A stretch of DNA of 32,000 bases, taken from positions 60,001 to 92,000 of the forward strand of contig JAEOSH010000001.1 of assembly GCA_016840465.1 (NCBI GenBank). Reading direction: 5' to 3'. The translations under genes were made by a program, and so were the position numbers. Positions 1 to 32,000 of this stretch are shown here, in pieces; the first letter of the stretch is position 1, and each line of letters begins with the position of its first letter. The notes beneath the pieces were generated by a model. That model saw only the letters and a list, made by a program, of their open reading frames with translations. It was not told the origin of the DNA and searched no databases. This DNA is from Candidatus Baldrarchaeum yapensis (GTDB lineage: Archaea > Asgardarchaeota > Baldrarchaeia > Baldrarchaeales > Baldrarchaeaceae).

Positions 1-948
1 TTCGGGTTGCATGTTGAAATCTATAGCCTTAGGCTCGCAAACTTTCTCACAGAGCCGACATTTGATACAGTGATCCATATCAATGAGGTAAGAGGGAGGA
101 ATTGCCTGTGCGAATGGTATGTATATTGCTTTTCTTGGTGATAGCCCGACATCAAACTCGTTAGGAACTATTACCGGACAAACGTTTGCGCACTCTCCAC
201 ATGCAGTACACTTATCTTCGATTACGTATCTGGGCTTTTTCAGTACCTTTACGGTAAAGTTACCGACGTACCCACTTATCTCCAGTATTTCCGAATATGC
301 CAAAATTTCTACATTTGGATGGTGGTACACCTCAGCCATTTTTGGTGCAAGTATACATATTGAACAATCGAGCGTTGGAAACGTTTTATCAAGTTGGGCC
401 ATACGTCCTCCTATTGAGGGTGCGCGCTCAACCAGATATACTTTAAACCCCATATCCGCAAGATCTAATGCCGCCTGAATTCCCGCAACTCCTCCTCCTA
501 TTACCAACGCCTTATTCTCCACCGGAACCACTATATCCTCTAATGGCTTTAACAAACGTGCTTTTGCAACTGCCATCTTAACGAGGTCCTTTGCCTTTTT
601 TGTCGCCTTTTCGGGTTCCCAGAGATGGACCCATGAACAGTGCTCTCGTATGTTTGCTATTTCTAGTAAGTATTTGTTAAGGCCTGCCTTCTCAACACAT
701 CTTCTAAACGTTTCCTCGTGAAGGCGAGGGGTACAACATGCTATCACAACGCGATTCAAGTTATATTTCTTTATATCCTCTTGAATTTCTCTTTGTCCGA
801 CCTCACTGCACGTATATAAGAGATGTTTCGAGACAACAACCCCAGGAAGCGTTGATGCAAATTTTGCAACTTCTTCACAGTCAATAATGCCTCCAATGTT
901 TTTACCACAGTGACAAACATATACTCCTATTCGCACCTCATCGGACAT
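1..948 (-). CDS. hdrA: Heterodisulfide reductase subunit A (HdrA), N-terminal 316 aa; 3' end beyond the window
   Basis: Not in the ORF track because no stop lies in the window. Manual translation from ATG 948: [20 protein letters not shown]...[11 protein letters not shown]...[10 protein letters not shown]...[21 protein letters not shown]...[25 protein letters not shown]...[12 protein letters not shown]...[21 protein letters not shown] upstream. Confidence 0.96.
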
Positions 949-1207
949 TATCCATTGCCTCCTTTCCGGATTATTGTAACTTGTAATTGTAAGATCAGCT
1001 TGCAGACTGCTCTGTTGTTGAGTAATACTGTTATTAAGCTTCACTTACTCGTACTGATGATCTACTAAATTAATACAGGTAAAAGTTTTGTTTGTAATTC
1101 GTGATCATCAGTATGATTCGAGGTTTATGCTGATTGGACGATTTGTTATTCTGCTCATGTTGCAATTTCCTTATCCACCCACAGCAGAAAGAGTAAGAAT
1201 CACTTAC

Positions 1208-1221
1208 GTAAAAAATTTAAC
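1208..1221 (+). promoter_or_regulatory. Putative BRE/TATA box of tRNA-Val
   Basis: gtaaaaaaTTTAAC about 40 nt upstream of the tRNA 5' end; matches the archaeal BRE-TATA pattern by eye. Confidence 0.4.
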
Positions 1222-1258
1222 TCGGATCATGATTAAATCATGTACATGGATATGATAT

Positions 1259-1332
<74 letters not shown>

Positions 1333-1336
1333 TTCT

Positions 1337-2125
1337 TCATTTTAGCGTTTTAAACCATTCTTTGATTTCGATCGGGCGAAAGGCTTTTAACACCACACCT
1401 GGAAGTTCATTTCCTATTTCTGCTATGATACCGGGCGCTGTTGTTCCCCTTTTGCATACAATTGCATGTTCTAGTAATCCTAACCTTTCAATTCTTATTA
1501 TGTCTCTTAAGTGGCCTGTTCTTATGATGGCCTTTCGTACCGTCTGGCGGGGAGCGCCGCACACGATCACTCTCTCTAATCCACTTCTTACCCATCTTTT
1601 TATTGTCTTTAATTGATTTTCTGAAATTTCAGCTTCTATCTCCATGTTAACGTTATTTATGTCTACAATTTTTATTTCAACTGGCAAATTGTCTATTAGG
1701 GCGAACTTCTGTGAGATTTGTCTTAATGGAACCTTTGCAGAAGCAACAAGTTGCTTTCTAAGTTTATAAAGCGGAAGAAGTGCATCTTTTGGGACGGGTT
1801 TTACGACTCCTATGTCGACATAGATGCCGTAGCCGAACTCTTCCGAGTCTATTATTCGTCCTCTTAGAACATCTCCTTCGCTTATCTCATCAAACGACTT
1901 TATTGACTGATATTCCATTCTCAGATAATTTGCAGCAACTTCAGCGTCTTCCCCCTCTATAACTACTTTAACATAGTTTCTTTTATTATCTGCGATAGAT
2001 ACGTCAACAATCCTGGCGTCAAGAGACCCTATTTTTCTCTTAATAATATGTTTAAGGGATTGTATTGCCTGATCCCGAAACGGACCGTATATCTTCTCCA
2101 GTAGTATTACCTCGGTGCGTGCCAT
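1337..2125 (-). CDS. Conserved archaeal protein, DUF2110-like, with an OB/S1-like segment
   Basis: 262 aa. Motifs KIYG, GEDAEVAANYL, GRIIDSEEFGYGIYVDIG and RLGLLEHAIVC. Overlaps the 3' end of tfe by 19 nt, a neighbourhood I recall for this family. Confidence 0.7.
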   Translation of the reverse strand: MARTEVILLEKIYGPFRDQAIQSLKHIIKRKIGSLDARIVDVSIADNKRNYVKVVIEGEDAEVAANYLRMEYQSIKSFDEISEGDVLRGRIIDSEEFGYGIYVDIGVVKPVPKDALLPLYKLRKQLVASAKVPLRQISQKFALIDNLPVEIKIVDINNVNMEIEAEISENQLKTIKRWVRSGLERVIVCGAPRQTVRKAIIRTGHLRDIIRIERLGLLEHAIVCKRGTTAPGIIAEIGNELPGVVLKAFRPIEIKEWFKTLK

Positions 2126-2682
2126 GCCGCCGTACTCCTTACACTCTCCAAGTCCTTTTCTAACTTACTAATCATTATTTCCAGAACCTTGATCATTTGA
2201 GAGTTATCGAAGGGTACAAGTGGTGACTTGCACACTGGACATTCAAAGTAGTTCTCCATGGCCTCTTCAAATTTGTATCGTTTTAGATTGTGATTTGGAC
2301 AGTAGTAATAATTCCCAGACCGCTCATATTCTAACCTTTCTTTTAACTTCTTAAGGACTTCACGTTTCCTCCTTATTACGAGGTCCTTTATGTTCTCGAG
2401 GTTTATCCTCCAGAAGTATGTATACCATCCAGTTTCTTCATCCCGCACTCTCCTATAGATCGCAATATTGTAGTTATGAAGAAGGTATAGTATTTTTCTG
2501 ACTTCATTTGCTTTCATCTTAAGCATTTGAACAAGTTCCTCGTCTGTTGCTTCTTTTTTCTTCAACAACGCAAGAACAACGTCGAGAGCTGCTTTACCCC
2601 CGATGTCTAGGATGACCGCCGAGAGCAACGATAGAAGTTCTGGGTTAATATTGAGTTCTTCACTCGACATTCTTGCAAGCAC
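2107..2682 (-). CDS. tfe: Transcription initiation factor E subunit alpha (TFE)
   Basis: wHTH (TDEEL...NEVRKILYLL...YRRVRDEETGWYTYFW) followed by zinc ribbon CPNH...CPVCKSPL. ATG at 2670 is an alternative start. Confidence 0.95.
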   Translation of the reverse strand: MLARMSSEELNINPELLSLLSAVILDIGGKAALDVVLALLKKKEATDEELVQMLKMKANEVRKILYLLHNYNIAIYRRVRDEETGWYTYFWRINLENIKDLVIRRKREVLKKLKERLEYERSGNYYYCPNHNLKRYKFEEAMENYFECPVCKSPLVPFDNSQMIKVLEIMISKLEKDLESVRSTAAWHAPR

Positions 2683-2905
2683 ACTCGTTTTCTCTTTTCA
2701 CCTTTAATTAATTATAAATAAAAATTGAAGTTAAAACTTATCCCATCAGGTGAAAGAGTCAGGCATCATAGTTAGCATGTGATACGAATTTTCCATTTAT
2801 AATTTTACGATTGAACTTTAGTTATCGGATAATAAAGAGTGCGATACCTTTATAGATACTCGTTACTCACTAAGGCAAGAGTCCCCGAAGAGGAGTTGAG
2901 AGAAA

Positions 2906-3133
2906 ATGCCTTATAAGATCGTACCACTATATTCGAAATGTATAGGATGCGGAGATTGTGTTACCGCTTGTCCGATAAATGCAATAGGAAAAAGAACTGC
3001 ACGTGCAGACATGGTTACGCTCAGGGTGAGAAATGGAAAGGTTGAAGTTGTTAATGAAGAATTGTGCGATGGTTGTGGCGTTTGTATAGAGGCATGCCCC
3101 ACTAAGGCAATAAAGATAGAATTTGTCCAGTAA
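2906..3133 (+). CDS. 2x[4Fe-4S] ferredoxin, FwdG-like
   Basis: CIGCGDCVTACP and CDGCGVCIEACP, with an insert and V..VN.ELC spacing like FwdG. GAGGAG RBS. Confidence 0.85.
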   Translation: MPYKIVPLYSKCIGCGDCVTACPINAIGKRTARADMVTLRVRNGKVEVVNEELCDGCGVCIEACPTKAIKIEFVQ

Positions 3134-3150
3134 GAAATGAGTAAAAAGTA

Positions 3151-3579
3151 TTATTGTTGGCTTGTACTTTCATCTGGGAAGAGCGGCCCCAATTTTATTA
3201 TCTGTTCTGTGAATTCCTTCACTACTTGTGAAAATTTGAGTCCCTCTGAGGCCGATACCCATTCCAGCCTCAGTCTTTCGGGCTCTATCCCTATCGCCTT
3301 AAGTAGTTTTTTTAATTTCTTGATCCTTCTCTCAGCTATTAGATTTCCTTCAACGTAATGGCAATCTCCAGGATGACATCCACATATTAGCACGCCGTCT
3401 GCGCCGTTTTCGAACGCTTTTAGCACGAAGATCGGGTCTACTCTTCCACTGCACATTACTCTAATTATTCTAATTGTGGGAGGATATTGGAATCGGCTAA
3501 TCCCAGCCAAGTCCGCACCGCCATATCCACACCAATTACAACAAAAAGCTAAAATCCGTGGAAATTTCCAATTAGACAA
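3151..3579 (-). CDS. mvhD: MvhD ([2Fe-2S] delta subunit; methyl-viologen-reducing hydrogenase/Hdr adaptor)
   Basis: FCCNWCGYGGADLAG, RVMCSGRVDP, GCHPGDCHY, GIEPERLRLEWVSASEG. Overlaps the hdrA-like stop by 8 nt. Confidence 0.96.
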   Translation of the reverse strand: MSNWKFPRILAFCCNWCGYGGADLAGISRFQYPPTIRIIRVMCSGRVDPIFVLKAFENGADGVLICGCHPGDCHYVEGNLIAERRIKKLKKLLKAIGIEPERLRLEWVSASEGLKFSQVVKEFTEQIIKLGPLFPDESTSQQ

Positions 3580-6500
3580 TTACCTCACCCCTTAGTGCTG
3601 TATTAACCATTGCAAGGATTTGTTCATTCGTGAAGTGACGCGGTATTATTGCGCCGACCGGGCATGCGGCCTCACATGCCCCACAGCCCATGCATAAGAC
3701 GTTTACTACGTGTGCTTTTCTGATAGTTATCTCGAAGCCCTTCATTTTCTTCGTTATTGTCTTCATTTCGATAGCGCCAGCGGGACATACCGCGGCACAT
3801 CTACCACATCCAATACATTTGTCTTCGTCAACAACAGATGTTATACCTTCCACAATAACGTATCCTCTTGATAGCAATATTCCTGCTTTTGCAGCCGCAC
3901 CAAGTCCTTGCGCTATGGCCTCATCAGCGCTCTTTGGATAGTGTATTGCGCCACAGAGGTATATTCCTTCACTCATGAACTCCAATGGCCTGAGTTTCGG
4001 ATGTGCCTCGAGGAAGAAGCCATTCGCATCTCTAGGGACTTTAAGCATTTGAGCCAGTTCGAAGGCGTCTTCTTCTGGCACTATTGGCGTGGACAAACAT
4101 ACCCTGTCGGCTGGGATTTCGATATATTCTCTTAATAGTGAGTCGTATACGCGCACCTTTAGCTTTCCGTTGAACTTTCTAACTTCTGGTGGTTTGTCTT
4201 CGGGGAATCTTATGAATTTAACGCCATATTTTGTCTGCGCGTCCTTATACAGTTCCTCGTAGCCTTTTGCGAACATCCTAATATCTCGATAAAGTATTAC
4301 GACTTCACAATTCTTATACTCTGACTTTACGATAACTGCGTTCTTTATAGCGTTCATGCAGCAGATTCTTCCGCAGTATGTGCGTCCCTCGGGCTCTCTC
4401 GCTCCTACACACAGAATCATGACTATTGTTTCTCCGTCCTTTATTTTGCGTTCTTTCAACAGCTTCTCAAACTCGAGCATTGTATGCACGTTTTCGAGTT
4501 CTCCATAGCCGTAGTAACCATAAGGTTTGAATTCCTTTCCTCCTATTGCTGTAATTATCGCGCCTACGTTCAACTCTTCCTCCTTTCCATCATGTTGAAC
4601 TTTCACCGTGTAATTTCCGGGATATCCCTTTATTTCCTTGACAACTGTTGAAGTCATGACTTTGACTCTTTCATTTTCGTTTATCGCCTTGATGAGTGGA
4701 TCTAGGATTTCCTTCGGATCTTTAAATCCCGGGTAGAGTTTATATAACTCATTTAATATTCCACCAAGTTTACCCGTCTTCTCGACGAGTATCGCCTCGA
4801 ATCCTTGTTCTGCAACATTTAATGCTGCCGTCATTCCGGCAACTCCGCCACCTATTACCAATACCTTCTTAATTACCGGAACTTTTTCTCTCTTCTGGGG
4901 ATTCAGCAATATTGCTTTTGCTACGGCCATTCTTATCAGGTCCTTCGCCTTTTCGGTTGCTTCTTTAGGCTCGCGCATATGGACCCATGAGCACTGCTCT
5001 CTTATGTTTGCAAATTCGAATAAGTAACGGTTTAAGCCAGCCTCCTCGCAAGTTTCTTGGAACAACGGTTCATGTGTTCTGGGCGTGCAGGCTGCCACGA
5101 CCACTCTATTCAACTTTTCCTGCTGTATTATTTCCTTCATCTTTGTGAGAGAATCCTGAGAGCACATGAATGTGTGATGGGATGCATGTACTACATATGG
5201 CAATTTCGCGGCATACTGCGTTACTTCCTCAACATCGATAACGCTTGCTATGTTACCACCGCAGTGACATACGAAGACCCCTATCCGTGGAGGCTCTCCG
5301 CTCACGTCTCTTTCCGGAGGCAGTACCTTTTCACGTCGCTTTAACGCTGCTACTTTTAAGAGAGATGCGACAATTCCAGCTGCAGCACTTCCCTGAGCGA
5401 CGCTATCCGGTATGTCCTTAGGTCCCTGCGCAACCCCTGTAATGTAAATTCCAGGTTTGATGGTTTTTACCATGTGGAATGGGTCCGCCTCCTTGAAGTA
5501 ACCGTATTCGTCGAGTTCTATTCCCAGTATTTCTGCGAGTTTTTTCGTGCCTTCTGATGGGACTAGTCCTATCGCTAAAACCACCAAATCGACTTCCATT
5601 TCCTTTATCTCGCCCGTTTCGGTATCCTCATATCTAACGATTGGATTGTGGTTTTCGGGGTTTTCGAGTATTTCTGCAACTCTTGCACGTATATATTTGG
5701 TGCCATACTCGTCTCTTGCTCTTCTATAGAATTCTTCGAACATTTTTCCATATGCTCTTAAATCCATGTAGAAGATGTAGCATTCGGTATCCGGCCAGTG
5801 GTCCTTTATCAATATCGTATGTTTTGTCGAGTACATGCAACAAACTCTACTACAGAACATGTTTCCTGTTTTTTCGTCACGCGATCCAACACACTGTATG
5901 AACGCTATCCTCTTGGGGTGCTTCCCATCGGACGGCCTGACAACCTCACCGCCTGTGGGTCCAGATGCCGATAACAGTCTTTCGAGTTCCAAACTCGTTA
6001 TTACATTCGGGTATTTTCCATAACCGTACTCAGGACGGCCTGAGGGATCAAAGGGGTCGAAACCTGTTGCAACAATTATTGCGCCGACGGATATTTCTAT
6101 TTCTTCGGGTTTTTGATTAAAGTTTATCGCCTGCAGTTCGCATGCTTTTTCACACAGTCTGCACTTTATACAATGGTCCATGTCAATTGTGTAGATTGTT
6201 GGAACGGCTTGCGGAAACGGTATGTATATCGCCTTGCGCATCCCCAACCTTTGGTCAAACTCATTTGGTACGTGAACCGGACAGACTTGGGCACACATTC
6301 CGCAACCGTTACATTTCTCTTCGTCGACATAGCGCGGTTTCTTTAGGATTTTTACCTTGAAGTTTCCTGCCTCGCCCTCTACCGATATGACTTCGGAATA
6401 CGCGAGTATCTTTATGTTGGGATGTCTATACGCCTGTACCATCTTAGGAGCGAGGATACACATTGAGCAGTCGAGAGTCGGGAATGTTTTGTCCAGTTGG

Positions 6501-6661
6501 GCCATGTGACCTCCTATTGTGGGAGTTCTCTCAACCAGATACACGTAAAATCCCATATCCGCAAGATCCAGGGCCGCTTGAATACCGGTCACGCCACCTC
6601 CTATTATTAACACGCACTCATGTGGTTTTAGTTCCTCACCCACCTTTCTCACCTCATTCAT
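3572..6661 (-). CDS. hdrA: Large HdrA-like flavoprotein with two FAD modules and rearranged domain order
   Basis: 1029 aa. Order: FAD module 1 ([18 protein letters not shown], two inserted ferredoxin motifs, CVGSR, CSRVCC); HdrA N-terminal domain (CHCGGN, ACTPRTH, REQCSWVH); FAD module 2 (IGGGVAG, CVGAR, CGRICC); C-terminal CIGCGRCAAVCP and CMGCGACEAACP. Confidence 0.93.
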   Translation of the reverse strand: MNEVRKVGEELKPHECVLIIGGGVTGIQAALDLADMGFYVYLVERTPTIGGHMAQLDKTFPTLDCSMCILAPKMVQAYRHPNIKILAYSEVISVEGEAGNFKVKILKKPRYVDEEKCNGCGMCAQVCPVHVPNEFDQRLGMRKAIYIPFPQAVPTIYTIDMDHCIKCRLCEKACELQAINFNQKPEEIEISVGAIIVATGFDPFDPSGRPEYGYGKYPNVITSLELERLLSASGPTGGEVVRPSDGKHPKRIAFIQCVGSRDEKTGNMFCSRVCCMYSTKHTILIKDHWPDTECYIFYMDLRAYGKMFEEFYRRARDEYGTKYIRARVAEILENPENHNPIVRYEDTETGEIKEMEVDLVVLAIGLVPSEGTKKLAEILGIELDEYGYFKEADPFHMVKTIKPGIYITGVAQGPKDIPDSVAQGSAAAGIVASLLKVAALKRREKVLPPERDVSGEPPRIGVFVCHCGGNIASVIDVEEVTQYAAKLPYVVHASHHTFMCSQDSLTKMKEIIQQEKLNRVVVAACTPRTHEPLFQETCEEAGLNRYLFEFANIREQCSWVHMREPKEATEKAKDLIRMAVAKAILLNPQKREKVPVIKKVLVIGGGVAGMTAALNVAEQGFEAILVEKTGKLGGILNELYKLYPGFKDPKEILDPLIKAINENERVKVMTSTVVKEIKGYPGNYTVKVQHDGKEEELNVGAIITAIGGKEFKPYGYYGYGELENVHTMLEFEKLLKERKIKDGETIVMILCVGAREPEGRTYCGRICCMNAIKNAVIVKSEYKNCEVVILYRDIRMFAKGYEELYKDAQTKYGVKFIRFPEDKPPEVRKFNGKLKVRVYDSLLREYIEIPADRVCLSTPIVPEEDAFELAQMLKVPRDANGFFLEAHPKLRPLEFMSEGIYLCGAIHYPKSADEAIAQGLGAAAKAGILLSRGYVIVEGITSVVDEDKCIGCGRCAAVCPAGAIEMKTITKKMKGFEITIRKAHVVNVLCMGCGACEAACPVGAIIPRHFTNEQILAMVNTALRGEVIV

Positions 6662-7821
6662 ATCAAATTGAGAGCCTTTGCCACTAAAACTGTTAAGTCC
6701 ATGATCTCTATGGCGATCTGTGGTTTCTCGAGGAGCCTTTCACTTTTAAGACAGGAAAAGTGCGTCTCACACTTCGGACATGTAGTTACTAGAATGCTTG
6801 CCCCTGTAGCCTCCGCCTCTGCAATTCTATCGGATCTTATAACCTTCGCAATTTCGTCGCATGAGAGCCACGCGCTTGTGCCGCAACATAAGGCGTTTTC
6901 TCGTGACCTTTCCATCTCGATAAGTTCTATACCGGGTATATGTTTTAAAACCTCTCGGGGAGCGTCATAGATCCCCATATGTCTGCCTAGGCGGCAGGGG
7001 TCATGATACGTGACCTTGCGTTTAAACTCTCGTGGGAATGTAAGAGTCCCACTGTTAAGCGCGTCGAGGAGAAATTCGGAGATATGTAAGATCTCGAAAT
7101 CGAATCCGTCTAGAATTCGCGGGTAGTCGACCTTTAGCGTTCTATAGCACTCAGCACACGGAACTATTATCTTCTTCACACCAGCATCCTTGAAGATCCT
7201 TAAATTGTATTCGGCAAGTTTTTGTGCAGTCTCGAAATCTCCAGCCCATAGTAGGTCATGTCCACAGCATTTCTCATCGTCTAGGACAACAGGGGTTATT
7301 CCCAAGTGATTTAGTATCAAAACAGCGCTTTGTGGTATTACTGTTGTATTGACATCTATCTCTTCTAGCATTAGTTCATATATCGGCGTACATCCGATAA
7401 ATAGCGCTATATCTCCCTTTTTGGCGATTTTTACTCCTTCTGGAAGCCACAATTTTGTTTTGTTTGGTCTTATATTGGGGCGTGCCATTAGACGTGCTGA
7501 AACATGGAACAAACACTTATGCGCAACATGTTCTTCATATTTATCATGATGAAGTTTCCTAAGCTCTCTAATGACCTCACTAAACTTTATTCCCGCCCGA
7601 CATACAACGGAACAGGCGTCACATGTGAGACATCTCCAAATACCTTCTCTTAGGAAATATCCCTCACCGGTCACGAAAAGCTCGTGTGCGAATCTTCGCG
7701 GGGAGAAGTCCGTTAAGTAGTTGATCGGACATACGCCGGAACATCTGCCACATTCGAGGCACAGGTAGAGGCTCTTTAGTATTTCGCTCTCGCTCTCTGA
7801 GACCAGCGTAGCGGTTGTCAT
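6658..7821 (-). CDS. HdrD/GlpC-like Fe-S oxidoreductase (2x[4Fe-4S] + two CCG domains)
   Basis: CLECGRCSGVCP, CLTCDACSVVC, GCTP...EKCCG...CAECY, YHDPCRLGR...LCCG...TCPKC. ATGA overlap with the hdrA-like gene. Confidence 0.88.
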   Translation of the reverse strand: MTTATLVSESESEILKSLYLCLECGRCSGVCPINYLTDFSPRRFAHELFVTGEGYFLREGIWRCLTCDACSVVCRAGIKFSEVIRELRKLHHDKYEEHVAHKCLFHVSARLMARPNIRPNKTKLWLPEGVKIAKKGDIALFIGCTPIYELMLEEIDVNTTVIPQSAVLILNHLGITPVVLDDEKCCGHDLLWAGDFETAQKLAEYNLRIFKDAGVKKIIVPCAECYRTLKVDYPRILDGFDFEILHISEFLLDALNSGTLTFPREFKRKVTYHDPCRLGRHMGIYDAPREVLKHIPGIELIEMERSRENALCCGTSAWLSCDEIAKVIRSDRIAEAEATGASILVTTCPKCETHFSCLKSERLLEKPQIAIEIMDLTVLVAKALNLI

Positions 7822-8051
7822 GAGGTACCACCTTAAGAGAAACTAGCAAGAAGTTAACCCCTCCAGATTTTAACTTTTAGCACAATATTATACGTACATT
7901 ACGTATTTTACGAATAATATGATCCCATGGACGGGGCTTTTACGTCTCCGCATTGAACCACTTGACACCAAATCTTATCTACAAGTGTTTTTCTGACGGG
8001 CAAATTTTCGACTACTCTCTTCCGGACAGTTATGGAGACACTTCGTGAACG

Positions 8052-8059
8052 TTTAAAAG
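8052..8059 (+). promoter_or_regulatory. Putative TATA box of the fwdA-fwdC-mch operon
   Basis: TTTAAAAG about 50 nt upstream of the fwdA ATG. Confidence 0.45.
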
Positions 8060-8110
8060 CCATAGGCATAAAGTAATGCCAAACCGCCCAACCTCATAAG
8101 AGCGTGATAT

Positions 8111-9820
8111 ATGATGACCTCGCTTATCATAAAAAACGGGTACGTTTATGATCCGATAAACGGAATTTCGGGCGAGAAAATGGATATATACGTGAAAAAC
8201 GGAAAAATCGTTGAAGAATTCAGCGAAAAGGATGCTGATATTATCATAGATGCTAGTAATATGATAGTAATGCCGGGTGGCGTCGACATACACTCCCACA
8301 TTGCGGGACCAAAGGTGAACGCTGGGAGACTACTAAGACCGGAAGATCATAGAAAAGACCCTGTACCACGTGGAGTCACTCCGGTTTCCGGCGTTGGATA
8401 CTCCATACCGTCTACTTTCATCGAAGGATATAGATATGCAATAATGGGATGGACAACTGTCATGGAACCTGCAACACCTCCCCTGAAAACGAGACACACT
8501 CATGAGGAGCTTAATGACATTCCCATCATTGATAAGGGATGCTTCCCCTTAATGGACAGCAACTGGGTAGTTTTGGAGTACATTGCAAATAGAGAATTCG
8601 AGAAGTTAAAGATTTTTGTCGCATGGCTATTAAGTGTGGTTAAGGGTTTTGCTGTAAAAATAGTAAACCCTGGTGGAATGGAAAGCTGGGGTTGGGGGCA
8701 GAATGTTAAATCACTGGATGATCCCGTTCCCTACTTTGAGGTTACACCCCGAGAGATAGTGAGAGGACTGGCACGTGTAAATGAGGAGCTACGTTTGCCT
8801 CATACGATCCATCTGCATACGAACAACTTGGGGATTCCTGGAAATTACGAGACGACAATTGAGACCATGGAGGCCGTTAAGGACATAACCCCTGCGGAGG
8901 GAAGGAAAAGGGTAATTCACATCACACATGTGCAGTTTTCGGCATATGCGGGAGATAGTTGGAGGAATTTTGCCTCAGGTGCGGCAGATATTGCCGACTA
9001 TGTAAACAAAAATGAGCATGTGAGCATAGACATAGGTCAGGTGATTTTTACAGATACGACGACAATGACCGCGGATGGCCCGTTCGAGTACACACTCCAC
9101 AAGCTAACACGTTTCAAGTGGATAAACTCCGACGTGGAATTGGAGACGGGTGCTGGTATTGTGCCATATATCTATCGGCCTAAGATTGCCGTTAATGCTG
9201 TTCAGTGGTGCATTGGCCTCGAGCTTGCATTATTGATAAAGGATCCATGGAGGGTCTTCCTCACCACGGATCACCCGAACGGCGGTCCCTTCGTTTACTA
9301 TCCACAGATCATTAGTTGGTTGATGAGCAGAAAGGCTAGAGAGGAGGTTCTAGAACGAGCTCATTCCGCTGCGAAGAAAAGGACAACCCTTCCGGATATT
9401 GACAGGGAGTACACGTTTGAGGAAATAGCCATTTTTACAAGAGCAGGGCAGGCACGTGTGCTCGGACTCGAAAAGAAGGGACATCTTGGCATAGGGGCGG
9501 ATGCGGATATTGCCATATATGATATCGACCCCAAGAAGATCGATCCTTCGAAGGACTACAAGGCTGTTATAAAGGCATTCTCGGCGGCAAAATACACGAT
9601 CAAAGATGGGGAAATCGTTGTAAAGGACGGTAAGGTTGTCAAGGATATTCGCGGGAAGACCATTTGGGTAGATGTGCAAATACCGGAGGATGTACTGCAA
9701 CAGATTTACGAGGAAGTTAAGGAGAAGTTCATGTTCTACTATACGGTCAATCTTAACAATTATCCGATTCAGCCCACTTACCTGCATAAGGAGGAGAAAA
9801 TCACACTTCCACTTTACTAA
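8111..9820 (+). CDS. fwdA: Formylmethanofuran dehydrogenase subunit A (amidohydrolase)
   Basis: IIKNGYVYDP, GGVDIHSHIAGPKVNAGRLLRPEDH, VKIVNPGG, HTIHLHTNNLG, HITHVQF, TTDHPNGGPF. Confidence 0.97.
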   Translation: MMTSLIIKNGYVYDPINGISGEKMDIYVKNGKIVEEFSEKDADIIIDASNMIVMPGGVDIHSHIAGPKVNAGRLLRPEDHRKDPVPRGVTPVSGVGYSIPSTFIEGYRYAIMGWTTVMEPATPPLKTRHTHEELNDIPIIDKGCFPLMDSNWVVLEYIANREFEKLKIFVAWLLSVVKGFAVKIVNPGGMESWGWGQNVKSLDDPVPYFEVTPREIVRGLARVNEELRLPHTIHLHTNNLGIPGNYETTIETMEAVKDITPAEGRKRVIHITHVQFSAYAGDSWRNFASGAADIADYVNKNEHVSIDIGQVIFTDTTTMTADGPFEYTLHKLTRFKWINSDVELETGAGIVPYIYRPKIAVNAVQWCIGLELALLIKDPWRVFLTTDHPNGGPFVYYPQIISWLMSRKAREEVLERAHSAAKKRTTLPDIDREYTFEEIAIFTRAGQARVLGLEKKGHLGIGADADIAIYDIDPKKIDPSKDYKAVIKAFSAAKYTIKDGEIVVKDGKVVKDIRGKTIWVDVQIPEDVLQQIYEEVKEKFMFYYTVNLNNYPIQPTYLHKEEKITLPLY

Positions 9821-9834
9821 GTAGGTGATGCTCC

Positions 9835-10647
9835 ATGGGAGAGATAATTTTACGCCCCAAGAGTTTACCTAAAGTTCCGCTAGAGGCTGATGTAATATCA
9901 CCTGATGTCTTTGCAGGAAAATCTTTAGACGAGATAAAGAAACTTGAAATCTGGAAAGGGAACAAAAAAGTGCCGCTCTCTGAATTTTTCGAAGTGGAGG
10001 GCTCTCCTTCGGAAAAGGTGGAGGATGTCAGAATAATAATAGATGGAAATGTTGCCAGAGTCAAGTGGATTGGCAAGGGGATGAGCGCAGGCGAGATAGT
10101 GATAAAGGGAGATGCTGGAATGCATCTGGGCTCTGGCATGCGTGGAGGAACTATAATAGTTGAAGGGAGTGTTGATGACTGGTGCGGCGCGGAGATGCGA
10201 GGAGGAACAATAGAAATTAAGGGAAATGCCGGTAATTACCTTGGGGCTGCATACCGAGGAGGATGGGTTGGTATGCAAAAGGGTACAATAATCGTACACG
10301 GAAGTGCCGGAAATGAGATAGGCGCCTGGATGGCAAACGGCAAGATTGTAATCGAAGGAGATGCTGGAATGTATACGGGTGTGCATATGCATGGAGGCTT
10401 CATCCTTATACGTGGTAATTGCATGGAAAGAGTCGGGGGAGAAATGACAAACGGGAAAATAATAATACTTGGTCAATTGAAGGAAATACTTCCGACATTT
10501 AAATTGGATGACGAAGTTTCAGAGATTGAAATAGATGGGGACAAGATCGGCGGCCCGTTCTTAAAGTTCATCGGGGATCTCGCAGATAATGGGAAAGGAG
10601 AGTTATATGTACTTAAGGAAAAGAACCAACACCTATTGGAGGGATAG
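9835..10647 (+). CDS. fwdC: Formylmethanofuran dehydrogenase subunit C (beta-helix)
   Basis: VPLEADVISPDVFAGKS; repeated G(D/N)AG..G..M.GG.I.(I/V).G units; F.GDLA.NGKG at the C-terminus. Confidence 0.96.
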   Translation: MGEIILRPKSLPKVPLEADVISPDVFAGKSLDEIKKLEIWKGNKKVPLSEFFEVEGSPSEKVEDVRIIIDGNVARVKWIGKGMSAGEIVIKGDAGMHLGSGMRGGTIIVEGSVDDWCGAEMRGGTIEIKGNAGNYLGAAYRGGWVGMQKGTIIVHGSAGNEIGAWMANGKIVIEGDAGMYTGVHMHGGFILIRGNCMERVGGEMTNGKIIILGQLKEILPTFKLDDEVSEIEIDGDKIGGPFLKFIGDLADNGKGELYVLKEKNQHLLEG

Positions 10648-10649
10648 AA

Positions 10650-11627
10650 ATGTGTGCAAAGGTGAGTGTTAACAAACTAGCGATGCGAAAAGTTCAGGAA
10701 TTGATCGATAATGCCAGTACTTTAGAAGTTTCTGTTCAGAAGACGAGTAATGGCGCTACTGTTATAGACTGCGGAATAAATGTTCCTGGAAGTTTTGAGG
10801 TTGGCAAGTATGTCATAGAGATCTGCTTAGGAGGACTGGGGTCCGCTAGTTTTTCCAGTATCATGATAGGGGATCTCGTGCTACCGTGTGTTAACGTGTC
10901 TGTGATGCATCCTGCAATTTCCACACTAGCATCTCAATTTGCAGGATGGCGCATAACTGATAAAGATGGAAAGTTCTTCGGTATGGGTAGCGGTCCCGCG
11001 CGTGCACTTGCACGAAAGCCGAAAAAGATGTATGAAGAATTAAAGTACAGCGATGAGGCCGATGAGGCTGTGCTTATAATAGAAACCAGTAAAATGCCGA
11101 ATGATCAGATTGCTGAGAGTATAGCAAAGGCGTGTAATATTAATGTGAAAGATCTTTACCTACTCGTGATGCCGACTAGAAGCCTAGTAGGCTCTATACA
11201 AGTCTCGGGCAGAATAGTTGAGACTTGCGTACACAGGCTTCATGTTCTGGGCTTTGATCCGTTAAAAATCAAGTATGGATTCGGATTTTCAACAATTGCG
11301 TTTCTGCACCCGGATGACATTGTTATGATGGGAAGAACAAACGATCAATTGATGGCGGGAGGTTGCGCGTACCTCTTTGTCGAGGGGGATGATAAGGAAC
11401 TAGAAAACCTTGCAAAGCAGGCGCCTGCATGCGCCTCTAAGGATTATGGTAGACCCTTCTATGAGATTTTCAAGGATGCGGGATTCGACTTTTACAAAAT
11501 AGATCCTGGGCTCTTCGCGCCCGCCATGATCATTATTAACAATGTGAAAACAGGGAAGACATTTGTATCCGGCAAATTAAATGCTGATATACTTCGTCGA
11601 TCGTCCGACATAACAATGATTGCTTAG
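10650..11627 (+). CDS. mch: Methenyl-tetrahydromethanopterin cyclohydrolase
   Basis: SVNKLA, GATVIDCG, EICLGGLG, SQFAGW, MGSGPARALA, GRIVET, GRTND, FYKIDPGLFAPA. Confidence 0.97.
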   Translation: MCAKVSVNKLAMRKVQELIDNASTLEVSVQKTSNGATVIDCGINVPGSFEVGKYVIEICLGGLGSASFSSIMIGDLVLPCVNVSVMHPAISTLASQFAGWRITDKDGKFFGMGSGPARALARKPKKMYEELKYSDEADEAVLIIETSKMPNDQIAESIAKACNINVKDLYLLVMPTRSLVGSIQVSGRIVETCVHRLHVLGFDPLKIKYGFGFSTIAFLHPDDIVMMGRTNDQLMAGGCAYLFVEGDDKELENLAKQAPACASKDYGRPFYEIFKDAGFDFYKIDPGLFAPAMIIINNVKTGKTFVSGKLNADILRRSSDITMIA

Positions 11628-11933
11628 ATGAGAAGGTAATTGGCGGGATTGTTGATAGTCCGTAATACTTTCAGTGATCTCCCACTCCCCGTCACTTTCA
11701 ATCCCTTTCTTGTGATAATGATTCCGTTCGGCCGTACTATTCCAGTTATTTGATCTTCCTCGTTTTCTCCAGCAATGCTTTATGATCTTTGATAGGACTT
11801 ATGAAAAACAAGCGGATCACCCTCGAATTCTGAGTACAATACTATGTTGCATATTGGGTTAATACCCTTCAATTTACATCACTGATGCGTATATAGGGCA
11901 TGATTTAGCAGTGTGGCGGAGGATTAGAGGTAA

Positions 11934-12197
11934 ATGAAACCAATCGACGTATTCACATCAAAAGATTGCCCGAAGTGTGAGATTCTAAAGAAGTTCCTTA
12001 CAGATAAGGGTATACAATTCAGAGAGAGGAGAATCGATGATCCGGAGAACATGACAGATGCCATCATGCTTGATATTTACACCGTTCCGGCGATGGTCAA
12101 AGGTTCAAGAGTGTTAAGGACGGAGGAGATGTTTTCGGGAAGTTCTTTGAGAGAAGACGTAGTTTTAAGGTTCATTTTTGGTGATGGAGATGAGTAA
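11934..12197 (+). CDS. nrdH: Glutaredoxin/thioredoxin-like NrdH redoxin
   Basis: FTSKDCPKC active site and cis-Pro motif TVP. Overlaps the nrdD start. Confidence 0.85.
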   Translation: MKPIDVFTSKDCPKCEILKKFLTDKGIQFRERRIDDPENMTDAIMLDIYTVPAMVKGSRVLRTEEMFSGSSLREDVVLRFIFGDGDE

Positions 12198-14418
12198 TAA
12201 CGGTAATGGCGTCAAGAGATGGATTTCAGCAGTTAAGCAGAAATCGGGAAAAATACTGGTGAGAACCACCGACGGGTTAATGGAGCCGTGGAAACGAGAG
12301 AAGATAGTTCGTTCCCTCATGAAAGAGACAAAACTTGCTGAGGAACTCTTCGGCGTTCCTCCCATAACTAGGGAAGAGGCCGAAAGGATTGCCAAGATTG
12401 CTGAGCAGAGATTGCTGGAGATGAATTTGCCCTTTGTAAGTGCGCCATTAATCAGAGAACTTGTTAACATAATTCTCCTAGAGGAAAGTAAACGTAATCC
12501 TAGGTTTGCAGTTTATCGTAACGTCATGACACGTGTGGGAAGACCGCTATATGACGTTTGGGAAACTATGTGGAATAGAGGATATGAAGTGCGTGAGAAT
12601 GCAAATCTTCAGCCAAATCCTGAAACATCTCACAAGAAAATTGCAGATATGACTACAAAAGAAGCTGCATTATTAATATTGCCACCACATCTTGCAGATG
12701 CGCATCTCAGAGGAGATTTGCACATTCATGACCTCGAATATTTCGTCACTCGCCCATTTTGTCAAGACTACGATCTAAGGTTCTTCTATTACTATGGTTT
12801 AAGATGTGATGGTAGCGGACTCCAGACAGCGGCAGCAGGGCCGGCCAAGCACCCTGAGGTTGCAATATTGCATGCTGTAAAGGTGCTTGCTGCAGGACAG
12901 ACGAATTGTGCGGGTGGGCAGGGACTTGCTTACTTTAATGTCTTGATAGCACCATATCTGGAGGGAATCGATGAGGATAGAATGTCACAACTCGCGCAGA
13001 TGCTGTTATTTGAGACAAATGAGACATACGTTTCCAGAGGTGGACAATTAGTTTTCAGTAGCATCCAGATAGAGGCAAAAGTTCCGAAAATTTGGAGAGA
13101 TAGGCCTGTTGTTTTTAGAGGTAAGGTATGGAAAGATTTAACGTACGGAGACTTCGAGGAAGAAGTCAGAATGTTTGCAATTGCGCTTCTGAGAGAATAC
13201 ATGAAAGGAGATTGGTATAATAAGCAGTTTAGTTTTCCGAAGCCCGAAGTTCGCCTGAGATCCGAATATTTCCATGATCCTGAAGCCCGCGAGGTAATAG
13301 ATCTTGCAGTACAGCTCTCAGCAAAGTTCGGATCAACGTATTACGACAATTTAATTCCGCCTTATCGTGACGAAGATGGTGTTGACTGCTACCAGTGTTG
13401 CGCATTTTCCTTCAGGGAGCCTCCAGAGAAGGTGGAGAGGATTCTTAATTTTGAGGATGGAGCGCATTTCAGCATGGGAGGATTACAAGTTGTAACGATA
13501 AATCTTCCTAGAATAGCGTATAGAGCAAATGGAGATGATGACAGGTTCTTCGAGATATTGAGAGAAGTTATGGAAATGGCAAAAGAGATCCTGCTCATAA
13601 AGAGGAGATTGATATTAAAGCAGGCAGAAATGGGGAATTTGCCTTTCCTCACGCAGTCCTTTAATGGAGGACCGCCACTTGTTGATTTGAGAGAATCTGT
13701 ACCAATAATAGGTTTTGTTGGCATGAATGAAACCGTGCAGTATCATACAGGCTTTGAACTTCACGAGAGTAACGATGCTGTCAGGTTTGGTGTTAGAGTG
13801 CTGATTGAGATGGATAGAATTAGGGACGAATTTGAGAAGGAAACAGGTATAAGGTTCGCCATAGCAAGAACCCCGGCCGAGTCCACTGCACAACGTTTAG
13901 CAATTCTAGATTTGATTCATTACAGGGACCAAGCGATTCAGGTCGTAAAGGGAGATCTAAGTGATTGGCAAAGAAAGTTAGAGTTGTATGGTAGAACGGA
14001 GGTGCCTGTGTACTACACTAACGGTTTCATGGTCAGGTATGATGCTCCCATAAGTTTGGCGAAGAAAATCGCTATAGAGCAGAAAGCCTTCCCGATACTA
14101 TCCGGTGGGAACATCTTTCACGTGTTCTTAGGGGAGGCGCATCCGGACCCGGAGGCTCTATTCTCGTTGACGGAGAAAATTGCTACAAGAACAATGATCG
14201 GCTATTGGAGCTATACGAAGGACCTCACTTTATGTAACGAGTGCAAGAAGACCTCTTATGGCTTATTAGACAAGTGCCCCTACTGTCACTCAAGGAATGT
14301 TGAATGGTTTAGTAGAATAACTGGCTACTATCAGCGAGTTAAAGCATGGAATGCCGCAAAACGCGATGAACTCATGAGAAGATACAGACTGAGTGGTGAA
14401 AAGCTGTACTTCATCTGA
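12178..14418 (+). CDS. nrdD: Anaerobic (class III) ribonucleoside-triphosphate reductase with N-terminal ATP cone
   Basis: ATP cone (VRTTDG..EPWKREKI...SAPLIRELVN), HLRGDLHIHDL, PFCQ, AGGQG, YQCC, VTINLPRIA, TPAES, YYTNG, Zn ribbon CNEC/CPYC, glycyl-radical loop SRITGYY (Gly at 14323-14325). Likely start ATG 12190. Confidence 0.97.
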   Translation: MVMEMSNNGNGVKRWISAVKQKSGKILVRTTDGLMEPWKREKIVRSLMKETKLAEELFGVPPITREEAERIAKIAEQRLLEMNLPFVSAPLIRELVNIILLEESKRNPRFAVYRNVMTRVGRPLYDVWETMWNRGYEVRENANLQPNPETSHKKIADMTTKEAALLILPPHLADAHLRGDLHIHDLEYFVTRPFCQDYDLRFFYYYGLRCDGSGLQTAAAGPAKHPEVAILHAVKVLAAGQTNCAGGQGLAYFNVLIAPYLEGIDEDRMSQLAQMLLFETNETYVSRGGQLVFSSIQIEAKVPKIWRDRPVVFRGKVWKDLTYGDFEEEVRMFAIALLREYMKGDWYNKQFSFPKPEVRLRSEYFHDPEAREVIDLAVQLSAKFGSTYYDNLIPPYRDEDGVDCYQCCAFSFREPPEKVERILNFEDGAHFSMGGLQVVTINLPRIAYRANGDDDRFFEILREVMEMAKEILLIKRRLILKQAEMGNLPFLTQSFNGGPPLVDLRESVPIIGFVGMNETVQYHTGFELHESNDAVRFGVRVLIEMDRIRDEFEKETGIRFAIARTPAESTAQRLAILDLIHYRDQAIQVVKGDLSDWQRKLELYGRTEVPVYYTNGFMVRYDAPISLAKKIAIEQKAFPILSGGNIFHVFLGEAHPDPEALFSLTEKIATRTMIGYWSYTKDLTLCNECKKTSYGLLDKCPYCHSRNVEWFSRITGYYQRVKAWNAAKRDELMRRYRLSGEKLYFI

Positions 14419-14462
14419 ACCACATATTATTTTGTAATCAGCAACAACCAGTAAACTTTGAT

Positions 14463-14573
14463 TTAGGCTATTCTTAGTATTCTTGTTGAAGCTAAAGTTT
14501 CATACTCTGATACGGATGTTTCTTTCGTGATGCGTGATATCGAAAAATTATAATTACATGACAAAAATCTCAT
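14463..14573 (-). other. 36-codon ORF coupled by TAATG to the NrdD-like gene; possible detached or frameshifted C-terminal tail
   Basis: MRFLSCNYNFSISRITKETSVSEYETLASTRILRIA. Its ATG shares the last A of the upstream TAA. Contains SRIT-K where NrdD has SRIT-G. Confidence 0.35.
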
Positions 14574-16702
14574 TATTTATTTGTGAAGGAGAATGCGCCG
14601 ATCTTGTGTATCAGCATTGTTTTTATGCATTCAATTAAGTTTTCAACGGATAGAGATTGTATCCTTAAGTTTAATGGAAGCAGATAACCTCCCTTGAAAA
14701 TTCTTTGTGCTTCCGAGACGAGTCTTAAATATTCCGAATCCAAGAAGCCTATGTTGTTCGGAAGTACACCTGTCGAATATGTGTAGAACACACCTGAACC
14801 CTGCTTAAACAATTGACGCTTTCTATCTATTTCTGCAAAACGTTTTGCCACCTCCACGCATGTCGTCACCATCAATCTTGTATTAGATAGATGGCTCTCA
14901 GCAGTTTCCTGTTTTCGCTCTGTGATCTCGCTTGATGTTTCCCTAATGACCTCCTCTAGTCCCAGTAACAGACGACGCACGAACTCTTTATTTTCAATAA
15001 TACCCTCATTTGTCAACACACGAACGACTTCTGGAATTCCTATCGGAGCAACACCCAGCAATGCGTTATTTAATTCAAAGTACCTGCGTTTCTCTTTTCC
15101 GTTGCTATGTAGATTTGTTCCAAGGAGGCGCAGAATGCCACTGCTAAGCAACTCCTTTACGTATTTCACTTTTGCACTTAAGATTTCGAGCGACTTCTCA
15201 AATAAGCTTTTTATTTTCTCGAAAAACATCGACTCATCTCCCGATGACTCGTAAGCCGCTCTTAGCAGATTTACCGCAACCCATCCTACGCAGCCAGTCC
15301 CTACCGTTTTTAGAGGATCGCTAGGATCGTGTAAGCGCTCACCATCGACGCAGTAATTTGTGTTTGGTTGTTGCCACTCGGGTGATAAGTTCGTGAAGAT
15401 AATATCACAATTATAGTTCAGCATGAACTCTAAGGCGTTGCTTAGGAGGACAGCCGTCTCCTCGTTGTTTAAAGAGTTAGCTCTAAGTTTCACAGATATT
15501 ATGATGTTCTCAGCGGGGCCTACCTTTCTAAAGACCCGCTTCAAGGATGAAAATACCGATTTAAATATTTGTAACGCTTGAGTCTCGTAATCTCCATATA
15601 CGCCATCTTCAATCTTTGGAAACCCTACATTTGGTACTTCTCTTTTGGCGAGAACTTCCGGAACTTTCATTTCTAAATATATAACAACCTTCTTCGATTT
15701 ACTCATGCTTGTGTGGACAAGGAAAAACAAACGGTAGAGCAGATCTTCGATTTCCTTAACATTCATGTTCCGGACGAAAGGGGCTAGAAAAACATTAAAG
15801 AAGTCGATTCCTTGGGCACGTGATATTTCTTCCTCGGTTCTTTTTAACACCGTATAGAGATATAATGGTAAATCCTTTACATCATCGGGAAATTTATACG
15901 TGAGACTCTGTCTCAAAGTATTCCAAGAGAGGAGAATTTGAAGATTATGCTGAAAACTTAAGGGAGCGAGAACCCAATCTGAGAGGTATGGAATAAAGAT
16001 CTCCCCGGATAGATGAGCATCAGCTACTTCCCGTGGTAAGACGTTAAGGAGAAGATACTGCTCAAATATCGAGGAGCCTGCGGTTGTTTTTAGAGCCACC
16101 GGGCTAGAGTTCCGAGAACTTTTCGACTTCTCAATAAGTTGTGTTACATCATATACCGGTAACCCTAAACGTGTTAGCGCATGTCTGTATTCTTCGAACC
16201 CTTTTTCCAACAATATTGCATTAACAAATTCTCTTATTAGTGGTGCAGTTAGATATTTTATCTTCGATTTAAGTATGCGTTCTTCCGCCTCACGAGAGAT
16301 CTCATCGGCCATTTTTGGCGGCATCCCGGCTTCTCTGATCAGAGACATCGTTATTTTATTTCTATCGAACTTTTCCATTTCATACCCAGAAGTCCTTACA
16401 AAAATCCCATCTATGAACTCTTTGCTTGCATCTTCTAACATTAGCAATATTTCGGCGACCTTTTCTCCGAGCCTTGTAAGCCTATATCTTCCGCTTTCCT
16501 TGTCATGATCGACAATTCGAGCCTCTTTTAGTTGATTTATATGGTAGGATATTTTACCAGCCGATTCTCTCGGCGATAACCCGAGAAGTTCGATAATTTC
16601 GGTAAAGGATAACACGCTCTTCTTACTAAGGATTTTTATCATATCTATCCTTATTGGGCTCGAGAGAACCGATAGCAGTTTTTTAAAAAGATTTTCTTTC
16701 AT
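14573..16702 (-). CDS. ArsR-like winged HTH + ATP cone + degenerate class III RNR (NrdD-like) barrel fusion
   Basis: N-terminal wHTH (LSSPIRIDMIKIL...SFTEI...SYHINQL...YRLTRLG), then ATP cone (VRTSGYEMEKFDRNKI...TAPLIREFVN), then blocks collinear with NrdD (ADAHLSGEI, QGIDFFNVFLAPF, VAVNLLRAAYESSGDE..FFE, GGYLL). Lacks the PFC cysteine, YQCC, Zn ribbon and RITG. The track start is GTG 16711; ATG 16702 follows an AGGTG RBS. Confidence 0.88.
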   Translation of the reverse strand: MKENLFKKLLSVLSSPIRIDMIKILSKKSVLSFTEIIELLGLSPRESAGKISYHINQLKEARIVDHDKESGRYRLTRLGEKVAEILLMLEDASKEFIDGIFVRTSGYEMEKFDRNKITMSLIREAGMPPKMADEISREAEERILKSKIKYLTAPLIREFVNAILLEKGFEEYRHALTRLGLPVYDVTQLIEKSKSSRNSSPVALKTTAGSSIFEQYLLLNVLPREVADAHLSGEIFIPYLSDWVLAPLSFQHNLQILLSWNTLRQSLTYKFPDDVKDLPLYLYTVLKRTEEEISRAQGIDFFNVFLAPFVRNMNVKEIEDLLYRLFFLVHTSMSKSKKVVIYLEMKVPEVLAKREVPNVGFPKIEDGVYGDYETQALQIFKSVFSSLKRVFRKVGPAENIIISVKLRANSLNNEETAVLLSNALEFMLNYNCDIIFTNLSPEWQQPNTNYCVDGERLHDPSDPLKTVGTGCVGWVAVNLLRAAYESSGDESMFFEKIKSLFEKSLEILSAKVKYVKELLSSGILRLLGTNLHSNGKEKRRYFELNNALLGVAPIGIPEVVRVLTNEGIIENKEFVRRLLLGLEEVIRETSSEITERKQETAESHLSNTRLMVTTCVEVAKRFAEIDRKRQLFKQGSGVFYTYSTGVLPNNIGFLDSEYLRLVSEAQRIFKGGYLLPLNLRIQSLSVENLIECIKTMLIHKIGAFSFTNK

Positions 16703-16711
16703 TTTGCACAC

Positions 16712-17692
<981 letters not shown>

Positions 17693-17696
17693 TCAT

Positions 17697-18203
17697 ATGC
17701 TGGTGATGGCAATGAGCATCGGAAAGTCACAGTCTTACGATGAAGAACTGCGTGTTCGAAAGATAAGGGAGGGTACTGTTATAGATCATATAACTGCCGG
17801 AAGCGCGTTAACAGTTCTGAGGATTCTGGGGATTTCGGGCAAAGAGGGGAACGTTATAAGTATTGTGATGAATGTCCCAAGCAAGAAACTCGGAAAAAAA
17901 GACATTGTCAAAATAGAAGGTCGTGAACTGAATTCTAAGGAGGTTGCAATGATAGCTCTCATAGCCCCTCGTGCGACGATCAATATAATCAGGAATTACA
18001 AGGTTGTACATAAGGAGCGTGTTAGACTTCCGCCTGAGATTAGGGATATTATCAGGTGCATCAACCCAAATTGTATTACAAATAGTGAGAGGGAGCCTGT
18101 CCAACCACTTTTTAAAGTTTTAAGTGACAATCCTCTCAAGTTAAGATGCCAGTACTGCTCAATAATATTGACACAAGAGGACGTTGAGAGGCAGTTGGGA
18201 TAG
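17697..18203 (+). CDS. pyrI: Aspartate carbamoyltransferase regulatory subunit
   Basis: [41 protein letters not shown], Zn ligands CINPNCIT and CQYC. Start may be 17712. Confidence 0.97.
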
Positions 18204-18217
18204 AGAGGTGATCATAA

Positions 18218-18556
18218 ATGGAAATCGCCGTTATTGGCGATCTGGATACGGTGATAGGCTTCAGATTAGCGGGTGTTTCGCTGAGTTATCACGTGACAAA
18301 TGAAAAAGAAGCAGAGAAAGTGCTAAAAGAGGTGGCATCCAGATCTGATGTCGGACTGATAATAATAAATGAGAGATTTGCTGAGGCTCTCAGACCTTTA
18401 ATTAGAGAACTATCGGAGAGACCGGATCTTGTAATAGTAGAAATTCCTGACAAAAAAGGGCCGTTGCCCAGAAAAACAGACCCCATTCGGGAACTTATTC
18501 GTGCAACGCTTGGCGTCGAGATAAAGATAAAGGAGCCTACTCGGGAGAGCACTTGA
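18218..18556 (+). CDS. atpF: A/V-type ATP synthase subunit F
   Basis: IAVIGDLDTVIGFRLAGV, GLIIINE, VEIPDK, IRATLGV. GAGGTGA RBS. Confidence 0.95.
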   Translation: MEIAVIGDLDTVIGFRLAGVSLSYHVTNEKEAEKVLKEVASRSDVGLIIINERFAEALRPLIRELSERPDLVIVEIPDKKGPLPRKTDPIRELIRATLGVEIKIKEPTREST

Positions 18557-18633
18557 TCGTTATATGATAATTCTTAAAAGCCTGTATGATCTTAGGATCT
18601 TTGCGCTAGTCGGAGATTGGCGGGTGTACGGAG

Positions 18634-20412
18634 TTGGAGAAGGTTGGAACAATCGTCAGGATAAGTGGCCCCCTCGTCGAGGCCGATGGATTACGAGGTA
18701 CACAGATGTACGAAGTGTGTAGAGTAGGAGAGGAGATGCTTATAGGCGAAGTAGTAAAAGTTGTAGGTTCACGTGTATTCATACAAGTGTACGAGGAGAC
18801 TGCTGGTTTAAAACCTGGAGAGAAGGTAATTGCCACAGGTGCGCCATTATCCGTCGAACTGGGACCTGGACTTATTGGGCAAATTTTCGACGGAATCCAA
18901 AGACCCCTACCAAAAATTAAGGATGCTGTTGGAGATTTTATTAGAAGGGGTGTCGTTGCTGAGCCTCTTCCACGAGATAAAAAGTGGCACTTTACGCCTA
19001 AAATTAAGGAGGGGGAGAAAGTAGAGGGTGGAGACATACTCGGTGAGGTTCCAGAAACGACATTAGTAACACATAAGATAATGGTGCCGCCACATGTGAG
19101 GGGAGAGCTCACTTGGATTGCTTCTGAGGATAGTTACACGATCGAAGACACGATTGCTGAAGTGAGAACCGAGGATGGAGAGGCCATAGAGATAAAGATG
19201 TATCAAAGATGGCCTGTCAGAAGACCTAGACCGATTAGGAGGAAACTTGCTCCACAAGTGCCATTATTGACGGGACAACGAATAATAGATACGTTCTTCC
19301 CACCAGCAAAAGGAGGAACTGCGGCAATACCCGGTGCTTTCGGGACTGGTAAGACTGTCATGCTTCATCAATTAGCAAAATGGGCTGACGCCCACATAAT
19401 AGTCTACATAGGGTGTGGCGAGCGCGGTAATGAAATGACCGAGGTACTAGAAGACTTTCCAAAATTAGAAGACCCAAGAACCGGAGAACCGTTAATGAAC
19501 AGAACAATATTGATTGCAAATACTAGTAACATGCCCGTTGCTGCCAGAGAGGCTTCTATTTACACTGGAATTACGCTGGCAGAATATTATCGGGATATGG
19601 GATATGATGTAGCGCTCATGGCAGACTCGACCAGTCGGTGGGCGGAGGCGCTGAGAGAAATTTCGGGTAGGCTTGAGGAGATGCCGGGAGAGGAGGGATA
19701 TCCTGCGTATCTGGCGTCAAGACTTGCCGAGTTTTATGAGAGAGCGGGAAGAATTGAGACGATAGGGCGACCCGAGAGACTTGGATCAGTTACGATTTGC
19801 GGGGCTGTATCACCGCCGGGAGGGGACTTCTCTGAACCGGTTACTGTGAATACCCTTAGAATAGTTAAGGTGTTCTGGGGATTAGATAAAGATCTGGCAT
19901 CTAGAAGACACTTCCCAGCAATAAATTGGCTCACTAGTTATTCGCTATATTTAGAGGATCTTGAGGATTGGTATCGGCGGAATATCAGCCCTGATTGGAG
20001 CAAATTGAGAAGTACTGCAATGTGGATTCTTCAGAGAGAAGCGGAATTAGAGGAGATTGTCAAGTTGGTTGGTCCAGATGCGTTGCCTGAGAGTGAACGG
20101 GTAATACTTGAGGCCGCACGGATGATAAGGGAAGATTACCTTCAGCAGAGTGCAATGCATCCGATCGATACATATTGCCCGATACATAAGGCCTATCGGA
20201 TGTTAAAGGTGATAATAAAGTTCTACGAGAAAATGAAGGATGCTGTAGAGAAAGGAGTGTCCATGGATCAGATACTGAAGTTACCTGTCAGAGAGAGAAT
20301 TGCAAGACTAAAGATACTGAAGTACGACGAAGTTGACAAAGTTTGTGATGAAGTCGAAAGGGAAATCGATCAACAATTTGAAGAACTTATTTCCAAAGTC
20401 TCCGGTGCTTAA
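18634..20412 (+). CDS. atpA: A/V-type ATP synthase subunit A (catalytic), TTG start, no intein
   Basis: [14 protein letters not shown], Walker [54 protein letters not shown]. Confidence 0.98.
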
Positions 20413-20566
20413 CCATCTATTACAATTTGTCATATCTCCATTTCATGATTTCTAACAGCGATCTTCTTAGTGAACTTCTCCTTGCTCATATATGTTTTAC
20501 GAGACAACATGCAGAGAGTTCGTTGAGTGTCAATGCCATGCACAAAGAGAGTGACTCTTATTGGAT

Positions 20567-20585
20567 GCGAAAAATTCTTTAAAGG
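20567..20585 (+). promoter_or_regulatory. Putative BRE/TATA internal promoter upstream of atpB
   Basis: gcgaaaaattc-TTTAAAGG, 25 nt before ATG 20610, within a roughly 200-bp gap between atpA and atpB. Confidence 0.5.
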
Positions 20586-20609
20586 AAAACTTCTGTCATC
20601 GGATGGATT

Positions 20610-22055
20610 ATGTGTAATGAGGGTTTATACATGACAGAACCTCAGGTTACGGAACCTCTTCATACGAAAGTTAAATACAGAACGGTTAATCAGCTAAAAG
20701 GCCCGCTCTTGTTCATCGAACGCGTCAAAGGAGTTTCGTATAACGAAGTTGTTGAAATAGAGACTCCAGATGGCGAAATTAGAAGAGGCACTGTCCTCGA
20801 AGTGGGGCATGGATATGCGGTAGTTCAGGTATTTGAGGGAACTAGAGGACTTGATACGAAAAGTACGACTGTCAGATTCACGGGTTCGACACTAAAGTTC
20901 CCCGTATCTACCGACATTTTAGGAAGAATATTCTCGGGTTCTGGTGTACCGCTTGATCACGCTCCTCCGCCCGTACCAGAGGACTATTGGGATATCCATG
21001 GGAGTCCTATTAATCCGTACGCAAGAGAGTACCCCAGAGAGCCCATCCAGACCGGGCTTTCAGTAATAGATGGGATGAATACGCTCGTTAGAGGGCAAAA
21101 ATTGCCATTATTTAGCGGTGCGGGATTGCCGCACAATAGAATTGCGGCTCAGATAGCCAGGCAAGCTAAAGTTCCAGGCAAGGAGGAGGAGTTTGCAGTC
21201 GTGTTTGCAGCGATGGGTATTACCACAGAGGAGGCAAACTTCTTCAGAAGGCAACTGGAGGAAACAGGTGCACTTGAGCATGCGGTACTCTTCCTTAACC
21301 TTGCCAATGATCCTGCCATAGAGAGGCTTATAACACCAAGAATAGCGCTCACTGCTGCAGAGTACTTGGCATTTGAGTTAGATATGCACGTTCTTGTAAT
21401 TCTCACAGATATGACCAACTATGCTGAGGCACTGAGAGAGATATCCGCAGCACGAGAAGAAGTTCCCGGAAGGAGGGGATATCCAGGATATATGTACACA
21501 GACCTAGCCACGATTTACGAGAGAGCTGGAAGAATTAGAGGGCGAAAGGGCACAATAACACAAATGCCTATTTTAACGATGCCACACGACGACATTACAC
21601 ATCCGGTTCCTGACCTTACTGGTTACATAACAGAGGGGCAGTTAATATTGGACAGAGGACTGCATAGAAAGGGAATATATCCGCCTATTGACCCCAGACC
21701 CTCCTTATCACGGCTTATGAAAGAGGGTATTGGGGAGGGACTAACAAGGTTTGATCATAGAGAGGTTTCAGATCAGTTGTACTATAACTATTCTGAGGGA
21801 TGTGACCTAAGAGAGTTGGTGGAGGTAGTTGGCGAGGAGGCTCTTACGCCAAGGGATAGAAAGTTCTTGCAGTTTGCTGATGAGTTCGAAAGAAGATTCA
21901 TTAACCAAGGAGAGTTTGAGGAGAGATCATTTGATGAAACTTTGGATCTTGCGTGGGAGTTGATAAGCATAGTACCAGAGGAGGACTGGAAGCGAATAGA
22001 TCCACAAACTATAGAATGGGCAAGAAAAACCGGAAGGATAAGGAGAGTTTCTTAA
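20610..22055 (+). CDS. atpB: A/V-type ATP synthase subunit B
   Basis: [77 protein letters not shown]. Alternative start 20631. Confidence 0.98.
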
Positions 22056-22091
22056 ATTCTCTTATTAATAATAATTTTTTTGGTTTAAGAT

Positions 22092-22631
22092 ATGCAAAAG
22101 CGTAAAATATGCGTATTAAGATTAGGCCACCGGAAAATGAGGGATTCCCGCATAACGACACATGTTGGACTTGTTGCAAGGGCTTTTGGTGCCGATGAAT
22201 TTTATTTTTCCGGAGATTATGACGATAAGGTCATATCCAGTATAAACGATGTTGTTGAGAGGTGGGGTGGCCCATTTAAAGTGGGTTATGTTAGTAACTG
22301 GCGCTCTTGGCTTAAGGAGAAGGTTGACCAAGGGTGGGATATCGTGCATTTGACAATGTATGGAATACCAGTAGATGTATGCATCGAACAGATACGTGGG
22401 GCTCAGAAAAACCTAGTGATAGTGGTGGGTGGTACTAAAGTTCCGAGAGAAGTCTATGATATTGCCCAGTGGAATGTATCGATTACGCTTCAGCCGCACT
22501 CTGAAGTTGCCGCGCTAGCGGTGTTTCTACATGAATTCTTTATGGGTAAGGAACTTAAGAGAGAATTCGAGGGGGCGAAGATAAAGATAATTCCGTGTGA
22601 GAGGGGAAAACGTGTTGTGAGAGTTACTTAG
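22092..22631 (+). CDS. trm56: tRNA (cytidine(56)-2'-O)-methyltransferase (SPOUT)
   Basis: LRLGHR..RD.RITTHV.LVARAFGA, VHLTMYG, VVGGTKVP, QPHSEVAALAVFL, IIPCERGKRV. Confidence 0.95.
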   Translation: MQKRKICVLRLGHRKMRDSRITTHVGLVARAFGADEFYFSGDYDDKVISSINDVVERWGGPFKVGYVSNWRSWLKEKVDQGWDIVHLTMYGIPVDVCIEQIRGAQKNLVIVVGGTKVPREVYDIAQWNVSITLQPHSEVAALAVFLHEFFMGKELKREFEGAKIKIIPCERGKRVVRVT

Positions 22632-22632
22632 G

Positions 22633-23163
22633 TTATTTCTTTTTCCGCCTTCTGACTATGACAACATCACCTATAGTTAATGTTGGTGGTGACTTGGGCG
22701 TAACCGTCATATCGGCAGGAATCTCCGAGGGCGGAACCGTTAATTTTATATTAAGCACTCGTTCGAGTTTTTTGACAACATTAGGCGGGGGTATTATTTC
22801 TTCCCGTTCAATCTTTTTTATAAGCGACTCTTTCTCCATTATTTCCCTTGCCAGATCCTCTTGAGTCCAACCCAGTTTTTCTCTAGCTTCCTTTACCATA
22901 CGCCCGTAACCTTCGACCAATTCGTATTCCTGGAAAATATCTTCGTATTTTCCTCTTGCTCTGGAGACCATAGTACTTGATCGTCTCGACACTGAAGGAA
23001 CTGGAGAGTTTCGCTGAGCAGGTTCCAATCTTTTAGGTCGTGTCGGCTTTACACTTCCGTATTTTGCACATTTTTCGCAAACTATGAGTTTAGACCCCTC
23101 GACGAAGATTTCATATCTCTTTCCCACTATTTTTGCTCCACATATCTCGCACGACAATCCCAT
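22633..23163 (-). CDS. mbf1: Archaeal multiprotein bridging factor 1 (Zn ribbon + Cro/C1 HTH)
   Basis: CEICG...CEKCAKYG, ELVEGYGRMVKEARE..GWTQEDLA...EKES.I.KIE, TLTIGDVV. Confidence 0.94.
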   Translation of the reverse strand: MGLSCEICGAKIVGKRYEIFVEGSKLIVCEKCAKYGSVKPTRPKRLEPAQRNSPVPSVSRRSSTMVSRARGKYEDIFQEYELVEGYGRMVKEAREKLGWTQEDLAREIMEKESLIKKIEREEIIPPPNVVKKLERVLNIKLTVPPSEIPADMTVTPKSPPTLTIGDVVIVRRRKKK

Positions 23164-23240
23164 CCACCTTTACACAAAAGATATATTTTACACGATTGGT
23201 TTAAAAATGCTGAAAGTCAATGCCTGACGTTCGGTTTTAG

Positions 23241-23651
23241 GTGGATGAGATGATACCGAGGAAGATCAGCCCACGAATGTTAAGGAAACTCATGAAGCAG
23301 ATGGGATTAAAGATCGTTGAAATGAGCGACATAAGAGAAGTTATATTAAAACATTCTGATGGCTCCGAAACCGTCATTAGAGATCCTCAAGTTCTCGCCA
23401 TGGAGGCTAGTGGTCAACGAATACTGCAAATTACAGGAAGGTTTGAAAAAATTGAAGCTAGAACCGAAGAGGTTGCGACACTAGAGGAAGAACGAGGTTC
23501 GGAGTTGGAAATATCTCCTGAAGACGTACAATTAGTGGCCGAACAAGCCGGAGTTTCGGAGAAGGAGGCAAGAAATGCTTTAATTGAGACAGGAGGCAAT
23601 CTTGCGGAGGCAATACTGTTATTGAGAAGTAGAAGGGAGCGAGGTGGCTGA
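23241..23651 (+). CDS. nac: Nascent polypeptide-associated complex protein (aeNAC)
   Basis: SPRMLRKLMKQMGL, EVIL, VI..P.V..M...GQ...QI.G, UBA-like EDVQLVAEQAGVSEKEARNALIETGGNLAEAIL. Confidence 0.94.
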   Translation: MDEMIPRKISPRMLRKLMKQMGLKIVEMSDIREVILKHSDGSETVIRDPQVLAMEASGQRILQITGRFEKIEARTEEVATLEEERGSELEISPEDVQLVAEQAGVSEKEARNALIETGGNLAEAILLLRSRRERGG

Positions 23652-24296
23652 CGCCTTCTCCAGTAGATACTTTATTCTCTTTAAACGGAAGAAGTCCTCA
23701 CGTTCGCGTTCTTCGAGGTGCAACTCTATATATCTTATTGTGTTTTCAAGTCGAGGAATTATTATGTATCTGAGTGCATTTACTCGTCGTTTCGTTTTCT
23801 TTATTTCTTCTGCTATTCTCCTTAGTGACGCTTCGACTTCAGCGAGTTTGATTACAGCCCTTAGGACCTCCCTAAATGTATTAGCCGCCTCATCTAGTTT
23901 AACAGATGTATCAAGCAGGTTATAAGGAAGTTGTGTTTCTGTCCTTAACTCTTTAACCTTAAAATGCGGCACCCTCACTCCCATGATGTTTCTTATCTCG
24001 ACATCAAGAGAAATTAGGGATGGTATAGATGCCGCTATGCTCATTAGTTTTACTTCTCCCATTATCATCTTTGCCTCTGTTAATGCGTCAAATGCTTTCT
24101 TCAACGCGTTTATGACCTCACTTCTTGCTCTGTATACTTCCTCAAGTAGTGTTCTTAACTCCATCACGAGCGCATCTCTCTTTTCCTCCAGTAATTCTCT
24201 TCCTTTCTCAGCCAATGCCCTTCTCTTCTTAAGCATCAATAGTTCCATTCTTGTCGGATGTACTCCCTTCATAATTTGTGTGGACAAGGTTACCAC
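23619..24296 (-). CDS. atpD: A/V-type ATP synthase subunit D
   Basis: VHPTRMELL, LA.KG..LL.EKRDAL, NIMGVRVP, EI.KTKRRVNAL, LEEREREDFFRLK. TTG 24287 after GAGGTG is a plausible true start. Confidence 0.96.
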   Translation of the reverse strand: MVTLSTQIMKGVHPTRMELLMLKKRRALAEKGRELLEEKRDALVMELRTLLEEVYRARSEVINALKKAFDALTEAKMIMGEVKLMSIAASIPSLISLDVEIRNIMGVRVPHFKVKELRTETQLPYNLLDTSVKLDEAANTFREVLRAVIKLAEVEASLRRIAEEIKKTKRRVNALRYIIIPRLENTIRYIELHLEEREREDFFRLKRIKYLLEKASATSLPSTSQ

Positions 24297-24297
24297 C

Positions 24298-24564
24298 TCA
24301 GTAGTATATCATTACTAGGATAATTACCATCGCGGCAACTATACAGCACGCAAGCCATTCAACAACTAACCTCTCAGAGGGAGGAGATTCCTTAGCGGCT
24401 CCAAGAGTTGCAAGCAACATAAACAGTGACATTAGGAAAAATGCCACTATTTTTATGCTAAGCCCCCATAGTGCCATTAAAACCATTCCTAGGATGACGC
24501 AAACTAATAATGCCATCACAATTATTGGAGATATCTTCTCGAAAGTCGATATCAGGCTTGACAA
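24298..24564 (-). CDS. Small 3-TM hypothetical membrane protein (about 88 aa)
   Basis: The track ORF 24298..24702 overlaps the divergent gene. An internal TTG at 24564 has a GGTGG RBS and a TTTTAAG TATA about 35 nt upstream. Product: (M)SSLISTFEKISPIIVMALLVCVILGMVLMALWGLSIKIVAFFLMSLFMLLATLG...VVEWLACCIVAAMVIILVMIYY. Confidence 0.6.
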   Translation of the reverse strand: MSSLISTFEKISPIIVMALLVCVILGMVLMALWGLSIKIVAFFLMSLFMLLATLGAAKESPPSERLVVEWLACCIVAAMVIILVMIYY

Positions 24565-24595
24565 GTTCCCCACCACAGGAACATAGATTGGGGGG

Positions 24596-24603
24596 CTTAA
24601 AAG
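24596..24603. promoter_or_regulatory. Possible bidirectional TATA element
   Basis: CTTAAAAG reads TTAAAAG on + and TTTTAAG on -, and sits 30-35 nt from both divergent starts (24564 and 24635). Confidence 0.4.
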
Positions 24604-24634
24604 TGTAGCGACAGAACAATATTTTGGGATACTA

Positions 24635-26740
24635 TTGGTAGTGGCAACTTCAATACGTAGAACTAAGGACACTATTTTGGGAAGAGACTGTACTACTCGC
24701 ATCGTAACTCTAATGGTCGCAATCCTCGCTGTACTGCTTGTCGCTCAACTTATTTTCGGCAATCTTTTAGGAACCTCCTTTCCGTGCGAATGTGTATGTG
24801 CTACCTCCACGGGCCAAATCGTTTATAGAGGAGATACTGTTCTTTTAACTGCACATTTAGAAGACGAGAACGGAAATCCTGTGCCTAATGCGACAATAGA
24901 ATTTTTCGATGAAACAAATAACGTTTTTTTGGGATCTAACATCACGGATACCAATGGAGTTGCAATTTTTGAATGGAAAATCCCTCTTAATTATCCCCTC
25001 GGAGAGACTGTCATAAATGCTACATTTAGAGGAGATGTAAAGAGAAACCTAGCACCATCAGTGGAAAGGGTTGCCTTAGAGATCCATGGGCACCTGTCCC
25101 TATATGTTAAGACTTATGATACGACGGGGGACCCCTATGATAGGAACATTGCACCTGGAGACAAAGTATATTTCATCATCAAGTTAGAGGACGAAAATGG
25201 CCTTCCCCTTAAAGGTTTTCTGGTAAATTTGCTCGATAACGAGGGAAACGTTATTTCATCAGGATTTTCTAATGACAGCGGGCTTGTTTGCTTAGATTCG
25301 GGCGTAATTACAAGCACCGGAGAATTTACTTTTCATATAAACGTTCCTTCTCAAAATTATTTCACAAATGCGTCTGTTATTGTTAAAATAAGGTCTGACA
25401 AGATAAGAACTAATATTCTGATAGAAGAACACGCTTTAACCACATATAGGGGAGACAACATTACCATTTGTGGGATACTAGAAGACGAATACCGCAAGCC
25501 TCTCAGTAACATGCCTATATATTTGGAGGATCGATACGGTAATGACATTTGTTATTGCATGACAGACTCCTCTGGAGCCTTCTGCTTTTGTGTAAACATA
25601 CCTAGGCGTGCAAATATTGGACTCTATGTTTTTACAGTCACCTTTCCAGGAACTCAAAGATATCGGTCCGCTTCGGCCAATGTTAGCATTAAGGTCAAGG
25701 GGCTTTCTAAAATGAACGTTAAAAACGCGTCATTTATCGTGCTTACAAATGATCTTACCACAATTATCGTATCTTTGATGGATGAAAATGGATGCCCTAT
25801 ATCCTCTGCGAATGTGACCGCTTATAATTTAAATACCTCAGAAGTTCTCTCGTCAGGAATTACTGATAGTTATGGTGTCACAACTCTTACTTTCGTATCA
25901 CCCTCGAGCTGCGGGATTTATAATATTTCGGTGATGTTTTGTGGCAACGACTTCTACAATGGGACTAAGGAGTACGTCCAACTTCTCGTTTTGGAAAGAA
26001 CGATGTTGCAAGTAGCGATAGACAATAATGCGACTTATTTCCTCCGCGGAGATCTTGTAACCTTTTCCGTGAAACTAATGGACTCGCAAGGAAGACCTCT
26101 GGCCAACGAGACGCTGGTTGTGATAACATCTGCAAGTACTACTGATATCATGTGTAACAAGACCGATAATTATGGAATTGCGAGATTTAGATATAAAATT
26201 CCGGATAGTGCGTCAATGGGACAATTGATATTTAAAGTAGTATATGAAGGGAATATCGAGAGACTTCTAGGCGGATCAGAGACCTATTTCCATGTAAATA
26301 TCGTCGAAAAACTTCCGACAAATATATCTGTTGAAATAATGCCTCTAGATGATGGCGATATCCTCCTTAAGATTAGATTATACATTTTAGACGGGAGGCC
26401 CGTATCTAATGCTAATATTAGCATTTTTGCCGGGAATGCTTTCCTATATAACTTAACGACCAGCGACGATGGTTCGGCAGTTTTTACAATCAAAAAGGAT
26501 GATTTAAACAAGTATACCCGAATTAGAATAATATTCTATGGTTCCGACATATTGAATGATTGCTCACTTGAAGTGGACTTAACTAATTTTACTCATAACA
26601 TCAGCACAACGAAGTCTTCAGAGGGACTTTCAATAAACTATATAATTTACTATGCCAGACCAGTGATCATTTCAGCATGTTGCGTCGCTATAGTTTACAC
26701 TTTGAAAAGGCTGAGAAGATCCGAGTTATTTAGAATATGA
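24635..26740 (+). CDS. Surface protein with six Ig-like (Big-type) repeats, N-terminal signal/TM and C-terminal TM anchor
   Basis: Six units of about 100 aa with consensus (R)GD.V.....L.DE.G.P..N..(V/I)......TD..G.......IP....G......F.G...Y. Hydrophobic N-terminus (ATG 24713 possible). C-terminal YARPVIISACCVAIVYTL followed by KRLRR. Confidence 0.85.
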   Translation: MVVATSIRRTKDTILGRDCTTRIVTLMVAILAVLLVAQLIFGNLLGTSFPCECVCATSTGQIVYRGDTVLLTAHLEDENGNPVPNATIEFFDETNNVFLGSNITDTNGVAIFEWKIPLNYPLGETVINATFRGDVKRNLAPSVERVALEIHGHLSLYVKTYDTTGDPYDRNIAPGDKVYFIIKLEDENGLPLKGFLVNLLDNEGNVISSGFSNDSGLVCLDSGVITSTGEFTFHINVPSQNYFTNASVIVKIRSDKIRTNILIEEHALTTYRGDNITICGILEDEYRKPLSNMPIYLEDRYGNDICYCMTDSSGAFCFCVNIPRRANIGLYVFTVTFPGTQRYRSASANVSIKVKGLSKMNVKNASFIVLTNDLTTIIVSLMDENGCPISSANVTAYNLNTSEVLSSGITDSYGVTTLTFVSPSSCGIYNISVMFCGNDFYNGTKEYVQLLVLERTMLQVAIDNNATYFLRGDLVTFSVKLMDSQGRPLANETLVVITSASTTDIMCNKTDNYGIARFRYKIPDSASMGQLIFKVVYEGNIERLLGGSETYFHVNIVEKLPTNISVEIMPLDDGDILLKIRLYILDGRPVSNANISIFAGNAFLYNLTTSDDGSAVFTIKKDDLNKYTRIRIIFYGSDILNDCSLEVDLTNFTHNISTTKSSEGLSINYIIYYARPVIISACCVAIVYTLKRLRRSELFRI

Positions 26741-26750
26741 GGGGCTTTAA

Positions 26751-28241
26751 ATGCGAATTCTGAATTTTATAACTCAATATAAAACTCTTTTAAGGATTGG
26801 TGAGCGCTTTCTGTATAGCAGAGACAAAGCCCTTAAACATTACATAAAATTCTCGAAGGGACTTGACATAGAGGTTTATGGATTTCTCTTATTTGCGGTG
26901 CTTATATTGTCATTCGGCATCACAACTGAATTGTTGCTCTTTTTGCTAAAACTGCAGATCCTTAATTGCATACTCGTGTCATTGCTTATCGCGGTGATTG
27001 CAATACACCTCTTAAGGGACATTTTCTTTAAAGAAGGCCATCACACTCGAGTGATAATGAATGAATTGGCACCAGTGATCTACTTACGATATAGAATTGG
27101 ACAGCGTCTAAACGAGGACATTATTGATATTTTAAGAGAGTTTGCACGATTTGAAGATCGCGCCATTAGAAAATATTTTGAGTCGATATTAAAGCAGGTG
27201 TTGCGAGGATCACTTCCCGAAAATGCTATAATTGATCATCTAAAATATTGCCCGTCGGAGGATATGAAAAGAGTATTAACGTTGATAGTAAGCGAGAATC
27301 ACAGAAGTTCCGTGGAGACTCTCGAAGTTGAGAAGATAATAGAGTTTTCTACATTCAAATTTGAGATCATGTATTTACTTAAGTCTTTAGAGTCAAGGTT
27401 GACGATTTTACTCGTTTGTTCTAGCTTTTTCCCCATCTTATTTTCTATTTGCCTTCTACTATATCCAGATTTGGTATTTCTCTTTTTGTCAATGTACTTT
27501 TTGGGTTTTTTTGGTCTTAAGTCCTTTCTGACTTATGAGAGCCCACTGCCAAGAGTTAACCCCTTAGAAGAGTTTCGCGAGTTTTCAAACGTCTATGACA
27601 TGATAAATATTGTTTTGAACAACTTTGACGAGAGGTTATCTCCTGAGGCTTTAATTTGCAAAATTTTATCTCAAAGGAAGAAAATGCTCAATTTTGGCGG
27701 TGATATTCTTCGGAAAATTCTACCTTATTACTGTTCACTTAATCCTGTTGAGGATAGAAAATCTGCGATGTTGAACAGCAAGCAATATGCCGAAATGTAC
27801 TTTCTTAACGTCGTGATTGAAATGCTAAGAAAAATAATTTTTGATCTCCCAGAAGGGGCAATAGATCTTCTCTATAATCTCAGGTCTATTGTCTTTTATC
27901 ATATGCAATTTAAACGCGATCTTGCAATTCTTTATAGCTCCTTAAAATTCAAGATAAAGGTGCTTACGTACAGTATGAGCACAGCAAACGCCTTCATTAT
28001 TGCAATCTTATTATCCTTTGCCAAGTTTTCTCCTCCTCTTCTTATTAATACAAACGGTGCAATCGCAGGTGGATTTTTACTCCTTCCAATCGCAGTACTT
28101 GTAACACTGATATCCACACTCATCTCTCTTATAATCCTTAAACATGAGAAGAAGACGAAAGTGATTATCACAACCCTTGTGTTATTTTTGTTGACATTTC
28201 TTGGAGCCCGAACCCTCTTATTGCATGCAAGTTTTCCATGA
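26751..28241 (+). CDS. Polytopic membrane protein, divergent T2SS-F/TadB-TadC/ArlJ-like (tandem architecture)
   Basis: Pattern of 2 TM, cytoplasmic domain, 2 TM, cytoplasmic domain, 3 TM. The first soluble domain has RKYFESILKQVLRGSLPENAI...CPSEDMKRVL, resembling the EF..I...V..G...E.AL.....PS..L.R pattern of T2SS-F proteins. Confidence 0.55.
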   Translation: MRILNFITQYKTLLRIGERFLYSRDKALKHYIKFSKGLDIEVYGFLLFAVLILSFGITTELLLFLLKLQILNCILVSLLIAVIAIHLLRDIFFKEGHHTRVIMNELAPVIYLRYRIGQRLNEDIIDILREFARFEDRAIRKYFESILKQVLRGSLPENAIIDHLKYCPSEDMKRVLTLIVSENHRSSVETLEVEKIIEFSTFKFEIMYLLKSLESRLTILLVCSSFFPILFSICLLLYPDLVFLFLSMYFLGFFGLKSFLTYESPLPRVNPLEEFREFSNVYDMINIVLNNFDERLSPEALICKILSQRKKMLNFGGDILRKILPYYCSLNPVEDRKSAMLNSKQYAEMYFLNVVIEMLRKIIFDLPEGAIDLLYNLRSIVFYHMQFKRDLAILYSSLKFKIKVLTYSMSTANAFIIAILLSFAKFSPPLLINTNGAIAGGFLLLPIAVLVTLISTLISLIILKHEKKTKVIITTLVLFLLTFLGARTLLLHASFP

Positions 28242-28280
28242 GGTCAAGACCACTTGATTGTTAATTATAATAGAACCACG

Positions 28281-28405
28281 TGGCGCCGGGGGCGGGATTC
28301 GAACCCGCGCGGCCTCAGGGGCCACGGGCTTTCCACCCGTGGCATAATTAGCAGGCGTAAGCCCCCTATCGGGATCCGCTCCCTACCAGGCTAGGAGACC
28401 CCGGC
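28281..28405 (-). tRNA. tRNA-Ser(GCT) with two introns (29/30, 19 nt, 28357-28375; 37/38, 18 nt, 28331-28348); CCA encoded
   Basis: Removing both introns gives an 88-nt cloverleaf: GCCGGGG/CCCCGGC-G-CCA, anticodon arm CGGGC-CT-GCT-AA-GCCCG, long variable arm GGCC-CCTGA-GGCC, T arm GCGGG-TTCGAAT-CCCGC. Both introns form BHB-type junctions. Confidence 0.95.
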
Positions 28406-28419
28406 ACCATGTATCTAGT

Positions 28420-28742
28420 GCGGCTGCGGCCCCCTCGGGTGGATCCCTAGCCCCTCAACCGCTCTCTCCACCCGTGGACTCTGTCCCGCACCCCCATGAG
28501 CGCCGAACGTTCGGGGTTAGGTTGCTCCCTCCCGGGCCTGGCCAGGTTCCCCCGATAAAGGTCATCCGGCTCCCGCCTTCACGGGAGCGGTGACCACCGC
28601 CGGCCCCATGGGACGAGACTTCATCGACACGGATGGAGCGCGGCTGGGGGGCGTCGGGACCGCCCCTCGGGTTACTGGCCCCGCCATCAGCGGATTTGCG
28701 GTTACAGGGGACCGCTAGCCCCCCGGCCCTTCCCGCAGCCGC
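28420..28742 (-). ncRNA. ffs: Archaeal SRP (7S) RNA
   Basis: Terminal helix 1 GCGGCTGCGG/CCGCAGCCGC, Alu-domain CCCCTGTAACC (UGUNR), helix 6 GCTCCCG-T-GAAG-G-CGGGAGC (GNAR loop), helix 8 CCAGGCCC-GGGA-GGGAGCAACC. About 323 nt and very GC-rich. Confidence 0.96.
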
Positions 28743-28839
28743 AATATTATAATTGTAATGAACGGCTTATTAGTATTTCGTTAGGCAGTAATTTGTATGG
28801 AAGTATCATGTGTTGGTGGTGTCGTTGTTCTGGCCGTTC

Positions 28840-30090
28840 TCACGCTAGGAGCGTGTTTTTATGCCGCCAACCTTTAATTAGTGAGTTTAATTCCTCTAAA
28901 AACTTCCTTTTAAATTCAGGTGGTATGACGCCTGATGCCGCAACGGCGTGGCCGTCACCAAATCCTCCGACTTTTCTGCAAGCTTCTGCTATTAGATAAC
29001 TAAGTGGTGGTTTTTCTCCTCTTTCTATTCTTTCCTTGAGGTGGGGCGGGACTCTCGCTGATACTTTTAGATATTCCCTATTTAAGTTCCCAAATCCTGG
29101 AATTTCGGGTTTTAGCAGCATAAACCCAATGATATACTTATCCTTATGTATCCACCGTTTATAACTCAAATAGGAACAGAAGGTTCCTATTACCTTCGTG
29201 CCCATGTTCTTAAAAACGTCATTTGAGTCAAAATATTGAACTTCACCGAAGATTCTTAGCCCTCCCGACTTCAACCTAGTGATAAGAAGTTCATTTGCTT
29301 TTTTCCTCTTCAACTCAAGTTCATTCGCCTTTTTCAAGATTTCCTGTGGAAAGTCCTCGATACATGCTCTTATGCCCAATTCGGGCCCCCCCTGGTAGTA
29401 TCCGACGGATCCGAGTACTGTCAATTTTTTTGATAACTCCGTGTGAGCATAAGACCTTCCCCTCATTTGTATTAAGTAACGTTCTGTTGTCTTATGTCCT
29501 GATACCTTAACACGACCTGTAGATACCGCATCATTAAGCGCCATTCTGTTCAGCCCACGCATAACTCCAGGTATTTCGGCGCTACCGATTACTGCTAAGT
29601 GTGCACTTTCCAACATCTCCTTTACTAGGAATTTAGAAAAGAAATATGTGATCGTGGCCCCCGATACTTCTTTCTCTCCAGATATTCCCATAAGCTCCGG
29701 ATCAAGGTTAAGAACCAAAGGATCCTCGTAATCCATTGTATCATGATGATCAAGAATTATCACTAGATTCTTGCCTTCGTTATATTGTGATATCATACGA
29801 ACATGAGGCGCGCCGATATCGAGATAAAATATCACTTTTCGCTTGTATTCCGCTTCTAACTTCCTTACGACCTCAGGGAAGAATTTCTCGAGACATATTT
29901 TTCTTTCAACGTGGAATCCCTGCTTCTCTAAACATGATAACAGGATGGCAGCAGATGCGAGACCATCAGCATCATCATGAAACACCACTATGCATCCTTC
30001 ATTACCTCTTTCACGTACCAACTCACACACTTGCGACAATTTCCTAAACAGTTTATCGTATCTTTCACGTGACACCTTCTGTGCATTCAT
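28840..30090 (-). CDS. DHH/DHHA1 phosphoesterase, archaeal RecJ/GAN (Cdc45)-like
   Basis: HDDADG (motif I), LDIG (II), LDHH (III), EVSGA, and C-terminal DHHA1 GGFGDGHAVAASG. Starts 10 bp after the polB stop. Confidence 0.87.
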   Translation of the reverse strand: MNAQKVSRERYDKLFRKLSQVCELVRERGNEGCIVVFHDDADGLASAAILLSCLEKQGFHVERKICLEKFFPEVVRKLEAEYKRKVIFYLDIGAPHVRMISQYNEGKNLVIILDHHDTMDYEDPLVLNLDPELMGISGEKEVSGATITYFFSKFLVKEMLESAHLAVIGSAEIPGVMRGLNRMALNDAVSTGRVKVSGHKTTERYLIQMRGRSYAHTELSKKLTVLGSVGYYQGGPELGIRACIEDFPQEILKKANELELKRKKANELLITRLKSGGLRIFGEVQYFDSNDVFKNMGTKVIGTFCSYLSYKRWIHKDKYIIGFMLLKPEIPGFGNLNREYLKVSARVPPHLKERIERGEKPPLSYLIAEACRKVGGFGDGHAVAASGVIPPEFKRKFLEELNSLIKGWRHKNTLLA

Positions 30091-30100
30091 AAAATCACGC

Positions 30101-31999
30101 TCACTTCTTCATGAATTCAAACAATGAAACTTGCCTCTTTTTGGTCTTTAAACTCTTTTCGTCATACCCAAATGCCTTTAAGATCCTGAGAGCCGCTGGT
30201 ATTATTTGCTTTTCCACGTAATAGTTTATGTCTATATCGTCGTATGTTGCCATGTTGTACGGCATTACCTTTTCCGCGAGTTTTTCTCCGCCCTTTACAA
30301 CAACAAAACCTATTTTGCCTCCAACTTCTAAGAACCCCGTTGTTTCAAGTAGTTTCTTGGCGGCAACAACATGCGCTGCCTCCACTTTATACTCATCCAA
30401 CTTTTTGCCCAGAGTCTTCCATATTATCAATTTCTCATAAGGTATCTCTCGTCGCTCAAGCTTACTTATAACATCCCGAACATACTCTGCCGCACGAACG
30501 GGTGAGTTCTCTTTCAGTATAATTTCGAGAACTTTCTCTTGCACCTCTCTTGCTATCTCACTCCAGTCCCCGCGCACAACCTCCAGACCCACCACATCGA
30601 TCCTTCCATCCTCTAAGAGCCCAGCATAGCGTTTCTTCGCCTCCGTGAAGAAAATTCTTTTATAAAGCTTCTCTGGTTTTATATCGAGTCCAAATAGTTG
30701 TTCAACTTTCTGCTCGAACAGTTCTGCTTTTTTAGAGTCCATCTTTATGAATACACTATCCGTATCTCCATAGATGACTTCTAATCCCAAATCCTTCGCT
30801 ATCTTTATCGTCCGTCGAATTATTTCACGCCCCCAGGCTGTAGTAGCTTCTGCCACTGGCTTAATATACCATCGTGCACCAACCCATCCTGCATAGCCGT
30901 ATGTTGCATTCGCTATTACCTTTATAGCAAGTTGTCTGCTGTTGAGAATACGGTACTCCGGGCTTTCCGGATCCAAACTCTTCATTTCTTCTCTTATTGC
31001 CTTTCGTGCTTCTAAAAGCTTCTTTAATGCTTTCTTATATAATCCGGGAGGATGCTTCCTAAACCTGTGGCCCACCTCTGGTGCAACGAAGTACTCCTCG
31101 CCTTCCTTCACTTCCTCAGGGGGAACATACGTATCGGGGGATACGTTATAGTTTATCATGATATTAGGATATAACGCGCTAAAGTCGTAAACGATCACGT
31201 TTTCGTGAATCCCCATCTTCGGCTTTAAAACCAAACCGCCTTTGTATGGGACATGCTTTCTCTCAACTCTATTGGGAGCGAGTTCACCATCAAGATACGC
31301 ATGACGCATCAAGTGCCACTCAACTCTAAATCCCACAGAGGCCGAGAGCACTTGGTCGGGTGGGAGTCCAACGATTGATGACAATTGCATGACAAAAGAC
31401 AATATCTCTTCCGCTATTCCAAGTGTGCTAACGGCATCAGCCATCGCATATTCCAGAAGCGTCTTTCGCTTCTCCCGGTCATCCCAGTATTTTGAAATTT
31501 CAAGTTTGTTTATTATAACGCGTTCACTTTTCTTCATTACTCCCAAATACTCTGCAACGTTCTCGAGAGTTTTCACTTTGACCTCATACAACTCCTCAGC
31601 ATAGTCAAGTAAATCTATATTTGCTCTACCGGTCACAGATATATGCCCATAGGTGGAGGTATGCGGCTCGGAGAAATTTCTTCCAACGGAGAGCTTTATT
31701 CCTAAAGTCTTGCATCTCTCCATCAAATACGGCCAGTCAAATCTGTTAGAATTGTAACCAACTATTATATCCGGGTCAAACTCTTGGACATAAGATATGA
31801 ACTCTTTAAGCATATCCTTATCGTTATGGTCATCCGCTAAAAATTGCCTTTTATCTCCGGTGTTTGTGACAACGGAAATTATTATAACAGGGTCTTTCTC
31901 GGGATTTGGGGCACCTCTCGGGTTATAACACTCTATATCAAATGCCATTACCTTTAAATCCGGTATTTTTGTGTCTTCCACAGGTTTCGGTGGTCTCAA
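30101..31999 (-). CDS. polB: Family B DNA polymerase (PolB3-like), 5' end beyond the window
   Basis: ExoI FDIEC, ExoII YNSNRFD, ExoIII YAMAD, motif A DFSALYP, motif B KVIANATYGY, motif C YGDTDS, KKRYAG, C-terminal PIP box QVSLFEF. Confidence 0.97.
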   Translation of the reverse strand: MRPPKPVEDTKIPDLKVMAFDIECYNPRGAPNPEKDPVIIISVVTNTGDKRQFLADDHNDKDMLKEFISYVQEFDPDIIVGYNSNRFDWPYLMERCKTLGIKLSVGRNFSEPHTSTYGHISVTGRANIDLLDYAEELYEVKVKTLENVAEYLGVMKKSERVIINKLEISKYWDDREKRKTLLEYAMADAVSTLGIAEEILSFVMQLSSIVGLPPDQVLSASVGFRVEWHLMRHAYLDGELAPNRVERKHVPYKGGLVLKPKMGIHENVIVYDFSALYPNIMINYNVSPDTYVPPEEVKEGEEYFVAPEVGHRFRKHPPGLYKKALKKLLEARKAIREEMKSLDPESPEYRILNSRQLAIKVIANATYGYAGWVGARWYIKPVAEATTAWGREIIRRTIKIAKDLGLEVIYGDTDSVFIKMDSKKAELFEQKVEQLFGLDIKPEKLYKRIFFTEAKKRYAGLLEDGRIDVVGLEVVRGDWSEIAREVQEKVLEIILKENSPVRAAEYVRDVISKLERREIPYEKLIIWKTLGKKLDEYKVEAAHVVAAKKLLETTGFLEVGGKIGFVVVKGGEKLAEKVMPYNMATYDDIDINYYVEKQIIPAALRILKAFGYDEKSLKTKKRQVSLFEFMKK

Positions 32000-32000
32000 G

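Follow-up and report, generated by a model that had tools for sequence, protein, structure and literature searches.

An archaeal paralogue of class III ribonucleotide reductase with a winged helix-turn-helix, an ATP-cone and no catalytic residues: a candidate regulator of pyrimidine and dNTP supply

Ribonucleotide reductase (RNR) genes are controlled in most bacteria by NrdR. To our knowledge, the control of RNR genes in archaea is largely unknown. The class III RNR, NrdD, works as a dimer. A case of an enzyme homologue serving in gene regulation is PyrR of Bacillus, which is related to uracil phosphoribosyltransferase and regulates the pyr operon; it binds RNA, attenuates transcription and keeps some enzyme activity. 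NrdR itself is a repressor composed of a zinc ribbon and an ATP-cone (PMC9110341, PMC12176259), and every ATP-cone studied so far binds ATP or dATP (PMC11226230, PMC9110341).

Here, we examined a window of 32,000 nucleotides from Candidatus Baldrarchaeum yapensis (contig JAEOSH010000001.1, positions 60,001 to 92,000), in which a catalytically dead NrdD paralogue (the dead gene) lies between a true nrdD and pyrB. The features are as follows, with positions counted from the first letter of the window.

11628..11933, plus strand: region upstream of nrdH, 306 bp, candidate regulatory region
11934..12197, plus strand: nrdH-like glutaredoxin gene, directly 5' of nrdD (Pfam)
12178..14418, plus strand: catalytic NrdD (class III RNR) with ATP-cone, CC finger loop, zinc ribbon and RITGY
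14419..14572, no strand: convergent spacer between nrdD and the dead gene, with T-runs past the stop of the latter
14573..16702, minus strand: coding sequence of the dead gene, winged helix-turn-helix (wHTH) + ATP-cone + catalytically dead, C-terminally truncated NrdD-like body (ORF, Pfam)
14576..16147, minus strand: NrdD-type alpha/beta barrel body without catalytic elements, residues 186-709 (Pfam, Foldseek)
16163..16405, minus strand: ATP-cone, residues ~100-180, the most conserved module of the family (Pfam, fold search)
16418..16702, minus strand: ArsR/DUF7347-type wHTH, residues 1-95, with a long terminal helix at 77-96 (Pfam, AF2)
16712..17635, minus strand: pyrB, catalytic chain of aspartate carbamoyltransferase (ATCase), its stop 9 bp upstream of the ATG of the dead gene (Pfam)
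17636..17696, no strand: divergent intergenic region between pyrB and pyrI-atpF-atpA, 61 bp, candidate autoregulatory target
17697..18203, plus strand: pyrI, regulatory chain of ATCase, divergent from pyrB, with atpF and atpA next in line as in relatives of the same order (Pfam)

The reading frame of the dead gene is intact, running for 709 codons on the minus strand (14573-16702) from an ATG at 16702 to tandem stops, a TAA and then an in-frame TGA at 14570-14572. A twin of equal length, differing at 3 of 2130 nucleotides, was found in the databases from a second sample; beyond it, the next-closest relatives are ~40% identical. The 9-bp gap to pyrB contains a GGTG, making co-transcription of the two genes probable, and the 61-bp divergent region is the sole available promoter region for such a unit. 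On the other side, nrdD and the dead gene converge with 154 bp between them. No foreign signature was seen in the base-composition profile of either nrdHD or the dead-gene region.

The sequence-only reading had proposed three domains, and these were recovered by Pfam, in the AF2 model (mean pLDDT 84.7 for the full protein) and among structural matches. At the N-terminus, Pfam placed HTH_5 (29.7 bits, cut-off 22) and DUF7347 (31.8, cut-off 27.6) at residues 10-85. The order of elements in the AF2 model is H-H-H-H-beta-beta-H, and the first 95 residues share with ArsR/SmtB regulators (PF01022; 6j05, 1u2w, 3jth) the helix-helix-helix-helix-wing-helix layout; the family profile matched structures of ArsR, CadC and HlyU at E ~1e-3. 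The recognition helix would lie around Ala48-Leu58. The domain scored only 30.5 bits against the metalloregulator subfamily NF033788 (cut-off 55). The helix that bears the metal site in ArsR shows no Cys here, and in place of an ArsR/SmtB-type effector module stand an ATP-cone and a barrel.

The ATP-cone model (PF03477) was matched at residues 102-173 with 30.5 bits (cut-off 25.8). When the cone alone was modelled with AF2, its 31 best structural matches were all ATP-cones of NrdR, NrdD, NrdB or NrdA (TM 0.51-0.75, rmsd 2.3-3.7 A). Searched against solved structures, the sequence profile of the family's cone matched no solved ATP-cone, and the single protein gave no match with phmmer. The cone of P. 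copri NrdD contacts nucleotides through basic residues Lys7, Arg8, Arg87 and Arg91 (PMC11226230). Aligned by hand, every family member has Arg103, Arg173 and Arg178, and a Thr (Thr104) stands where the second basic residue would be; the canonical Lys-Arg pair is Arg-Thr here and also in the co-resident catalytic NrdD. With NrdR, the protein has in common an ATP-cone joined to a DNA-binding module and a gene linked to RNR genes, and it may likewise adjust dNTP supply in response to adenine nucleotides. Cones of NrdR rank high among the structural matches of its own cone, the homology being confined to this domain; unlike NrdR, the protein has a wHTH instead of a zinc ribbon and carries a dead enzyme body of 520 residues.

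This body has the ten-stranded alpha/beta barrel fold of RNRs. All of the top 36 Foldseek matches are NrdD structures (E 4e-21 to 4e-12; TM up to 0.70, normalised by target length), the best being those of P. copri (8p23), S. thermophilus (9d3x), T. maritima (4coi) and phage T4 (1h78), with which the ATP-cone is shared as well. The Pfam NRDD match (residues 201-708, 108.8 bits, cut-off 26.2) covers profile positions 9-506 of 562, which indicates that a C-terminal part is missing. The sequence-only reading had aligned the protein block by block with the NrdD of the opposite strand, and every motif pair it quoted was found again. BLASTP aligned the two proteins over 553 columns at 27% identity (E 5e-37). 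Motifs common to NrdD and the dead family are ADAHLxG, FNxxLAP and xNLxRxAY. Against the equivalog model TIGR02487 (cut-off 326), the dead protein reached 105.4 bits and the neighbouring true NrdD 518.

We then compared the catalytic positions with those in 120 relatives. The bottom-face Cys is a Ser in this copy and a Cys in none of the relatives. The finger loop had been read as a substitution (YQCC to NYCVDG); this must be corrected, as it is a nine-residue deletion common to the whole family, which removes the Cys triad in 120/120 relatives. The lone Cys of NYCVDG is not conserved either, any nearby Cys occurring in 9/120 relatives at non-equivalent positions. Unlike in NrdD, the glycyl loop is degenerate in the family: Gly is retained at the radical position in 59/120 relatives, and in none is it followed by Tyr. 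Four more elements that are at least 90% conserved in 47 catalytic NrdDs, namely the NxN flap, the RGGQ segment (which we take to be loop 2 of NrdD), TPAES and the Asn of YxTN, are not so in the dead family. NrdD-like, the four cysteines of the zinc ribbon (CxxC...CxxC) persist in 116-117 of the 120 members; they are absent in this copy, in P0095 and in the f9 group. Here the tail is wholly missing, and the protein does stop, as had been stated, where the zinc ribbon and the glycyl-radical loop would begin: the barrel ends at its last strand, just short of the ribbon position, and no relic of either element was found downstream (14419-14572) or elsewhere in the genome. Going by these alignments, the barrel is dead: every element required for radical chemistry or to handle substrates and effectors is gone.

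The same architecture is present in at least 579 species-level archaeal genomes; the cultivated Methanosuratincola verstraetei LCB70 is one source of a full-length orthologue. In the tree, one branch parts all family rows from all catalytic NrdDs (SH-aLRT 97, or 81 if the long row L114 is included), and both radical cysteines are missing in all 120 relatives examined, so that the expected clade of orthologues always devoid of them does exist. Identity to catalytic NrdDs is 25-30%. By tree and distribution, the dead family is old, widespread and archaeal, separate from catalytic NrdDs, and this copy is a truncated variant of it, sister to its same-order orthologues with support 99. The family is apparently undescribed: neither the architecture nor the name DUF7347 appears in the full-text literature searched, all of it outside subscription journals, and no curated family was found.

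Selection was estimated on orthologues of the same order (the sister clade), so the following values do not describe this copy. Omega was 0.10-0.11 overall, 0.010-0.015 in the ATP-cone, 0.04-0.05 in the wHTH, 0.12-0.13 in the barrel core and 0.13-0.21 in the tail, the least constrained part. Judged from these ratios, purifying selection on the same-order orthologues is strong, and strongest on the ATP-cone; dN/dS in the sister clade (~0.1) thus lies well below 1, not near it, as the regulatory proposal had implied. This copy is 71% identical to these orthologues in the cone and 30% in the core; with distant relatives, the figures are 58-70% and 29%.

Taken together, we regard the protein as a non-catalytic class III RNR paralogue that acts as a DNA-binding, nucleotide-sensing regulator of pyrimidine/dNTP supply, with a probability of roughly 0.6. 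The ATP-cone would bind adenine nucleotides (ATP or dATP), binding would shift the conformation or oligomeric state as in NrdR and RNRs, and the shift would alter engagement of the pyrBI and/or nrdHD promoters by the wHTH. The dead barrel would mainly be a scaffold. What stands of the sequence-only reading of a pseudo-enzyme regulator is its architecture, the dead clade, the selection and the pyr/nrd linkage; sensing through 'retained barrel sites' is disfavoured, because the NxN flap, RGGQ segment, TPAES and Cys loop are lost family-wide and it is instead the ATP-cone that is the best-conserved module. In this genome, the dead gene is most likely transcribed from the divergent pyrB/pyrI promoter as part of a pyrB-regulator operon, and it would be autoregulated if the protein acts on that promoter.

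The linkage was counted at 46 family loci with at least 3 kb of downstream sequence. pyrB occurred at 19 and nrdD at 10 of them, and either at 24, in several lineages and arrangements. The suspected association with pyrBI and nrdHD is hence a recurrent one; unlike in NrdR, the link to pyrBI is at least as strong as that to nrd genes. Neither pyrB nor nrdD lies nearby at about half of the loci with sufficient flanking sequence, and the gene is flanked by housekeeping genes, for instance those for NAC, PAN or HMG-CoA synthase, in Methanomethylicia and in many Bathyarchaeia. Both observations would suit a protein that binds DNA without being a nucleotide-responsive pyr/nrd regulator, for example one of general or replication-linked function, in which cone and barrel are structural or sense another signal. 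So would the failure of the family's cone profile to match a solved cone, together with the placement of nucleotide-binding residues by hand alignment. However, no neighbours other than pyrB/pyrI and nrdD come up repeatedly in different lineages and gene orders, and the extreme constraint on the cone fits a ligand-sensing module, the studied ATP-cones being binders of ATP/dATP (PMC11226230, PMC9110341). We consider such a function unlikely.

A regulator acting at the protein level, with the dead barrel pairing with catalytic NrdD or with another partner such as ATCase and the wHTH being secondary, is in our view quite improbable. It would draw on the homology of the barrel to a dimeric enzyme, on the adjacency of the dead gene and nrdD here, and on the presence of one catalytic NrdD and one dead copy in each of the five relatives checked (G001, G002, G004, G015 and G039). 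Yet the catalytic NrdD of the same-order relatives is of a different type, short (623-639 aa), cone-less and encoded far from the dead gene, and the separation of the dead family from catalytic NrdDs is ancient, as their 25-30% identity attests. Moreover, the barrel is the least conserved of the folded modules, and a pure protein-protein role leaves the constraint on the wHTH (omega 0.04) unexplained. A prediction of the barrel (residues 210-709) as a two-copy complex scored 0.00, to which we give no weight either way.

In relatives of the same order, the dead gene points towards the end of pyrB, and pyrB diverges from pyrI-atpF-atpA (dead gene -> <- pyrB / pyrI -> atpF -> atpA); here the dead gene lies in the opposite orientation. 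By this comparison, it has been inverted in place and has lost its zinc-ribbon and glycyl-loop tail in this genome. A truncated, fast-evolving remnant, left behind pyrB by the rearrangement and of little or no function, would show several of the traits observed: the longest terminal branch in its clade (1.19, median 0.1), an NRDD score of 113 bits versus 214-270 for the dead copies of relatives, loss of its own promoter region through the inversion, and absence of a tail that nearly all of the 120 relatives keep. Likewise, of the 117 columns with at least 90% conservation, 98 are retained (84%, the lowest among 34 members); the 19 losses include five in the absent tail and nine conservative replacements by Ile. 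Long branch and low retention indicate that constraint is partly relaxed in this lineage. Nevertheless, the 709-codon frame is uninterrupted, ends cleanly and has the same length in the second sample; none of the 49 family-invariant residues has been lost, identity to the orthologues is still 71% in the cone, the AF2 model is confident and GGTG precedes the ATG. The tail, for its part, is the least constrained region in the sister clade, and at least two further lineages (P0095 and the f9 group) have shed it independently, from which it can be inferred that a tail-less form can persist. Decay is accordingly very improbable in our estimation. That the barrel is still an enzyme performing a non-radical reaction on nucleotides is scarcely credible: ADAH, Asn438, Asn478, Lys511 and Arg621 do not vary in either the family or catalytic NrdDs, but all known elements for catalysis and substrate handling have been lost and vary within the family, the barrel evolves fastest of the folded modules, and an N-terminal wHTH is unexpected on a metabolic enzyme.

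If the preferred reading of a DNA-binding, nucleotide-sensing regulator holds, the tail-less copy is a natural deletion experiment in which the zinc ribbon and glycyl-loop relic prove dispensable. Its position behind pyrB suggests a direct link to pyrB expression. This genome encodes NrdD, NrdG and a class II RNR, and no NrdR was found in it (no match to TIGR00244). A widespread, enzyme-derived regulator would fill this gap in lineages among which are the nearest archaeal kin of eukaryotes, and would clearly exemplify how a radical enzyme can be put to new use as a sensor. As in PyrR, whose fold is unrelated, an enzyme fold of nucleotide metabolism would have been reused as a nucleotide-responsive regulator of pyrimidine genes. 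A bolder version, to which we give slightly less than even odds, is that the family fills the place of NrdR in archaea as an ATP/dATP-sensing transcription factor, linking de novo production of pyrimidines (pyrBI) to the reduction of ribonucleotides (nrdHD) in Asgard archaea, Bathyarchaeia and Methanomethylicia, and that the tail-less copy, with its wHTH, cone and bare barrel, represents the minimal working unit. Databases list many members as 'anaerobic ribonucleoside-triphosphate reductase', a misannotation that inflates inferred anaerobic dNTP synthesis and that recognition of the family would correct.

Finally, we searched for candidate operators. No convincing operator shared by the nrdH upstream region (11628-11933) and the pyrB/pyrI spacer was found. 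In Bathyarchaeia, nrdH promoters have a conserved ATACAGAATTTTATACC block beside the TATA box, and pyrB/pyrI spacers have a common block TAGATAACTCTTTT. As a common operator, these two were rejected; they are unrelated to each other and not clearly present upstream of dead genes, and may be plain promoter elements. A relaxed form of ATACAGAATTTTATACC occurs once in the nrdH upstream region, but six times in the 32-kb window. Two weak leads come from the locus itself. One is ATACCCTTCAATTTACA at 11862-11878, just 5' of a TATA-like box upstream of nrdH. The other is the 10-mer CGGAGGATTA, which overlaps a GGAGG resembling a ribosome-binding site and is present both upstream of nrdH (11917-11926) and in the pyrB/pyrI spacer (17655-17664), with ~0.04 occurrences expected by chance.

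The gene is a single unbroken open reading frame on the minus strand, extending over 14573-16711 if GTG is the start and 14573-16702 if ATG is. The ATG start gives 709 aa, in agreement with the length of its database twin and with the start of the family alignment. The protein ends in ...FSFTNK, followed by TAA, an in-frame TGA and a T-rich spacer. The features of the locus are the following:

11934-12197 (+), nrdH, an NrdH-like glutaredoxin gene directly preceding nrdD
12178-14418 (+), nrdD, the true NrdD, convergent with the dead gene (Pfam NRDD model 480 bits; TIGR02487 518 bits, cut-off 326)
14573-16702 (-), the dead gene: winged HTH (wHTH), ATP-cone and catalytically dead NrdD barrel
its residues 10-85, DUF7347/HTH_5 (Pfam)
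its residues 102-173, ATP-cone (Pfam, 30.5 bits against a cut-off of 25.8)
its residues 201-708, NRDD (Pfam, profile positions 9-506 of 562)
16712-17635 (-), pyrB
17636-17696, spacer between the divergent pyrB and pyrI
17697-18203 (+), pyrI

The dead protein scores 105 bits with TIGR02487 (cut-off 326). Its motif-by-motif alignment with the true NrdD, claimed in the sequence-only reading, was reproduced: each quoted pair was found, and the two proteins are 27% identical across 553 aligned columns (E 5e-37).

The protein belongs to a family rather than being a broken enzyme. The HTH, cone and NRDD architecture was found by protein search in more than 100 proteins of archaea, 33-38% identical and mostly of 740-770 aa, from Asgard lineages, Bathyarchaeia, Methanomethylicia and others, and many of them carry the database label 'anaerobic ribonucleoside-triphosphate reductase'. 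In a scan of one genome per species, at least 579 genomes had a relative. No NCBIfam model covers this architecture, and no paper describing it was found in the full-text literature library. The protein cannot be a ribonucleotide reductase (RNR), and its orthologues lack the catalytic residues as well: among 120 family members, the bottom-face Cys is present in none and the finger-loop Cys triad is deleted in all. A Gly is kept at the radical position in 59 of the 120, never followed by Tyr, and each zinc-ribbon Cys is retained in 116-117. The family has lost several elements that at least 90% of 47 catalytic NrdDs share: the NxN flap, the RGGQ segment, TPAES, the Asn of YxTN and the Gly-loop residues. 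From its position and the role of Gln309 and Arg305 given in PMC11226230, we infer that the RGGQ segment is loop 2. The residues common to both groups lie mainly in the cone, with a few structural barrel motifs.

An AlphaFold2 model built from an alignment of 34 family sequences reached a mean pLDDT of 84.7, and its 36 best PDB matches were all class III RNRs (P. copri, S. thermophilus, T. maritima, T4). The best 31 matches of a cone-only model (pLDDT 81) were ATP-cones of NrdR, NrdD, NrdB and NrdA (TM 0.51-0.75); a sequence-level alignment of the cone to any solved cone was sought and not obtained. The usual Lys-Arg pair of the cone is Arg-Thr here, as in the co-resident NrdD. The N-terminal part has a wHTH layout followed by a long helix, and the family profile matches ArsR, CadC and HlyU structures (E about 1e-3).

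Selection was estimated by the Nei-Gojobori method among orthologues of the host's order, with dS unsaturated (0.57-1.07):

whole protein, omega 0.10-0.11
ATP-cone, omega 0.010-0.015
wHTH, omega 0.04-0.05
barrel, omega 0.12-0.13
Zn/Gly-like tail, omega 0.13-0.21

The whole-protein value is far from the value near 1 that the sequence-only reading had named as speaking against it, and retention of the catalytic residues by orthologues, its other sequence-based objection, is not seen either. When lineages are compared, their cones are about 70% identical, their wHTH domains 47% and their barrels 37%. Constraint is thus concentrated in two parts, the DNA-binding-type head and the sensor (the ATP-cone, where it is very strong), and spares the old active site. 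For this reason sensing by the cone is favoured, and the earlier suggestion of sensing through retained barrel sites is disfavoured.

The family gene travels with pyrBI and nrdHD. Downstream sequence of 3 kb or more was available at 46 loci: pyrB (usually with pyrI) was found at 19, catalytic nrdD (often with nrdH) at 10, and either or both at 24; these loci belong to Asgard, Bathyarchaeia, Culexarchaeia and other lineages and differ in gene order and orientation. Unbiased clustering of all neighbours revealed no further cross-lineage partner; the other clusters consisted of housekeeping genes and are explained by local synteny. By analogy with NrdR and cone-bearing RNRs (PMC9110341, PMC11226230), we consider it probable (roughly 60%) that the dead protein is a nucleotide-responsive DNA-binding regulator tuning pyrimidine and dNTP supply, as the sequence-only reading had proposed. 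Such a regulator of nucleotide metabolism would be built around an ATP-cone, joined to a DNA-binding head of a new kind and to the body of a dead enzyme. On binding a nucleotide, the cone would shift the conformation or oligomeric state of the protein and alter promoter occupancy by the wHTH, and in this host the protein's own pyrB operon would be among the targets.

The same domains could belong to a protein that binds DNA in another role or in response to another signal, an unlikely alternative. A shared operator was sought in the nrdH and pyrB/pyrI promoter regions and none qualified, while conserved blocks were seen in bathyarchaeial promoters of both kinds, and two weak coincidences in the window. 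The block ATACAGAATTTTATACC and its variants, a candidate regulatory element, occurs in bathyarchaeial nrdH-nrdD promoters downstream of the dead gene (L064:8358-8374, L079:8327-8343, L081:2580-2596, L048:5305-5321), followed about 8 nt later by an A/T-rich TATA-like box. An unrelated TAGATAACTCTTTT-like block, which may be a promoter element or operator, is common to divergent bathyarchaeial pyrB/pyrI spacers (L025, L047, L050, L069, L072, L078, L085, L088). In the window, the 10-mer CGGAGGATTA is identical at 11917-11926, just upstream of the nrdH ATG, and at 17655-17664 in the pyrB/pyrI spacer; it overlaps a GGAGG ribosome-binding-like site (chance expectation about 0.04).

A protein-level partner of NrdD would fit the presence of one catalytic NrdD and one dead copy in all five relatives checked; the constrained wHTH is on the side of the regulator, and we regard partnership as improbable.

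Somewhat less credible still is a lineage-specific decaying remnant, and that the protein is a novel enzyme is highly implausible, given the losses across the family.

In a maximum-likelihood tree (103 rows, only columns homologous to residues 100-709), one branch parts all catalytic NrdDs, short cone-less types included, from all family members (SH-aLRT 97 without one long row, 81 with it); the root is not fixed, as there is no bacterial outgroup. The protein is sister to the same-order orthologues (support 99), with a terminal branch that is very long (1.19; median 0.1, neighbouring NrdD 0.11), and shares with them 71% identity in the cone and only 30% in the barrel. All 49 family-invariant residues are kept. 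Where the family shows at least 90% conservation (117 columns), the protein agrees in 98, the lowest count among 34 members; of the 19 departures, 5 fall in the missing tail, 9 are conservative changes to Ile and 5 are non-conservative. Within 14576-16702, 9 of the 14 non-gap departures are Leu/Met/Phe/Val/Ala to Ile, a marked isoleucine bias. The tail of roughly 55 codons is gone without a trace found. The tail was also lost separately in the family member P0095 and among a set of shorter Asgard proteins, which argues that its absence is tolerated.

Shorter proteins of 637-712 aa from one Asgard family (L099-L102; genomes G040, G011, G031, G021) match the dead family in the wHTH, cone and barrel start; they have no zinc ribbon and make up a subgroup on long branches. 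In G011, a 605-aa NrdD-like frame without zinc ribbon or Gly loop (L122) groups with catalytic NrdDs.

The gene order in same-order relatives is HTH_3 gene (+), dead gene (+), pyrB (-), pyrI (+), atpF (+), atpA (+), and in the window nrdH (+), nrdD (+), dead gene (-), pyrB (-), pyrI (+), atpF (+), atpA (+). From this, the dead gene was kept beside pyrB but inverted, which placed its ATG 9 bp past the pyrB stop, with GGTG in between, and left it without its own promoter region. Inversion and truncation probably stem from one rearrangement, and transcription of the gene presumably now starts, with that of pyrB, in the 61-bp divergent spacer. The arrangement recurs in a second sample, where 3 of 2130 nt differ.

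The host is an Asgard archaeon (2.27 Mb, 46% GC, 96% complete); the species representatives contain no member of its own family, and among the MAGs of its order are some labelled Baldrarchaeota and Odinarchaeota. One relative's locus, L009, is identical to that of genome G004. Besides the catalytic NrdD, the host encodes a class II RNR and, on a separate contig, the activase NrdG; neither NrdR nor McrA was found in its genome. On contig C61 (26419-28758), a class II/I-type RNR large subunit matches within a 968-aa open frame in two adjacent Pfam segments (profile positions 1-346 and 378-523), an indication that the enzyme carries an insertion. At 3151-7821 (-) of the window, a 1029-aa HdrA-like flavoprotein with ferredoxin domains, a CCG-domain HdrB/C-like protein and an MvhD/FlpD protein adjoin formylmethanofuran dehydrogenase-like genes and mch; as the genome has no McrA, this cluster represents a Wood-Ljungdahl methyl branch without methanogenesis. 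The closest relative of nrdH-nrdD (11934-14418) is L089:9726-12160 (NrdD 77-79% identical), on a 30-kb metagenome contig that encodes a phage-type integrase, a family-B DNA polymerase and many proteins without a Pfam family and could therefore be viral or a mobile element. Same-order relatives encode a short, cone-less NrdD elsewhere in the genome; given this different type and the kinship to L089, the host's NrdD may have been acquired by transfer.
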